The notes: generated by a model from the letters alone, not told the origin. A stretch of DNA of 64,000 bases from a virus (IMGVR_UViG_3300044707_000932:1-64000); one strand, 5' to 3'; shown: positions 1-64,000, counted from the stretch's first letter. Made by a program: numbers and translations.

Positions 1-74
1 TTGGTTTGACAAGATTTAGCAACTTTTTCTAACCAAATGATAACGTCTCCCCAATGATTACTTTGTTTATCCAT
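1..74 (-). CDS. Hypothetical protein, 5' part only (MDKQSNHWGDVIIWLEKVAKSCQT...), runs off the window
   Basis: ATG at 74 on the minus strand, open to the window edge; TATCTTTG (TAnnTTTG) promoter-like element just upstream at about 89-96. Confidence 0.55.
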   Translation of the reverse strand, partial: MDKQSNHWGDVIIWLEKVAKSCQT

Positions 75-106
75 TTTTATAGTTTGAACAAAGATAAGAA
101 AAAAAT

Positions 107-139
107 AAGACCCGACAAAATAATTTTGACGGGTCTTTT
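107..139. terminator. Intrinsic terminator-like hairpin downstream of the endolysin
   Basis: AAGACCCG...CGGGTCTT inverted repeat flanked by A- and T-tracts. Confidence 0.6.
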
Positions 140-231
140 GGAAAGGATATATGAGAACACCTTACGGTGATGTCAGTTATAAATATAATAAAAATTGAAA
201 AAAGTTCAAATTTTACCATCGCCAACTGTGA

Positions 232-1074
232 TTATTTCAATAAATTGTAATACTCCTTGAAATGTTTTAATCTATCGGGGAGTCCTATTGTACCACCGTT
301 CACACATTTTGTGACAGCTGTTACTGTAGCATCCGAAGCGTCGACACATTTTTTAAGACAGTTCCTGTAGAAAAACCATGCTGCGGACAACAAAGGGTAT
401 TTTGTTTGAACAAGGTCAGGATTACCCGCAATATCTTCGTTGATAGCTTTTCCAAAAGCTGTGTAATTGTCTTTACCTGTCAATTGAATGTAACCGCGTC
501 CTCTGTATCTATAACCATCACCTGAACCTTCGGGACCATTTCCCATTCTATTACCATAAACCAAATTAGCTATCTTTTGAGGATTTCTAGCGTAGTTTTC
601 GGCTAAAACTGTTCTGAAATATTTTGGGAATATATTTTTAAGACCCTGAGCAGAATAGTTAAGATTTTCTGATGTAACTCTAAAACCACCTGACTCGTGA
701 CCACATTGGGCCAAAAAATGTGCTAATTTTACGGGGGTATCAATACCGAATTTAGCTGCTGTATCGGGAATCTGAGCAATAACAGCATCAGGAATATGAC
801 CCCTTAAATTTTCTAATTTAAGTCCACCAACAGATGCAACAGGTTGTGAGACTACTTGGGCGACAGGGGCAGGTTCTGTAATTAGAGTTGCTTGACCCAT
901 GATTTTTTGCCATGTTTGTTCTCCGACAATACCGTCAGGGTTTAATCCATTTTTTGTTTGGAAGTTTTTTACAGCTTGTTCTGTTCCTTTACCAAATATA
1001 CCATCAGCACCTAAACCTAACTTTTGTTGGAGTTTTTTCACGTCCTCTCCTTTGGACCCCACTTTTAATAACAT
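232..1074 (-). CDS. Endolysin: N-terminal peptidoglycan-binding domain + glycoside hydrolase family 19 catalytic domain
   Basis: DGIFGKGTEQAVKNFQ...DGIVG PG-binding motif; AHFLAQCGHESGG, YRGRGYIQLTG and VNGGTIGLPDR GH19 motifs. Confidence 0.9.
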   Translation of the reverse strand: MLLKVGSKGEDVKKLQQKLGLGADGIFGKGTEQAVKNFQTKNGLNPDGIVGEQTWQKIMGQATLITEPAPVAQVVSQPVASVGGLKLENLRGHIPDAVIAQIPDTAAKFGIDTPVKLAHFLAQCGHESGGFRVTSENLNYSAQGLKNIFPKYFRTVLAENYARNPQKIANLVYGNRMGNGPEGSGDGYRYRGRGYIQLTGKDNYTAFGKAINEDIAGNPDLVQTKYPLLSAAWFFYRNCLKKCVDASDATVTAVTKCVNGGTIGLPDRLKHFKEYYNLLK

Positions 1075-1102
1075 AGTAATTTAATTTACTAATAAATATT
1101 TT

Positions 1103-2536
1103 CTATTGAGAAGAATGAGATAAATTGACATCTCCCAAAACACAATATTTGATATTTTGTGTTACATTAGAAGTCGTCACATTTATAGTAAATGAAGTCA
1201 CAGGAGAAATACTACCAAAATTGTTTTTGTTAATCAAATCATAATTTGTTGAGCTAAACCAAAGTACTTCTGTTATTGGTCTGAATCCTGTGACGTGGGA
1301 TAAAAGTAGGTAAGCATCTCCCAAATCAATAATCCCATTTTTATTCACATCCGCAGCCTTCCATTGTTTGGTACCCGTTAAAAACAAACCTGATGATATA
1401 TTGTTTGGTGTATTAATATTTTGTATCTCATTGAAAAGAGGTGTGAAATCTGTTGTTGTTAATCCTTGTATTGGTAAAGATGGAACTAATTTGTATGTAG
1501 AATTTTGTTGAGGTAAAGTGAAGGTGTATGTTCCGCTTGATGTCAACGTTTTATAATCGACAAGAGTTTCTACATTATTCACTACCCTATACAATGTCAA
1601 AGTTGGGTAAGGACTTAAAGACGGAACGGAAACTGTACCTGAAAGGGTGTTAGTTATTGCTACTACGTTAGTTGTGTTTGCTGCGTAATACCCTGTGAAT
1701 GTGGCGTCTTGTGGGTTTGACCATGTACCGAATTCCACAACATATGGGTTTGAATAAGTTGCGGGTAAATCATTCCAACAACCACCCCCACCCCATTTAG
1801 TTACGGCATAATCCTCGCCACCCGCGTCGTTTGGTTCACCACCACACCAATTTTGATACGTTCCAGGTTGTGGATTTCCATTGTAATTACCGATGTTAAT
1901 GAGAAGACCATTTTCGGGACCGGCATCAACCCTCCAATACCCCTCTTGTAGTCTATCGGTTAATGCGAACCAAATATTATTTTGAGGAACATTAGCGATG
2001 ATGAAGTTCTGTTCATCGCCTGAAGTTATAGTTACCAAATACCCTGATTGTCCCTTGAATGTTTGTTGTGAGGATAAAGTCTTAGCATTATCGTATGTTG
2101 CCCCTGTGGAAATTGGTCTATAAAAGTGTCCGTTAGTTGCGTTATAATAATACCCTACAGGGTTAATAGTTGTTGAAACTGAAATTTGAACATTTCCTGT
2201 TGCCGACCCTGTGTTGATTTTAAGTGAGGCAAGGGCGTTATTGATGTTAGTCTGAGTTCCTGTGAAACTTATTCTTGTAATATTGGACCAAGTGCTATAT
2301 CCTGTAGCAAATGAAAGACCAGTTGTTGTTGTAATTGAAAATGTAGTTCCCGCGGGGGGATTAACCAAGCCAATAGATGTTAAAAGTGTCTCAGATGTGA
2401 ATCCATTGATTATAAATCCACTGGCATCTTGTCCTGAGGTGCTTACTTGATAGGTTCTACCTGGAGGAGCACTAACAGACTGACACCAAATTGTCTGAAA
2501 GATGAAAAATAAAAATATTGTAAATAAAATTCTCAT
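1103..2536 (-). CDS. Secreted protein with C-type lectin domain and C-terminal dockerin-like module
   Basis: Signal peptide; YLVTITS..EQNF, W...EPND, WNDL lectin motifs; AADVNKNGIIDLGD Ca-binding dockerin loop and terminal LGDVNLSHS. Confidence 0.75.
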   Translation of the reverse strand: MRILFTIFLFFIFQTIWCQSVSAPPGRTYQVSTSGQDASGFIINGFTSETLLTSIGLVNPPAGTTFSITTTTGLSFATGYSTWSNITRISFTGTQTNINNALASLKINTGSATGNVQISVSTTINPVGYYYNATNGHFYRPISTGATYDNAKTLSSQQTFKGQSGYLVTITSGDEQNFIIANVPQNNIWFALTDRLQEGYWRVDAGPENGLLINIGNYNGNPQPGTYQNWCGGEPNDAGGEDYAVTKWGGGGCWNDLPATYSNPYVVEFGTWSNPQDATFTGYYAANTTNVVAITNTLSGTVSVPSLSPYPTLTLYRVVNNVETLVDYKTLTSSGTYTFTLPQQNSTYKLVPSLPIQGLTTTDFTPLFNEIQNINTPNNISSGLFLTGTKQWKAADVNKNGIIDLGDAYLLLSHVTGFRPITEVLWFSSTNYDLINKNNFGSISPVTSFTINVTTSNVTQNIKYCVLGDVNLSHSSQ

Positions 2537-3996
2537 AAGTTTACTTTGCTACCAATTAGGAAAAAGGATAAAACGGGAAACTCAGGGTTTGTACTGAGAT
2601 TCAATTTATAATTAACATTGAATTTAAATCTCTTTGATATCTGATAATCAAACCCACTACCTAAAAACATACTGAATGTTCTATCGGTCACTGTCACTTT
2701 ATCGAAAGAAGAATAAACTACAGGAGTAGAAATTAAATAAATTTCAGGAGAGATTGTGAGCTTTTTGCTATAACTGAAAGGTCTTGTGTAAAATCCTGTA
2801 ACGGATGGTGAGATAAATAAATTACTATCTTCAGGCATTTTAACGAGAGCTCCACTGACGTTAAAACCTGTGATACCCCACTTTTTGGCGTTTATTATCA
2901 TACTATAACCAAGGAAAGAAAATATGTTTCCATATGAATAAGCACCTGTAAGATTTATATTATGAACGAATTTGAGGGTTCCTTTATCGTTCATCTTAAT
3001 CATGGTGTATCTTGAGTTGATTGCGAATTGTTTCAAGTTGAACCATACCATTCCCGTTACACCCCAAGAACTTGTACCCATTAGAGATGACCTTGCCATC
3101 CCTACATTTATGATTCCTGTGAAACTTTTATCAAGATTTTGTGCTGAAGTCAAATCAGACGAAACAATTATGGGATTAGAGTTTCCTGACTTTCCATTTT
3201 TTCCACCCTTACCACCACCACTCCCAGAACTTTCACTTCCCCTATCATTTCTGACATCTACATTCATGGCAGTCGTTGCCACCACTTCCGAACCTTCCTT
3301 GTTATCACTTTTATTATCTCCTGAACTATTACCACCGACACCGCCCCCATTAGAATTATTATTATTGTTATTACCTGTAGAAGCATTACCACTGTTTTGA
3401 GGATTGTTTTGAGAATTTCCACTATTTCCTTGAGCCCCTCCCACAGTAGATGTAGTGTTGCTTTGATTGTTTGGTGAAGTTGTCCCCCCATTTGAAGAAG
3501 TCCCATTAGAATTACTAGAATTAGAGGTATTGTTATTACGAGCACGATTATTTCTATTACTTTTTCCATTTTGTGAATTTGAATTTCCTTGTGATGCTGT
3601 GAGATTACCACCCCCCGCTGACATCGAAGCTCCTGCCATCACAGAGGAGTTTATTGAACTTACCACACTACTTACAACATTACCTATCACTTGAGATGTA
3701 ATTTGGTTCCTCGTAAGTGTTAAAGATTGTACGGAACATGGGGTGAGTTTTCTATAATCAGAGTAAACCTGATTTGTCCACGCGGCAAAAGCACCGCTGA
3801 TAACATCATCGGCGGTGAAAATTCTTGATTGACCGTAAAAATATATTACTGTATTACCCTGAATAGGAAGTGTAAATGTTGTGGTCTGTTTTGTACAAGG
3901 GTCTGTGAATGTTGTGGTCAATACTTGGGCATCAACTTTCGAGCTGAGAAAGAAGATACAAACAATACTTAAAAAAATTTTTAATCTTTTCCACAT
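2533..3996 (-). CDS. Secreted/outer-membrane protein with N/S/G low-complexity linker and C-terminal beta-barrel-like region
   Basis: Signal peptide; Asn/Ser/Gly-rich middle; alternating hydrophobic strands at the C-terminus. Confidence 0.55.
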   Translation of the reverse strand: MWKRLKIFLSIVCIFFLSSKVDAQVLTTTFTDPCTKQTTTFTLPIQGNTVIYFYGQSRIFTADDVISGAFAAWTNQVYSDYRKLTPCSVQSLTLTRNQITSQVIGNVVSSVVSSINSSVMAGASMSAGGGNLTASQGNSNSQNGKSNRNNRARNNNTSNSSNSNGTSSNGGTTSPNNQSNTTSTVGGAQGNSGNSQNNPQNSGNASTGNNNNNNSNGGGVGGNSSGDNKSDNKEGSEVVATTAMNVDVRNDRGSESSGSGGGKGGKNGKSGNSNPIIVSSDLTSAQNLDKSFTGIINVGMARSSLMGTSSWGVTGMVWFNLKQFAINSRYTMIKMNDKGTLKFVHNINLTGAYSYGNIFSFLGYSMIINAKKWGITGFNVSGALVKMPEDSNLFISPSVTGFYTRPFSYSKKLTISPEIYLISTPVVYSSFDKVTVTDRTFSMFLGSGFDYQISKRFKFNVNYKLNLSTNPEFPVLSFFLIGSKVNL

Positions 3997-4713
3997 TTAT
4001 TTTTGGAATACCCCTTTTTTGACCATTCTTACAAGAATTCTACTACAAGCAATTTCTAAAGCTTTTTTTGTAGTAATCCCTATAGTTGATTGATTGAATT
4101 TTACATCACTCAAGTTATCATCATTGAGTAATGATAATTCTCTAACAGTTTTAGCTTCCCCGAGTCCTGATGCTGCGATAATTTCACCTGTCTCAGCATT
4201 TGTGAATCTAACTTGAAGGCCAAGTCTTGTGTTCACAATGTTTTTAACACCATCTTTTAAATTAACAGTTTCATCTTCGGAAACAGAAAAGTCATAAACT
4301 TCGATTGTTACGAAATAATGTGCCAATCTAATCTTCCCCCTACCATCGAGTTTGTCTTGTGAGATTCCTGCTTGAGATGCCTGAAATTGTTTAACCATAC
4401 GATTCTTTATTTCAGTCTTGTCTTCGGTGAAAGTAAATCTGTTCAACTCAGATAAAAACTCCAAACTAATATTAGCAACACCGAGACCAACTTTTTTTTC
4501 TTTTAGTTCAGGATACTGTTCATATACCTCATCACTTATACCGATTGTAAGAATTTGTATTGGAATAGTTGGACCATCATAATCCATTAGAGAATCGATA
4601 TTAATTTTTGTTTCGAAACTTGCCTTGTATTGTTCCGTTTTGGTTGTTCCTACAACTTGCCCGTTTACAAACGAGCAAGTTAATAGGAAAATAGGTAGTA
4701 AAATCTTTTTCAT
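3997..4713 (-). CDS. CsgG/HfaB-like curli-assembly/transport family protein
   Basis: Signal peptide from MKKILL (4713); GLGVANI, RFTFTEDK, LGLQVRFTNAETGEII pattern typical of CsgG-fold proteins. Confidence 0.7.
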   Translation of the reverse strand: MKKILLPIFLLTCSFVNGQVVGTTKTEQYKASFETKINIDSLMDYDGPTIPIQILTIGISDEVYEQYPELKEKKVGLGVANISLEFLSELNRFTFTEDKTEIKNRMVKQFQASQAGISQDKLDGRGKIRLAHYFVTIEVYDFSVSEDETVNLKDGVKNIVNTRLGLQVRFTNAETGEIIAASGLGEAKTVRELSLLNDDNLSDVKFNQSTIGITTKKALEIACSRILVRMVKKGVFQK

Positions 4714-4715
4714 TT

Positions 4716-5255
4716 TTAATCTTGTTTGATAAGACCACATTTAAGACACTCTTCTTCACCATCACCATCCTTGTCACCCCATACGTGTTCACACTGACGA
4801 TGCTCGAAATACATGTCGATTATACCATCACCATCCTCATCAATACCATCCATTATACCATCACCATCTTCGTCGATTTCTACACCGACTTGTGGGGTGA
4901 CTTGAGGGATAACCTGAGGGGTGACTTGGGGGGTGGGTGTTGAATCTTTCATATCTAAAGTAGATGAGAAAGAAACACCATCTTCTTCGTCCATTTTTTG
5001 AACCAACATCTTGTCCTTATCTGTATCACTGAACCAATAGTCAATGATTTTACCATAAGAACCAATGAATGCTCCAAGTAACAATAGGAGAAGTTCTTTC
5101 CACTCACCACTTATTGCGCTTTGTTCGAAAATCGCCATAAAAATGGCGCCTATGATGACCACAAATCCACCTAAAACAAGAGCAGTAATCCACCACCTTC
5201 TTTTCATCATGGAGTTCAATAAATCTTTAAATCCTGTAGGTGTTTGTTGACTCAT
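4716..5255 (-). CDS. Two-TM membrane protein with DxDGDG Ca-binding repeats and C-terminal Cys/His cluster
   Basis: Two hydrophobic helices; DEDGDG x2, DKDGDG; TPQV repeats; CEH...CLKC. Confidence 0.6.
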   Translation of the reverse strand: MSQQTPTGFKDLLNSMMKRRWWITALVLGGFVVIIGAIFMAIFEQSAISGEWKELLLLLLGAFIGSYGKIIDYWFSDTDKDKMLVQKMDEEDGVSFSSTLDMKDSTPTPQVTPQVIPQVTPQVGVEIDEDGDGIMDGIDEDGDGIIDMYFEHRQCEHVWGDKDGDGEEECLKCGLIKQD

Positions 5256-5258
5256 AAA

Positions 5259-5573
5259 TTACCATTTTGGGTCCTCTGAAAAAGGTTTTGGTTTAGGAGC
5301 TGGTTCAGCAGGTTTTGCCGCTGGTTTTTCTACAACACGCTCGATTACTTTGGTAGTTCCTCCCGTAGCAGGTGCCGCTTGTTGTTGAGAGTTGTTAATT
5401 ACGATAGTGGGTTGTGCTTGAACAGGTTGTTCCTGTTTTTCTTCGTGACCACCAAATAATAATGTGCTTAACCACACACCACCACCGGCAACTACAGTTC
5501 CGAGTGTTCCTACAATGGTCTTCTTTAGTCCTGACCAAGAGCCATCATTTTGTTCTAATTGTTCTTCTGACAT
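5259..5573 (-). CDS. Single-TM hypothetical protein with Pro/Ala-rich tail
   Basis: ORF track; tightly packed in the operon. Confidence 0.6.
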   Translation of the reverse strand: MSEEQLEQNDGSWSGLKKTIVGTLGTVVAGGGVWLSTLLFGGHEEKQEQPVQAQPTIVINNSQQQAAPATGGTTKVIERVVEKPAAKPAEPAPKPKPFSEDPKW

Positions 5574-5578
5574 AGTTT

Positions 5579-7483
5579 TTAAATTTTAATGAAAGGTTTA
5601 GTTATCCTTTTATCATTATTTACCATAACTAGTAAATATTTTCCTTGGGCTAACTGAGTTGCGTTTACCGCTCTCACTATTTGAGTTGTTATATCGTCTG
5701 TTTCGAATTTACCTAAACTTAAAATTTTTCTACCTGAAATATCGTAAACAAATCCCTCCATCCAGTAATTGTTTGGTAATTTAATAATCAACTCAAATTG
5801 TCCTGAATTTGGATTTGGTCTAATTTCTGCTGTTGGCTCTGATATTGGAACTATTGGTCCTATAGTCCTGTAACTTAGTACTATTCTTTCTGATTGTAAT
5901 TCAATATTAAAGTGGTCACCTTTATTATCTGAGGCGTCCATAAGTTGTCTAACGTAAACGAAAGATGAAATATCTTGGCTAGGGTTGATTGGGCTAAATT
6001 TTAATTTGAAGGGGGTGGACAAACCACTTATCCCCCCCTTCGATTGATTATTCATTCCACCGAATCGAATTATGCCGTTTCGGTCGTCGTGTGTAACATA
6101 TTGTAACCATTGGTTTGGTAAAGTTGAAACTACTTCATCGAACTTAACCATTGTTGGGTCATATTTCATTTCGAATTGTAAACCATAATTAATCAAGCCA
6201 TTTGTTGAAATGTTGAATGGAACATTCATGGGTTGACCAACTGCGTATGTATTAGGAATTGTAACATCAAACCTACCTTGGTAGTTTGCCGCAGTTACCA
6301 AATTTCCATTTCCATCGTATACTGGTGATGAATGTGTTCTATCTACGTCACCCAAAATGAAGTATTTCAAATCCAAAGTTAAATTGTTTGTAGTAACACT
6401 ATCAAAAACAAAGTTTGTTCTCGATGAATAGGTTGCCCATGTTGTCCATTGGTCTTGACCCATTGCCAAACTATCGAATTCATTCTTTGTGAAGACGTGT
6501 ATTAAGTTTGTTGTGTTAATTGGTCTTAAACCTGAAACAGAAGCGTAGATTCCATAAGGGTCTCCACCGTCCAACTTTTGGTTCAAGTTAATATCTCCAA
6601 TTAAGTACGCTAAGCCGTTCCTAAGATATTGTTGACCATAGGATTGAAGGACATCGGTATTTATGAATTCGTTGAAAGACTTGGTAGCATCTGCGATTGT
6701 AACAGAGTTATCTCTCATAGTGACCAAACTATCAGCATTGAATACCAACTCAATTTTGTATCTTGTATTCTCATCGATATTATCTAATGTGTAAAGACCT
6801 GTCTGTACATCCGGTATTGTTGATGATACTAAAACTCCCGTGTTAGCTTCATAACATTTAAGTGTTGGTACCCATCCCCTTGATACTGCTGTTTGTGGAA
6901 GCCACACTTTTCCAGAAATGGTTAAATTACCCAAAAGTTTAACCGCCATTTTTTGATAGTTCAAAATCGCCACATTATCTCCAATCGATGTTCCATCAAC
7001 TTTGAACATTCTAGACCAATTTAGAGTGATAGTATCCGATACGAAATTTGGAACAACATTATTTATTTTGTATTTGTTGTGTACGATGTATCCGTTCGAT
7101 GACACTTGAGAACCATTAGGTAAAATCAAATAGTTTCTTCCGATAGACCAATTATTGTCCGATGAATAATTGTAGATGCCATTGTTGTAAGATTGGTATT
7201 TGAAATTATCCCAAGATTTATAGGCAATTTCTGGAGAATTACCATTCAAACCCGCATCAACGGTAGTTGACAGATATGTAAACAATTCTTTTTTGTATTG
7301 CCAGTCAACTTGAAAACTTCTGACATCTGTTCCTTGTGTTGGTTTGTAATACCAGGCCACATCGAGAGTGTCACCTCTTCGTACTGTTTTCAGTTGTTGA
7401 AAGTGACCAATTTCAGGTGTTTGAGAAATTGATAGTTTAGTCATCAACATTGTTGATAACAAGAATAGAATTTTTTTCATCAT
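5579..7483 (-). CDS. T9SS-secreted protein with cohesin-like domains, dockerin-like module and Por-secretion C-terminal sorting domain
   Basis: Signal peptide; SFQVDWQY and GLQFEMKYDP cohesin-like strands; GDINLNQKLDGGD dockerin loop; C-terminal PNPNSG..YDISGR..LAQGKYL..TKPFIKI T9SS type A CTD. Confidence 0.8.
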   Translation of the reverse strand: MMKKILFLLSTMLMTKLSISQTPEIGHFQQLKTVRRGDTLDVAWYYKPTQGTDVRSFQVDWQYKKELFTYLSTTVDAGLNGNSPEIAYKSWDNFKYQSYNNGIYNYSSDNNWSIGRNYLILPNGSQVSSNGYIVHNKYKINNVVPNFVSDTITLNWSRMFKVDGTSIGDNVAILNYQKMAVKLLGNLTISGKVWLPQTAVSRGWVPTLKCYEANTGVLVSSTIPDVQTGLYTLDNIDENTRYKIELVFNADSLVTMRDNSVTIADATKSFNEFINTDVLQSYGQQYLRNGLAYLIGDINLNQKLDGGDPYGIYASVSGLRPINTTNLIHVFTKNEFDSLAMGQDQWTTWATYSSRTNFVFDSVTTNNLTLDLKYFILGDVDRTHSSPVYDGNGNLVTAANYQGRFDVTIPNTYAVGQPMNVPFNISTNGLINYGLQFEMKYDPTMVKFDEVVSTLPNQWLQYVTHDDRNGIIRFGGMNNQSKGGISGLSTPFKLKFSPINPSQDISSFVYVRQLMDASDNKGDHFNIELQSERIVLSYRTIGPIVPISEPTAEIRPNPNSGQFELIIKLPNNYWMEGFVYDISGRKILSLGKFETDDITTQIVRAVNATQLAQGKYLLVMVNNDKRITKPFIKI

Positions 7484-7971
7484 TCGAAGAAATTTTTGAT
7501 TAATGTTTCGCAAGCCTTTTTTATGACGTTTGAAACGGATTGTTGATTTATTTTACCACCCTCTGAAATAATCAGTGTTGACATCGAAATCTCAGAGGAT
7601 TTTTCAGTAACAATTGTTTCCTTGGGTTTTTTTCCATAAAACTCTAACATACGGCCCCTGACTCTCAGGACAGTCTCACTATTTTCTTTGTGGATTACAG
7701 AAAAACCTGATTTAGTGTTGAGGACATCAAAATAAATCAAATCGATTTGTAATTTATAGTCGGCTTGACTACAACTATCCACTAACTGAAAGTCCTTTTC
7801 TTGGAGATATTCCAAAAGTATGTTTTTGAAACCAAAGGTTAGATTTCTATTACCCAACATCTGTCCCATTTGAATTTTGTTGTCAATTGACACAATACAG
7901 ACCTTTTTACCTTGTGAAAAAAGGGATAGTGATAATAGAAAAAAACCGAAGGTCAATAGTAATCTTTTCAT
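7480..7971 (-). CDS. Secreted protein, CsgG/penicillin-binding-activator-like fold
   Basis: Signal peptide; beta-alpha-beta-beta-beta-alpha layout ending SNVIKKACETLI, parallel to the 3997-4713 protein. Confidence 0.5.
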   Translation of the reverse strand: MKRLLLTFGFFLLSLSLFSQGKKVCIVSIDNKIQMGQMLGNRNLTFGFKNILLEYLQEKDFQLVDSCSQADYKLQIDLIYFDVLNTKSGFSVIHKENSETVLRVRGRMLEFYGKKPKETIVTEKSSEISMSTLIISEGGKINQQSVSNVIKKACETLIKNFFE

Positions 7972-8026
7972 AATCTATAAATATTCGATAGTCAATTACA
8001 ATATATTTATTAAGAAATAATTTTAG

Positions 8027-9127
8027 ATGAAATTATTAAATGAAATTGAACGAATTAAGTCTGTCATGGGTTTCCTAAATGAGGAACAAGAAATGGAGGG
8101 ACCATCGATGAATAAGAATTTAAGGAAGACAGTAGAAATCCTTCAATTTTTGAAAATATATGGAAATAAAATAGAGAGGATGTTACAAGACCTTTCTAAG
8201 TTTGCTGAGGAGCAAATTATAGATTTTGATTTACTTGAAAGAGGTTTGAGAAAAACTTTATTGAAGAAAGGAGATAAGAAAAAAAATGTGGAAGAATATT
8301 TGGGTAAAGTTGTTACATCGTTGAGGTATAGAGAGAGGAAGGGGTATGGAACTGAGCCCGATAGTGAGGACTACGAGTTTGAAATTGAGGAGCCATCTAT
8401 AATCCCCAAAAAGGTTTACAGGAAAGAACTTTACGAATTACAAATAGAGTTGTTAAAATTACAAGAATGGTTAAAACAAACAGGAAAAACCGTAATCTTA
8501 GTTTTCGAAGGTAGAGATTCTGCTGGTAAAGGTTCAACAATAAAAAAGTTTACAGAAAATTTAGACCCAAAATATTATAATGTGATTGCTTTGGGTATTC
8601 CAACCCCCGATGAAAAGAAGGATTGGTGGAACAGATATCGAAAACAAATAAAGCCGGGTATGATAAATCTTTTCGATAGAAGTTGGTATAACAGAGGGTT
8701 AATTGAACCTGTCATGGGTTATGGTTCCCCAGAAGAATACGAAGATTTCATGGAAAATGTTGCCGACTTTGAACAGGATTTAGTTAAGGGCGGAGACTTT
8801 TTGTTCAAGTTATGGTTTTCTATAGACAAAGAGACACAAAAAAGAAGATTTGATATTAGACAAAAATCTCCACTGAAATATTGGAAATATTCACCTAACG
8901 ACGCCAAAATGCAGGATTTATGGGACAGATTTACAGAATTCAAAGAAAAACTTTTTGATAAGACATCTACTCTGAATCACCCATGGGTTATTATTGATGC
9001 TCAGGACAAAAGGGTTTCGGGTTTGAACGCCATCAGATATATTTTACAGAGTATACCCTATGCTGGTAAAAACAAAAAGGTTTTAGAAAAAGATTATCCC
9101 GAAGTAATTGCCGTATTGAAACCTTAA
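8027..9127 (+). CDS. ppk2: Polyphosphate kinase 2 with a phage-type N-terminal extension
   Basis: FEGRDSAGKG Walker A, FDRSWYNR, KLWFSI, KYWKYSPND motifs. Confidence 0.92.
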   Translation: MKLLNEIERIKSVMGFLNEEQEMEGPSMNKNLRKTVEILQFLKIYGNKIERMLQDLSKFAEEQIIDFDLLERGLRKTLLKKGDKKKNVEEYLGKVVTSLRYRERKGYGTEPDSEDYEFEIEEPSIIPKKVYRKELYELQIELLKLQEWLKQTGKTVILVFEGRDSAGKGSTIKKFTENLDPKYYNVIALGIPTPDEKKDWWNRYRKQIKPGMINLFDRSWYNRGLIEPVMGYGSPEEYEDFMENVADFEQDLVKGGDFLFKLWFSIDKETQKRRFDIRQKSPLKYWKYSPNDAKMQDLWDRFTEFKEKLFDKTSTLNHPWVIIDAQDKRVSGLNAIRYILQSIPYAGKNKKVLEKDYPEVIAVLKP

Positions 9128-9321
9128 TTTTCTTGAATTTTTTCTATTTGATTTGCTGAAATCATCATCCACAAATCAAATAAAAGAAAAACCAAAATTG
9201 GTTGAATTTCTGAAATTGGGTGATTGGTTTTATCAAAGTTTTGATGATATAACCATAAAATTACTTTGAAACCACAATAAATTTTAACACCAATAAGTAA
9301 AAGTCCAAGAATTGTTTTCAT
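9124..9321 (-). CDS. Small membrane protein
   Basis: ORF track; two hydrophobic segments. Confidence 0.5.
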   Translation of the reverse strand: MKTILGLLLIGVKIYCGFKVILWLYHQNFDKTNHPISEIQPILVFLLFDLWMMISANQIEKIQEN

Positions 9322-9358
9322 ATTGAAATTTATAACTATTTATTTTAAAAGACAAGTC

Positions 9359-9985
9359 ATGGAGAAATTAAGAGAAATTATCAAAGAAACTTTAGAGGAA
9401 CACATAGACAAATCTCTAATACTTACTGAAAATATCGAGATTTCTGATTCATTAAAATATCATATTGATGAAGGACTTACGTTGTCAAATAATGTATTCA
9501 GAGTTTATTCGAAAGGATATTTTGATTTGGTTAATGAGGTTAGGGAGTTGTGGAGACAGGGAAAGATTACTTTGAATGAAGAAGATACTCTGATTGTAGA
9601 GTCTGATTTGGGTTTGAGGGTAAAGATTAAAAACGAATATGTGTATTTGGATGCTCCTTTTATTTTGGAGGAATGGACCGAAGAGGAGTTGTTGGATGAG
9701 GCAAAACATCGGGGTAAAAATGTTAAATTGAACAAACCATTCAGAACTCCTGGTGGACCAAAAAAGTTCGCAGTCTATGTAAAATCACCGGGAGGTGGAG
9801 TAAAAAAAGTCACTTTCGGTGACCCTAATTTAAAGGTAAGAAACAGAAACAAGGGGGCGGCCAAATCATTTAGAGCGAGACACAAATGTGACCAAAAAAA
9901 GGATAGAACGACCGCAGGTTACTGGTCTTGTAATGTAGGAAGATATGCCAAACAATTAGGATTGGCATCCAAAAATGCTTGGTAA
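9359..9985 (+). CDS. Conserved phage protein with basic C-terminal domain (LNKPFRTPGGPKKFAVYV...SFRARHKC...YWSC)
   Basis: Motif resembles a widespread large-phage domain of unknown function; start placed at ATG 9359. Confidence 0.65.
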   Translation: MEKLREIIKETLEEHIDKSLILTENIEISDSLKYHIDEGLTLSNNVFRVYSKGYFDLVNEVRELWRQGKITLNEEDTLIVESDLGLRVKIKNEYVYLDAPFILEEWTEEELLDEAKHRGKNVKLNKPFRTPGGPKKFAVYVKSPGGGVKKVTFGDPNLKVRNRNKGAAKSFRARHKCDQKKDRTTAGYWSCNVGRYAKQLGLASKNAW

Positions 9986-10329
9986 TGGAAATCAATAGAG
10001 TTAAGAGGTTATTACAAAATTACTTGGACACAGTAGTTACACCCAAATTCAATGAAAAGAGAGAAGAATTCGGGTTAGAACCTGTAGAGATGAATATTCA
10101 CGACATTTTGAAAGGGAGATACCAACCTCCAATAATTCATATATTCTTAGATACCGAACCTACTATAAAAAAAACTTACGGTATGAAGCCTTTCATGGTT
10201 ATGTTAATTGGGTGGATTGAAAATGAAATTAATAACTTCATGAAAATCTTTTCGTTAGATAATAAAATAAAAATCCATTGGAATAAAAGACCAATCTTCA
10301 ATAATGCATCCTTATCAACAGACGATTAA
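9985..10329 (+). CDS. Hypothetical protein
   Basis: ORF track; TAATG overlap with the upstream gene. Confidence 0.6.
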   Translation: MEINRVKRLLQNYLDTVVTPKFNEKREEFGLEPVEMNIHDILKGRYQPPIIHIFLDTEPTIKKTYGMKPFMVMLIGWIENEINNFMKIFSLDNKIKIHWNKRPIFNNASLSTDD

Positions 10330-10567
10330 CAACGGGAAAATTTTACGAACATTCAAACCTGACGTTGAAGATGAAGAATTGAAATGGCACCAAGACCTGA
10401 AAGATAGAAAAGTAACTATCTTGGAATCTGGCGGTTGGTCTTTTCAGATAGATGACAATTTGCCGAACAAATTACAAATTGCCGAACAAATTTTTATTCC
10501 TAAATTTGTTTGGCATAGAGTAATCAAAGGTCACTCTGATTTGATTGTTGAAATTGAGGAGTTTTGA
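10304..10567 (+). CDS. Small cupin-like protein
   Basis: WHQD...IPKFVWHRVIKG cupin-type His motifs. Confidence 0.55.
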   Translation: MHPYQQTINNGKILRTFKPDVEDEELKWHQDLKDRKVTILESGGWSFQIDDNLPNKLQIAEQIFIPKFVWHRVIKGHSDLIVEIEEF

Positions 10568-10597
10568 TTAAGTGACCTGAGAATACTGAACATTGAA

Positions 10598-11551
10598 TCA
10601 TGCGGTCGTCGTTGTTGTCCAAGTCATTTCGGGAACGGCCGTTGGTAGGTCTTCTTCCGTATAAAATCTTTGTTCTCTTATTGGAGGAGCCACCTCATTA
10701 ACAGGTTCGGCAACACGAAGTTCATGTTTATGAATGTCCCCTAAACATTCTTGATGAACCTTCTCTTGTAGTTCATCACTACACAGATTTTTATTTGTAT
10801 CTTTTGATTTGAATATTCTTCTAACAATTGGAAATAAGTATTCGTCGACATCAATATCCAAATAATCTACTCTTGTATCTTCAGCATTCCAAAAACTCAT
10901 ATCGTGTTCACTAAGTGATTTGAATCCCGCGAACTTGTATCCCGTGAATTTGTTGATGAAATATACCAAAATGCCTTGTCGCCAGTATCTTTCGAAATAT
11001 TGTTTATCACTTTGATAAGTGGTACACCATCTTGTACCTGTACCGTATTTTGCTGATGACGCAAATGAGAGAGGTCTAACGATGACCCATTTATCATCTT
11101 CATATTCTTTTATCACTTGACCTTCTAGTTCACGATTTAGTTCTTTTATACTTGCCAAAGAAACCGCCATCCTTATATCATCAATGGAACTAAAGGAAGT
11201 AACATCATTGTTTTCAATTCTCTTATTCTCCATTAAAGAGATAAATTCTCTAAAAGTTTCGAAATGATTGTTCGGATAAAAATCGATTAGGTGTCTGAGA
11301 AAGTACGCTTGATTATCACTTAGATGCTTAACCTCTAAACCTAAATTGGATAGAAAAGTTCTATATTCCATTGTCATTTTAGATACTTCATCTTTTGAAT
11401 GTTGTTCGGTCATCCTCCATCTTTTTCCAAAAATTTTACAAAATAACGGGATATATTTGTATGAACTTGTAGGGTCCAAAGATTTGAACACATCGAACAT
11501 TGTGATATTGAGTTCTGGATATTGTTTTTTTAGTTCATCTATTCGAGACAT
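10598..11551 (-). CDS. Hypothetical phage protein (ASxKYGxGTxWC family), paralog of 40510-41994
   Basis: YEDDKWVIVRPLSFASSAKYGTGTRWCTT; start placed at MSRIDEL. Confidence 0.7.
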   Translation of the reverse strand: MSRIDELKKQYPELNITMFDVFKSLDPTSSYKYIPLFCKIFGKRWRMTEQHSKDEVSKMTMEYRTFLSNLGLEVKHLSDNQAYFLRHLIDFYPNNHFETFREFISLMENKRIENNDVTSFSSIDDIRMAVSLASIKELNRELEGQVIKEYEDDKWVIVRPLSFASSAKYGTGTRWCTTYQSDKQYFERYWRQGILVYFINKFTGYKFAGFKSLSEHDMSFWNAEDTRVDYLDIDVDEYLFPIVRRIFKSKDTNKNLCSDELQEKVHQECLGDIHKHELRVAEPVNEVAPPIREQRFYTEEDLPTAVPEMTWTTTTTA

Positions 11552-11598
11552 AAATAAGATTTTTGAAAAAATAGTTGAAATAAATTTCATGGTCAAAT

Positions 11599-11630
11599 AA
11601 AAAAGAAGGTGAGTTATTCACCTTCTTTCT
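11599..11630 (-). terminator. Intrinsic terminator after tRNA-Ser(UGA)
   Basis: AAAGAAGGTGA-loop-TCACCTTCTTT with a U-tract on the minus strand. Confidence 0.75.
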
Positions 11631-11631
11631 G

Positions 11632-11717
11632 CGGAAGCGGTTGGATTCGAACCAACGGACCCGTTAAGGTCTCTAGTTTTCAAGACTAGCGCGATAGACC
11701 AACTCTGCCACACTTCC
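11632..11717 (-). tRNA. tRNA-Ser(UGA)
   Basis: Reverse complement GGAAGTG...CTAGT-CT-TGA-AA-ACTAG, long variable arm, GGTTCGAATCC T-loop. Confidence 0.95.
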
Positions 11718-11824
11718 TATTTGGAAACTTTGTGTCCGAAATTTATTAAAACATCCTTACAAAGTAAAATAAATTCTTCCAAAGTTAAGTCACTTTCCAC
11801 ACGATTAACTTTTAGTTATAAATT

Positions 11825-12445
11825 CTATGATAATTTTTTCGATATTTTTTTGATACACTCAAAAATAGTTTCCGCAGTCAACATCATCAAACCAGAAGAA
11901 ATTAATCTTTTTACGATTAGAACAACCACTTTATCAACATCTTCAGTACCGGAAATTAACTGTTGGATGTCAGTTATAATTGGAATTAAAAAACAATATG
12001 CTACCGCTTCTGAGAAATTATTTATTAAGACACCAGATGATTTCAAAAATCTTGAAAAAGATTTCCTAAGTCTAATTGCTTTTTCTTTTAAGATATCAAG
12101 TGTGTCACTCAAACCTTCTTTTTCAACAATTTGTTTTAATCTAATTGATTGTTTCCGATTTTCGAAAAAGGCCATAAAAAATGCCGAACATACCAAAAGA
12201 GCAATTTGGTTGTCATCAAGAGAAAAATTTCCATTTCTAAGGAAGTTATCTAACGGAGCAGTTATACCTCCAACCGCTGGACCCCAAGTCAATAACATCT
12301 TCAAGTTAATTTTGTACTTTCTATTAACTTTATTAACAGAATTTACAAGACTAGAGTATAGTTCCTTCATATTGTTCGAAAGTCTCTCGTTTTCCGACTC
12401 CAATATGATGGTGTTAAATTGATTTTTTGTAATGTAGAAATTCAT
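11825..12445 (-). CDS. Hypothetical protein (ITKNQ..IILES leader, hydrophobic segments)
   Basis: ORF track; ATATTTAT motif upstream on the minus strand. Confidence 0.65.
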   Translation of the reverse strand: MNFYITKNQFNTIILESENERLSNNMKELYSSLVNSVNKVNRKYKINLKMLLTWGPAVGGITAPLDNFLRNGNFSLDDNQIALLVCSAFFMAFFENRKQSIRLKQIVEKEGLSDTLDILKEKAIRLRKSFSRFLKSSGVLINNFSEAVAYCFLIPIITDIQQLISGTEDVDKVVVLIVKRLISSGLMMLTAETIFECIKKISKKLS

Positions 12446-12479
12446 GTATCATATAAATATCTTAACTATATTTATAATT

Positions 12480-13079
12480 ATGAAAAATCCTAATGTTGAG
12501 GTTGGTGACAGAATAATGTGTCTACACATGGACAATGAGGTGTCGGTACCTCCAGGTACAATTGGTACAGTTACGAAAGTCCAAGCTGACCCGACCATGG
12601 AGGATACTATAATGATTTCTGTGAAGTGGGATAATGGTAGTAGTTTGAGTTTACTTAGTGATGTTGATGCGTGGAAAAAAGTTAAGGAAAACGTTAGTGA
12701 AGGAGCTAAAGAAAGTTTTTTTGAAAAAAATGAAGATTTATTTGATTTCTTCGACCGAAAGTGGTTTAATCAATTTCTTATGAAAATGAGGGATACGGGT
12801 ATTGTGAATATGTTGACAGCAGCGCCTTTGATTTATTCCGGTAAAGAACATTTAGACAGATATTATGGGGAAGGTAAGGAGGATGATGAGGATTTCCAAG
12901 AGTTATTAGAAATGGCCGATACCGCAAGAGATAAGATGATTCAGGGAATCATGGAATACATTGAAGCGAAAAACTTGGAAATAGATGAAGATATGAGACT
13001 TGTTAATTCTTTGGCAAGGAAATTTTCGGTTGCTTTGGTTGGTAATTATATTTTATTTAACAATTTCAGACAAGACTAA
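12480..13079 (+). CDS. DUF4314-like SH3-fold domain protein
   Basis: GDRI..L.MD..VPPGTIGTV...VKWDNGSSLSL motif. Confidence 0.65.
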   Translation: MKNPNVEVGDRIMCLHMDNEVSVPPGTIGTVTKVQADPTMEDTIMISVKWDNGSSLSLLSDVDAWKKVKENVSEGAKESFFEKNEDLFDFFDRKWFNQFLMKMRDTGIVNMLTAAPLIYSGKEHLDRYYGEGKEDDEDFQELLEMADTARDKMIQGIMEYIEAKNLEIDEDMRLVNSLARKFSVALVGNYILFNNFRQD

Positions 13080-14293
13080 TTGTTTAATTCGGCAGTAATC
13101 TTGGGTCCTGATAGATAATTTTGTAATTGTATATCAGAAACTTTTATGTTTTTCCAATCGATTATGTATCCATCAATATATTTGAAATCGAAGTTCAGCT
13201 CTACCCAAGGTAATTCGTATGACTTTCTAGATTTTTGTTCTTTAGCTTGTTCCAAATGATTGAGATACAGGTGAGTATCACCGAGGTTACCAATAAGTTG
13301 GTCAGGAACCATATTGACAGCCTTTCCTAAGAAAGTTAGTAATAGTGCGTAGGATGCGATATTGAACGGTAACCCCAAGAATGTATCAACAGAACGTTGG
13401 TTCCACATTAAGGAGATTGCTCGTTTAGGTACACCATAAGGTCTAAAAAACTCATCCGTAGAAAACTCAACATTAGGGTTTCTCATTGGTAAAACCGTTT
13501 TAGGTCTATTTTGTTTCATCCAAGATAGCCTTTCCTCATCACTCAACTCTCTTGTATAAACTTGAAATCCATAATGACAAGGTGGAAGAACCATTCGGTT
13601 TAATTCACCTACATTCCAAGCATTAACCATTAATCGTCTTGAGTCTGGATTTGTTTTAAGGTCGTTGATTAGGTTTGCGATTTGGTCTATTGAATTATTT
13701 TGGTATGTTACTTTAACATCATATTTACTATAATCGCCACCATCATGAATTAAGTCCATAACTTTAACTTTGTCAGAACTTTTTACATTTTCTAAATCAT
13801 AATTTATTACGTTTTTTTTACCCCAACTTCTCCATTGCTTTCCATACACGGGACCGAGTTCACCCCACTGTTTAGCAAACTCATCATCTGTTTTTATTTC
13901 ATTAATGAATTCTTCTTTAGTATAACCGTTATTTCCTTTATTTTTTCTAGCTTCTTCTCGTTCCTTTCCCGGTTCAACCCAATTTTCAATGTAGTCATCG
14001 CTATTCATTACAGTGTGATATCTCTTATACGCATCACCATTCCAAATATGACAGTTATTATCTATAAGGAATTTGATATTTGTGTCTCCTCTTAGAAACC
14101 ATATCAACTCGGTTACCATAGTTTTCCAAGCCATCTTCTTAGTAGTTAGAAGAGGAAACCCTTCACTCATGTTGTGTCTAATACTATAACCGAAGATAGA
14201 CTTCGTACCAGCTCCGGTTCTATCTTTTTTTTCTACTCCGAAGTCCAAAATATCTTGGAGAAGTTGTTGATATTGTTTGTCTATATTATTCAT
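13076..14293 (-). CDS. thyA: Thymidylate synthase with insertions
   Basis: DRTGAGT, FPLLTTKK, ELIWFLRG, SRR, LPPCH, QRSVD, GLPFNIASY, DTHLY motifs. Confidence 0.95.
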   Translation of the reverse strand: MNNIDKQYQQLLQDILDFGVEKKDRTGAGTKSIFGYSIRHNMSEGFPLLTTKKMAWKTMVTELIWFLRGDTNIKFLIDNNCHIWNGDAYKRYHTVMNSDDYIENWVEPGKEREEARKNKGNNGYTKEEFINEIKTDDEFAKQWGELGPVYGKQWRSWGKKNVINYDLENVKSSDKVKVMDLIHDGGDYSKYDVKVTYQNNSIDQIANLINDLKTNPDSRRLMVNAWNVGELNRMVLPPCHYGFQVYTRELSDEERLSWMKQNRPKTVLPMRNPNVEFSTDEFFRPYGVPKRAISLMWNQRSVDTFLGLPFNIASYALLLTFLGKAVNMVPDQLIGNLGDTHLYLNHLEQAKEQKSRKSYELPWVELNFDFKYIDGYIIDWKNIKVSDIQLQNYLSGPKITAELNN

Positions 14294-14469
14294 TTCGATT
14301 GAATTCCTGAATGTAACTTTGCATTTTCCATTGCCAATTTGATAGAATCGAATCTATCCATTTGGGGGTTAAGTTCCTGGAGTTTCAAACTCATATCGAG
14401 AACATATTCTCTGATTCTGAGTTCCTCTGCTTCATAAAGCATCTCATCAATTATTTCTTCGTTTGTCAT
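14290..14469 (-). CDS. Hypothetical protein, 59 aa (MTNEEIIDEMLYEAEELRIRE...)
   Basis: Read from the sequence; fills the gap with an ATGA overlap into thyA. Confidence 0.6.
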   Translation of the reverse strand: MTNEEIIDEMLYEAEELRIREYVLDMSLKLQELNPQMDRFDSIKLAMENAKLHSGIQSK

Positions 14470-14473
14470 AAAA

Positions 14474-14689
14474 TCAAAAATTTTTATCCTGATTTTCCCA
14501 TTCTTCTTTTATGTAGTTTATATTATCTGAAAGATGTTCCATTTGACTTATCCAATTAAGTACATTTTGTGAACCATGATTTTTACCTATCTCATAACAG
14601 ATTTTCATTGCTTTCACCATACCTTCCATATCAAGGAACGCACTATGTCCATTGTGTTCTCTGATGAGTTCTACGAAATCTGGTTTCAT
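14474..14689 (-). CDS. Hypothetical protein
   Basis: ORF track; operon packing. Confidence 0.6.
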   Translation of the reverse strand: MKPDFVELIREHNGHSAFLDMEGMVKAMKICYEIGKNHGSQNVLNWISQMEHLSDNINYIKEEWENQDKNF

Positions 14690-14907
14690 TCTTCGATTAA
14701 CATGTTTGTGTTACTAATTGGGAATCTACCAACAGGTTTTCTTGTTTTTTGTTCATCACCAACAATCTCTTCGATTACCTCATAATGATTTTCCATAACT
14801 CTTACGGTTGGTACGTTAAAGAACTCATGAAGTAATTTAGAATCGCCGGGTTTGTCGGAGGTAACTTTTACAGTTTTGGTTGATGTGTTGAATACTAAGG
14901 TTTGCAT
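14686..14907 (-). CDS. Hypothetical protein
   Basis: ORF track; ATGA overlap. Confidence 0.6.
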   Translation of the reverse strand: MQTLVFNTSTKTVKVTSDKPGDSKLLHEFFNVPTVRVMENHYEVIEEIVGDEQKTRKPVGRFPISNTNMLIEE

Positions 14908-15010
14908 AATAATTTTTAAAATTTAATTAATTGTTATTTCAATTACCCACAAAAGTAGGGAATATTGAGAAAAATGTCAAATAGAAAAGTATTTATAAGA
15001 AAAGTTCAAA

Positions 15011-16486
15011 ATGAAATTTTATTCAAACAGTCCAATTTCAGAGGAAGAAAGACAAAGTATTCTATCCCAACATAAAGAAATTTATAATGGATATCAAACT
15101 CTTTTGCCGAAGTCAGATAATACACAACCATTGTATGTTCAAGATTATGCTCTTGACAAACAAGGTGCCACTCTGAATAACAAAGGAACCGTCAAACCGT
15201 ATACAAACATAAACATTCACGAAGGACATTCGATGGACCAATGTGAGCAGTGTGGGGGTAATATGAACGAGGGTGAGTGTTCAGAGTGTGGTTGGAAAAT
15301 GGAACAAATGGACGAACAATCAATTTCTGATGTTTTAAAAAAGGGGTCAGAGAGAATTCAACAATTGATGGGTGGTAGAAGGTTTAGTAGAAAAGTTCCA
15401 TATACTGCAGAAGCAGTACAAAAAATCTTAAAACAAATCTATTCCGCAAAAACTGAAGAACAACTTCTGAGTGCTATGAAAATGTATGATAATCTTACTG
15501 ACACTAATGAAGATTTTTTGGATGTATACAAAGAGAGAATAAATACCGCTTATAGAAGAAAGGCCGACGAGCTCGACTTCTATTTGAAGAAAAAAGATAT
15601 TAAGAAAGCATTATCTGAGTATGAAACAGGGAAACTAGACGACATTTATAATGTTTCTGATTTGGATGATAGCTCAGAATTCGATTACGTTGAAGGGGAT
15701 GATAATTACCAAGGCAGTTTTGAACAACAACATAAAATGAAAAAATTAAAGTCTGAATCCGCAACTTCAAATGCTCCTTTATCCTATGGAAAACACTACA
15801 ATGAGATTGAAGAACCATATGAATTTAAATCTAATGGACCTGTTGGTGATGGTGGTACTTTGAGACAAAAACCTGTTAATGAAGTTGGTTTCACAGGTGG
15901 TGGGAACGCCCCTGATATGGATTTGAGTAATGTAGACCCAGCGTACGATTTTGAATCTGAGGGTCCTGATGAGGATACTTACACAATCCCTGCGGATGAC
16001 ATGGATTTAAATACAAAAGATGAGTGGGATGCTTATGATTTTGTTTCAGGTGGTGGTAACGAAAATGGTGGTGACGTTTATCCTGTTAACGAGGAAGGTG
16101 AATGTGAGGAGTGTTGGGAAAAAATGGAATCGGCATGGGTTAATGACGAAGAAATCGATGAACAAGACGTTTCAGGTGTACAAGGTATGTATGGGGACAT
16201 GGACCCAGCATTCAACTTCGTGAGTACGGGAGCTGGTAAAGCGGGTCCTTATCAAACATCTGATTTTCCACAGGGATATGAAGGGGAAAATGAAGACGCT
16301 TATTGGGAAGTTGAGTCAAACGAGATTAATCCTGACAAAATTGATAGAGACGCTTCTTGGGAAGAAATCACTGCTTCGACAGGAGAGGATGAATTCTCAC
16401 ATTTAGATGAAGAGGTTGCTGAGAAATTCATCGTTCAGAAAAACAAGATTTACGAAATGATGTTTAGAATGAAAAAATTCAATTAA
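15011..16486 (+). CDS. Acidic repeat-containing protein, probable virion/internal head protein
   Basis: ISEEERQSILSQH leader; CxxC..CxxC; repeated (D/E)xxY(D/E)FxSxG units; TATTTATA upstream. Confidence 0.6.
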   Translation: MKFYSNSPISEEERQSILSQHKEIYNGYQTLLPKSDNTQPLYVQDYALDKQGATLNNKGTVKPYTNINIHEGHSMDQCEQCGGNMNEGECSECGWKMEQMDEQSISDVLKKGSERIQQLMGGRRFSRKVPYTAEAVQKILKQIYSAKTEEQLLSAMKMYDNLTDTNEDFLDVYKERINTAYRRKADELDFYLKKKDIKKALSEYETGKLDDIYNVSDLDDSSEFDYVEGDDNYQGSFEQQHKMKKLKSESATSNAPLSYGKHYNEIEEPYEFKSNGPVGDGGTLRQKPVNEVGFTGGGNAPDMDLSNVDPAYDFESEGPDEDTYTIPADDMDLNTKDEWDAYDFVSGGGNENGGDVYPVNEEGECEECWEKMESAWVNDEEIDEQDVSGVQGMYGDMDPAFNFVSTGAGKAGPYQTSDFPQGYEGENEDAYWEVESNEINPDKIDRDASWEEITASTGEDEFSHLDEEVAEKFIVQKNKIYEMMFRMKKFN

Positions 16487-16490
16487 AATA

Positions 16491-16517
16491 AAAACCCCCG
16501 AAATCGGGGGTTTTTTT
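16491..16517. terminator. Bidirectional intrinsic terminator
   Basis: AAAACCCCCG-AAAT-CGGGGGTTTT between convergent genes. Confidence 0.85.
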
Positions 16518-17106
16518 ATCTTAAGTTTGCCCCACAAAGCCACGTTACCAATGAGATACGAGTTCCTTTCGTGACAGGAGTTACCCTGTGTAAAATGAAA
16601 GACGGGAAAAAACAAAGTAGATTTTTTTGTTTGGGTATAATTGAAATAGTGTGACCCAAGTTCAGTTCTAAATCACCCCCTTCGTATTCGGTTGGGTCCG
16701 AAAGTTGTAAGACACAGGATAATTTACGATTTGACATTCCTGGACCCATGTCTACGTGCCAATCATAGTGTCCATTTTCACTGGCATAGTATTTTGTATA
16801 TTGAAAAGTATCTTGATAACCCCAAATGTCAAAGTTCCACATTTCTTTGTTAGCTCGGTTTGCCAAATCGGCAAATTTATCAAAAAGCCACTTCGAATTA
16901 TCATCCTCATCAATCCATGAAACTTTACTAGTTCTGTATTCGGTTGGTTTATCTGATTTTCCTGTTACAGCATCATAAGCTTCGTTGCTATCACCCAAAC
17001 TTTGGATGAGAGATAATTCGTTCTCAGTGAAGGTATTAGTGAAATAGTAATAATTGAAGTGATTAACGTTAGTTCGTTGTTGATTTATGAAAATTTTTGA
17101 TGTCAT
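16516..17106 (-). CDS. 2OG-Fe(II) oxygenase (PKHD/prolyl-hydroxylase type)
   Basis: YDWHVD, RKLS, YEGG, FPSFILHRVTPVTKGTRISLV motifs. Confidence 0.9.
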   Translation of the reverse strand: MTSKIFINQQRTNVNHFNYYYFTNTFTENELSLIQSLGDSNEAYDAVTGKSDKPTEYRTSKVSWIDEDDNSKWLFDKFADLANRANKEMWNFDIWGYQDTFQYTKYYASENGHYDWHVDMGPGMSNRKLSCVLQLSDPTEYEGGDLELNLGHTISIIPKQKNLLCFFPSFILHRVTPVTKGTRISLVTWLCGANLR

Positions 17107-17117
17107 ATTTGTTTTTT

Positions 17118-17717
17118 TTATCTTTCAGTGTTAAAGAAGAAAACTTGAAAAAGTCTTCCGTCATACATATCTTTTCCGAAGTAATCAAGAGATGTGTGGT
17201 AGTTATCGGCCCGATACATAACACATCTGTTAAAAACGTTTCCGAACCTGTCAACCATGTCCCATTTTGTGTTATCTACCATATCATCGCCAGGAGGGGC
17301 TTGTTTATCGTATTCAGGGTCAGACCAAGATTTTTTATATTCATAATGCATCCAACCTGTTGCCTTGTGTCTGAAGATTCCTGTACCTGAGCTCAATGGA
17401 GCGTCAGGGGTCAAATAAATTAAAGCCGCCCAATCTGTAGTAGAGTCTGCGTGAATCCAAGATTTTTCCCTAGCAGTCGTATATTGAAAAGAACCTGTGT
17501 AGTTATTTTCGGGGTCTTCACTACCCCAATAGGTAATTTCACCAGCAAACGGGAATAAAATTTCACGTAGTTTATTTTTTAATGGTTCATTCAAGAATGA
17601 CTTAGTTCTTTGACCTGGATAGTTTCCACGAACTTTGAATTCTTGTTTCAAAGCGAATTCCCTGACTGCCATAGGGTCAGAATAAAAATTATCAATTGTG
17701 AGTGAGTTGAATCTCAT
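17118..17717 (-). CDS. DUF6445-like putative 2OG-Fe(II) oxygenase
   Basis: IDNFY.DP..VR, YPGQRT, WIHAD, ALIYL, FNR..Y....H, RLFQVFF. Confidence 0.7.
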   Translation of the reverse strand: MRFNSLTIDNFYSDPMAVREFALKQEFKVRGNYPGQRTKSFLNEPLKNKLREILFPFAGEITYWGSEDPENNYTGSFQYTTAREKSWIHADSTTDWAALIYLTPDAPLSSGTGIFRHKATGWMHYEYKKSWSDPEYDKQAPPGDDMVDNTKWDMVDRFGNVFNRCVMYRADNYHTSLDYFGKDMYDGRLFQVFFFNTER

Positions 17718-17816
17718 TCTCTTTTTTCTTTAAATATATGAATCTTTTTTGAGAAAAAAATAATTTTTTTAGGTGACTTTTATCATTAATGGTGATATTT
17801 CTTTATAAAATATTTT

Positions 17817-18122
17817 ATGATGGAGATAAAAGAAATTGTTTCTTATTACCTTAACACAGATTCGAATATTTTAGAGGTTACTTTCAGAACAATAGATGAT
17901 ACCGACGACCTGTTGAGGTCTGATTCAATAAATTACAATGTTGTCGAGGAGTATGGTTTCGAACTTGAAACACTGACGTTTGAGTTTTTAGATGAAGAAC
18001 TTGAAGATGATTTTTTCGAAGATGATGAAAAGGTTGAATTAGATGAAGAAGAACTAATTAATTTTCTGAACGAATATTATACAGTAAACCCTGATTTGTT
18101 ACCAAAATCGGATTTCTATTAG
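17817..18122 (+). CDS. Acidic hypothetical protein
   Basis: ORF track. Confidence 0.65.
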   Translation: MMEIKEIVSYYLNTDSNILEVTFRTIDDTDDLLRSDSINYNVVEEYGFELETLTFEFLDEELEDDFFEDDEKVELDEEELINFLNEYYTVNPDLLPKSDFY

Positions 18123-18138
18123 TTTGATATTTATTGTT

Positions 18139-18390
18139 ATGAATTTAGATGTTGATTTCTTGATTGATTTTTTTGAAAAAAACTCAAATGGTTCAGAAAA
18201 AACCGAAATTGGTGAGCAAGATGCTGCTGGTGGAGGTGGTGGGACAACTTCGGCAAAACCAGTACCAAAATGGGCTGATGTTATAGGTGGACCAACAAGA
18301 GGGGTGGCAAATTCATTACCAAAAAAAGGACAATATTGGAGAGACCTTCTTGGTGGACCAAAAAGAGGGGTTGCTAATCAGCTTTATTGA
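18139..18390 (+). CDS. Small protein with duplicated WxDxxGGPxRGVANxL motif
   Basis: Internal repeat; ATATTTAT upstream. Confidence 0.65.
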   Translation: MNLDVDFLIDFFEKNSNGSEKTEIGEQDAAGGGGGTTSAKPVPKWADVIGGPTRGVANSLPKKGQYWRDLLGGPKRGVANQLY

Positions 18391-18635
18391 TATTTTCTTG
18401 AATCGTATCTTACGATTTCACCTATTTTTTCCCAAAGTAAATCATTATTATTTCTCAACCGTCTAACAAAAGCTTCCACAAAATGTTCTGGGGAGTTGGA
18501 AATTTCTGATTCGTGGTAAGAACTACCATCAGTCATGTAGAAGATGTTTTCTCCGTATATAGTTTCAACTTCTTGTATTTCTTTTAGTTCAAAAGTTTTC
18601 AAAATACAAACTAATTCTTTTTGTGAATCTGACAT
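18384..18635 (-). CDS. Hypothetical protein
   Basis: ORF track; start placed at MSDSQ; TAACTTTG promoter-like element upstream. Confidence 0.55.
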   Translation of the reverse strand: MSDSQKELVCILKTFELKEIQEVETIYGENIFYMTDGSSYHESEISNSPEHFVEAFVRRLRNNNDLLWEKIGEIVRYDSRKYQ

Positions 18636-18700
18636 GTCTTTTTTTTTCAAAGTTACATTTTAATTTTGGTGTAACAAAACTATTTATAAATAAAGTTTTT

Positions 18701-20509
18701 TTGAATAATAAGAAGGAAATACAAGACAGAATCAAGCTTTTGATTAGATACAGTTTGGAGAAAACCCTCACTGAAAATAAGAAAAGTATATTAGAACAGG
18801 GTTCTCCGAAGGGGTCTATATATTCTAGAATTGGAGACACCGGAAATCCCTGGGAAACTATACCTGCTTATGAATCCAAAAAGAAGAAAGACGAGGAGGA
18901 ATATATCAAAAACTTTAAAGCGAGAGGTGGGAAAATCGGTTGTGATAGACCTGATAAGTTAATTATTCCTGGAGTGAATAAAATGGGTTTGAAAGGGGAA
19001 GATGCGATGGTTGAGGAATATCCTTGTACATATGCTGCACCAATCCCTTGTGAATTGACTACACCTGGTGAATATACTCGAGCAATAAATGGTACGGGTA
19101 TATCAACATTATACTTACCTCCAAACGCTAGGGTATTTTTTTGGGATGATATCACACAATGGACTAAATATTTCGAACAATATTGGGAAGGTGTATCCGA
19201 AGAAAATGAAGAAAGAGTTATTGATTATTTTTTGAAAATAGTTCCATTAGGAACAGTTAGAGAATTCTCTATAGCCAAACCAGAAAATCCTGACAATGTC
19301 CTCACTTACCGTGGAGTGTTGACCAGAGGGGAAAATTGTGGTCACTATGACGCAACAAAAAATAATTTTGTTTTCAGATGGTATTATACAACTTCAGAAC
19401 CTGATGAAAACGGAAAATACACAATGTCTCCCTACCCCGAAATGCAGTTCGTTGATAACAGAAGTGATTGGGATTACTTTTTGGATGAATATGGATTTGT
19501 AACTCAAATGGTTTTAGGTGCGGTTTATGCCTTGACAGGAATTTTCTGTGAGGGTTGTACTTGGCCCTTAATATTCGAAATAGGTATGGAAGGGGCTCTC
19601 GGAGTGGCTCAATCCCAAAGAGATATAGAAAAAGGAGATAACATATCGGCGGCGTTAGATTTGATTTTTGCGGTGCTCCCAATGATGAAAACCCAGAAAT
19701 TCTTTGGAGCGGTTCCAGCCCAAGAAGGTTTGGAAGTTTTAAATAATATGAGAAAGGCGGGATTGAGTAGAACAACTAAGCCTACCGATGTTATTAGATG
19801 GTACAGGAAACAACCAGACCAAGTTAAAAAAACCTTTTCCAAGATGATTCAAGGAGGGGATGAGTGGTCTGAAGCCAGAGTTAAAGAATTCTTCGAAAAA
19901 GCAGGCAATGATTTTTTTACCTATATCAGACAACATCCAAAAAAATTAATGGATATACCTTGGTATAAAACTATTCACGCAAAAGAGGCCGGGATAGGTG
20001 CTGCTCTTTTTCCTGTTAATATGATTTTGCGGGCAACACTTGGTCAACAACTGAACAGTGAAGAGATGGATAGGCTATCTCGAGTCCATGCGAACATAAA
20101 GGCGGTTGATGAAAAACTTGCTTTAGAATTTGAACAAAATTTAATTGTGAATGCCACCAGAGCAAAAGAATATTTGAAAAGTCCGGCAATGATTGAAATG
20201 TCGCTGATGGACCCATCAATTGCGGGTGACCCAAAATTGTGGCAAAATAAATCTATGGAAGCGTTTGGTGAATCAAATTATCAACAAATTCCAGAGGATG
20301 AAACAGGACTTATTCAGAACCAATCAATGGATAAAAAATCCGCTAAAGATAAAATTAAAAACAATAATTTATATACCAAAGAAGAGGTAATTAAAAACGG
20401 GTGGTTGGAAAAAGTGGGCAACATCGAAATAATTAATGGTATAAAGTATTATGTGGTCAAAGATACTACTTTGACACCTAAAACTTCGCAAGAACCTTCA
20501 AAACAATAA
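18701..20509 (+). CDS. Large hypothetical protein, probably virion-associated (start uncertain, 18623-18701)
   Basis: Long ORF; TATTTATA at 18681 precedes the in-frame TTG at 18701; DRIKLLIRY/LTE leader; central hydrophobic hairpin. Confidence 0.6.
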   Translation: MNNKKEIQDRIKLLIRYSLEKTLTENKKSILEQGSPKGSIYSRIGDTGNPWETIPAYESKKKKDEEEYIKNFKARGGKIGCDRPDKLIIPGVNKMGLKGEDAMVEEYPCTYAAPIPCELTTPGEYTRAINGTGISTLYLPPNARVFFWDDITQWTKYFEQYWEGVSEENEERVIDYFLKIVPLGTVREFSIAKPENPDNVLTYRGVLTRGENCGHYDATKNNFVFRWYYTTSEPDENGKYTMSPYPEMQFVDNRSDWDYFLDEYGFVTQMVLGAVYALTGIFCEGCTWPLIFEIGMEGALGVAQSQRDIEKGDNISAALDLIFAVLPMMKTQKFFGAVPAQEGLEVLNNMRKAGLSRTTKPTDVIRWYRKQPDQVKKTFSKMIQGGDEWSEARVKEFFEKAGNDFFTYIRQHPKKLMDIPWYKTIHAKEAGIGAALFPVNMILRATLGQQLNSEEMDRLSRVHANIKAVDEKLALEFEQNLIVNATRAKEYLKSPAMIEMSLMDPSIAGDPKLWQNKSMEAFGESNYQQIPEDETGLIQNQSMDKKSAKDKIKNNNLYTKEEVIKNGWLEKVGNIEIINGIKYYVVKDTTLTPKTSQEPSKQ

Positions 20510-20525
20510 CATAAAGTATAAAAAT

Positions 20526-22868
20526 ATGGAAAAAAGATTAATAACGGAAATCGAGAGGATTGGTGAAATAATGGGTGTAAAAAAATCATTGATAACTGAA
20601 GCCCCATTACCTAAATGGATGAGGGACCTCATAAAAAATAATTTTTGGGAAAGAGAAGGAAATGATGTTGTGAGTAGATGGGCAAAACCAGGAGAGTTCG
20701 GAACAATCGACAGACAAGGATTTAGAAACATATCGTTAGAAAATGGTGAAAACCTAAGAATTTCAAGAGCCGATAACGACGCATTGGATGATTTTTTATC
20801 CCCACCAAGACCTGGTGTTGCCACTAAAACCTATGAAACACTAACAAATAATCAAAAGCAATTGTTTTGGAAAATATTAGACGATGCTATGGCACAGGAG
20901 GGCAAAGGTGCCGAAGATTTATATAACGAGTGGGTAAAATCGAGAATTAATTTTTTAAAAAGATATAGTGAACTTGATGTTCTGAGAGATGTAGCGGCTA
21001 GAAATAAAAATAGGTCTGATAACCAAAAATTGTCCACTGTAGAATATTTGATTAGTGAAAAGGGTGTTGACCCTAATTTAGCTAGAAGAATTGCCCCTAT
21101 AATGGACGAACAAGTTCAATTATTAGAAAAAGGTGCGTTGACAGTTAATAAGGATTTAAAAGCGGTTTTAAAAATGGATGAAGAATTACAAGATTTTCTT
21201 ACTTCGTTCAACTCCTTGAGTCCTGAAAATGTCACAAGAATTGCTAGAGATAGAAAAATTGTAGTAGATGCGGTAGAAAAGGCGGATGCTCTTTACATTC
21301 AAGCAAAAAAACTAATGAAAAACCTCCAAGACGCTAGTCCAAACAACAGGCTTGAAATAGAAAGGGCACTAGCTGAGACAATGAGAGAATTATATAATAG
21401 TAAGGAATTAGTCGGAAGACAAATGACAAAATTTCTTGATGATATGGAGTCATCTGGTGATGATGAATTAGTCGAATTAGCAAAAAAAATAAAAGACGTT
21501 AGAAAACGATATACAGAGGGAGACGATTGGAAACTTTTGAAATTAACTAAAGACCAAACTAGATTCTGGGGTAAGGTTGGAAAGGCTTTTGGTGAAGGTG
21601 TAAACAGTAAAAACTTATTTACATTAGAAAGAGCGGCAGCGAAGGCGTTGGGGATGGTAATAAAACCAATTGCCGCTGGAGTTAGATGGCTTATTAGACT
21701 TTTCACAAAAAAAGAGGCTAAAGAAGTTGCTAAGACAACTGCCGATACTATAAAAAAAGAGTTTCCAAGTTACATGCAGGTGTTTAGAAGATTGATGACC
21801 GGTAGTGAGAGAGGTTTACCTCAAGATATACCCTTAGTTGGAACTAAATCAGGTACAATTGATGTCGGGGGTACAAGATACATGGACCCCTATCAGGAAC
21901 TTAGAGGTTATGGTGATGTTACAATTGGTCCCACAATTAAAGGAAAAAGATATGGGTTTACTTTGAGTGTACCTACACTGTCTTATCTAATGGAAATTTT
22001 TGCTGTTTCATTGAAATGGGTTGTGTATGATATGATAATTGGAACCGTTTTTCCGGCAATCGCCTTCCACTTTTACGGTGGGAAGGGGAACTATTCATGC
22101 TACAACACTTTAGTTAAATTTTTTGAAGAAAAGGGTGTAACAAAATATGGTGTAATTATGGAGTATTTGACTGATGAAGATTTGAGGAAAACAATGCCCA
22201 AATGTACAGACCAAGTTTTAAAAGACCAAAGTAACATGGGAATCCCTTTTACAAATATAAATTTAACAAATACACCTGAAATGGTGGCAATGAGATTAGA
22301 TTATATGTTGACACCAAATGGTTCTAGAACAGAAGAGGCTGGAGATTTAAGTACCTTTTGGTCTGAAGTTTGGGAAAATCTTGGAAGTGGATGGTTTACT
22401 GCTAAAGGTTTAATAACTTTATCACCCGTAAAAATAGATGATGCGTTTTGGTATGGTAATAAAATAATGAAAAAGTTTGCTGAATGGGATGCTGGTGCTT
22501 CCATTGACCCTGAACTACCAAACATAACTGACCCAAGTGAAATGCTTTTCAGAGATTTCTGTTCAGATATGAAACACACTTTTGTGAGTTTCGAAAATGG
22601 TGTTGGTACATCAAAAGACGCTACGGGTGAAATCAGATGTTGGCAATTGAATACTAATACGATGCAGGAGTTCATCGGTATAGATTGTCCTGGTTCGACA
22701 CCCAAAACAACCACTACAGATTCAATTCCTAAAGCAGATACTACAAGTAAAACGGTACAAGGAGTAAATGCTCCTCAGACACCTAGTGAAAAAACTACCG
22801 TAGAACCATTGGATTCAAATAAACTTAAAGATATCCAACAACAACTTAAACAAAAATACGGAAACTGA
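20526..22868 (+). CDS. Large hypothetical protein, probably virion-associated/ejected
   Basis: 780-aa ORF; ITEIERIGEIMG leader; helical with hydrophobic segments. Confidence 0.6.
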   Translation: MEKRLITEIERIGEIMGVKKSLITEAPLPKWMRDLIKNNFWEREGNDVVSRWAKPGEFGTIDRQGFRNISLENGENLRISRADNDALDDFLSPPRPGVATKTYETLTNNQKQLFWKILDDAMAQEGKGAEDLYNEWVKSRINFLKRYSELDVLRDVAARNKNRSDNQKLSTVEYLISEKGVDPNLARRIAPIMDEQVQLLEKGALTVNKDLKAVLKMDEELQDFLTSFNSLSPENVTRIARDRKIVVDAVEKADALYIQAKKLMKNLQDASPNNRLEIERALAETMRELYNSKELVGRQMTKFLDDMESSGDDELVELAKKIKDVRKRYTEGDDWKLLKLTKDQTRFWGKVGKAFGEGVNSKNLFTLERAAAKALGMVIKPIAAGVRWLIRLFTKKEAKEVAKTTADTIKKEFPSYMQVFRRLMTGSERGLPQDIPLVGTKSGTIDVGGTRYMDPYQELRGYGDVTIGPTIKGKRYGFTLSVPTLSYLMEIFAVSLKWVVYDMIIGTVFPAIAFHFYGGKGNYSCYNTLVKFFEEKGVTKYGVIMEYLTDEDLRKTMPKCTDQVLKDQSNMGIPFTNINLTNTPEMVAMRLDYMLTPNGSRTEEAGDLSTFWSEVWENLGSGWFTAKGLITLSPVKIDDAFWYGNKIMKKFAEWDAGASIDPELPNITDPSEMLFRDFCSDMKHTFVSFENGVGTSKDATGEIRCWQLNTNTMQEFIGIDCPGSTPKTTTTDSIPKADTTSKTVQGVNAPQTPSEKTTVEPLDSNKLKDIQQQLKQKYGN

Positions 22869-23623
22869 TGGAACTGAATTCTAAATTAAAACAACTTTAT
22901 CGAATAATTGAACTCCAAACGAGAGAGGGTCAAATCAGACCACCGATTAGGGTTAGTGGGTACAAATTAGAAGTACTTCCTGAGTTTGAAGCGGTTATGA
23001 AAAGTCCCTCTCTGAGAAAAAAGTTTTGGGAAGACAATCACGTGAAATTGAACGATTTAGGTATTGATATAAAAAGAAATTTTTTAGATTTCGAAAGTCA
23101 TTATGAGCTGGATAGTTTTAACGACTTGAGTTACCAAGACAAGGCTAAAATTGCCCGTTTGAAATTACAGGGGTTCACAGAAGTGCCAACGGTTAGTGGT
23201 AACTGTCCAACAACAGCAGGGTATTTTTATGAGAGGTTCCCAACAGGTGCGGCATCAGGTGCTGTTGTAGTTTGTTTGGCGAAGGCGAAGTCCGATACCA
23301 ATTATCCTCTCAAGAAAACCGATGACCCCCTTTATTGTATTAAAAATCAAAAGTATTATTCCTTAAAAAGAGGTTTGTTAGCTAGTTTTAACAAGGATAG
23401 ACAATGTCAAAAGATTGATATCGAGGGTACGACTTATTGGATTTGTTATTTCTTCGATGGAAAAGTTGAAATGGTGGATATCAATGATAATGTAGTAATG
23501 AAAGGTGGTTGGAGTTGTATACCCGGAAGTGAGAATTCATATACTATTGTTTTCAGTGACGGTCAAACCTTGACATTTACTGTTAACACTAAGGATGAAC
23601 CAATTGTGGGACAAAAAATTTAA
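22868..23623 (+). CDS. Hypothetical protein
   Basis: ORF track; TGATG overlap. Confidence 0.65.
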   Translation: MELNSKLKQLYRIIELQTREGQIRPPIRVSGYKLEVLPEFEAVMKSPSLRKKFWEDNHVKLNDLGIDIKRNFLDFESHYELDSFNDLSYQDKAKIARLKLQGFTEVPTVSGNCPTTAGYFYERFPTGAASGAVVVCLAKAKSDTNYPLKKTDDPLYCIKNQKYYSLKRGLLASFNKDRQCQKIDIEGTTYWICYFFDGKVEMVDINDNVVMKGGWSCIPGSENSYTIVFSDGQTLTFTVNTKDEPIVGQKI

Positions 23624-23661
23624 AGAGAAAAATAAACTATTTATAAGAAAAGTTTAATTAA

Positions 23662-25161
23662 ATGGATATCAGAAAATATTTGTTGGAGCAGTTGAATAGT
23701 CAACAATCGACAGCTGAACAACAAGCAAAAAAATTGAAAAATGCTGTTGATGTTGGATGTTTCACGGGTTCGATAGTGGTTGATAAAAATGCTGAGCCTA
23801 TAGAGGAACCAGGTTCACAACCATATGTTCAAGGCAAGGTTGGTAATGATGATGTAAAAATTACAGTTGAACCTAATTTACTTATTAATTTAACTCAAGA
23901 AAAACTACCTGTTGCACAAAGAACTCAACCCATCAAAAGAAGTTGGAATTGTAAATCTTTAGATAATTTATATGTATATCTTAATAAGATTCAAGAATTG
24001 GGATGGACTACTAAAGAGCCCACAGAGCTAGAAATTGGTGAAGGAAATGTTTTGGTTTATAATCTCAAAACAGGCTTGACTTGGTCATCAGATTTAAACA
24101 AGTTCGTTGCTCCGGCTAAGAATGACAACAGATATAAGCAACTTGAAACGTTTTTCAAATACACAAGTCCAATGTTGGCCAACTCAACTCAAGGAATTAA
24201 TGTGTATAAAACTGAAACGGATGTGAGTGACATAACAAATGTTAGATTAGATGATAGAGACTGTGAAGAATCTGTTACTAAGTTGTACAACTACTATACA
24301 AGAGATGAAAAGGCCGATAGTGATAGAATCAAAGTCGAGCAAGAAAATGTACAGAATTGTGTTTATCAGGGAAGACTAAGGTCAGGTAATGTAAGAGTAG
24401 GTCCTCCTAATTTATTCAACAAACAAAAACAAAAAAGAATTGAAGATGTGATGGATGAACTTTTTAATATGTCTTGGCAAGACCCATGGCAAAAACAATT
24501 CAGAATCACAAGGAAACGCGGCCAAAATGAGGGAAAGTTAGTGTTTAACGTCAAGAAAAATTTGATGGAGGCTTATGAGAAAAAACAAGCAAAATTAATT
24601 GAAGCTGACATTTGTAAAAAAAGACTTGATTTGATTATCGAAAACATGGAGGAATTTAAAAAATTCAACACTCCAAAAAAAATCGGTAAGGGTTTCAGAT
24701 ATCTAAGGGAAGCTTCCCAACTGAGAAAGTTAGGGCTATTGAATGAAGAACTAGGAAATTTATTCCAACAAATTTTTGGTAAATCTTTAGATGGTATCCT
24801 AACTAACGTATCAGAACCTTTGTTAACTTCAATTTTTGATAAGATAGACCTTCCTGAAGACATCAAAACAGACGTGGTAAATAGAATTCATTCTAAAACT
24901 ACAGAACTTTTGGCAAATATGGATAATTGTGAAAATCTGACAAACTTCTTATCTACACAACTTTCCGAAGCACTTGCTGATAAAATAATGGCAAACAAAC
25001 TGATTGGTTCAGAATTGATAGATAATAGTCTTAACGAGTTAGTTAAAGGAGAAAATTTCAAACAAAATATTTCCTCAAAATTACATGATAATATTTGTGC
25101 GTTGTTTGAAAAATTTTCTGAAAACGCGAAAAATTTGGTGACAAAACTTTCTGAAGTTTAA
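23662..25161 (+). CDS. Hypothetical protein, probably virion-associated
   Basis: 499-aa ORF; TATTTATA upstream. Confidence 0.6.
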   Translation: MDIRKYLLEQLNSQQSTAEQQAKKLKNAVDVGCFTGSIVVDKNAEPIEEPGSQPYVQGKVGNDDVKITVEPNLLINLTQEKLPVAQRTQPIKRSWNCKSLDNLYVYLNKIQELGWTTKEPTELEIGEGNVLVYNLKTGLTWSSDLNKFVAPAKNDNRYKQLETFFKYTSPMLANSTQGINVYKTETDVSDITNVRLDDRDCEESVTKLYNYYTRDEKADSDRIKVEQENVQNCVYQGRLRSGNVRVGPPNLFNKQKQKRIEDVMDELFNMSWQDPWQKQFRITRKRGQNEGKLVFNVKKNLMEAYEKKQAKLIEADICKKRLDLIIENMEEFKKFNTPKKIGKGFRYLREASQLRKLGLLNEELGNLFQQIFGKSLDGILTNVSEPLLTSIFDKIDLPEDIKTDVVNRIHSKTTELLANMDNCENLTNFLSTQLSEALADKIMANKLIGSELIDNSLNELVKGENFKQNISSKLHDNICALFEKFSENAKNLVTKLSEV

Positions 25162-25206
25162 ACCAAAATAAAAGAACAAACAAAAAGGGGGTGTTCTAAA
25201 ATCTGA

Positions 25207-25234
25207 AAGAAGGGGTTAATTCCCCTTCTTTTTT
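25207..25234. terminator. Bidirectional terminator
   Basis: AAGAAGGGG-loop-CCCCTTCTT plus T-tract between convergent genes. Confidence 0.75.
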
Positions 25235-25896
25235 GTTTTAACAATTTCGTCGATAATACCATAATCTAGTGCTTCATCTGAGTCAAGCCACAAGTCTCGA
25301 GTAGCATCTTGTTTAACTTGTTCGGGTGATTTGTCACAGTATTCACCAAGTAAAACAAATAGTGTATGATTAATCTTTTGCCATTCTTTCATACTAATTT
25401 CGGCATCTTGAATATTTCCTCCGAAACCACCTGAAGATTGGTGTAACATTGTTCGTGAAAAACGAAGTGAACTTCTTTTAGCTTTTGTACCAGCACCTAA
25501 TAGTATTGAACCCATAGAGGCTGCCATGCCTGTGTTTACGGTGCGAATATCACATCCGATATAATTCATAACATCTACCATTGACAAACCAGATTTCACA
25601 CTCCCACCAGGTGAATCAATGTGCATAGTAATGTCAGTTTTATCTGTGGAATCCAAAAACATTAATTGTGCCTGAACTACAGTTGACATACGGTCGTCTA
25701 CAGGTCCTGCCACCCATAAAAGTCGGTCTCTCATCAATCGGGAAAAAATATCTATTTGTGTCGCCCTCATTTCCCTTTCTTCGAGAATATAAGGTGTCAT
25801 TGAAGATTCTATCTTCATACCGTGATAATGTAAATCTAAAGAGTTTTTACCCAAATGATTTACATAATACTTTTCAAATTCATTTTGAAATCTCAT
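25216..25896 (-). CDS. clpP: ATP-dependent Clp protease proteolytic subunit
   Basis: DIFSRLMRDR, IDSPGGSV, GMAASMG (catalytic Ser), MLHQ, RDLWL..EALDYGIIDEI. Confidence 0.95.
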   Translation of the reverse strand: MRFQNEFEKYYVNHLGKNSLDLHYHGMKIESSMTPYILEEREMRATQIDIFSRLMRDRLLWVAGPVDDRMSTVVQAQLMFLDSTDKTDITMHIDSPGGSVKSGLSMVDVMNYIGCDIRTVNTGMAASMGSILLGAGTKAKRSSLRFSRTMLHQSSGGFGGNIQDAEISMKEWQKINHTLFVLLGEYCDKSPEQVKQDATRDLWLDSDEALDYGIIDEIVKTKKKGN

Positions 25897-25931
25897 AATT
25901 GATTATTTTCAACAAAAATATGAAAATAAAA

Positions 25932-26576
25932 TTAAAGACCCAAAATATCATCCACAATTTCTTTCGAATCTAAATTGGTCCAATTTCTAGGGTGTTCGTA
26001 TGACCAAAAAACTTTCCAATTACCATACCAGATTTTTCCGTGTTTTCTGTGGTCTCTGGTTTTGAAATCAGTACTTTGTTTCGGAAATCTACCGATGTTA
26101 TAAGTTTTATAGTATTCTATACCTGAGGTTTTGTAAAAAGAAGGAAACATCTTATCTATCTCTTCAAATCTTGAAACTACGGTTGGTTTACACATGTGAA
26201 TTCTTTCATATTCTTTGATTCGGTCTGCCCATAGGCTGGCTTCATCGAAATTATGGGTATCTAAATTGAATAAAACCATCTGTCCAGCGTCGTTGAATCT
26301 GTGAGCATAAATTTTTTGTAACCCATAGTTCAAAACAAATTTATAAATTATGACCTCCCATTCCCCATAAAACTCTATGGGTACTGTAAATTCTTTTCTC
26401 CAAATTTCCTCGGGTGATGTTGTAATTTTGTGAGATTGAATATGAGACGAATGGTCCTCTCCTTTTCTGTACTCTCTTAATTCCACCAAATAGTTTAAGT
26501 CTGGTCCATAAACTTTTACTTTAGGAAAAGGAGAAAAATTTATATCAATAAGTTCATCATTTATTTGAATATACAT
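25932..26576 (-). CDS. Hypothetical protein co-transcribed with the carbamoyltransferases
   Basis: ORF track; overlaps the upstream gene; ends DDILGL. Confidence 0.6.
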   Translation of the reverse strand: MYIQINDELIDINFSPFPKVKVYGPDLNYLVELREYRKGEDHSSHIQSHKITTSPEEIWRKEFTVPIEFYGEWEVIIYKFVLNYGLQKIYAHRFNDAGQMVLFNLDTHNFDEASLWADRIKEYERIHMCKPTVVSRFEEIDKMFPSFYKTSGIEYYKTYNIGRFPKQSTDFKTRDHRKHGKIWYGNWKVFWSYEHPRNWTNLDSKEIVDDILGL

Positions 26577-28149
26577 AATTTCCTATAACTAATTTATCAA
26601 TTATTTTTTTTTCTAACGAATTGAAAGCTTGTGAAGGATTTTCGATAATCGGTTCATTATGTGAATTGAATGAAGTATTCAATAGCACTGGAATTCCTGA
26701 AATTTTATAATATTCATTTAATATTTCCCAAAACTTTGGAAGTTTATCTTTTCTTACCAATTGTGGTCTTGCCGTTTTATCGGATTTTTGAATTACAGCT
26801 GGAATTTTTTCAATCCACTCGGCTTTGGTTGAATAACAAATTGTCATAAACTCAGCACTATATTTGGATTTAGGGTTTTCGAATATACTTTCGAAAAATT
26901 CTTCCATAACTATTGGAGCAAACGGCATTGTATCATATCTATGTAGCCTTTGGTTCAATATTTTGTGGGTTCCGATATCCGTTGGTCTAACCAAAATACT
27001 TCTGGCCCCCAACGCTCTTGGACCGTGTTCAGAACCATATTGATACCATCCAATAATTGACCCTTGATTTATTTCTTTGGCAATTTTTGAGGGATTGTAA
27101 TCTTCTACGTTAAAGTTATATGATTTTGATATCTCATTTACTTCATCATCTGAGTATTTTGGGCCAAAATAAACATTTTCGAACTTTTTAGGTGAGTTCC
27201 ATTCCCCAAGTGAGTTGGCTTTGATGATACATGCCCCTAACGCTAATCCTTCATCACCCATTGGTGGCATAATATATATTTCTTCAACCCAAGGTAACTC
27301 GTTAATTTTTTGATTCAATTTTACGTTAGCAAAAAGACCACCTGATAAACATATTTTTTTGTATTCTGGATATTTTGAATGTAAATCTTCTAAAAACTTC
27401 AGAAATATATCTTCCGTGTATTTTTGTAAGTTATAACAATAAATTTGTTGTCCTTCCAATGAATCAAAATAACCATGAGAATATAAATAATCGGCAACAA
27501 ATTGAGTTTTGGATGCTGTTCCTGATGGGAAAAACCTAAAATTATCGTATTTTATACAGCTCGAAATCATGTTATAAATGTCTTTATCAAAATTTCCGTT
27601 AGGTGCCATACCCATAAGCTTACCTTCATCTTTACACATCTTCCAAATGCCCTCACCGTATTTATCATAGTGTTTCATTGATGAAGTACTAAATCCCCAC
27701 AAATGGGCTAGACTCCCGTAATCGGACATTAATCCTCGTAGGACAAGATTCATTTTTCCATTCTCACAAATAAAAACCTTGAGAACGGAACTCTCCCCAC
27801 CCCCATCATAAGATATTGTCATAACCTTTCCGTCCATACCACTTGTAAAATAAGCACCATAACAATGGGCATCGTGGTGACTAACAGTTTCGTATTTACC
27901 TCTAGTTTTTCTTGTTGCCCAAACTTCAGGGATGGGTTCTACAAAGACATTGTAGTCCGCATCAGTCAATTTCAACCCTGTAACCTGTTGTATTTTTTCT
28001 ACTGACAAGTCAGCTTGCCTGTCATAATATTCCCCGGCTTTAATTCTTGTTATTCTTTCCTCTTCGATTACAGAAACGATTTCTCCGTCATTTACTAGGG
28101 CACAGACTTGACTGTGGGAACCTGTGAAAATACCGTATATGGAGCTCAT
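26557..28149 (-). CDS. NodU/CmcH/TobZ-family carbamoyltransferase
   Basis: EEERITRIK, HHDAH, DGGGE, EGKLMGMA, GGLFANVKLN, GPRALGARS, LLNTSFN. Confidence 0.92.
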   Translation of the reverse strand: MSSIYGIFTGSHSQVCALVNDGEIVSVIEEERITRIKAGEYYDRQADLSVEKIQQVTGLKLTDADYNVFVEPIPEVWATRKTRGKYETVSHHDAHCYGAYFTSGMDGKVMTISYDGGGESSVLKVFICENGKMNLVLRGLMSDYGSLAHLWGFSTSSMKHYDKYGEGIWKMCKDEGKLMGMAPNGNFDKDIYNMISSCIKYDNFRFFPSGTASKTQFVADYLYSHGYFDSLEGQQIYCYNLQKYTEDIFLKFLEDLHSKYPEYKKICLSGGLFANVKLNQKINELPWVEEIYIMPPMGDEGLALGACIIKANSLGEWNSPKKFENVYFGPKYSDDEVNEISKSYNFNVEDYNPSKIAKEINQGSIIGWYQYGSEHGPRALGARSILVRPTDIGTHKILNQRLHRYDTMPFAPIVMEEFFESIFENPKSKYSAEFMTICYSTKAEWIEKIPAVIQKSDKTARPQLVRKDKLPKFWEILNEYYKISGIPVLLNTSFNSHNEPIIENPSQAFNSLEKKIIDKLVIGNYVYSNK

Positions 28150-29819
28150 AATGGTTCTTTAGAAATAATAAAATTATTTATTACTAAAATGTCTAAATTC
28201 CTTGAAACAAAGGTTTTTATGGCGTCACCTGGAGTTTCTATAATTGGTTCACCAGGTCCATTAAAACTTGTGTTTAGTAGTACAGGGACACCTGTTTGAT
28301 TATAAAAACCTTTAATTAGTTTGTAGAATTTTGGATTTGATTCTTCTGTAACAGATTGATGTCTAGCTGACCCGTCAATGTGTACAACCGCAGGTATTTT
28401 ATTTCTCCACGCTTCTTTGACCATTGTAGTTACCAACATGTGTGGTGAGTAAACGTCTGACTCAAATACTTCTGACTGGTGTTCGAATAAAACCGCAGGT
28501 GCGAAGGGTCTATACCATTCTCTTCCTTTGATGTCAGAATTGATGTGCCCTGTCATCCATGCTTGAGTTGGTGATGCGATTATGGAACGATTTCCTAATG
28601 CTCTTGGACCAATTTCGGAACCATCTTGAAACCAACCAATAACTCTGTTTTGAGTTAAGAAAAACAAAACTTTTTCGATTAAATCATCGAAATCATCAAA
28701 GTTCTCAAAACTTAAAAAAGGGTTGGAGTTAAGAGACGCCACAACTTCATGAGTTTGATAAGTTTTACCGAAGTAAGGACTAATAAATTTAGGTTTGGTT
28801 TGGTTATCGAATTTACTGGCTCCGTACCAAGCGCAACCTAATGGAATTCCACTGTCGTCGGCTGGCGGGAGAAAGAAACATTTTTTGAATAATCCAGAGT
28901 TGAGTATAAGTTCGTTAGAATTACAATTTAAGAAAGAACCACCGGCAGTACAAACATTTGGTGAGTTGGTTAAGTTTTTTGCTATCTTTGCTAAAATTAA
29001 AGAAGCTCTTTCTTGTTCTCTTTGATAAATTCCTGCCACACATGCTTTGGAAAAAAAGTCACTTTTCCAAGTTACTTTCGGGTAGATAACAACTCCTGGT
29101 ATGAAAATATCATTTTCTAATTCTTGTACATAAAGTGGTGCCTCGTTTACAATTTCAGGGTCGGCATAAGATGCCATTCCCATCAATTTACCAGCAGGCC
29201 AAGTAGCTGTGTTTGGTTCGTAAATTAGTTGTAAACACCCTTGGGAATATAAAGTTCCTAAAGAACAAGATTTATCTTCCTGAAAAGGTACGGGATACTC
29301 CATCCATTTTTTGAAAACCTCTTTGTACCCTCCCTTTGTGAAATTAACAATTGTCATGGATTCAGTCCAGTCTGTAAGATTGGAGAGATTTTCCGCATAT
29401 TCGGGATACCATTCGTGTGTCTTATTCTTGTAAGAAATTATACTTCCTGAAGCATCACCGACTATCACACAAGCCTCATCGAGACCTGAACTATAGAAAC
29501 TTGAAAAGGCATGTGCTAAATGATGTGGAACAAATGATATATTTCCCTCATCAATTTCAGTAAACCTTTCTCTCAACATATTAGCAGTGTTGTCGATGAT
29601 TTCTGTTGTGCTGTAGACCCAATGGTTGATGTCTCTATAACCAATTCCTAAACTGTTAAGACAATAATCTATCGAATCGAAAGGTAACTTACCTTCCGAG
29701 TACGCCCCGTCGTGTTTAATTCTAGATAATCTTTCTTGAGTTATACCGACTTTTACTTCACCATTTTCAATAATTACAGCACCTTTATCGTGCCCTACTG
29801 AGAACCCTAATATTTTCAT
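28146..29819 (-). CDS. NodU/CmcH/TobZ-family carbamoyltransferase
   Basis: GHD, ERLSRIKH, HHLAHA, GKLMGMASY, GPRALGNRS, REWYRPFAP, HIDGSARHQ, LLNTSFN. Confidence 0.93.
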   Translation of the reverse strand: MKILGFSVGHDKGAVIIENGEVKVGITQERLSRIKHDGAYSEGKLPFDSIDYCLNSLGIGYRDINHWVYSTTEIIDNTANMLRERFTEIDEGNISFVPHHLAHAFSSFYSSGLDEACVIVGDASGSIISYKNKTHEWYPEYAENLSNLTDWTESMTIVNFTKGGYKEVFKKWMEYPVPFQEDKSCSLGTLYSQGCLQLIYEPNTATWPAGKLMGMASYADPEIVNEAPLYVQELENDIFIPGVVIYPKVTWKSDFFSKACVAGIYQREQERASLILAKIAKNLTNSPNVCTAGGSFLNCNSNELILNSGLFKKCFFLPPADDSGIPLGCAWYGASKFDNQTKPKFISPYFGKTYQTHEVVASLNSNPFLSFENFDDFDDLIEKVLFFLTQNRVIGWFQDGSEIGPRALGNRSIIASPTQAWMTGHINSDIKGREWYRPFAPAVLFEHQSEVFESDVYSPHMLVTTMVKEAWRNKIPAVVHIDGSARHQSVTEESNPKFYKLIKGFYNQTGVPVLLNTSFNGPGEPIIETPGDAIKTFVSRNLDILVINNFIISKEPL

Positions 29820-29837
29820 AATTTGAAAAAAACATTT

Positions 29838-30107
29838 TTATTGATTTTCTGGGTCAAGCGTTAATGGGGTTCCTTCAGGAAGGTCCTCATCACACTTATA
29901 GATATGAACGTTATCTTTCATCTTGAATACGATTACTTTTTTTACATCGTCATCCAATTTGATATCACCTTTTATATCAACAACAATGCCTTGATTTTCT
30001 TCTAAAATAAGAGCTAGTGCCCTACCAAAGATTAATGAAATGTTGGTTAATTCGATTTGAGTGGGTTGCCCACCAATGTTCCCTTCGGGGATTGTATTTT
30101 GTTCCAT
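29838..30107 (-). CDS. Hypothetical protein
   Basis: ORF track. Confidence 0.6.
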   Translation of the reverse strand: MEQNTIPEGNIGGQPTQIELTNISLIFGRALALILEENQGIVVDIKGDIKLDDDVKKVIVFKMKDNVHIYKCDEDLPEGTPLTLDPENQ

Positions 30108-30108
30108 T

Positions 30109-30408
30109 TTATTCTGTTTCATTTGAGATTATGTCACCATATTGTGACGCGGCTTTCGGGTTTCTTTCCATAAAAATTTGATATGCCACTTCATATCTTC
30201 CTAATTCAATACGTAATGGGAATAACTCCATGTCCAAAGAATCTGATAAAATTTTCAAACTATCGTTTTGAATTTTTATGATTTCTAATTCAGTTGTTTT
30301 TTTGGTTAATCGGTCATTTGTGATATTCAATCTCAATAATGACCACAAAAGGGCTAAACAAATGATTACAAATGCTATTCTGAAGTTCTTGTCGTTAATC
30401 ATATTCAT
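30109..30408 (-). CDS. Single-TM coiled-coil protein
   Basis: N-terminal hydrophobic helix followed by a coiled coil. Confidence 0.6.
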   Translation of the reverse strand: MNMINDKNFRIAFVIICLALLWSLLRLNITNDRLTKKTTELEIIKIQNDSLKILSDSLDMELFPLRIELGRYEVAYQIFMERNPKAASQYGDIISNETE

Positions 30409-30425
30409 AATTTTAGTAATTTTTT

Positions 30426-30914
30426 TTAATAAACAAATGAATTTTGAAAATCATTCCAAATTTTTGATAAAGAATGATTTTCTGAAACTAAGGTTGGTGC
30501 GAATGGGCGATGTTTCATTTTCATTCGTGCCTCCTCTGGGGTTTTATCTGCTTTCTTTAGATTACATTTTTGGCAAGATGTAACCAAATTGGTCCAATTA
30601 TTTGAACCACCTCTCGATTTGGGAATTACGTGGTCTAAAGTCAAATCTCTAGACGAACCACAATATACACATTCATATCCATCCCTTTTGTAGATTCTGT
30701 TTCTGTTAGCCCTTAATTGTCGAGTATAATGTCTGATGTATCTGAGTAATCGGATGATTACAGGGCGCAAATATGTTTTGTAGCCTGAAACAATTGGGTT
30801 TTCATCTGATTTAACAATTTCAGCCTTTCCTTTGTCTACTAAAATAAACCCTCTTTGTACCGAAGTTACATTAAGTGGTGTATAATCGTAGTTCAAAACC
30901 AACACGTGATTCAT
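30426..30914 (-). CDS. HNH endonuclease (McrA-like)
   Basis: RDGYECVYCG, TLDHVIPKSRGG, WTNLVTSCQKCN..KAD. Confidence 0.92.
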   Translation of the reverse strand: MNHVLVLNYDYTPLNVTSVQRGFILVDKGKAEIVKSDENPIVSGYKTYLRPVIIRLLRYIRHYTRQLRANRNRIYKRDGYECVYCGSSRDLTLDHVIPKSRGGSNNWTNLVTSCQKCNLKKADKTPEEARMKMKHRPFAPTLVSENHSLSKIWNDFQNSFVY

Positions 30915-31148
30915 ACAAAAAACATTTTTACAAAAATAACTTGTTTATTTCAAAAAAACAAAAAGGGTCGAATTTTCGACCCCAAATATTAATAGTTTTA
31001 ATTTTTGTTTATGGTTCGAGATTTTCCACGTCTCAGCAAACCGATTTTCTCATTTATCATTTTTGTTTCCAAAAGACTCAAATTATTTTGGTCTATATTC
31101 ATATTGATAAATATTATATCTGACTCATATATTTATAAATAAAATTTG

Positions 31149-31922
31149 ATGAAGTTTTTTTATTTTTATAATGACTTACTTTTAGAGGCCAGATATTATT
31201 CCGATGAGAAATTTAATTGGGTGGCTCAAAATATTGGTGGTTGGATATTAGATAGCACTATTGATAGTCCTTGGAAGATAAAGGCTCTACCATTATACAA
31301 TGAGTTCAAAGATTATTTGAGGTCGAACACCACAAAAAATACAAGTACAGATGATGATATGGTTCTAGCGACCGATTACATTGAAAACTTTTTGAACTTT
31401 TTGTCTCCAAGAGATGCCCAAACTTTCATCAAAGGCTCCATGGAAAAATTCCCAAGAGTAAAAGAGAATATTGTAAATTACTTGAAACCAAAAGTTGACA
31501 CTGGTGTAGAAGGAAAGAGAAGAGGAAGACCCCCAGGTGTCAAAAACAAACCAAAAATAGATTTAACAGACCCGAGTATAAGAATTATAAAAAGAGTTAG
31601 ACCTGAGGAACCAGTGGATGTAACAAAGGGAAAACCTCAGAGAGTGGAACCACAAATTACACAACCGGATGTTCAAAATGAACCCGAAAGTGAACAACCG
31701 GATGTTCAAAGTTTACAAAAAAGAGCCGGAAGACCAAAACTATACGATGACAATTTAACCGCCTTTGAAAGAATGAAGTACAAAAAAGAAGGACCCGGTA
31801 TGATTAAAAGTTTGGAAGGTAAAGTCGAATCTCTAAATTACGAAGCTGAACAAATCAGACAAAGAATCCTAAAAATTATGGGAGACATAGGTAAGAGAAA
31901 AAAATACTTCGGAATAGAATAA
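31149..31922 (+). CDS. AT-hook-containing DNA-binding protein
   Basis: KRRGRPPG and KRAGRPK motifs. Confidence 0.6.
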   Translation: MKFFYFYNDLLLEARYYSDEKFNWVAQNIGGWILDSTIDSPWKIKALPLYNEFKDYLRSNTTKNTSTDDDMVLATDYIENFLNFLSPRDAQTFIKGSMEKFPRVKENIVNYLKPKVDTGVEGKRRGRPPGVKNKPKIDLTDPSIRIIKRVRPEEPVDVTKGKPQRVEPQITQPDVQNEPESEQPDVQSLQKRAGRPKLYDDNLTAFERMKYKKEGPGMIKSLEGKVESLNYEAEQIRQRILKIMGDIGKRKKYFGIE

Positions 31923-31929
31923 TTTTTCT

Positions 31930-31937
31930 TATATTTG
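31930..31937 (+). promoter_or_regulatory. Bacteroidota sigma-A type -7 promoter element (TAnnTTTG) for the first tRNA cluster
   Basis: TATATTTG 8 nt before tRNA-Pro; the same element recurs at about 37576 (+), 50808 (+), 42480 (-) and 49696 (-). Confidence 0.7.
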
Positions 31938-31945
31938 TGTTGAAA

Positions 31946-32019
31946 TGGGAAGTGGCTCAGCCCGGTAGAGCACCTGGTTTGGGACCAGGGGGCCGCAGGT
32001 TCGAATCCTGTCTTCCCAA
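31946..32019 (+). tRNA. tRNA-Pro(UGG)
   Basis: CCTGG-TT-TGG-GA-CCAGG anticodon arm; GGTTCGAATCC. Confidence 0.95.
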
Positions 32020-32024
32020 CAAAC

Positions 32025-32096
32025 GTCTTCTTAGCTCAGCGGTAGAGCATCTCGCTGTTAACGAGAGGGTCCAAGGTTCGAGCCCTTGAGGGGACG
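32025..32096 (+). tRNA. tRNA-Asn(GUU)
   Basis: TCTCG-CT-GTT-AA-CGAGA; full cloverleaf. Confidence 0.93.
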
Positions 32097-32152
32097 CAAA
32101 GTGGAACAAACGTACAGTAACCACAGGGGTCCTAGGCCTCACTGTACTACAG

Positions 32153-32228
32153 GCGGAAGTAGCTCATTCGGTAGAGCACGACCTTGCCAAGGTCGGGGTG
32201 GCCAGTTCGAGCCTGGTCTTCCGCTCCA
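32153..32228 (+). tRNA. tRNA-Gly(GCC), CCA encoded
   Basis: CGACC-TT-GCC-AA-GGTCG; ends TCCA. Confidence 0.95.
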
Positions 32229-32233
32229 TATAA

Positions 32234-32300
32234 ATCCATCTACCCTCGCTTCATGCGGGGGTTATGTGAGATACCTTATGGTGTTAATAAAAAGATGGAT
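32234..32300 (+). ncRNA. Putative three-way-junction structured RNA between tRNA-Gly and tRNA-Thr
   Basis: ATCCATCT/AGATGGAT closing stem enclosing ACCCTCGC/GCGGGGGT and GATACC/GGTGTT hairpins. Confidence 0.5.
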
Positions 32301-32302
32301 AT

Positions 32303-32375
32303 GCCCGAGTAGCTCAGCAGGTAGAGCAACTGATTTGTAATCAGTAGGTCGCAGGTTCGATTCCTGTCTCTGGCT
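32303..32375 (+). tRNA. tRNA-Thr(UGU)
   Basis: ACTGA-TT-TGT-AA-TCAGT; one acceptor-stem mismatch. Confidence 0.92.
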
Positions 32376-32388
32376 CAAACTTATTTTT

Positions 32389-32622
32389 ATGGGAATACTA
32401 ACTTGTTATTATTTGGTTTGTTTACTTTATTGTCTCTTGATGTTGATTAAATCTTGGTCGCGGGATGTTATGACGGGAGGACTTGGAATAAGTCCTGGTC
32501 TCGATACTCTTGCTATTCTAATTATGTGTTGGGCACTCGCTCCTGTGGATGTCTATCTCCGTTGGACAAAGCTTTATAAAGAAGCTGAAGAGGCAAGAAG
32601 AAGAAATACTAAAGTTTTCTAA
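32389..32622 (+). CDS. Small two-TM membrane protein
   Basis: ORF track. Confidence 0.55.
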   Translation: MGILTCYYLVCLLYCLLMLIKSWSRDVMTGGLGISPGLDTLAILIMCWALAPVDVYLRWTKLYKEAEEARRRNTKVF

Positions 32623-32623
32623 T

Positions 32624-32977
32624 ATGGCACATCCAAACATTCACGCTAAAAGTTCCGCTAAGAAATTCGGTGGAAAACCTGAAGATTATATTCATCTACA
32701 TGAATGGTTAGATGAAACAAAAGGATGGTTTGGAGATTCTTTACACAGGATGTTCCGACACCATAGTGAGGGTATTTTTGAAATGGAGAAAAAATTTGGT
32801 ACTGAATTCAAGAATAGTGACGGTAAAACCGTTTATACCCGTTATGTTGGGGAACAACATGTAAAAGAAGATTGTAACAATTATATTCCGTCAGCGAAAG
32901 AATGGATAATTAATATCTCAGAGAAGAATAGACCGATTTGGATGTTGAAAACAGTCAAACTTGAATTCGAAGATTGA
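32624..32977 (+). CDS. DUF6915-like protein
   Basis: MAHPNIHAKSSAKKFGG.PEDY..LH.W.D..K, HR..RHHSEGIF, EQHVKED. Confidence 0.7.
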   Translation: MAHPNIHAKSSAKKFGGKPEDYIHLHEWLDETKGWFGDSLHRMFRHHSEGIFEMEKKFGTEFKNSDGKTVYTRYVGEQHVKEDCNNYIPSAKEWIINISEKNRPIWMLKTVKLEFED

Positions 32978-32989
32978 TATTTATTTGAT

Positions 32990-33472
32990 ATGATTTTAGA
33001 AATAACCAAATCACAACTTCAAAGGTTATTAGAAGCGAAACATGAAAACTTCAAACCCGCATTGGAGTTTGATAAAATACACGGTACATCACTTTCTCAA
33101 TCTTGGGATTTTAAAAAAGGGATTTCAACAGATGATGTTTGGGATATTATCCAAGATTGTTTTGAAGAAAGAAAGTGCAAAAAACTCGGATACCTTGTAG
33201 AGGATTTAGATGAGGATATATTTCCATATCCGAATGTAAAATCACTTCCAATCGAAACTAAAATTTCAATTATTCAGGGAATGGCAAGTGAACTAAACTA
33301 TGATGATATAGTTCACTTCGCAATCGAAAATAAAACAGGACTTACCGATAAAAAATTTAATAAATTTCATGACTCACTGAGTCCTAGACAACAACATGAA
33401 GTTCAATGGGTGAGTTCACCAAAAACCACCAAAATAATTAAAAATATTTTCAAAAATGAAAAAAAACATTAA
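32990..33472 (+). CDS. Hypothetical protein (ITKSQLQRLLE leader)
   Basis: ORF track; ATATTTAT upstream. Confidence 0.6.
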   Translation: MILEITKSQLQRLLEAKHENFKPALEFDKIHGTSLSQSWDFKKGISTDDVWDIIQDCFEERKCKKLGYLVEDLDEDIFPYPNVKSLPIETKISIIQGMASELNYDDIVHFAIENKTGLTDKKFNKFHDSLSPRQQHEVQWVSSPKTTKIIKNIFKNEKKH

Positions 33473-34157
33473 GTTACTCACCGAAGAAGATAAAAAAATA
33501 TTAAGAAGTTTTTCAAGATATGCTCAATCTTGGGGACTAAATGAAGTTGTGATTCGAATCGAAGACCAAGGTGAAGATTTGGAGGGTATGGAAATACCGA
33601 GTCATTTTGATAATGCTTACAATGTCAAATTTCCAAAGCCCCTTCATGATTTTCTTACTGATTTCAAAAATAGATTGGCAAAATTTGATTTGATTGAATC
33701 TCCTGACGTGGATGATTTGAACTATGAAGTTGTTGAAATAAGAATTGATGTTGAAGACGAACATATTGAATTTATTCATGATTTCTCATACACTCGAGGT
33801 TCTGAAGTTCGTGGAACGAGTTGGGATATCGAGGAAGATAAAGATGAACTTGAACCTCTCTTCGATGCGATAAAAAGTGAAGACCCATCAGAGGATTATT
33901 TACAGTTAAGATATTATGGTTCTGGTGATAGTGGTTATATAGAAGACAGTTTTGAGGGAGGTGACACAGTTCCTGATGTTGTAGAAGATTGGTGTTATCG
34001 AAAATTAGAAGGTATTCATGGTGGTTGGGAAATCAACGAAGGTTCAAGTGGTGAATTCAATTTTGACTTGGAACAAGGTGTTGTAAATTTGGAACATACT
34101 GAAATGTATGAAGAGAATGAAAGTGATACTTTTTACACCGAAAGTTTTGCTAAATAA
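33456..34157 (+). CDS. DUF6878-like acidic protein
   Basis: YYGSGDSGYIE...GGWEINEGSSGEF motif. Confidence 0.65.
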   Translation: MKKNIKLLTEEDKKILRSFSRYAQSWGLNEVVIRIEDQGEDLEGMEIPSHFDNAYNVKFPKPLHDFLTDFKNRLAKFDLIESPDVDDLNYEVVEIRIDVEDEHIEFIHDFSYTRGSEVRGTSWDIEEDKDELEPLFDAIKSEDPSEDYLQLRYYGSGDSGYIEDSFEGGDTVPDVVEDWCYRKLEGIHGGWEINEGSSGEFNFDLEQGVVNLEHTEMYEENESDTFYTESFAK

Positions 34158-34184
34158 AAAATTTTTCCTATTTTTATAGAAATT

Positions 34185-34270
34185 ACCTGAGTGTTGAAAT
34201 AGGTAGACAAGAGAGACTTAAAATCTCTTGGACAGAAATGTCCGTGCCGGTTCGACTCCGGCCTCAGGTA
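34185..34270 (+). tRNA. tRNA-Leu(UAA)
   Basis: AGAGA-CT-TAA-AA-TCTCT; long variable arm. Confidence 0.95.
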
Positions 34271-34284
34271 CAAAAAATATTTTT

Positions 34285-34500
34285 ATGGAAAGATTATTTT
34301 CCCCTGTGAGTCTTATTTCAATAACTGATAAATTGAAAGATAAGGCTTTAGAAATAAAATATATTGGTGACATATCCGACTTAGGGAATGAAGTCGGACA
34401 AACCGTTGGTGAATTTTATAAAAATATGAATGAAAATGAAATTGAATTATTCATTCAGGGATTTAGACACGGAGTTTCACTAACAAATGGTAATCACTAA
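34285..34500 (+). CDS. Hypothetical protein (MERLFSP...)
   Basis: ORF track, trimmed to the ATG after tRNA-Leu. Confidence 0.6.
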   Translation: MERLFSPVSLISITDKLKDKALEIKYIGDISDLGNEVGQTVGEFYKNMNENEIELFIQGFRHGVSLTNGNH

Positions 34501-34505
34501 TTGAC

Positions 34506-34586
34506 ACCCCGATGGCGGAACGGTAGACGCGTTGGTATTAGGAACCAATAACTTCGGTTGTGAGAGTTCGAGTCTCTCTTGGGGTA
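34506..34586 (+). tRNA. tRNA-Leu(UAG)
   Basis: TTGGT-AT-TAG-GA-ACCAA; variable arm AAC-TTCG-GTT. Confidence 0.93.
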
Positions 34587-34612
34587 CACTTTACACTTTT
34601 AGAAAATAGAAT

Positions 34613-34620
34613 ATATTTAT
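34613..34620 (+). promoter_or_regulatory. ATATTTAT phage promoter motif in front of the leader ORF
   Basis: Same motif lies shortly upstream of many genes on both strands in this window. Confidence 0.6.
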
Positions 34621-34626
34621 TACAGT

Positions 34627-34707
34627 ATGAAAACGATGAACTACAATATAGAAATTAGTCACCAACAAGAGATTTGTTGGGAGACTAACCTATGCGTAGT
34701 TCGGTAA
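34627..34707 (+). CDS. Putative attenuator leader peptide MKTMNYNIEISHQQEICWETNLCVVR
   Basis: 26-codon ORF; codons 8-19 match the anticodons of the 8 downstream tRNAs; its 3' end is the antiterminator strand. Confidence 0.8.
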   Translation: MKTMNYNIEISHQQEICWETNLCVVR

Positions 34708-34771
34708 TCTTTTAAACTCCTGAAGAGTTATATATACAACCTCGGACTACGCAAGTGGTTCGGGGTTTTTT
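34693..34771 (+). promoter_or_regulatory. Transcription attenuator: antiterminator (34693-34704 with 34742-34753) competing with a terminator
   Basis: TGCGTAGTTCGG pairs 12/12 (2 G-U) with TCGGACTACGCA, the 5' arm and loop of the terminator. Confidence 0.8.
34738..34771 (+). terminator. Intrinsic terminator upstream of the tRNA-Glu...tRNA-Ser array
   Basis: 13-bp stem AACCTCGGACTAC/GTGGTTCGGGGTT, GCAA tetraloop, U-tract. Confidence 0.88.
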
Positions 34772-34789
34772 ATTTTTCAGAAGTTTTTG

Positions 34790-34801
34790 GTTCTTTGAAA
34801 T
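34790..34801 (+). promoter_or_regulatory. boxA-like antitermination element
   Basis: GTTCTTTGAAAT between the terminator and tRNA-Glu; near-identical GTTCTTTGAAAA directly upstream of the tmRNA. Confidence 0.6.
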
Positions 34802-34826
34802 ATTGGTTGTAGTTTTGTAAAATAAC

Positions 34827-34898
34827 GCTCGGTTCGTCTAACGGTTAGGACACCACCCTTTCACGGTGGTGATACGGGTTCGATTCCCGTACCGAGTA
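34827..34898 (+). tRNA. tRNA-Glu(UUC)
   Basis: CCACC-CT-TTC-AC-GGTGG. Confidence 0.95.
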
Positions 34899-34912
34899 CA
34901 AAATAAATTTTT

Positions 34913-35128
34913 ATGAAATACATTTTAAGAGGTCATACTGTGTTTGAATATAAACCCGATGCTAAGTTTGATAAGGTGACACAACCTAAAGTAAATGGAT
35001 GGTGTCCTTGATTCGATTACTGTAGCATGATTGACGAGGACTATAAATTGTTAGGAGAATTTTTCAATATTGTTCATAGGCATACACAAGGAGAGGATGT
35101 GGAGTTAAAAGATATTGAAGTTTATTAA
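34913..35128 (+). pseudogene. 71-codon reading frame interrupted by one in-frame TGA (35009-35011): pseudogene or readthrough gene
   Basis: MKYILRGHTVFEYKPDAKFDKVTQPKVNGWCP*FDYCSMIDEDYKLLGEFFNIVHRHTQGEDVELKDIEVY fills the Glu-Cys spacer almost exactly. Confidence 0.5.
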
Positions 35129-35200
35129 GGTCGGGTGGCCGAGTGGCTTAGGCGAAGGTCTGCAAAACCTTCTACGTAGGTTCGATTCCTACTCTGACCT
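35129..35200 (+). tRNA. tRNA-Cys(GCA)
   Basis: AAGGT-CT-GCA-AA-ACCTT; U73 discriminator. Confidence 0.93.
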
Positions 35201-35207
35201 CGAACAT

Positions 35208-35279
35208 GGTGGTTGTAGCCTAATGGTAGGGCGGAAGTTTGTGGCACTTCATGTGAGAGTTCGATTCTCTCCAATCACA
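35208..35279 (+). tRNA. tRNA-His(GUG)
   Basis: GAAGT-TT-GTG-GC-ACTTC; encoded G-1. Confidence 0.9.
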
Positions 35280-35285
35280 CAAAAT

Positions 35286-35359
35286 GGAAGTATAGCTCAG
35301 CTGGTCAGAGCGCTATTCTGATACGATAGATGCCAGTGGTTCGAATCCACTTACTTCCA
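35286..35359 (+). tRNA. tRNA-Ile(GAU)
   Basis: CTATT-CT-GAT-AC-GATAG. Confidence 0.92.
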
Positions 35360-35360
35360 C

Positions 35361-35879
35361 ATGAGACGAAAAATTATTTTTATTGATGTTGACGGACCAC
35401 TAGCTTGGGCTACTTGGGGTGATGGAAGAGTTACGCTGAATGAGGCTTCCAAAACTTTCACCATCCCATACCCTTGGGTTGAAGAAGATTGTCAAGCATT
35501 ACAAAAAATTTGTAATGAAACAAATGCTTTTTTAGTTGTAAGTTCTGATTGGAGGAAACATTTCAGTATTATACAATTAAAAAGAATTTTTCAATACTAT
35601 GGTGTAACCGCACCAATTGTTGATATCACTACACATCAAGACCTATGGAATAAACTCAGTAGACCATCAATAGATTGGGAAAGAGCTGCGGAAGTTGTAA
35701 AATGGGCGAAAGATAACAAGATTTCGAATTGGATAGCAATTGACGATTTGAATCTAAAAAAAGAGTTCAAATGGATGAGAATACCACAATGGAGACATGT
35801 TCAGGTCGATGGAGATTGGGGTCAAGGTGGTAGACTCAGAGATAAAATTGATGAATGTATTAAAAAACTTGAAAGATGA
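35361..35879 (+). CDS. HAD-superfamily phosphatase, Swiss-Army-Knife RNA-repair-like HAD domain
   Basis: IIFIDVDGPL, VVSSDWR, WIAIDD motifs. Confidence 0.8.
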   Translation: MRRKIIFIDVDGPLAWATWGDGRVTLNEASKTFTIPYPWVEEDCQALQKICNETNAFLVVSSDWRKHFSIIQLKRIFQYYGVTAPIVDITTHQDLWNKLSRPSIDWERAAEVVKWAKDNKISNWIAIDDLNLKKEFKWMRIPQWRHVQVDGDWGQGGRLRDKIDECIKKLER

Positions 35880-36433
35880 AAATTAATAGAGATAGACTGG
35901 CCACTCTTCTGAAATATGCAAGATTGGACCAACAAAATGAAGAACTAACTGATAAACAGTTTGTAGAAAAACTTGCAAACTATATGGAAGTTAATCCTGA
36001 TTTTTTGGATTACCATGGAGTAAGTCATCCTGGTCGTTTCAGTTATCACACTGTCGGGTATGGTGTGTTTTCTCTTCTCGGAGAAAGATACAGAATGGGA
36101 AGAGTTGAAATATTCGACCGACAGCAAGATACAGGATATCCTGTTAGCGAAGGTGCTTATTGTATGCCACATGTTGCGGCAAATCAATTTGAAGATTTTA
36201 TTGAATCTTTGGAGACAGACCTTCCAATAAACATAGAAATAGGTTCTCACAAATGGTGTGAATATGAATGTGCAAAAGACCTTGGTTTTGAAAATGTGGA
36301 AGAAATGAGAGACCCTGAAAAAATCAAAGAATATCGTAAAAAGAAAAACGATATCTATGCGCAAGAACAGGGATATAAAGATTTTGATGATTTATTGAAA
36401 AATAGTAAATTTGGAAATCTTCTGGTAAAATGA
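35876..36433 (+). CDS. Hypothetical protein
   Basis: ORF track; ATGA overlap with the HAD gene. Confidence 0.65.
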   Translation: MKINRDRLATLLKYARLDQQNEELTDKQFVEKLANYMEVNPDFLDYHGVSHPGRFSYHTVGYGVFSLLGERYRMGRVEIFDRQQDTGYPVSEGAYCMPHVAANQFEDFIESLETDLPINIEIGSHKWCEYECAKDLGFENVEEMRDPEKIKEYRKKKNDIYAQEQGYKDFDDLLKNSKFGNLLVK

Positions 36434-36439
36434 TTACCC

Positions 36440-36512
36440 ACGTCTGTAGCTCAGTTGGTAGAGTACTAGTCTCCAAAACTAGTTGTCGGAGGTTCGAGCC
36501 CTCTCAGGCGTG
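36440..36512 (+). tRNA. tRNA-Trp(CCA)
   Basis: CTAGT-CT-CCA-AA-ACTAG; G73. Confidence 0.95.
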
Positions 36513-36527
36513 CTACATATAAAAATT

Positions 36528-36881
36528 ATGAAACCAAAAGAATTATTAAAATTATGGGTTGAAAGATTCAATCAATGCGATTACAAAGGATTGAGTGAAT
36601 TATATTCAGAAACAGCAGTGAATCATCAGACACCATTGGAAATTGTAGAAGGTAGAGAAAATATAAAACAAATGTTCAAAAATGAATTTGAACAATTTGA
36701 AATGGTTTGTATTGTTGAGAATATTTTTGAAGATGGTAATGTTGGAATTTTGGAATGGAAAGGAAATGAACAAAAACCATTAAGAGGTTGCGGATTTTTT
36801 TGGATTGAAAATGATAAAATTATTTATCAGAGAGGATATTGGGATAGAATGACTTTTATAGAACAACAAAAAGTAACGTGA
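36528..36881 (+). CDS. NTF2/SnoaL-like domain protein
   Basis: WVERFNQCD...LYSETAVNHQ...GRENI...LEW...RGCGFF..ENDKI..QRGYWD. Confidence 0.85.
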   Translation: MKPKELLKLWVERFNQCDYKGLSELYSETAVNHQTPLEIVEGRENIKQMFKNEFEQFEMVCIVENIFEDGNVGILEWKGNEQKPLRGCGFFWIENDKIIYQRGYWDRMTFIEQQKVT

Positions 36882-36889
36882 GTTCAAAA

Positions 36890-37094
36890 CTTCAGTTCCC
36901 ATACAGCGGTGAGATGGGCTAAGCAAGATACAATTCCTCGGAGCTGGGAGTAGAAGGCTGAAGAATTTTTTAGGTTGATTGGGGAAGGGATATACGTTAA
37001 CCTGATGATGGAGGTGGTATATTCGGAGTTGAAATCATCATAGTAATGCCAATCGTAAAAGGAGTTGTCCACTCGACCATCTTCTCCTTTCCTA
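36890..37094 (+). ncRNA. Putative structured non-coding RNA(s) upstream of tRNA-Ile2
   Basis: GC-enriched non-coding spacer with many complementary segments (see findings). Confidence 0.5.
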
Positions 37095-37097
37095 TAA

Positions 37098-37171
37098 GGA
37101 CCCCTAGCTCAGCAGGTTAGAGCAACTGACTCATAATCAGTAGGTCCACGGTTCGAGCCCGTGGGGGTCCA
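37098..37171 (+). tRNA. tRNA-Ile2(CAU), lysidine type reading AUA (elongator Met less likely)
   Basis: ACTGA-CT-CAT-AA-TCAGT; acceptor GGACCCC/GGGGTCC with C4-G69 and C5-G68 as in Ile2; lacks initiator features. Confidence 0.85.
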
Positions 37172-37243
37172 CAAGACAGACACACGCTTCCCATCTCGAA
37201 GGATAATGAGAGGAATAATACGTCCTTTAATGTCTGTCCCTAT

Positions 37244-37314
37244 TGTCGTATGGTGTAACGGTAACACAACAGATTTTGGTTCTGTTTTTCAAGGTTCGAA
37301 TCCTTGTGCGACAA
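37244..37314 (+). tRNA. tRNA-Gln(UUG)
   Basis: ACAGA-TT-TTG-GT-TCTGT; U1-A72. Confidence 0.95.
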
Positions 37315-37336
37315 CCGATATTTATATTAAAAAGAA

Positions 37337-37552
37337 ATGAGATTAATTATTTCAGAAGAAGAAAAAAAAGAAATACTCTCCAAACATAAGAGTCCGAAAC
37401 CAAAATCTGTAAAAGAGATTGAACAAGAAATTGATGAGATTGAAAAAAAATTGGGCAAGACAAAAAAGGAAACTAAAGAAGTTGATTTTGATGAACTTGT
37501 GAATACGGATATGGACTTAGAAATGGATAGAGATAGTTTGGAACAATCTTAA
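37337..37552 (+). CDS. Small protein with ISEEEKKEILSKH leader
   Basis: ORF track; ATATTTAT upstream. Confidence 0.65.
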   Translation: MRLIISEEEKKEILSKHKSPKPKSVKEIEQEIDEIEKKLGKTKKETKEVDFDELVNTDMDLEMDRDSLEQS

Positions 37553-37597
37553 TAATATTTGTCATAATTTTAACCTATCTTTGTACAAATTAATTTT

Positions 37598-37888
37598 ATG
37601 AATGAAGTTGGTTTGATAGGTAGTTTACTCTTAACATTCTGTGGTTTACCAGAACTCATTAGGACCCTCAAAAATCGAAGATGTGATATTGGGTGGGGTT
37701 TCCTCCTCATGTGGTTTTTTGGGGAGTTATTTTGTGTCTTTTATGGGTTAGATTTAAGAGAGATACCTTTACTCATAAATTATAGTTTCAATTTGACCAT
37801 AGTTGGGGTTATGTTATACTTCAAAATTAAGGGAGAGTTGCCTGAGTGGTTAAAGGAGCAGTTTGCTAAACTGTGGTCGAGCAATTGA
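37598..37888 (+). CDS. PQ-loop/SemiSWEET-like three-TM protein; 3' end overlaps tRNA-Ser
   Basis: GLIGSLLLTFCGLPELIRT...PLLINY motif. Confidence 0.7.
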   Translation: MNEVGLIGSLLLTFCGLPELIRTLKNRRCDIGWGFLLMWFFGELFCVFYGLDLREIPLLINYSFNLTIVGVMLYFKIKGELPEWLKEQFAKLWSSN

Positions 37889-37916
37889 CCCATTGGTTCG
37901 AATCCAATACTCTCCG
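37832..37916 (+). tRNA. tRNA-Ser(GCU)
   Basis: GCAGT-TT-GCT-AA-ACTGT; long variable arm; G73. Confidence 0.93.
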
Positions 37917-38013
37917 CAGATTTATTGTCGCAGAATCATTTGACGTTTTGAAGGTATTTTTATATATTTATAATCTGATAGTTTAAAAAACATTAACTAA
38001 AAAAAACAAAAAA

Positions 38014-38199
38014 ATGAAAAAATTGTTAGCAATTTTATCACTTGTAACACTTGTTGCTTGTGGTGGCGAAAATGGAGCATCAACTGAAGTAAAAACTGAT
38101 TCTTCTGCGGTTGTAGTAGATTCAACAAAAGTAGAAGCTACACCTGCTGTAGATTCTGTAAAGGCTGAAGAGGCTCCAAAAGCGGAAGATGTAAAATAA
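38014..38199 (+). CDS. Small lipoprotein
   Basis: MKKLLAILSLVTLVA-C lipobox; DSS/DST/DSV motifs resemble Bacteroidota O-glycosylation sites. Confidence 0.75.
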   Translation: MKKLLAILSLVTLVACGGENGASTEVKTDSSAVVVDSTKVEATPAVDSVKAEEAPKAEDVK

Positions 38200-38220
38200 T
38201 ATATCTTTCCTTGAAAATTT

Positions 38221-38248
38221 AAAAACCCATCTGATGATGGGTTTTTTT
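38221..38248. terminator. Bidirectional terminator closing the tRNA region
   Basis: AAAAACCCATC-TGAT-GATGGGTTTTT. Confidence 0.85.
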
Positions 38249-38249
38249 A

Positions 38250-39503
38250 TTATATTAATCCTTTGATTCTGTCTATGTTTTCAAAGAGTCTCTTCCTCTT
38301 ATATGTATTTTCCTTGAAAATACTTTGAGCCATCATTCTTAATATTGGGTCTCCTTTTTCAATTTCCTGAGCATTGTCTGATTGGACTATAGAAAGTTCG
38401 TCTGATGGTATTTCGACTTGACCACCTTGTAAAGATTTGACTTTTATCGGATTACCCTTCTCATATGAAGCGATTACTTCTCCTACTAAGTCTCCTGTAC
38501 CCCAAACTTCTAATGATGGACATTGCGCTATTTCAGCAGCACCTATATTTTTTTTAAGTCCGTCTACAATACAACTGTATCTACCATTATTGAGTGTTTT
38601 CAAAGTGGCAGACATTCCATCTTCTAGGGATTGATAATTTTGGACACCATGAGAATTGAAAGTTGTTGAATTTGGAAGTTTCCATGTAGTATTGAATGGA
38701 TTAAATTTTCCACCTTGGCCTTCGGCCTGTCTCCAAGCTAATAAAAACTTTAAATTTTCGGGACTTACAGGGGCACCCAAGTTTTTGAGTAACTCTTCAT
38801 AAAAACTTTTATCTGTAATACTTAGTTCATCAAGTGTTACCTCATCTGTAGAAGTAACTTCAGGCTCTGTTTTTAGACTCGCGGTCATAACAGGAAGTTC
38901 ACCGGGTAATGAGGCGGCAATGGCAACATCTTTGTCAATAACGGGTTGTCCTTTGTATCTACCTTTTGTCTCGATAGGAACGAGCTTCACTAATTCTGAC
39001 CATGAGGATGAAAGGAATCCTGGATTTTGATAGCTATACCCATCATCTTTGCCATATTTGGAAATAATCCATTCCATGAATTCGATTATGGCATTTTTGT
39101 CACCGCTTACATCTAAACCAGCAGTTACTTGAGGTTCGCCAGGAAACAATTTGTAGTGAAAACTACTATCGGCGTGTACATCATCCAAATATCCGTTACC
39201 GTCTCTTTTAGCTATCAGATTTTCACTATTTTTGAGACCCATTTCATTGGCTTTGTTAATAACATCGATAGCAACATCCCTGTTTGTAAATCCAACATGA
39301 AGATGGTCCCAATGTTTTTTCCAAGTAATTCCAGCAATTTTCTTTCCACCGTCATACCCGTAACCTATTGGCCCACCCTTTTTTGTTGCGGGATTGTAAA
39401 CTAACTCATCAATACCGTATATATCAACTTGTTCAGACAGAACATTTTTGTGTGAAAGAATGGATTCGTAAAGTTTGAATATATCTTTTATTTCGTGATT
39501 CAT
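38250..39503 (-). CDS. Virion-associated cell-wall hydrolase-like protein (HxDHxH domain + lysozyme-like domain)
   Basis: HWDHLHVG; AWRQAEG...NPFNTT...GVQNY.S..DG..AT..TL.NGRY. Confidence 0.55.
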   Translation of the reverse strand: MNHEIKDIFKLYESILSHKNVLSEQVDIYGIDELVYNPATKKGGPIGYGYDGGKKIAGITWKKHWDHLHVGFTNRDVAIDVINKANEMGLKNSENLIAKRDGNGYLDDVHADSSFHYKLFPGEPQVTAGLDVSGDKNAIIEFMEWIISKYGKDDGYSYQNPGFLSSSWSELVKLVPIETKGRYKGQPVIDKDVAIAASLPGELPVMTASLKTEPEVTSTDEVTLDELSITDKSFYEELLKNLGAPVSPENLKFLLAWRQAEGQGGKFNPFNTTWKLPNSTTFNSHGVQNYQSLEDGMSATLKTLNNGRYSCIVDGLKKNIGAAEIAQCPSLEVWGTGDLVGEVIASYEKGNPIKVKSLQGGQVEIPSDELSIVQSDNAQEIEKGDPILRMMAQSIFKENTYKRKRLFENIDRIKGLI

Positions 39504-39524
39504 AATGAATAAATATATTTGAAT

Positions 39525-39809
39525 TTATCTTTTGGTATAACTTAATCTTTTGATTTTTGGTTCAATAGATTTTTCTGTGGTCTTTTTATTTTTCTCTGTT
39601 GACTGAGTTTTAATTTTTTTTGGTTTGACCTTCCTTTTGAAGAAATCAGAGTCCCAAATAAAATCATTTGAGAAAAACAAAAAAATCCCAATAGTAGTTT
39701 CGAGGAGGATGTTTTTGAGAGATAATTGAATATTATCAATCAGAATAATAACAAGAAGAAATGTGATTGATAGTGTAAGTCCTTTCAGTATTTTTTTTGT
39801 ATCTATCAT
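39525..39809 (-). CDS. Two-TM protein with basic tail
   Basis: ORF track. Confidence 0.5.
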   Translation of the reverse strand: MIDTKKILKGLTLSITFLLVIILIDNIQLSLKNILLETTIGIFLFFSNDFIWDSDFFKRKVKPKKIKTQSTEKNKKTTEKSIEPKIKRLSYTKR

Positions 39810-39837
39810 AACAGATAAATACAATGAAAAATGAAAG

Positions 39838-39918
39838 ATGGTCAGAGGTTGGTGGGAAAAACCTAAGGGCTAGCACCCGTTCACTGCTGCAGACAATTAC
39901 ACCAACTTGACCACCATC
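39838..39918. ncRNA. Putative structured RNA (long stem capped by a multibranch loop)
   Basis: GATGGT/ACCATC and GGTTGGTG/CACCAACT stems in a GC-rich island; strand probably minus. Confidence 0.4.
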
Positions 39919-40024
39919 AGTTCAAAAATCAATATAATCACCGTATTGGTCCCAATCTTGACTGGAATTACTTTCCCAAGTGTTTTTACTTGGAGAGGTG
40001 TCATTTTTCTTCTTGAATTTTGTA

Positions 40025-40213
40025 TTAATCATTCTTGAAATAGAACTGATTAATTTCTTTAATAGTAATTTCATCGTTTTTCCATTTTTTCCAAGTGTCG
40101 AAATCTTTTAGTTCTTCGAGAGTTTTTTCATGGACTAAGACATATCCTTCAGGGGCACAACCATTGTATCGATATTCGAAACCTTTTTCTTCAAGAAGTT
40201 TTTTTATGTCCAT
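40025..40213 (-). CDS. Hypothetical protein
   Basis: ORF track; TATATTTG upstream. Confidence 0.6.
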   Translation of the reverse strand: MDIKKLLEEKGFEYRYNGCAPEGYVLVHEKTLEELKDFDTWKKWKNDEITIKEINQFYFKND

Positions 40214-40295
40214 TTTTTTGAATCGAACGCAAATATAAACTATTTATTTGAAATAACAAGTCCCAAAGACATAAATCTTAAATCCAAGTACATGG

Positions 40296-40523
40296 ATGAT
40301 GGTAAACAGAATAAGGGTTTGGAGAAAGACTTTTCAAGACAATCTTTCTCAGATTTTTTTAATGTTGGCATTATTTTTCAATCCATTTGGATTCGATGCC
40401 GTTCAGTATTCCCTGATATTACTGACAGGAAGTTTATGGAGAGCGAACTTCGTTTTGTATGGTATTGCGGGATTGTTCTTTGGATTATACATTTACTTTC
40501 GCAGGCTTTCTAAAGTGCCTTAA
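40296..40523 (+). CDS. Small two-TM membrane protein
   Basis: ORF track. Confidence 0.55.
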   Translation: MMVNRIRVWRKTFQDNLSQIFLMLALFFNPFGFDAVQYSLILLTGSLWRANFVLYGIAGLFFGLYIYFRRLSKVP

Positions 40524-41994
40524 GTTTCCCTTCTTTGAAAGCGTCGAAATTTGGACCTTTGGTCAGTATAAAATTTTTTCCGACCTTTCTGTAATCTAAA
40601 ATTCCCGCCATCTTCGCTGAGGCGAAAAACGATGAATATTGGCCCCTCAAGTCTCCAGACTTGTAAAGATGTTTACCATTTGGTCTTTTATATCTTATTT
40701 TTCCATCTTGATTTATTTTTTCAAAAACCCCTATATCCGTTAAAAAATCTAATTTTGTTCCTGTACTACCTGTACCCTGTTCGTCTAACCAATCTACAAG
40801 TTTTTTTATGAGTCCTTTGTTTTTCCCGAAAGTATAACCATAACTGAGTCTTCTAGGTGTCCAAACTGGACCTGAAATATTCCGAACAAATTTGATGAAC
40901 TCCGTATTTTGGCGTAATTTCCTTTCAACAGTACTAAACAAGTTTTTGATAAAAATATTTCTCATAACCTCTGGCTCATTGAAAAGTATCCTAGACGTAA
41001 ACTCATAACCCCACTTATAAAGTTCTAAGTCAAATTTAATATTCTCTTCGTCATCACTAAAACCCACTGAGGTGTACCAATTGTTGAAGTCTTTAATACC
41101 GTAGGAAACAAAAATATCATATTTATCAATCTCATCATCATCTAAGCTTATCGTCAACCTTCCAATTGCTCGTTCATCCATATCAGGAATAATTTCGAAA
41201 CCATCACATTGTAAACGTAATATCTTACCTGAGTTTTCGAAGTTTTCGTCAACATAAAATTCTGTATCATAAACACTGAATACTTCATCCAACATTTTGG
41301 TATTAGGTTGCCTTTTTTTTGCGTTACTAATCACAACAGCATCGTATAGGTCAGGGAAATATTCTTTGAATAATTCTACTTGTCCAACGTTCATTGCGTT
41401 GTCTTGTGCGTCCCACCATGTTTGATTCCCGTTTTCATCGAAATGAATGGCTACTTTATAATGTTTTTCTTTTTGAGTTCCTTTCTTTCTTATAATAAAA
41501 TAAAGGTCTTTTCTCCCACTTGTATATCTGTCGAAATGTCCTGAACCTCTTTGAGTTACACACCATTTAGTACCTGAGCCGTACTTACATGACGCTCCCT
41601 GAGTTTTTGGAACAATGACTAAAAAGTCATCGTCTTCGTAAATTTTTTCTGTTTGGTTTTCTAATTCTTTGTCCCTTTTTTTGTTTCTAACAAATTCTAC
41701 TAAACTTCTGAGTTCACTCAAAGAGTTATATTGATTAATGTCTTTTTTTGGGAATTGACTTGAATATTTATCAAAATCTTTAACCAATTCTACAACGTCT
41801 TCAATGTCATCCGTTGATGAGTTTGGTCGTAGGTTTTTTAAAACAAAATCTGTATACTTGTGATTGAAATCAATTAGGTCAGAAATACCAAGAATAAAAT
41901 CTAGAGTGTTGGGCCATTCTTTGAACTTATCTGTGTATTTTTTTTTCAGGTCTTCTTTTCTACCCTCCTTCAATAAAATATTGAAAAACTTCAT
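40510..41994 (-). CDS. Hypothetical phage protein (ASxKYGxGTxWC family)
   Basis: YEDDDFLVIVPKTQGASCKYGSGTKWCVT; KKDINQY. Confidence 0.7.
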   Translation of the reverse strand: MKFFNILLKEGRKEDLKKKYTDKFKEWPNTLDFILGISDLIDFNHKYTDFVLKNLRPNSSTDDIEDVVELVKDFDKYSSQFPKKDINQYNSLSELRSLVEFVRNKKRDKELENQTEKIYEDDDFLVIVPKTQGASCKYGSGTKWCVTQRGSGHFDRYTSGRKDLYFIIRKKGTQKEKHYKVAIHFDENGNQTWWDAQDNAMNVGQVELFKEYFPDLYDAVVISNAKKRQPNTKMLDEVFSVYDTEFYVDENFENSGKILRLQCDGFEIIPDMDERAIGRLTISLDDDEIDKYDIFVSYGIKDFNNWYTSVGFSDDEENIKFDLELYKWGYEFTSRILFNEPEVMRNIFIKNLFSTVERKLRQNTEFIKFVRNISGPVWTPRRLSYGYTFGKNKGLIKKLVDWLDEQGTGSTGTKLDFLTDIGVFEKINQDGKIRYKRPNGKHLYKSGDLRGQYSSFFASAKMAGILDYRKVGKNFILTKGPNFDAFKEGKLKAL

Positions 41995-42009
41995 ATGGTA
42001 TAAATATAC

Positions 42010-42035
42010 AAAAAGGGAGATATAAATCTCCCTTT
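42010..42035 (-). terminator. Terminator after tRNA-Arg
   Basis: AAAGGGAGAT-loop-ATCTCCCTTT. Confidence 0.75.
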
Positions 42036-42040
42036 GACAA

Positions 42041-42115
42041 TGGTAGTCCCGAGAGGAATCGAACCTCTATGTACAGATTAGAAATCTGTCATTCTATCCG
42101 TTGAATTACGGGACC
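42041..42115 (-). tRNA. tRNA-Arg(UCU), CCA encoded
   Basis: Reverse complement ACAGA-TT-TCT-AA-TCTGT; ends ACCA. Confidence 0.95.
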
Positions 42116-42121
42116 ATATTT

Positions 42122-42472
42122 TTACTTCCAGAACAATTGAATCAAAAGTATAACAAAACTTAGAGACAAACAAATTAAAGTTTTTGTTGTCATCGGTTCT
42201 TTCAATATTAGCCAAGCCATAATACTAAATACAATAACACCAATACTGAAACCAATAATACGATTTGGCCAAGTTTCTCCATTGTACAAGCTAACCATTT
42301 CTCGACTTGCTAAAATTACCATATACCCAACAGGGACACCAAGTAAAGTCATCAGAAATGGGTTGTTCTTAATCCATTTACTCCAAAGATGACCTTGGAG
42401 TTGATAGAAGGTGAATGCCTGAGAAAAAAGATAAACCGTGAGAATAAAAATTATCGACCCTAATTTGTTCAT
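42122..42472 (-). CDS. Four-TM DMT/SMR-like membrane protein
   Basis: Four helices; AWLILKEPMTTKTLICL ending typical of the DMT superfamily. Confidence 0.6.
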   Translation of the reverse strand: MNKLGSIIFILTVYLFSQAFTFYQLQGHLWSKWIKNNPFLMTLLGVPVGYMVILASREMVSLYNGETWPNRIIGFSIGVIVFSIMAWLILKEPMTTKTLICLSLSFVILLIQLFWK

Positions 42473-42532
42473 AGTGTAACAAAGATAGTAAATTTTTGTT
42501 ACAAAAAAAACCCTCTTTTGGAGGGTTTGAAT

Positions 42533-42748
42533 TTAACCATTCATTTCATTCAAAAAGTTATGGATAATTTCTTGTTTTTCGTCTTCGGTACCTTCTTCAT
42601 CATCCCACATAATTGAATCGGGGTCAGCGGACCAATCGTCCCACTCATCCCAATTTCCAATAACTGTGAATTTTTTTCCATCTTCAGTTTCGCCAGGAAA
42701 CCAAACAATTTTTGAAGTTACTTTCGGACTTTCGTAATCGATGAACAT
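42533..42748 (-). CDS. Acidic hypothetical protein
   Basis: ORF track. Confidence 0.6.
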   Translation of the reverse strand: MFIDYESPKVTSKIVWFPGETEDGKKFTVIGNWDEWDDWSADPDSIMWDDEEGTEDEKQEIIHNFLNEMNG

Positions 42749-42758
42749 AATATTGATT

Positions 42759-43097
42759 TTAGAGTGTTCTTAAAATATAACCTAAAACAGCCGTTAATCC
42801 AACTAACATAGGAAAATTAGTTTTAGCCCCACCCATCAAAGAAAGATGTAAAGCAACCGCTCCACTCATGAAACAGGCAATCAAAATCGCACCGTAAAGT
42901 GAGGTTACAGGAATCAACAAAAGAAGCGCTCCAAGTAATTCTCCAACACCTGTGTGAAGTCTATATTTTTCTAACTTCATGTAGGCAAAATTACCAACCA
43001 TTTCTTCAGTCCCACGTAATTTATCTACAGCTCCTTTTAAAAGAAACAAAGAGGTCATAACTGATAAGACCCAACCAATAATTGTAATAATACTCAT
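42759..43097 (-). CDS. DoxX-like family membrane protein
   Basis: GAVDKL, GVGELLGALLLLIP, GAVALH. Confidence 0.8.
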   Translation of the reverse strand: MSIITIIGWVLSVMTSLFLLKGAVDKLRGTEEMVGNFAYMKLEKYRLHTGVGELLGALLLLIPVTSLYGAILIACFMSGAVALHLSLMGGAKTNFPMLVGLTAVLGYILRTL

Positions 43098-43146
43098 AAT
43101 TTTAAATTTTAGATTAAAAATCTAAGTCAAATTATGGAAAGGTAAA

Positions 43147-43524
43147 TTATTGTTTTTTGTTGAAGGTTAACGAAATGTTACCGCCTTGTTCAAATTCGTT
43201 CCATGCTAAAAGAGTTTCACCACCATTTTGGGATTGAGTCCAAGATTTTCCATTTGCGACAGCAGTCATCTCGATTGTTTGGTCGTCATCTGCCATCCAT
43301 CCTCTGTCGACATATACCCCCGCCTCAGGACCGAATGAACAGTTTCCCTGCATGTACCATACATTTGGAGTAATCCAAAATAATAATGATTTGGTGTTAT
43401 GGACTTCTTCTGAAGACCAAGAAGTTTGTGTATTTGAACCGATGGTTGTATTACCGGGTCCTACACCGTCAATTGTTAAATTGTATTCGGTGTTATTAAC
43501 GATTGTTACATTTGCTTGCCACAT
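43147..43524 (-). CDS. Hypothetical beta-rich protein
   Basis: ORF track. Confidence 0.6.
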   Translation of the reverse strand: MWQANVTIVNNTEYNLTIDGVGPGNTTIGSNTQTSWSSEEVHNTKSLLFWITPNVWYMQGNCSFGPEAGVYVDRGWMADDDQTIEMTAVANGKSWTQSQNGGETLLAWNEFEQGGNISLTFNKKQ

Positions 43525-43572
43525 AGTTTTTTCTATAAATATGAAACCCTCACGGTTAGATGAGGGTTAAAT

Positions 43573-43713
43573 TCATTTATTTGACCATCCGTCTATTAAA
43601 CCTTGTTTGATATCTTTCCAATCAATTATCAAGTAGGTAATAACTATAACACACAGGATTGTCCATTTGTGTTTAAGAACGAGTGTTTTAATATCTTTTA
43701 GTAATTCTTTCAT
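43573..43713 (-). CDS. Small single-TM protein (MKELLKDIKTLVLKHKWTILCVIV...)
   Basis: Read from the sequence; ATGA overlap with the pspC-like gene. Confidence 0.55.
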   Translation of the reverse strand: MKELLKDIKTLVLKHKWTILCVIVITYLIIDWKDIKQGLIDGWSNK

Positions 43714-43913
43714 ATTTTTTGTCCTATAAGTGAGTTATCTTTAGGTATTACTAACCAAGCTAATAAATAAAAGAAAATAATTGGTACTGGTGCAAATATC
43801 AAAGCTAAAAATATCAATCTCCAAAGTGTAGAGTCTATATTTGTATACTCACCGAGTCCACCACAAATTCCTGCAATTTTTTTATCTATCTGACTTCTAA
43901 ATAATTTTCTCAT
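43710..43913 (-). CDS. pspC: PspC domain protein
   Basis: KLFRS..DKKIAGICGGLGEY..ID.T..RL...YLLAWLVIP. Confidence 0.9.
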   Translation of the reverse strand: MRKLFRSQIDKKIAGICGGLGEYTNIDSTLWRLIFLALIFAPVPIIFFYLLAWLVIPKDNSLIGQKI

Positions 43914-43931
43914 ATTGTCTTTTTTTATGTT

Positions 43932-44540
43932 TTATTTTTTTTTCTTTAGTTCACTCAGTGCGTTTACAGGAATAATTGTTCCTACAGGATATGAAGACCC
44001 CACAGGTGCCTGAGTTACAGATGTTTCACCTGGATGAGCTCGTAATGCTCTTCTCATCGGAAACGCTAATTCATTAAGTGGACCAAAACATTCTGCAAGT
44101 GTTACACCATTAACCTTATTAGGTAATACAACACAAGGCATACACCACATATTACTCATTCCACCTTTAGGTCCTTTAGATATTACGAATGTTCTATTTA
44201 CCGTTGGTAAATTTTCCCAAGTTGGTGCTTGAGGGACACTGTCATAATACCAAAAATAAGACCAAACAGTTTTATCTGTTCCATCAGGTGTAAGTGAAGG
44301 ATTCGGAACCAAGATTTTGTTTGCTACTGAAGGACCATCCATAACAGGACAAATCGCAACACCCTCTAAGAACTTTTTACCTTCCACAGTAATAGTTTTA
44401 CCCGTTGCCTTAGCAGAAGAAGCCCCACAAAAAGCAAATTTTCCCTCAACAATTGTGAGTGCTTTCCCTCTATGAAGTTTCTGAGTGAATGATGTTGTTC
44501 CTAATCCCAACATCGCAAGTAGTAATAGTAGTTTTTTCAT
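43932..44540 (-). CDS. Secreted Cys-containing hypothetical protein
   Basis: Signal peptide from MKKLLLLL (44540). Confidence 0.65.
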   Translation of the reverse strand: MKKLLLLLAMLGLGTTSFTQKLHRGKALTIVEGKFAFCGASSAKATGKTITVEGKKFLEGVAICPVMDGPSVANKILVPNPSLTPDGTDKTVWSYFWYYDSVPQAPTWENLPTVNRTFVISKGPKGGMSNMWCMPCVVLPNKVNGVTLAECFGPLNELAFPMRRALRAHPGETSVTQAPVGSSYPVGTIIPVNALSELKKKK

Positions 44541-44608
44541 AATATATTTTATTATAAATACAAAACCCCCACCATAAGGTGAGGGTTCTATAAAACTGCG
44601 GAATGAAA

Positions 44609-47600
44609 TTAGTTTCCGAATGTGTATCTTAAACCTAACTGAGCTTGCCATACGTCAAACACAGAAGAGTTCCACTGATAAGTGTCCTTGATAAGTGAAG
44701 TTGAACCGTCGTAGTTTCTCTGTGTAGATAATCTATAAACAGGTTCACCTGCTGTGTTGATTGATGAATAGCTAAGAATAGCTGGGTTTGTTGCTCTTTG
44801 AGAAACACCCCAATCATTATTCAACATGTTTCCGAAGTTGAGGATATCTAAACGAATTTGGAAATTGTTGTTGATACCTTTTACTTTTACTACGAAATCT
44901 TGTTGAACTGAAAGGTCAAATCTGTGAAGAACAGGGATTGTAGAAGCGTTTCTCTCAGCGTATTGTCCTCTTCTTGTAGAGAGGTATTTGTCTTGAGCGA
45001 TGTAAGCTTCAAAAGCTGCTTGTTGTTCAGCTTCTGTGAATGTGTAACTTCCAAGAGTACCATTTGGTAATCTTACTCCTGATGCTGTGAAAGATGCAAA
45101 TTTGATGTCAGAACCTTTTTGAGGAACGAAAATCATTTCGTTGTTGTTTACTCTATCACCGTTAAGGTCACCAGCTACGAAATAACCGAAAGGATTACCT
45201 TGTTGTCCTACATAACCCAAAGTGATTGTTGTAGCACCAGCACCTTTTTTCGCACCGTTTTCAATCTTGTAACCGAGAAGTCCAACAAATCTGTTTGGAA
45301 TCCAGTTATCAGAGAATGAAAGAGGTAAGTCATTATTTCCGTTAATTGACCTAGCACTCTGCCAAGAACCTGATGCGATTGAACCCGCACTCATGTAATC
45401 TTTAGCCATAGAGGTTGTCCAAGCCATAGAACCCCAAAGACCCTTTTGTGCTGGGTATTTAAGTTCAAAAGTTGCTGAACGGAAGTTAGCACCATTTCTG
45501 TTTGTTAATACAGCAGCCATAGATACGTTGTCATTTACTCTGACACCAGCATCGTTTCTTGCGAAGAGAGCTCTTTTGTCAGGACCTTGTAAAGTTCCAA
45601 CAGAAACGTCAAGGTTTGCGTTGTAATAATGAACAGCATTTAAGAATCTATTGTAAAGTAATTCAATAGTTCCGATAAAACCGAAAGGTAATTTTTGGTC
45701 TACAGCCAAGTTAGATTTCCATACTTGAGGGAATCTATAATTTGGGTCTGTAAATGCTAAGTCAAAAGTAGAAGGAAGTGTTGGTGTTGAAGGGATAAAG
45801 TATTGATTTGGATTTGCAGTGAAACCGTAGTTCGCCGCTGCCGCACCTGATACATCAATAAATCCTGTCAATACACCGTTGTTTCCTACTTGGTTTGATA
45901 CAAACACATAAGGAGGTCTACCTGTGAAAATACCTGTACCACCTCTTACTTGTGTTTTGCTCTGACCTTTGTGGTTGTAGTTAAAACCAAATCTTGGTTC
46001 CCACAAAAGTTGTGTCTTTGGAAGAACTCCTGTGTTGAATTTTTCACCACCAGCGAAAGTCATAGCAGTTACTGCTGTGTTTTCAATTGCGGTATTTTCG
46101 AATCCAATTACAGCAACTCTAAGACCACCTGTGAGCTTCAAATTTGGAGTATACTGATATTCATCTTGAACGTAAAGGTCAAGACGTGAAGTCTTCAACA
46201 CCTGCATGGGTTCGATACCACCAGGAAGAGCTGAATATCTCAACTGAAATCTTGCTGGTGCGAGTGTAGAAGGTCTACCACCATTCGCTAAAGATTGATT
46301 AGCCGCTGTGTAGAAATCCGCAATCGAGTTGAAGATATACACACCGTTTGAAGCGGGGTAGAATAAGTTGTTAGAACGATATTTTTCAAAATTAACACCA
46401 GCAACCACGGTGTGCTTGTCCATAAATTTGGTCAAGTTGTTTGTGATGTGGAAAGTGTTATAGTCCAACTTGTTTCCTGGTGTGAATGGGTCGAAACCTA
46501 CTGATGTGTAAGTCGCATTACCATTCATAATGTCAATAGTTGGAAACATTTGTGAAAGATATGCTCTGTTCTCAATTTGTTTGTCATAACCAACAATTAA
46601 GTTGTTATGTAATGTGTTAGAAAACTTACTATTCAATTCAAATACACTTGAACGAGTGTTGTCCATAATGATGTATCCACTGTTCTTAAATGACATTGCG
46701 TTGAATTGAGTGGTTCTGTTTCCAGCACCTGCTGACTGAGAGTTTGAGATGTTGATTTCTGCGTCAGAGTTGTGCCAAACATAACGAGCAGTTAACTTGT
46801 GTTTGTCGTTAATGTTCCAGTCAGCTCTTACGAGAAATTTCTCAGATTTGTTAGCATTGTTGTACCCTTCCCAAGGACCCGTCTCATAATTAAAATTTGT
46901 TCTCATGTAATCAGAAAGTGTCTTCATATCAGAGTATGTAACTCTTGATACTTGGGACCCTGTGAGAGGAGAACCTGTTGAAATCCAAGTTGTGCCTGGT
47001 TCAGTTCTCTCCAAAGTTTCGTAGTTTCCGAAGATGAACAATTTGTTCTTAATAATCGGAGCACCAAGTCTGAAACCTCTCATAGTTTCTTCGAACTTCG
47101 AAGCAGTTACGGTAGTTCCTTTTGCGTTGTTTCCAACATAACGAACGTTGTCTCTGCTTGACTGATAATAAGAACCATCAATTTTGTTTGTACCACTTCT
47201 TGTGACTGCGTTGATACCAGCACCAACGAAACCACTTTGACGAATGTCAAACGGTGCTACGTTGATTTGAAGTTGGTCAATCGCATCTAAAGAAATAGCG
47301 GTGGAACCTGTTCTACCACCAGCTTGTGCTGAAGAACCAAGACCAAAACCGTTGTTGAATTGGGAACCGTCGATAGTGAAATTATTTAATCTACTATCAG
47401 CAGCACCAAACGAACGACCATCACCCATAGGATTGTACTTGGTGATTCCGTCAATAGTTCTAGCACCTGTGATGGGAACTGAAGTAAGTTCTCTTCTACC
47501 AAACTGTTGAGACGCGCCAGTTCTATCCTTACTGAATGTGTTGTTTCTGTTTAAACCGACAACTACTTCAGACAAGGTCTTAACATCAGAAATCAACACG

Positions 47601-47914
47601 ATTTCCAAGGTAGTTGTAATACCGAGGTTTGTGTTGATGTCAGTGAGTTCTTGTTTTTTGTAGCCAACGTTAGAAACACTAATCACATAAGGACCACCTG
47701 GACGCACAGCAGGAATGGTAAATGTACCAACTTTGTTTGTAGTTGAGCGATATACCGAACCTGTAGGTTGGTGAATTGCTTCAACTGACGCCCCCACTAG
47801 AGCATCTCCTTTTTCATTTTTCACAACACCAGACAGGGCAGAAGTTGTAATTTGCCCGAAAGATGCGAGAGTCACGAACAAGGATAAAAGTGACATCATG
47901 ATTTGCTTTTTCAT
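44609..47914 (-). CDS. TonB-dependent receptor, Oar-like, with N-terminal carboxypeptidase-regulatory-like domain
   Basis: Signal peptide; NNFTIDG, PFDIRQSGFVGAGINAVTRSGTN plug motif; C-terminal QLGLRYTF. Confidence 0.9.
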   Translation of the reverse strand: MKKQIMMSLLSLFVTLASFGQITTSALSGVVKNEKGDALVGASVEAIHQPTGSVYRSTTNKVGTFTIPAVRPGGPYVISVSNVGYKKQELTDINTNLGITTTLEIVLISDVKTLSEVVVGLNRNNTFSKDRTGASQQFGRRELTSVPITGARTIDGITKYNPMGDGRSFGAADSRLNNFTIDGSQFNNGFGLGSSAQAGGRTGSTAISLDAIDQLQINVAPFDIRQSGFVGAGINAVTRSGTNKIDGSYYQSSRDNVRYVGNNAKGTTVTASKFEETMRGFRLGAPIIKNKLFIFGNYETLERTEPGTTWISTGSPLTGSQVSRVTYSDMKTLSDYMRTNFNYETGPWEGYNNANKSEKFLVRADWNINDKHKLTARYVWHNSDAEINISNSQSAGAGNRTTQFNAMSFKNSGYIIMDNTRSSVFELNSKFSNTLHNNLIVGYDKQIENRAYLSQMFPTIDIMNGNATYTSVGFDPFTPGNKLDYNTFHITNNLTKFMDKHTVVAGVNFEKYRSNNLFYPASNGVYIFNSIADFYTAANQSLANGGRPSTLAPARFQLRYSALPGGIEPMQVLKTSRLDLYVQDEYQYTPNLKLTGGLRVAVIGFENTAIENTAVTAMTFAGGEKFNTGVLPKTQLLWEPRFGFNYNHKGQSKTQVRGGTGIFTGRPPYVFVSNQVGNNGVLTGFIDVSGAAAANYGFTANPNQYFIPSTPTLPSTFDLAFTDPNYRFPQVWKSNLAVDQKLPFGFIGTIELLYNRFLNAVHYYNANLDVSVGTLQGPDKRALFARNDAGVRVNDNVSMAAVLTNRNGANFRSATFELKYPAQKGLWGSMAWTTSMAKDYMSAGSIASGSWQSARSINGNNDLPLSFSDNWIPNRFVGLLGYKIENGAKKGAGATTITLGYVGQQGNPFGYFVAGDLNGDRVNNNEMIFVPQKGSDIKFASFTASGVRLPNGTLGSYTFTEAEQQAAFEAYIAQDKYLSTRRGQYAERNASTIPVLHRFDLSVQQDFVVKVKGINNNFQIRLDILNFGNMLNNDWGVSQRATNPAILSYSSINTAGEPVYRLSTQRNYDGSTSLIKDTYQWNSSVFDVWQAQLGLRYTFGN

Positions 47915-48155
47915 GTTTGTTTGTTTATTGGTTTATAAATAAAAAATCCCGAAGACAATGAGCCAACGGGATTTATATATTTTCAAGCTTCGAATAATGA
48001 ATGTACAGTCGATAACAACTCATAAATTAACTCTCCAACTTTCATAAGTAGCTTCGAAAGTACCAAAAATCCCATCGACCAACAAAGTTAATGATTTCTT
48101 AAATCAAAATCAATAGGCATAAAAAAACCCTCACTTTCGTGAGGGTTCTTCTTGT

Positions 48156-48263
48156 TTATTTTTTTAACTTACCAAGAAGTTTTGTTATGTGTGGTACTGC
48201 CACAACACCGACAACGACACCTAATAAAAAGTGCCAATGCCATAAAAATTCAATTGTTTCCAT
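48156..48263 (-). CDS. 35-aa single-TM peptide (METIEFLWHWHFLLGVVVG...)
   Basis: Read from the sequence; followed by a terminator at 48121-48147. Confidence 0.55.
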   Translation of the reverse strand: METIEFLWHWHFLLGVVVGVVAVPHITKLLGKLKK

Positions 48264-48288
48264 ATGAATTTCATTTTCTGTTTAAGAT

Positions 48289-48741
48289 TTAAAGATGGTA
48301 TAAAACACCAATCGTTGCTGAGTTAGTGTGTTTTCCGTCTTTAAGAGTTCTTAGAATTGATTGTTCTAAGCACCATTTTTTGTTTATCCTGTAACCAACG
48401 ACAGGGACATAAGTGAATTGTCCTTTCTGACCGTTGAAAAAGGTAACACCTCCGTCTAGCCCTACAGCTAAACCTTTTTTCAGGTGCTTACGAACTCCGA
48501 CAAGTACCGGCATTTGTACGTTGCCAGCTTTGTTTTGTCTGAACCCTGCGTTGAAAACGAAGTTATTCTTTTGGAATCTTACGTTTTGTCCCCAAGATTT
48601 TGAGTTCCAATCAACATTCTTTGTTAAGGGTGCTGATAAAGTCGGTCCCACGGCGATATCCCATCCACCTTTCTTGTGGTCTTGTCCGAACATTGATAGC
48701 GAACATACTGTAACAAAGAAAAACAAAAACATTTTTTTCAT
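48289..48741 (-). CDS. Small outer-membrane beta-barrel protein
   Basis: Signal peptide; amphipathic strands; C-terminal IGVLYHL. Confidence 0.65.
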   Translation of the reverse strand: MKKMFLFFFVTVCSLSMFGQDHKKGGWDIAVGPTLSAPLTKNVDWNSKSWGQNVRFQKNNFVFNAGFRQNKAGNVQMPVLVGVRKHLKKGLAVGLDGGVTFFNGQKGQFTYVPVVGYRINKKWCLEQSILRTLKDGKHTNSATIGVLYHL

Positions 48742-48881
48742 GCTTGTTTATTTTATGATTTATAAATAAAAATCCCACACACTAATTCTTTCGAAAAGGC
48801 GGATGGGATTGATATTTCTGTATTATAAATATTTACTTTTCCGGTAAATGACCGAATAGGAGAGATTCTGTTATTTGTAAA

Positions 48882-49271
48882 CTATATTTCAGATTTTTCT
48901 TTTTGAAGATAATCGCATTCAAAATTCACACAAGTTTCGGGTCTAATTTCATAAACTGAACATGCTTTTACAGTGGTATTGTAAAAAATACAAGGGAGAG
49001 CTGGTTGAAAAAAACTAACTCTCAACGCCGGATAAGATTCGGGGTTTTGCCAACTTTTATTGTTTGGAAAAAGTTTTTTTCCCTCTTCGTAATCGATAAA
49101 AACTTCTTTCCATAAAATTTCTCTATCAAACTTTTTGGAAAGTCTGTCAAGAAATTCATTTGGGTCTGTGTGGGGTCCTATAATAAAATCACGGTCAGAA
49201 AGGGTACAACACCCCCCGTGATTTCCTGGAAAACCCAAGCAATTGTTCGAACAAATTTCACATGACTTCAT
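48882..49271 (-). CDS. YkgJ/FliB-like Cys-cluster (CxxCxxCC) protein
   Basis: CEIC..C....GGCC ... CIFY.....CSVYEIRPETC..F. Confidence 0.8.
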   Translation of the reverse strand: MKSCEICSNNCLGFPGNHGGCCTLSDRDFIIGPHTDPNEFLDRLSKKFDREILWKEVFIDYEEGKKLFPNNKSWQNPESYPALRVSFFQPALPCIFYNTTVKACSVYEIRPETCVNFECDYLQKEKSEI

Positions 49272-49281
49272 AATAAAAAAA

Positions 49282-49676
49282 TGGTGGACTCGAGCGGAGT
49301 CGAACCGCTGTCTTGTTCGCGATAACTATAAGTGCCTACACGTTTATTACAACATTGTTTCTCAATGTTCCGAAATATTAGGTTTGATATTTGTGAGAAA
49401 CCCACCTACAAACAACTTGGTCTCAGAATTATTTTAAACGAGCTCTGACCTGTCACCCGTATATCGGACTTCTGTTCCTGGGTTTAATGTCCTAACCGAC
49501 CCGATTTAGTTACTACTAAATCAAGCAGCAACTACAGCTTCCTCAGCGATAAGACCAAGAGCAGCCATTTTAGCAAAAGTATTGCCAGTTATGTTTCAAA
49601 TCAGTTTTTAAGGAGTTAATTCAGCTCCTACGTGCCACCTATAACTACACACGCCAATCAATGCCGTGACGAGCCC
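49282..49676 (-). ncRNA. ssrA: tmRNA; tag reading frame 49586-49521 encodes (A)GNTFAKMAALGLIAEEAVVAA
   Basis: 5' GGGCTCG pairs with 3' CGAGTCC-ACCA including G3-U70; GGTTCGACTCC T-arm; ATAACT-GGC resume context; tag ends AA-stop. Confidence 0.93.
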
Positions 49677-49679
49677 ATA

Positions 49680-49691
49680 TTTTCAAAGAAC
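49680..49691 (-). promoter_or_regulatory. boxA-like element upstream of tmRNA
   Basis: GTTCTTTGAAAA between the TATATTTG promoter and the tmRNA 5' end. Confidence 0.6.
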
Positions 49692-49744
49692 AATACAAAT
49701 ATAGTATAAATAACTTTAAAATCAAAAAAACATATTTATATACA

Positions 49745-50800
49745 ATGGCATATAAAAGCAATTTCCTTCAATCGTTGACTGATTTTCTTAAGGGTAAAAT
49801 ATCAGGGAGAGAATTTTCACATTCCGAACCCACTTTGTATGGGGTGGATGAAAAAACACCCATTGGTGATAGTATTCTACAGTTTGACCTTAACCACGAA
49901 GATGAAGAATATTTTTTGAAGGCAATAGGGTTGAATGAGGATGATGTATATATGATAAATCGTATTTTTGGTTATTATGGTAGTTACGATTATCACGACC
50001 CAGGTTCAATCAGAGAAGATTTTGAAAATGGTTATTTTTTCCAATATTATTTAGATGAGGATAATATAAAACAATTAAAGAAGATTGCTGAGTACGTTTA
50101 TCCCAAGGAAGAGTTTGATTTGAGTGATGTGGGATACATGTCAAGATTAGGTCAAACTTTAGAGGTTCTTTTCCCGAAAGAAATTGACAGTTTGGTTGAT
50201 GATGTTACTTCAGAAAAAAATGAAGCCTTGGGTGCTAGTCTTAAAGATAAAATCAATAATGAATTAGATAGTTTTTTCAAAAATTATAGGATTGATGTTA
50301 CATCAAAATGGGATAAATTCAGAATCAAAGCGAAAGACTTATTAAAAATGTACTATATTGTCGGAAGCGATGAATTTTCACCACTTAAAGTTTTCAAAAA
50401 ATATTTCGATGGTAGTGATTGGGGACTGGGTGGTTGGAGTGATGACGTATACAATTATGAGGATGATTCATATATGGATTGGGACTCCCTCCATCGGGAC
50501 TTTTCAAGAGAGTTCGATAGAATTTTGGAAAAAATTGAAGAGGATGACGGTAAATTCAAAAAACTTTTGGAAATAAGGAATAGAATATTTTCTAAACACT
50601 CTCAAAATGTTTGGTATAACTTACCAAAAAGTCCCAAATATTTGTTCATTGTTCGTGGGGTAAATCCAGAGACTTTCAAAGTCATCGTTGGATTGAAAGA
50701 AAGTAAAGGGAGAAGTGCTATCAAGAAAATTGAACTGTCGGAAGAAAACTACTACCACTTACTTTATCAACCTTCATTATTTAATTTTGAAGAATTGTAA
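49745..50800 (+). CDS. Hypothetical protein
   Basis: ORF track; ATATTTAT upstream. Confidence 0.65.
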   Translation: MAYKSNFLQSLTDFLKGKISGREFSHSEPTLYGVDEKTPIGDSILQFDLNHEDEEYFLKAIGLNEDDVYMINRIFGYYGSYDYHDPGSIREDFENGYFFQYYLDEDNIKQLKKIAEYVYPKEEFDLSDVGYMSRLGQTLEVLFPKEIDSLVDDVTSEKNEALGASLKDKINNELDSFFKNYRIDVTSKWDKFRIKAKDLLKMYYIVGSDEFSPLKVFKKYFDGSDWGLGGWSDDVYNYEDDSYMDWDSLHRDFSREFDRILEKIEEDDGKFKKLLEIRNRIFSKHSQNVWYNLPKSPKYLFIVRGVNPETFKVIVGLKESKGRSAIKKIELSEENYYHLLYQPSLFNFEEL

Positions 50801-50820
50801 ATTTTTCCTATCTTTGTATA

Positions 50821-51657
50821 ATGTATAAAGATTTGGAATTTTTAAAGGAGGTACTCAGTGTACCAACAAAGACTTATCAAGAACATTTGATGGTCGAATT
50901 TATTGTAAATTGGTTGGTTAAAAATAATATTGAACATTATGTCGATGATTATGGAAATGTTTACGCAACAAAAAAGGAAACTGAAGTCCCTTCTGATTTT
51001 TATTATCCTTGTGTTATATCTCACACTGATACTGTTCACGGACTTGGCAGTATAAATGTTGTTGAAGAACAAAACCCCAACGCTCAGGGTGAATTAAAAT
51101 TTTCTTTAAAGGCTTACAATAACATGGGATTACCCACAGGTATAGGTGGTGATGATAAATGTGGTGTTTTTGCTTGTCTGATTTTGTTAAGAGATTTACC
51201 ATTTCTGAAGGCGGCTTTCTTTGTTGCAGAAGAAACTGGTTGTCATGGTTCGAGAAATGCGGATAAAAAATTTTTTGAAAACGTTGGTTATGGTATTCAG
51301 TTTGATGCCCCTGAAAATTGGATGATAACAGAAAATTGTTCTGGACAAGTCTTGTTTGATAGGAAAACTGATTTTTTCAAAACTTGTGATAAAATTCTAA
51401 CTGAAGGTATGAACGTTACAGATATGGAGTACATGACTCACCCCTATACAGATGTTTATGCTCTCAAGAAACAATTTAACTTTTCTTGTATTAATTTTTC
51501 AATTGGTTATTACGACTATCATACCAAAAATGAATATGTTGTAGTTGAAGATGTTATGAACGGTATTGAGATGGGAAAAAAAATGATTGAAAATTTGGGA
51601 TACAAACTACACTTCAAACCACAAAGAGAAACTACTTTGGACAACCTCCTTTTTTAA
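50821..51657 (+). CDS. Zn-dependent exopeptidase-like protein (M20/M28/M42 clan)
   Basis: SHTDTVH, GGDDKCG, EETG..GS, YH motifs. Confidence 0.8.
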   Translation: MYKDLEFLKEVLSVPTKTYQEHLMVEFIVNWLVKNNIEHYVDDYGNVYATKKETEVPSDFYYPCVISHTDTVHGLGSINVVEEQNPNAQGELKFSLKAYNNMGLPTGIGGDDKCGVFACLILLRDLPFLKAAFFVAEETGCHGSRNADKKFFENVGYGIQFDAPENWMITENCSGQVLFDRKTDFFKTCDKILTEGMNVTDMEYMTHPYTDVYALKKQFNFSCINFSIGYYDYHTKNEYVVVEDVMNGIEMGKKMIENLGYKLHFKPQRETTLDNLLF

Positions 51658-51658
51658 A

Positions 51659-52408
51659 TCAAAGAAAGTTTTGTAACTTACTCAACATGGGTTTAATCAT
51701 TGGGTGGTCTTGGATATCGTTGTATTCAATACCTTGTTTTTTCATATTTTTTATTACATCTATCAATCTTTTCAACAGTTGTCTTATGTTTTCTGATTGT
51801 TCTGTGTAATAAGTTATATAACTACTAAATCTAAATAATTTATAGGCATCGTCGATAGAAAGGTCTAATTTACTAATTAATTGAGAAACCATATTCTTGG
51901 CAAATTGGTCGGCGTCCAATTCCATTTCCCAATATTGATTATAAATTTTCTCAAAATCTTCTAAATCATAATCAGAAAGTGGGTTGTCCATTTTAATTTT
52001 GGAAATTTGTATTTCATGTCTTATCTCATGGAATATTACATATAAAAAATCACCCAAGGTTGAGATATCCGATGGTGAGCAAATTATTATTTGATTTTTT
52101 GTTCTTACTCCTGTATAACTCGGACAGGCGGGCAAGAACTTTACTATGAAACCATTTTTTTCAATATATCCCTTTATAAATTTTTCTAAAAAGTCTACCT
52201 TCTCTTTTGGTAATTTTTTACCTAATCTATTAAGAACTTTTCTCAGATTAGATATTGTCTTTTTGGGTTGATTATCATTTCCACATTTGTGACAAATGTA
52301 AGGGTCATCACCCCCCTCTTTAAGGTCCCATTTCCAACCGCAGACATCACAAATTACTTTGTTATCTACAATTGCTTCTCTTAAAATTTTTTTTATAAGA
52401 CTTTTCAC
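51659..52408 (-). CDS. Zn-ribbon + HExxH zincin-like protein
   Basis: CDVC...CHKC; FHEIRHEIQ...ELDAD. Confidence 0.6.
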   Translation of the reverse strand: MKSLIKKILREAIVDNKVICDVCGWKWDLKEGGDDPYICHKCGNDNQPKKTISNLRKVLNRLGKKLPKEKVDFLEKFIKGYIEKNGFIVKFLPACPSYTGVRTKNQIIICSPSDISTLGDFLYVIFHEIRHEIQISKIKMDNPLSDYDLEDFEKIYNQYWEMELDADQFAKNMVSQLISKLDLSIDDAYKLFRFSSYITYYTEQSENIRQLLKRLIDVIKNMKKQGIEYNDIQDHPMIKPMLSKLQNFL

Positions 52409-52433
52409 TTTTAATAAATATAAAAAAAGGGAC

Positions 52434-54452
52434 TTATCGTCCCTTTTTATTTAGTGTAATTTTATCATCGACTACTCTCAGTTCGTACTTTTTCCCTTCC
52501 AAGACGTTATTAGATAAAACTTCCTCTGAAATTAAATCCTCAACTTTATCTTGGATTGCCCTCTTTAGAGGTCTCGCACCGTATAATTCGTCATAACCAA
52601 TTTTCGCGAGGTACTCTACCAAACTTTCGTCATATGTAATATGATATTTCATTTCTGAAAGTCTATCGGTTAGTTTTTTGAGTTCAATCTTGGTAATTTT
52701 TTTGATATCATCTGAAGACAAACTATTGAACACAATAGTATCATCGATACGATTTAAAAACTCAGGGGAAAAGAAATTTTTCATCTCTTTCATCAATACC
52801 TGTTTTTTCGCTTCTTCATTACTATAAGAACTTGAAAAACCAATACCAGTACCAAAGTCCTGAAGTTTTTTCACACCTAAGTTTGAGGTCAAAATAATTA
52901 GAGTATTTTTGAAATTGATTTTTCTACCTAAACTATCAGTTACGTGACCATCATCAAGAATTTGAAGGAGAACGGTGAATACATCCTTATGAGCCTTCTC
53001 GACTTCATCAAATAAGATTACAGAGTAAGGTTTATTCTTAACTTTTTCAGTTAGTTGACCACCCTCATCATATCCGACATAACCGGGAGGTGCTCCAACT
53101 AATTTTGAAACAGTATGTTTTTCTTGATATTCACTCATATCAACTCTGATGAGAGAGTCTTCGGAACCGAACATTTCTTTAGCAAGTTGTTTTGCCAAGT
53201 AAGTTTTACCAACTCCAGTTGAACCCAAGAAAACGAAGGAACCAATTGGTCTATTTGGGTCTTTAATACCCAAACGATTACGTTTGATTGATTTAGTGAT
53301 TTTGATTACTGCTTCATCTTGACCGATTACTTTACCAATAAGTTCTTTGTCCAAATTGAGAAGTGCTTTGGTATCATCAACACTCATTTTGTTCACGGGA
53401 ATTTTAGTCATAGATGAAACCACATCGTAAACATCATTCAAAGAAATCTGTTGTTTTGTTTTTTCCATTTCTTCTTCAAATTTACGTTTTTCACTGTCAA
53501 GTTTATCTAACAACTTTTTTTCCTTATCTCGAAGTTGTGCCGCTTGTTCATAGTTTTGTTTCTTAACAACATCGATTTTTTGTTGTTTTATTTCAGCAGC
53601 TTTCTTTTTTAGGTCTTCAATCACCTCTGGAATTTTCACTTCGGTCTGCATACGAGCTCCAACTTCGTCTAAGATATCGAATGCTTTATCGGGAAATTCT
53701 CTATCCGTAATGTATCTGTCAGCTAACTTGACACAAGTTTCAATTACCTCATCACTATAAGTGACTTTATGGTAGGACTCATATTTTTCTCGGATGTTTT
53801 TCAAAATTTGGATAGTTTCCACAACTGAAGATGGCTCCACAATAATTTTTTGGAATCGTCTTTCAAGGGCACCATCCTTTTCAATATTTTTTCTGAACTC
53901 ATCGAGGGTTGTGGCCCCAATACACTGAATTTCACCTCGTGATAAAGCGGGTTTGAAAATGTTAGAACCATCCATAGAACCTGCGGAATTTCCTGAACCA
54001 ACAAGGGTGTGAATTTCATCAATAAAAACAATAATATGAGGGTTAGCTTGAAGTTCTTCGATGATTACTTTCATTCTCTCTTCGAACTGTCCTCTATATT
54101 TTGTACCTGCTACAACAGATGTTAAATCTAAATTGACAATTCTTTTATCAATAAGATTTTTGGGACATTCACCAGTAACAATTTTCATTGCTAGTCCTTC
54201 TACGATTGCGGTTTTTCCACAACCGGGTTCACCAATGATAATTGGATTATTCTTTTTTCTACGTGAAAGAATTTGAGCAATCCTTAAAATTTCTCTATCC
54301 CTCCCAATTACAGGGTCCAACTTACCTTGCTCAGCGAGTTTATTTAAATCTCTACTGAAGTTATCCAAAACGGGAGTGTTTGTGTCAGAAATTTGTTTCT
54401 GTTTCTTACTCATCATTTTGTCATCATCATCGTCCATTAAGTCGTTGTTCAT
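52434..54452 (-). CDS. clpC: ClpC-like AAA+ ATPase lacking the N-terminal domain
   Basis: GEPGCGKT and GSTGVGKT Walker A motifs, UVR-type middle domain (NYEQAAQLRD), GIGF ClpP-docking loop. Confidence 0.9.
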   Translation of the reverse strand: MNNDLMDDDDDKMMSKKQKQISDTNTPVLDNFSRDLNKLAEQGKLDPVIGRDREILRIAQILSRRKKNNPIIIGEPGCGKTAIVEGLAMKIVTGECPKNLIDKRIVNLDLTSVVAGTKYRGQFEERMKVIIEELQANPHIIVFIDEIHTLVGSGNSAGSMDGSNIFKPALSRGEIQCIGATTLDEFRKNIEKDGALERRFQKIIVEPSSVVETIQILKNIREKYESYHKVTYSDEVIETCVKLADRYITDREFPDKAFDILDEVGARMQTEVKIPEVIEDLKKKAAEIKQQKIDVVKKQNYEQAAQLRDKEKKLLDKLDSEKRKFEEEMEKTKQQISLNDVYDVVSSMTKIPVNKMSVDDTKALLNLDKELIGKVIGQDEAVIKITKSIKRNRLGIKDPNRPIGSFVFLGSTGVGKTYLAKQLAKEMFGSEDSLIRVDMSEYQEKHTVSKLVGAPPGYVGYDEGGQLTEKVKNKPYSVILFDEVEKAHKDVFTVLLQILDDGHVTDSLGRKINFKNTLIILTSNLGVKKLQDFGTGIGFSSSYSNEEAKKQVLMKEMKNFFSPEFLNRIDDTIVFNSLSSDDIKKITKIELKKLTDRLSEMKYHITYDESLVEYLAKIGYDELYGARPLKRAIQDKVEDLISEEVLSNNVLEGKKYELRVVDDKITLNKKGR

Positions 54453-54503
54453 AATTAATTAATTTTTACAAAGATGTATCAAATTTTATTCTCTTCCAAA
54501 TTT

Positions 54504-54607
54504 TTTGACATATTGACATATAATATTTTTTTTGTTGACATTTTGTCAGAAAACTATTTTTTTTCATTACAATTTGTCTTAGTATATTTGGTGGCATTCA
54601 AATTGAT
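54504..54607 (+). promoter_or_regulatory. Putative sigma54-type promoter with upstream TGACA-N3-TGTCA operator/enhancer for hsp20
   Basis: TGGCA-TTCAAA-TTGA at 54592-54606; perfect TGACA-TTT-TGTCA at 54536-54548 and further TGACA half-sites. Confidence 0.5.
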
Positions 54608-54643
54608 TATTTATATTAAAATAAATTTTTAAATTAGTAAACT

Positions 54644-55039
54644 ATGATGAACGATTCACAATTTAACGAAATTTTTGACCGTATTTTCGGTGGAAGTCCT
54701 AACACATATTACAGAACATCTGTAATTACAAAATCAAACGATGAAGATAATACTTATGAGGTAAATCAAACCAAAGATGGTGCTTATCTTTTTTTCGAAG
54801 CTCCCGGTTTCAACAAATCAAACCTGAAAGTTGAAATGGAAAGCGGCGTCCTTTCGATTGAAGGTAAAAGAACTTATAAACTTAACGGAGAGGAAAAAAC
54901 CAAATCTATCTCCAAGGAGTTCAAAATTGGTAGTGATTATGACCCCTCATCTATTGAGGCAACAATCGAAGACGGTTTGTTAACGGTCTTTGTTCCAAAT
55001 TACAAAAAACAAGAGAAGAAAAGAATCAATCTTCTTTAA
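54644..55039 (+). CDS. Small heat-shock protein (Hsp20/alpha-crystallin)
   Basis: EAPGFNK..LKV....GVLSIEG...IEATIEDGLLTV.VP. Confidence 0.9.
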   Translation: MMNDSQFNEIFDRIFGGSPNTYYRTSVITKSNDEDNTYEVNQTKDGAYLFFEAPGFNKSNLKVEMESGVLSIEGKRTYKLNGEEKTKSISKEFKIGSDYDPSSIEATIEDGLLTVFVPNYKKQEKKRINLL

Positions 55040-55055
55040 TCTTACAAGATTTTTG

Positions 55056-55084
55056 AAACCCCCGATACTAAGGTCGGGGGTTTT
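55056..55084 (+). terminator. Terminator after hsp20
   Basis: AAACCCCCGA-loop-TCGGGGGTTTT. Confidence 0.8.
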
Positions 55085-55096
55085 GTATTTATATTC

Positions 55097-55420
55097 ATGA
55101 AGATATGGGAAAAATTCATTGAGAACCATCCAGAAACAACTCATCTCATTGAGGTTTACATTGAAATAAGAAAATTACTCCAAGAATTAGGTCATACGGA
55201 AGAGTCTTCAAAAAAAATTAATTCAGGACCACCAAAATTATTCAGACTGAAAGATATTTTTGAAGAAAGAGTTGAAAATCTTTGGGAACAAATATCAGCA
55301 TATGGTTTCAAAGTAGAAGAAAATGAATTTCTTGTATACTTACGAAATAAGTTTGCTAATATTGATACATTAATACCACTTAAGAATGGCGATAACGAGA
55401 GAGACGATACAGGGAACTAA
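55097..55420 (+). CDS. Hypothetical protein
   Basis: ORF track. Confidence 0.6.
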   Translation: MKIWEKFIENHPETTHLIEVYIEIRKLLQELGHTEESSKKINSGPPKLFRLKDIFEERVENLWEQISAYGFKVEENEFLVYLRNKFANIDTLIPLKNGDNERDDTGN

Positions 55421-55628
55421 AATTCTAAACGAAATAAAATCTTCCAATATCAAAAAAACTGAGTACGATTTGGAGACCAAAAAAATGCTCGTCGAATTTA
55501 ACAACGGTTCCAAATACGAGTATGATGAGGTCCCCCACGCAATTTACACAAAGTTTAGAATGGCAGAATCTCAGGGTAAATTTTTTACAACCGATATATC
55601 TAAAAAGTTCAAATACAAAAAAGTGTAG
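55386..55628 (+). CDS. KTSC domain protein
   Basis: SSNI....YD.....L.VEF.NG..Y.Y..VP...Y..F..A.S.GKFF. Confidence 0.88.
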   Translation: MAITRETIQGTKILNEIKSSNIKKTEYDLETKKMLVEFNNGSKYEYDEVPHAIYTKFRMAESQGKFFTTDISKKFKYKKV

Positions 55629-55649
55629 TTGCTCGAATATTTATTTGGA

Positions 55650-56396
55650 ATGAGTAACCTCCAAAAAATATTAGATAGTTTTTCAATTCAAGATACATTA
55701 AATCCAAAGGTTTGGGATAACCCTAATGACATAAAAAAGGCATCCCTCAAAGAAAAAGTCAGAGTGGCTTTATTGAAAATTGCTAAAGTTTTTATTGATG
55801 ACTTAGGTGATGACGTTCCCATGAAAGACATTTATTTGATGGGGTCTTTGGCGAATTACAACTGGTCAGAATATTCAGACTTTGATTTACATGTTTTGAT
55901 AGATTTCAAAAAATATGGTAAAGAGGAGGCTTTGTATGAAGAACTTTTCGATTTGAAAAAAAAGTTATTCAATCTCCAACATGATATAAAAATTTTTGGT
56001 TTTGATGTTGAACTTTATGCTCAACCTTTGGATAAAGAAGCTCATAGTGATGGGGTGTTTTCAGTTCTGAAAGACAAGTGGGTTAGTACACCCAAAAAAA
56101 CCCATAAAAATATCAACAACGATGTGTTGAAGAAAAAAATTACAAGTTGGACTGACAAGATTGATAACGCTGTAGAAACAGCGAATAAAGAAGGTAATGT
56201 TGAAATATTGAAAAAATTGAAAGATAAGTTAAAGGACTACAGACAGTCTGGTTTAAGAAAAGAAGGGGAATTTTCCTATGAGAATTTGGTCTTCAAATAT
56301 CTAAGAAGGTCTGGTCACATAGAAAAGTTATTTGATACAAGGGGAAAATTGACAGATAAAAAACTTTCAATCGAAAGTAAACTCGAGAGTTTTTAA
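55650..56396 (+). CDS. Pol-beta-superfamily nucleotidyltransferase
   Basis: GSLANYNWSEYSDFDLHV (GS-x-DxD) and VELY third acidic residue. Confidence 0.75.
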   Translation: MSNLQKILDSFSIQDTLNPKVWDNPNDIKKASLKEKVRVALLKIAKVFIDDLGDDVPMKDIYLMGSLANYNWSEYSDFDLHVLIDFKKYGKEEALYEELFDLKKKLFNLQHDIKIFGFDVELYAQPLDKEAHSDGVFSVLKDKWVSTPKKTHKNINNDVLKKKITSWTDKIDNAVETANKEGNVEILKKLKDKLKDYRQSGLRKEGEFSYENLVFKYLRRSGHIEKLFDTRGKLTDKKLSIESKLESF

Positions 56397-56448
56397 TAAA
56401 AATCAAAAAATTATTCGTACAAATCGTATATTTATAAAGAAAAATTAG

Positions 56449-57255
56449 ATGGCCCTATATTATTATTTTGCTAGCCCTTGTATCGGAGGTTCGGTGATTA
56501 ATATTAAGTCTGAAGACTTAATGATTTCAGGTAATGTTTACGAACTTACCATTGCTGGCGAAACCTCTTGCTATACCGTTGTTGATGGAATTGTTACAAG
56601 TTTAGCACAACTTGCGGTTATCTTTACAGGTCCATGGGCTAACTGTTCTCTGTGTTTACAAGACATAACACCAACTCCCACGGCATCTAATACCGCAACA
56701 CCAACACCCACTACAACTCAAACACCAACAAATACTATGACGCCAACACCGAGTATTACAGCGTCTAACACACCAACACCTAGTATCACTGCCACACAGA
56801 CATCTACTCCAACTCAAACACCAACAAACAGTGCTACTCCGACAACTACCGCAACACAGACCCAGACACCAACAACTACACAAACGCCTACAAATACTAA
56901 AACACCAACACCCACTACAACTCAAACCCAAACACCAACACCAAGTATAACTGCGTCTAATACACCAACACCAAGTATAACACCAACAAAAACTTCAACA
57001 CCTACTACAACACAAACACCTACTACAACACAAACTCCAACTAACACAATGACACCTACACCAACTCGTACTCCTTGGCCAATAACAGGATTTAGTGAAA
57101 ATGAACAATATCAGGTATTTGATTATTGTTGTGAAATTAGTGGTGCGACCGCAGAGGTACCCTATCCGAACCCAATATACACTGACGGTGAGGGAGTACC
57201 CTTCAGTCAGAAAAATGCTGTTGAGCTTGGAGGATTCAACGGATTAAATAACTAA
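56449..57255 (+). CDS. Thr/Pro-rich (mucin-like) repeat protein, probable virion surface protein
   Basis: About 135 aa of TPTPS/TPTTTQ repeats between Cys-containing domains. Confidence 0.65.
56665..57075 (+). repeat. Coding ACA/CCA-rich tandem repeats
   Basis: Repeated ACACCAACACC units. Confidence 0.8.
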
Positions 57256-57275
57256 CAAAATTAAAACAAAATAAA

Positions 57276-58526
57276 ATGGCAGATTTGAAACCCATTGGAA
57301 GTGAAAAATTAACAGGACAAGCAAAACTCAATAGAATTATGGAGATTGCTAGATATAATGAATCACATCCTAAAACCGTAAATGAAACTTCGAAATCAGA
57401 ATATTCAATTTCATTAGCTGATGGAAATAATTACCACATTGTAAAAGAAAGACAAGGGTATGTGATTCAGAGAATGGTAAGTGAGTCTAATTTCGATTAT
57501 ATTGAGCCGATGAAAAATAGAAAATATTATTCATCATATTCTCAAGCTTTTAAGAGATTGAATCTTTTGGCGGGAGAACTCAACAGATTGAATGAAAATG
57601 AGGAAGGTGTTTCTTTATATGGTGAACAAAAAAAGTTTGTTCTAAAGACACCTAAACCAGAAGTACAGGATGCTCCACCAGTTCCAGCAGCTCCCCCACC
57701 AGTACCACAACCTGAGTTACCACCATCACCAGTTTCATCTGATGATGCTGGTCCTTCAGATGAAAGTCCTGAATTGGGTACAGACGCTGAAATGGGCGCT
57801 GAAGATATGGGACCAGAAGGAGAGACTGATATGGAGATGGATGTTGATGTTGAAGACATGGGTGGTGAGGAAATGGCTCCTGACGCTGAAGAAAAAATTA
57901 CATTTAAAACAATTCAAAAGTTAACAGGAAAGCTCACACAAAAAATCAGACTTTTAAATAACGAAGATGGTATGACATCCGAAGATGTTAAGTATGTTAT
58001 TAATATGGTTTTATCTTCATTGGATTTGTCAAACTTATCTGAAGAGGATAAAGAGGATATCATGGCTAAGTTTGAAGAGGCTGAAGGTAGAGAAGAAAAT
58101 ATGGGTGGTGAGGAAATGCCTGGTGAGGACATAACTTCAGATACTGAAGTAGAGGATATTCAAACAGACATGGATGTACCTGTAGACCAAGAAATGGGTG
58201 AAGGACATGGTATGATTTTGAACAACGTTTACAAAGAGTCAAAAGTAGATAAAGTGTTGTCAAAATATTTCGAATTATCAAAGAAGGAAATTTTAGAAAG
58301 TAGAAAAATGGTAATTGAGAGAAAAAAGACAGCAGAAAAATTGTTATCCAAGAAAATGGTTGACGTTGTCAAACTTAGTGAAACAGTTGAACAAGAAATG
58401 GCTTCGCAAAAATTTCTTGAAGAAAACTTAAATTTCGAAATTATTGGTATTACAAACAAGAAAAATTTAGTTTTCGAAAATGGTGATAAACGTATTAAAA
58501 TTTCACCAGCGGGATTAGTTTTATGA
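57276..58526 (+). CDS. Acidic head-associated hypothetical protein
   Basis: GSEKL.G..KLNRIMEIA leader; Pro- and Glu/Asp-rich linkers; lies in the terminase operon. Confidence 0.6.
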   Translation: MADLKPIGSEKLTGQAKLNRIMEIARYNESHPKTVNETSKSEYSISLADGNNYHIVKERQGYVIQRMVSESNFDYIEPMKNRKYYSSYSQAFKRLNLLAGELNRLNENEEGVSLYGEQKKFVLKTPKPEVQDAPPVPAAPPPVPQPELPPSPVSSDDAGPSDESPELGTDAEMGAEDMGPEGETDMEMDVDVEDMGGEEMAPDAEEKITFKTIQKLTGKLTQKIRLLNNEDGMTSEDVKYVINMVLSSLDLSNLSEEDKEDIMAKFEEAEGREENMGGEEMPGEDITSDTEVEDIQTDMDVPVDQEMGEGHGMILNNVYKESKVDKVLSKYFELSKKEILESRKMVIERKKTAEKLLSKKMVDVVKLSETVEQEMASQKFLEENLNFEIIGITNKKNLVFENGDKRIKISPAGLVL

Positions 58527-58918
58527 GTTATTTGATATTCGTGAATGGTTTAGGTCCAAATTATAAAGGGGATAATCTTTACGAATTCATATTCTCAGAT
58601 GAATTAGATGTTTGGGGGGATGGTTGGGAAAGTAAACCATCAAATGGTTATCCTAATCCGCCTGAGATACAATATATAAAAAGAGTAGGAGTTCTGAGGA
58701 ATACTGATGTTAAGTTGGAATTGATTCAGAACTCCGATTTTTTTTGTATGATAGATGCCTTAGATGATGTTGTTGCTTTAGCTTGGGAACCTGACGAGGT
58801 AAGAGGTCAAAAAAGGATGGTTTTCAGGTTTGGTGAAACAGAACAACAAATAAAAGACAAACTCTATGAAAGAGATTTGATTTTAGAATTTGAAAAGAAA
58901 GTAGTATATGAAAAATAG
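58523..58918 (+). CDS. Hypothetical protein
   Basis: ORF track. Confidence 0.65.
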   Translation: MSYLIFVNGLGPNYKGDNLYEFIFSDELDVWGDGWESKPSNGYPNPPEIQYIKRVGVLRNTDVKLELIQNSDFFCMIDALDDVVALAWEPDEVRGQKRMVFRFGETEQQIKDKLYERDLILEFEKKVVYEK

Positions 58919-59801
58919 ACAAAAAGCTTTGGAGTTGATTGAATGTGGACTTTCAGCAAAACTTGTTAAAAAACTAACTGAGTCGCAAATCAGTCAGTTA
59001 CATAAAAGAATGGTATCTGAACAAGTAATCAAGACGGAAAGATATCTTGAAGTACCTACTTCAAAATTGCCAACAGGTGTTAATATACCTACAGATATTA
59101 TGGCAGGGAAAAAACAGGTTACAGTACAAAGTGACCCTTCAAAAGGGGTGACCAAAATTATTCCTACTGAGGAGGGTGAAATGAAAGAAGATGAGACTGA
59201 TGATGTTACATCATCTAATGCTCAAGGTGATTTGGATTTACAGAAATACACTGGACAAGAAGCTCCACACGATGCTAATGATATGGCTCCTGACGGTATG
59301 GATGATGATTCTGATGATGATAGAAAAATGATGGGAATGGCGGAATCAAAAAAGAAAAACAATAAAACAAATCCTTGGGCAATTTGTACAGCTCAATTGG
59401 GTAAAGAATTTGGAACAAGAGAAAGACATTTGTGGAGTGCTAAGGAAAAAAACAAGTATGAAAGATGCGTTAAGGATGTAAAAAAATCTTTGACGGAAGG
59501 TAAAAAACCTCTATCTTTGTTCATTGAAAACGAAATTCTAAAGTTAGTAGAAAAACATTTACCCCCAAAGATTACAAAAGGAGAATTAATGAAATACCTA
59601 AGTGAAGATGGACCGGCAGTCGCCCCATCAAAACCAAAACCTTCAACAAAACCTGACACTAAACCAGGTAAACCCGCACCGAGACCAAGACCAAAACATC
59701 CAGGTCAAAACCCACATCCAGGTGAAAAAGAGTCTCCAAGAGCTGAAGAAGTTAAGAATAAAGTAATCAAAACGATTTTCAAAGATATTTTCAAAAAATG
59801 A
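58908..59801 (+). CDS. Hypothetical protein (NPWAICTA...KYERCV motif, Pro/Lys-rich tail)
   Basis: ORF track. Confidence 0.65.
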   Translation: MKNRQKALELIECGLSAKLVKKLTESQISQLHKRMVSEQVIKTERYLEVPTSKLPTGVNIPTDIMAGKKQVTVQSDPSKGVTKIIPTEEGEMKEDETDDVTSSNAQGDLDLQKYTGQEAPHDANDMAPDGMDDDSDDDRKMMGMAESKKKNNKTNPWAICTAQLGKEFGTRERHLWSAKEKNKYERCVKDVKKSLTEGKKPLSLFIENEILKLVEKHLPPKITKGELMKYLSEDGPAVAPSKPKPSTKPDTKPGKPAPRPRPKHPGQNPHPGEKESPRAEEVKNKVIKTIFKDIFKK

Positions 59802-61099
59802 GTAAAAAAGTACGTGAACAAATAGACTACGGGAATTATCCTGAGAGAATGGACCCAAACCTTGAAAGAAAGTTGGGAAGTCCTGAAAATTTGTATGCTT
59901 CTAACCCCGCAATGAAAAAGGGCTCGCAGGACGTTCAAAGATTGACCAGTAATAGATTCAAAAAGGTTGTTGATAAGTTAAGACAAGCTAGAGGGTTGGA
60001 GAGAATAACTCCTGCGATGGTCCAAAGAATTTACATGGAAGAAATGTCTAAAGTTCCTATGATTGTAGGTATTGAGGGTCGTAATAGAGAACAACTTGAA
60101 GAACTGGCTAAAAAAGTTTCTTTAGATGAAACAGAAGTACCTGAAGATTGGTTCGAAATTGATGCGAAACTTAACAGAGAACCTATTGATGTTTCAAATT
60201 TCAGATATGAGCCTGAGGAGGATGAAGAAGAGGAAAATGCCGATGAAAAACAAGGAATTGAAATCCCATCATTCGAAATCGAGGATTTGACACCACAAGA
60301 AGAGTTAGAGTTAGAAAAACACAAAAGAAATATAATCAACGCTATTATTCAGGGTGCGGCTAAAAAGGGTCACTACCTTTTTCAAAAACCTGAGGTTAAA
60401 GCTGAGTTAGACAGAATTGATAACAGATTATATCCCGCCTACTTGGGAATTATGGCAATCAATGATTTTCTATACTTTAGTATGGAACAAATGATTGAAA
60501 TGATGAGCCAAACAGGAAATGGCGTGGCAGGAAAAGTTGAGTTAGGGGATGCTGGTGATGATGAAGGAGAAGAAGGTGGTGGAGGTGAGGAATCTCAAGG
60601 TCCTGATACAAAAATAATTGCTGAGGGATTAATTTTCCCTATCCTATGTCATGAAATTATTAAAGGAATTAAAGCCGCAAATGCTAGACATGGATTACCC
60701 CAAGACCCTTCTATGAGAGAAAAGGTTAAAGCACAAGTTGACATTTTATCAAACGAACCAATGCAACTCAGAATAGGACCTGAGATTGTTGAAAAAATTC
60801 GTTTTGCCTTACCGGATGAAATGTTCAGTCCTTCAAACAAGGGTCTAATAAACTGGTTTGAAATTCAGATGTACCAAATTCCAGCAAAGGAATTTTTGGA
60901 ATTAATTGGAAATGCGATTTCAGAAGATGATTCTAAAATCAGAAAAGCCACATCCAAATTCGAAGAAATCATGAGAGAGGCACAAAACCTAAAACGTGAG
61001 TTCGACGAGTATAAAGAAGATAAGGGAAGTGATGAAGCTGACGATGATGAAAACTTGGATGATTTCTTAGGGAGTTTGGGTATATCAAGACCCAAATAA
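59798..61099 (+). CDS. Hypothetical protein upstream of terminase
   Basis: 433-aa ORF; KRNIINAIIQGAAKKGH, LCHEIIKG. Confidence 0.65.
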   Translation: MSKKVREQIDYGNYPERMDPNLERKLGSPENLYASNPAMKKGSQDVQRLTSNRFKKVVDKLRQARGLERITPAMVQRIYMEEMSKVPMIVGIEGRNREQLEELAKKVSLDETEVPEDWFEIDAKLNREPIDVSNFRYEPEEDEEEENADEKQGIEIPSFEIEDLTPQEELELEKHKRNIINAIIQGAAKKGHYLFQKPEVKAELDRIDNRLYPAYLGIMAINDFLYFSMEQMIEMMSQTGNGVAGKVELGDAGDDEGEEGGGGEESQGPDTKIIAEGLIFPILCHEIIKGIKAANARHGLPQDPSMREKVKAQVDILSNEPMQLRIGPEIVEKIRFALPDEMFSPSNKGLINWFEIQMYQIPAKEFLELIGNAISEDDSKIRKATSKFEEIMREAQNLKREFDEYKEDKGSDEADDDENLDDFLGSLGISRPK

Positions 61100-61107
61100 T
61101 CCACCCC

Positions 61108-62868
61108 GTGACAAAAGAACAACTTATTATAGAGGTTACAAAGTGTATGAGAAATACACCTTATGCCCTTAGGACATACTTACAGACCTATGACAACACG
61201 GTATCGAAGTATGTACCTCTTGACCTCTTCCCCGACCAAGTTAGTCTCATCGAGGACTATGACAACTTTAATGAAAACATAGCCCTCAAGTATCGTCAGG
61301 CTGGTGTGTCTACAGTAACCGCTGCTTGGGCGTCAAAAAAATTAGTTTTTGCCAAAAAACAAAAACCTGAGAAAATTCTAATAATTGCCAACAAATTGGA
61401 TACATCCGTTGAGATGGCCAATAAAGTTAGAGGTTTTACGGAGCAATGGCCCTCGTGGGTCGGTGCGGGATTCTCCGCTGAAAAAAACTCTCAAAGACAC
61501 TTCAAACTAACGAACGATTGTGAAGTGAAAGCTGTTGCTACCTCCAAAGATGCCTTACGTGGTTATACACCAACAATTCTAATTTTCGATGAGGCAGCGT
61601 TCATTGAGGCAGATAATGACTTTTGGTCTGCGTGTATGGCCTCACTTTCTACGGGTGGTAAAGTAATTGTAATTTCAACACCAAACGGTTACGACCCAAT
61701 CTATTATGAAATTTACGACCAAGCACTCAGAAATATGAACGAGTTTAAAATCTCTGAGATGTTTTGGTACAGAGACCCGAGATATACTAAAGACCTTTAC
61801 ATGGTTAAGACAAACGACTTAGTTCATTTCTTACTTAATCGTGAAGACTACCCTGAAGACACAGTTGTTGATTTATCAGTATCAAACCCATATGAGAGAG
61901 ACCATTCCATCACAACTGATTATATCCAAAAAGGATATAAACCCTGCTCTGCTTGGTTTGAAGGAATGGTAAAAAAACTGAAATTCGATAGAAGAAAAGT
62001 TGCTCAAGAGTTAGAATGTAATTTCCTTGGTTCTGGAGATAATGTTTTTGAGGCTGAACTGATGCAGACAATCGCTAAAAACCAACTAAGGGACCCGTCA
62101 GCTAAACTTATGGGGGGTTCCCTCTGGATATTCAAAGAACCAGAAAACGGACACAAATATGTTATGGGTGTCGACGTTTCGAGAGGGGATTCGGAAGATT
62201 TTTCTTGTATTCAAATTATTGATTTTGATACAAGAGAACAAGTTTTGGAATATGTTGGTAAAGTCCCCCCAGATGTGACTGCCGAAATTGCTTATAAATG
62301 GGGTACCATGTACAATGCTTATTGTGTAATTGATATTACAGGAGGAATGGGAGTATCCACCGCAAGAAAAATGCAAGAAATGACCTATGAACCAGGTTTG
62401 TATGTTGACAATATAGACCCGACCAAGAAATGGAAATGGGACCCGAAGGCGAATGAAAAAATTCCTGGAATAAATTTTAATTCCAAAAGAGTACAAATAA
62501 TATCAAGTTTCGAGGAGGCCGTTCGACACGAGTTTAAAATTTATTCTCACAGATTGTATAATGAGATGAATACATTCATCTACATAAATGGTCGACCTGA
62601 CCATCAAAAAAGTCATCACGACGACTGTATAATGGCGATGTCTATGGCCATTTATGTTGCCGAGAAATCATTCCAATCTTTACAAAAAGTTGTTAATCAT
62701 ACGAAGGCAATGATTAATTCGTGGGCAACACATGTAAATGAAAACAAAAATAGTTCAGATTTTTTTAATCCAATGGTCCCTCAAATGGGAAGACAAAACA
62801 TGAATCCGAGTCAGGGACCAAGCAAAGCAGACTATATGAAATATGGGTGGTTATTTGGTCCTCGATAA
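61108..62868 (+). CDS. terL: Terminase large subunit (T4 gp17-like)
   Basis: LKYRQAGVST Walker A variant, LIFDEAAF Walker B, STPNG, QELECNF, GVDVSRG..D nuclease, HDDCIMA. Confidence 0.93.
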   Translation: MTKEQLIIEVTKCMRNTPYALRTYLQTYDNTVSKYVPLDLFPDQVSLIEDYDNFNENIALKYRQAGVSTVTAAWASKKLVFAKKQKPEKILIIANKLDTSVEMANKVRGFTEQWPSWVGAGFSAEKNSQRHFKLTNDCEVKAVATSKDALRGYTPTILIFDEAAFIEADNDFWSACMASLSTGGKVIVISTPNGYDPIYYEIYDQALRNMNEFKISEMFWYRDPRYTKDLYMVKTNDLVHFLLNREDYPEDTVVDLSVSNPYERDHSITTDYIQKGYKPCSAWFEGMVKKLKFDRRKVAQELECNFLGSGDNVFEAELMQTIAKNQLRDPSAKLMGGSLWIFKEPENGHKYVMGVDVSRGDSEDFSCIQIIDFDTREQVLEYVGKVPPDVTAEIAYKWGTMYNAYCVIDITGGMGVSTARKMQEMTYEPGLYVDNIDPTKKWKWDPKANEKIPGINFNSKRVQIISSFEEAVRHEFKIYSHRLYNEMNTFIYINGRPDHQKSHHDDCIMAMSMAIYVAEKSFQSLQKVVNHTKAMINSWATHVNENKNSSDFFNPMVPQMGRQNMNPSQGPSKADYMKYGWLFGPR

Positions 62869-62906
62869 CTATTTATATTTATCTATTGATAAAGTAACAT
62901 TGTAAA

Positions 62907-64000
62907 ATGAGTGACCAGAATCTAACCATATGGCAGAGGTTGTCCAAGACATTTGGACCGAATTCTCTGCTTAATCAGGATTATCCGACCTTCAAATTTG
63001 ATAAGACCGAACTTCTCAGAACACAGAGCAAACAAGAATATGAGAAAGAAAAATTACAAGCACAACAATCCTATTTTCTGGCCAATCAATGGGCAAAAGT
63101 AGAAAATAACCTATATTCTCAAGCAATATATTATGAACCATCGAGATTGTCAGCACAATACGATTACGAATCCATGGAGTATACTCCTGAAATATCTGCC
63201 GCTTTAGACATTTATGCTGAGGAGTCTACTACAACAAATGAAGATGGTTTTATCTTACAAATTTATTCTGAATCAAAAAGGATAAAAGGTGTATTAGCCG
63301 ACTTGTTCAATAATAATTTGGACATCAATACTAACTTACCTATGTGGACAAGGAACACATGTAAGTATGGTGATAATTTCGTTTATTTAAAATTAGACCC
63401 CGAAAGAGGGGTAGTAGGTTGTCAACAACTACCAACAATTGAAATTGAAAGGAGAGAAGTTGGAACAAGTCAAAAAATTACTGTTGAACCTGAAAGACCT
63501 GAAGATAGAAAAGCTCTACATTTCGATTGGAAAAACAAAAATATGACATTTCAATCTTGGGAAATTGCTCATTTCAGATTATTAGGTGATGATAGAAGGT
63601 TGCCATATGGAACCTCTATGTTAGAAAAAGCCAGAAGAATTTGGAAACAACTTTTGTTATCTGAAGATGCTATGTTGATATATCGTACATCAAGAGCACC
63701 TGAGAGGAGAATTTTCAAGGTCTTTGTCGGAAACATGAATGACGATGATGTTGAAGCATATGTACAACGTGTGGCCAATAAGTTCAAAAGGGAACAGATT
63801 GTCGACAGTAAAACTGGTCAGGTTGACATGAGGTTCAATCAAATGGCTGTTGACCAAGATTACTTTGTACCTGTAAGAGACCCTGCTACACCAAGTCCTA
63901 TTGAAACATTACCTGGTGCTACAAATTTATCAGAGATTGCTGATATTGAGTACATTCAAAAAAAGTTATTGACCGCACTTCGTGTACCAAAAGCCTTTTT
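62907..64000 (+). CDS. Portal protein (T4 gp20-like), 3'-truncated by the window end
   Basis: Read from the sequence: DYESMEYTPEISAALDIYAEE, LSEDAMLIYRTSRAPERRIF, IETLPG, DIEY.QKKL..ALRVPK. Confidence 0.9.
   Translation, partial: MSDQNLTIWQRLSKTFGPNSLLNQDYPTFKFDKTELLRTQSKQEYEKEKLQAQQSYFLANQWAKVENNLYSQAIYYEPSRLSAQYDYESMEYTPEISAALDIYAEESTTTNEDGFILQIYSESKRIKGVLADLFNNNLDINTNLPMWTRNTCKYGDNFVYLKLDPERGVVGCQQLPTIEIERREVGTSQKITVEPERPEDRKALHFDWKNKNMTFQSWEIAHFRLLGDDRRLPYGTSMLEKARRIWKQLLLSEDAMLIYRTSRAPERRIFKVFVGNMNDDDVEAYVQRVANKFKREQIVDSKTGQVDMRFNQMAVDQDYFVPVRDPATPSPIETLPGATNLSEIADIEYIQKKLLTALRVPKAF

Follow-up and report, generated by a model that had tools for sequence, protein, structure and literature searches.

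A probable leader-peptide attenuator of a family that heads jumbo phage tRNA arrays

Introduction

In the attenuators of the E. coli thr, ilvGMEDA and ilvBN operons (and also those of trp, his and leu), a short translated leader is followed by segments that form a protector (1:2), an antiterminator (2:3) or an intrinsic terminator (3:4), with stalling on hungry codons freeing segment 2. The leader codons name the product of the operon, and the thr and ilv leaders each sense several amino acids. Terminator/antiterminator switches also tie genes of the translation apparatus to the state of specific tRNAs, as with the pheST attenuator, where a Phe-rich leader senses one amino acid and the target is a synthetase, and with T-boxes, which bind uncharged tRNA directly without a leader ORF. 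Flavobacterium is reported to carry attenuation signals of the leader-peptide kind (PMC9723704). One view of large phage-encoded tRNA sets is that they counter the anticodon nucleases of the host, the emphasis there being on tRNA sequence escape (PMC10264068) rather than, as here, on regulation of the array.

The locus dealt with here lies at 34590-34778 on the + strand of a 64,000-nt stretch of viral DNA (IMGVR_UViG_3300044707_000932:1-64000, hereafter the window). Judged from comparative analysis, it is probably a ribosome-mediated attenuator, one of a family heading the tRNA arrays of ~320 kb freshwater jumbo phages whose hosts are probably Bacteroidota. With the amino-acid operon attenuators it would share the translated leader, the three alternative helices, the release of segment 2 on stalling, the sensing of several amino acids by one leader, and codons that name the product. 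It differs in being phage-encoded, in having tRNAs rather than biosynthetic enzymes (or, as in pheST, a synthetase) as the regulated genes, in a nearly leaderless mRNA, in dispensing with tandem codon runs in favor of one or two codons each for 8 to 20 species, and, in the window, in a promoter behind the terminator; nor does it match an Rfam leader family. Unlike a T-box it has a leader ORF. The literature found on phage tRNA arrays describes no attenuator of an array, and we could not find an earlier description of leader-peptide attenuation in that setting.

The leader ORF and its promoter

The initial annotation placed a promoter motif ahead of a 26-codon ORF, and a promoter-like arrangement is indeed present, TTTACA-16-TATATT at 34590-34617 scoring as a 10/12 sigma-70-like site in a promoter motif scan. 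The leader promoter as a whole (34590..34619, + strand) comprises the TTTACA (34590-95, -35/-33-like) and the box TATATTTA (34612-19); for comparison, the Flavobacterium sigmaA -7 box, TAnnTTTG, sits at -12..-5 (PMC9723704). With a predicted start at ~34624 the leader mRNA would be nearly leaderless, and in all leader types the promoter box is kept 5-7 nt ahead of the ATG.

The ORF runs from an ATG at 34627 to a TAA at 34705-07 (34627..34707, + strand), and codons 8-19 read exactly as had been listed; the conserved sensor window comprises codons 7-18. None of the 16 close variants interrupts the leader frame (0 in-frame stops vs 1-5 in the other frames), and it is likewise open in ~85 more distant relatives. 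Within the Q-Q-E-I-C-W core all changes among close variants are synonymous. M1, T3, H7 and W17/18 recur in leader types S, M and L, with H7 and W17/18 invariant in every type and the remaining residues varying freely between types. At the 3′ end of the ORF a conserved GTAGTYC is read in different frames among close variants, so that there it is the RNA and not the peptide that is conserved; the C-terminus of the peptide is unconserved, and the distance from the Q-Q-E-I-C-W motif to the stop codon varies from 8 to 14 codons in the close variants. Pfam and PHROG searches with the leader peptide gave zero matches. From the pattern of substitutions and open frames we infer that the leader is translated.

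Alternative RNA structures

Segment 1, the protector strand (34638..34661, + strand), is the partner of segment 2 in untranslated RNA. In the ViennaRNA minimum-energy fold 34638-44 is paired with 34696-702 as part of a long rod, and the 1:2 rod recurs in each of the 15 variants for which folds were computed (z -1.2 to -4.9); a protector role, in which the 1:2 helix would sequester segment 2 in untranslated RNA, is predicted from this folding. The tip of the rod is hairpin H1 (34663..34679, + strand), whose 6-bp stem overlaps the Q-Q-E-I-C-W codons. RNAalifold includes it in the consensus, 97.8% of its cells being paired, and the changes within it in one variant, L087, are synonymous and non-compensatory, pointing to coding constraint as well.

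Segment 2, the antiterminator strand (34693..34704, + strand), consists of the last four sense codons. Their pairing with the terminator region, as originally described, is borne out: 34693-34704 and 34742-34753 pair at 12 of 12 positions (two G-U), with a duplex dG of -18.9 (z -5). Compensatory changes, which had been proposed as a check, occur at 3 pairs of this helix among the close variants (87.8% of cells paired), giving a covariation score of 0.229 against 0.153 in shuffles, a value reached by 0 of 500. In the wider family the paired 8-mers vary by lineage while complementarity is kept, e.g. GTCAGGGT/ACCCTGAC and GTTAGAGG/CCTCTAAC. The strand is always inside the 3′ end of the ORF or straddling its stop codon, and codon 18 is 12-16 nt from it in all variants.

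Between segments 2 and 3 lie hairpin H2 (34715..34729, + strand) and a 19-nt block (34719-37, + strand) that shows little or no variation among 15 variants and of which a search within the window found no second copy. The 13-bp, GCAA-loop terminator annotated just before tRNA-Glu is also as described (34738..34778, + strand): segments 3 and 4 form its stem, 34738-34767, of 13 pairs (6 G-C, 3 G-U), followed by a U-tract. The hairpin has a dG of -19.5, 90.8% of cells in its stem are paired among the variants, and it is mutually exclusive with the antiterminator helix. The four-segment geometry as a whole is kept across variants. When a ribosome was represented by occlusion in the folding, the minimum-energy fold was the antiterminator conformer for a stall at codon 8, 12 or 18 and the terminator for a stall at codon 15, 17, 19 or 22 or at the stop.

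The tRNA genes and their promoters

All eight tRNAs attributed to the region downstream are present on the + strand. ARAGORN and Rfam place tRNA-Glu(UUC), Cys(GCA), His(GUG) and Ile(GAU) at 34827..35360, and a CAU tRNA (Ile2 or Met), Gln(UUG) and Ser(GCU) at 37098..37917; a tRNA gene search places Trp(CCA) at 36440-36513. For the CAU tRNA the gene stands, and C4-G69, C5-G68 and a sole full-length E. coli match to a tRNA-Ile hint at the lysidine-type Ile2 identity that had been assigned to it. Six further tRNAs (Pro, Asn, Gly, Thr, Leu-UAA and Leu-UAG) are upstream on the same strand, and a gene of RNA-repair HAD type sits within the array. A cmscan of the window at Rfam gathering thresholds returned tRNAs and tmRNA only, and no leader family or T-box.

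The initial annotation had one terminator gating all eight tRNAs, a part of the proposal that is not supported. A promoter motif of Bacteroidota type, TTTG-N20-TAGTTTTG (34786..34817, + strand; predicted start ~34822), separates the terminator from tRNA-Glu and is kept in all close relatives; a second internal one precedes tRNA-Trp (36383-36413, + strand). The window contains 20 instances of the motif class where 3.97 ± 1.82 would be expected, including ones before tRNA-Arg and tmRNA. Given these two motifs the array is not one operon, the attenuator is not its sole gate, and tRNA expression in the window needs no readthrough of the terminator. With the unit mid-array and a separate tRNA-Glu promoter behind it, readthrough here can only add to basal expression. 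In distant relatives of the S, M and L types the stretch from the end of the terminator stem to the first array tRNA is 8-20 nt long, too short to accommodate a promoter; the terminator as a whole ends at most 15 nt ahead of that tRNA.

Leader codons and tRNA content

The 14-codon set read by the eight tRNAs accounts for 22.8% of codon usage in the long ORFs of the phage. With all six frames counted, the per-window expectation for a 12-codon run like that of the leader is 0.0025-0.004; no other run in the window is as long, the runner-up being 7. Codons 7-19 and downstream tRNA content give 148 concordant cells against 132.5 ± 4.2, whereas from codon 20 to the end there is no agreement (60 against 59). 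The 31 unique leader/array pairs give 526 against 444 ± 14, and synonymous choice leans to the isoacceptor present (224 readable vs 161 expected), Gly codons matching the Gly isoacceptor present in 0 of 14. Phylogenetic non-independence affects all of the statistics, and there are few contrasts that are both clean and independent (one for Tyr, one for Phe, and two or three for Lys). Leaders match their own arrays no better than they match the larger arrays of other variants. No tandem codon runs occur beyond Q-Q, and with one or two codons per tRNA species the sensitivity of such a leader is uncertain.

Co-variation of leader codons with tRNA content, suggested at the outset as a test, is positive, but a strict one-to-one match is not supported in close relatives. 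Three variants (L003, L005 and L006) are without tRNA-Gln on contigs of 55-62 kb, while their leaders retain Gln codons, two or three each; many tRNA losses, recent deletions among them, are unmirrored in the leader (e.g. L013, L105/L026, L108, L103 and L012); and K2 is unmatched in Lys-less arrays.

The search for homologous leaders in related phages, also proposed initially, was productive: leaders of 22-54 codons head the tRNA arrays of more distant relatives. There are natural contrasts among the relatives as well. L099 and L112 are identical over ~250 nt except for GGT>TAT at leader codon 18, and in tRNA content they differ solely by a tRNA-Tyr insertion immediately behind the terminator, so that the gain of this tRNA coincides with the leader change. 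Between L002 and L006 four leader codons differ, including F10 vs I10, and tRNA-Phe is the sole tRNA difference. K12 is found only where tRNA-Lys lies downstream, except in L013, which has lost it (Fisher p = 0.004, phylogeny uncorrected). Of 70 long leaders, 69 represent the full set of 20 amino acids (column shuffles, 53.7 ± 2.6; a random 52-mer holds all 20 2.8% of the time), and in 66 of 69 the set is already complete upstream of the antiterminator. Where Cys is missing from its usual column it is at another in 14 of 15. At the other extreme, a short leader type has no V, Y, F or E, and its array has no tRNA for Val, Tyr, Phe or Lys (p = 0.013). One leader copy, L088, lies 45 kb from the tRNAs of its contig.

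Alternative explanations

An unlikely alternative, though one to which the architecture (covariation, folds, rod and spacing) is equally suited, is a genuine attenuator that senses translation speed or amino-acid supply in general and is untuned to phage tRNAs; its cue would be starvation or the availability of ribosomes, with the codon match arising incidentally from common descent and an AT-rich codon bias. The many tRNA deletions without leader change, the persistence of Gln codons without tRNA-Gln, and an own-array match no better than the cross-array one all speak for it. It is harder to reconcile with the Tyr contrast, the relocation of Cys with maintenance of all 20 amino acids, the missing V, Y and F of a leader whose array is without those tRNAs, the lean of synonymous codons to the isoacceptor present, and the disappearance of concordance beyond the sensor window.

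The remaining two dispense with tRNA sensing altogether. That the unit is a self-contained small gene for a micro-protein or structured small RNA, which insulates the next promoter, with the tRNAs unlinked and self-promoted, seems quite improbable. In the window it does have its own promoter and a strong terminator, followed by a conserved promoter, the L088 copy is far from tRNAs, and the invariant 19-nt block suggests sequence-specific recognition; against this are the covariation of a helix mutually exclusive with the terminator, an ORF that always traverses the antiterminator strand, in different frames, the abutment of terminator and first tRNA in distant relatives, the unconserved C-terminus, and an amino-acid coverage ill-suited to a folded peptide. 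An attenuator with an arrest peptide of TnaC or Erm-leader type, in which H7...Q-Q-E-I-C-W stalls on a small molecule or factor independently of tRNA, would account for the amino-acid conservation of the core, with its synonymous changes only, and for the invariance of H7 and W17/18 throughout the leader types. It would not predict the coverage of all 20 amino acids or the Tyr and Phe contrasts, other residues differ freely between types, and a motif-to-stop spacing ranging from 8 to 14 codons also counts against it; we consider it highly improbable.

Discussion

Comparison of the relatives brings out a conserved ORF, alternative helices with covariation, a constant geometry, and a link between leader codons and tRNA content. 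The attenuator originally read into this locus is supported by the covariation, the codon/tRNA link and the four-segment geometry, but not as the gate of all eight tRNAs nor with a strict one-to-one match.

For such an attenuator we infer ribosome stalling, the direction of the switch, and feedback. A near-leaderless transcript from ~34624 would encode the 26-codon peptide. In untranslated RNA, segments 1 and 2 would pair and the terminator form; it would form too when a ribosome reaching the stop codon covers segment 2. Scarcity of a cognate charged tRNA would stall the ribosome at a position up to codon 18, segment 2 could then pair with the 5′ arm of the terminator, and, with the antiterminator formed, RNA polymerase would read on into the tRNA genes. 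The leader would be a ‘sampler’, with one or two codons per tRNA species supplied by the array, and as shortage of any sampled tRNA would raise array transcription, the outcome would be negative feedback. A link of the switch to host tRNA-cleaving defences is speculation.

On balance we favor the broader proposition that a clade of jumbo phages autoregulates its tRNA arrays via sampler leaders holding a codon per encoded tRNA, any stall opening the attenuator. If so, sampler leaders would cover up to all 20 amino acids in ~40 codons, and the phage would gauge and replenish the decoding capacity of the infected cell, which could include cases of tRNA destruction by the host or by the phage itself. 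The evidence points to a self-adjusting tRNA supply in the phage.

The leader unit and its array

The leader ORF proposed in the initial annotation is present at 34627-34707, its codons 8-19 read exactly as listed there, and a promoter-like site lies at 34590-34617. The run of 12 consecutive codons decoded by the eight downstream tRNAs is indeed improbable, about 0.003 such runs being expected per window over six frames; the 14 codons concerned account for 22.8% of codons in the phage's long ORFs, and the next longest such run in the window is 7. The terminator (a 13-bp stem with a GCAA tetraloop at 34738-34767, the U-tract next to it) and the 12/12 pairing of 34693-34704, the antiterminator strand, with 34742-34753 are likewise as described, two of the pairs being G-U. 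No Rfam family matches the unit, searches of Pfam and PHROGs with the leaders gave no match, and nhmmer found no second leader copy in the 99-kb IMG/VR record containing the window (estimated completeness about 32%), nor, short fragments excepted, is there one in complete relatives, whose genomes are of 317-321 kb. The GenBank phage collection has no close relative of this phage, and hence neither a cultured host nor an annotation to build on; four public RNA or possible-RNA runs yielded only tRNA-like contigs from other organisms, with the leader not covered.

ARAGORN and Rfam give 16 tRNAs and a tmRNA in the window. The tRNA array (31946-37917, + strand) is interrupted by small protein genes, and six of its tRNAs are upstream of the leader element. 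Embedded in it is an ORF (35361-35879) that matches PF18143, the HAD domain found in 'Swiss Army Knife' RNA-repair proteins, at E = 8e-19; the ORF is 57-98% identical in all 60 related loci, mostly between the same tRNAs, and may act in tRNA repair. BLAST against E. coli gives a weak hint that the CAU tRNA is Ile2; the G+C-richer, apparently structured spacers flanking it (36890-37097 and 37173-37243) have no Rfam match at gathering thresholds. Between related arrays, genes have mostly been shuffled one at a time. tRNA-Leu(UAG), at 34506-34587 in the window, is missing precisely from two related loci (L003/L004) that preserve the sequence on either side, a clear case of one tRNA having been inserted or deleted. 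All 74 nt of tRNA-Glu (34827-34900) recur identically in river metatranscriptome contigs with unrelated flanks, where the gene may be carried by another organism, possibly the host lineage. The tmRNA (49282-49726, - strand) has an unusual 21-residue tag and a TTTG/TAnnTTTG promoter motif ahead of it at 49696-49726.

Conservation and folding of the leader

More than 60 related loci were retrieved from IMG/VR via the neighbouring HAD protein and by exact-pattern scans, the pattern matches L074, L083, L086, L089-91 and L093 being discarded as unrelated coding sequence. The homologous leaders for which a search had been suggested comprise 16 distinct close versions, 74-88% identical in the leader region, together with S, M and L types in distant loci. 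Except in a degenerate copy that has lost its ATG (L050), the ATG is retained in the close versions and starts an open frame of 26-32 codons. This frame has 0 stops in every version, against 1-5 in the other two. Within codons 7-18, the sensor window, H7, I8, S11 and then Q-Q-E-I-C-W are conserved, and this six-residue core undergoes synonymous changes only, except in another degenerate copy. That copy (L088:2990-3150) is diverged, with Q14E, W18C and a weak terminator. It precedes small protein ORFs at a distance of 45 kb from the tRNA cluster of its contig, and represents either a remnant in decay or a regulatory cassette put to another use. At the 3' end of the leader a conserved nucleotide string is read in differing frames among versions, so that constraint there is on the RNA and not the peptide.

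By alignment pair counting the terminator is 90.8% paired and the antiterminator helix 87.8%, and the latter shows the compensatory changes that the initial annotation had looked to, three pairs being altered on both strands; its covariation score is 0.229 versus 0.153 in shuffles, with 0/500 shuffles reaching the observed value. ViennaRNA folds the untranslated leader as a long rod in which 34638-44 (segment 1, a protector strand) pairs with 34696-702 in the antiterminator strand (segment 2); with the terminator formed this has -49.7 kcal/mol, the antiterminator conformer is near at -46.5, and a comparable rod is found in every variant (z -1.2 to -4.9). When a ribosome footprint is masked at codon 8, 12 or 18 the antiterminator conformer is the minimum-energy fold, and with the footprint at codons 15, 17, 19, 22 or the stop codon it is the terminator. 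The outcome at codons 15 and 17 arises because segment 1 re-pairs behind the modelled ribosome, which may be sterically unrealistic. In all variants the first base of codon 18 is 12-16 nt ahead of the antiterminator strand, and hence the sensor window ends where a stalled ribosome would start covering segment 2. The geometry is the classical four-segment one of trp-type attenuators.

Two hairpins call for separate comment. In H1 (34663-34679, at the tip of the rod) two synonymous changes in the variant L087 were considered as compensatory, but on pair counting one yields a G-U and the other breaks its pair. A 19-nt block at 34719-34737, consisting of the loop and 3' side of H2 (34715-34729) plus an AT-rich tail, shows little or no variation across 15 variants with variable flanks, and a protein or another RNA may bind there. 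Its reading as a repeated promoter was set aside, the window having no second copy, and a T-box-like reading of the GAA displayed in the H2 loop was dropped with GAA at chance level.

A wider family of leaders

Distant loci were scanned for the order short ORF, terminator, tRNA. The homologous units so found are at the very head of dense tRNA arrays, and their leaders have 22 codons (S type), 38 codons (M type) or 44-54 codons (L type), apart from single variants. Shared with the unit in the window are the overall layout, a promoter box 5-7 nt ahead of the ATG, and the residues M1, K/N2, T3, H7 and W at 17/18. Each distant unit has a 6-10-bp antiterminator strand inside the ORF or straddling its end, and the sequences of these pairings vary between lineages with complementarity kept. 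As far as sequence comparison can establish an attenuator architecture, this one is established. A protein search for the L-type leaders gave 74 clusters, all unnamed. JGI, ENA and NCBI data label the leaders of 50-54 residues (P0001-P0074) 'hypothetical protein' and give some of them spurious N-terminal extensions to 68-87 residues, so that they are mis-annotated as ordinary small proteins.

Leader codons and tRNA content

The anticipated co-variation of leader codons with tRNA content is borne out in part. Among close relatives, codons 7-19 and the downstream tRNAs give 148 concordant cells, versus 132.5 +/- 4.2 when re-paired and 140.8 +/- 3.3 with within-group shuffles (p = 0.03), and codons 20 to the end, an internal control, show no agreement (60 concordant versus 59). 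Across the whole family, with 31 unique leader/array pairs, concordance is 526 versus 444 +/- 14, and synonymous choice favours the isoacceptor present (224 versus 161 expected), with Gly as the exception (0/14). Among the close relatives K12 occurs only with a tRNA-Lys downstream, save in L013, where that tRNA is lost. Relatives inherit leader and array together, a weakness that these concordance tests share.

Four observations are less dependent on shared inheritance. L099 and L112/L095 share one sequence from promoter to terminator, ORF and spacer included (about 250 nt), save for GGT>TAT at codon 18, a change of two bases, and their tRNAs differ only in a tRNA-Tyr, inserted as first gene past the terminator in the TAT lineage. 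L002 and L006 differ in four leader codons, including F10 versus I10, and their sole tRNA difference is tRNA-Phe. The S-type array is without Val, Tyr, Phe and Lys, and its leader without V, Y, F and E (hypergeometric p = 0.013). Arrays behind L-type leaders cover all 20 amino acids, and 69/70 distinct leaders contain all 20, compared with 53.7 +/- 2.6 in column-preserving shuffles (maximum 63 in 2000) and 2.8% of random 52-mers of this phage's composition. Where Cys is lost at its usual column (15 leaders), it is at one of four other columns in 14, and in 66/69 leaders all 20 amino acids have occurred by a point at least 4 codons short of the antiterminator codons, in a stretch of about 40 residues, a length at which random expectation is about 0.4%. 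The presence of each amino acid appears selected regardless of position, as a codon sampler predicts.

The index is not strict, however, since many tRNA losses are unmirrored in the leader (L013 versus L014, L105/L026, L108, L103, L012); in L003, L005 and L006 tRNA-Gln is absent on 55-62 kb contigs, yet two or three Gln codons are kept. Such losses are tolerable if recent and if useless sensor codons are nearly neutral. With one codon per tRNA, sensitivity may be weak. Leader length is not significantly related to the number of tRNA species (rho = 0.29, p = 0.11), and a matrix of own-array versus cross-array matches is uninformative because large arrays are supersets.

Internal promoters and alternative readings

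The claim that all eight tRNAs are under one attenuator does not hold up against the promoter motifs. In Flavobacterium a TAnnTTTG -7 box is at -12 to -5 (PMC9723704), and the Bacteroidota sigmaA type motif TTTG-N18-22-TAnnTTTG occurs 20 times in the window versus 3.97 +/- 1.82 expected. One copy (34786-34817) is past the terminator and directly upstream of tRNA-Glu, in a block conserved in all close relatives, and others directly precede tRNA-Trp, tRNA-Arg and the tmRNA; an extended -33 motif around the tRNA-Glu promoter was dropped as not enriched. With these internal motifs the eight tRNAs here are not one attenuator-gated operon, and readthrough in this phage can only add to promoter-driven expression. 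In L103 (about 3700-3800, - strand) and L087 a promoter-like block is inserted just past the leader terminator; it resembles the tRNA-Glu promoter block, and the first tRNA is lost or displaced in such lineages, suggesting repeated remodelling of the junction.

Taken alone, the promoters of the window, with one between terminator and tRNA-Glu, favour a small gene followed by an insulating terminator. The wider family changes that picture, its units heading dense arrays and the terminator stem of most distant relatives ending 8-20 nt before the first tRNA (gaps are longer in L039, L044 and L103), a spacing too short to accommodate a promoter. A folded or arrest peptide would be a further account of the conserved residues, but does not predict amino-acid coverage, the presence of each amino acid being independent of position. 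On these comparisons the unit is probably a functional attenuator, with selection on its leader to sample the tRNAs of the array; greater confidence attaches to the attenuator architecture by itself, and less to its gating all eight tRNAs in this particular window. That host tRNA nucleases are involved is conjecture, for which the RNA-repair-type gene embedded in the array is the one circumstantial hint.

Implications for phage tRNA genes

What large tRNA sets do for a phage is debated, codon compensation being one proposal and making good tRNA losses from host shut-off or from anticodon nucleases the other, and to our knowledge phage control of their own tRNA genes is essentially undescribed; full-text literature searches found no attenuator described on a phage tRNA array. 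The mechanism proposed is that of the multivalent thr and ilv attenuators, from which this case differs in its phage origin, in having tRNA genes as target, in a sampler leader without tandem runs and in a near-leaderless mRNA. As the leaders are already public as unnamed 'hypothetical proteins', their annotation can be improved at once. If the reading is true, no earlier feedback circuit would have been described that acts on tRNA genes themselves, classical attenuation, with its one to three amino acids, would be extended to up to twenty inputs, and readthrough in a reporter would be a readout of which tRNA pools turn limiting in infection.
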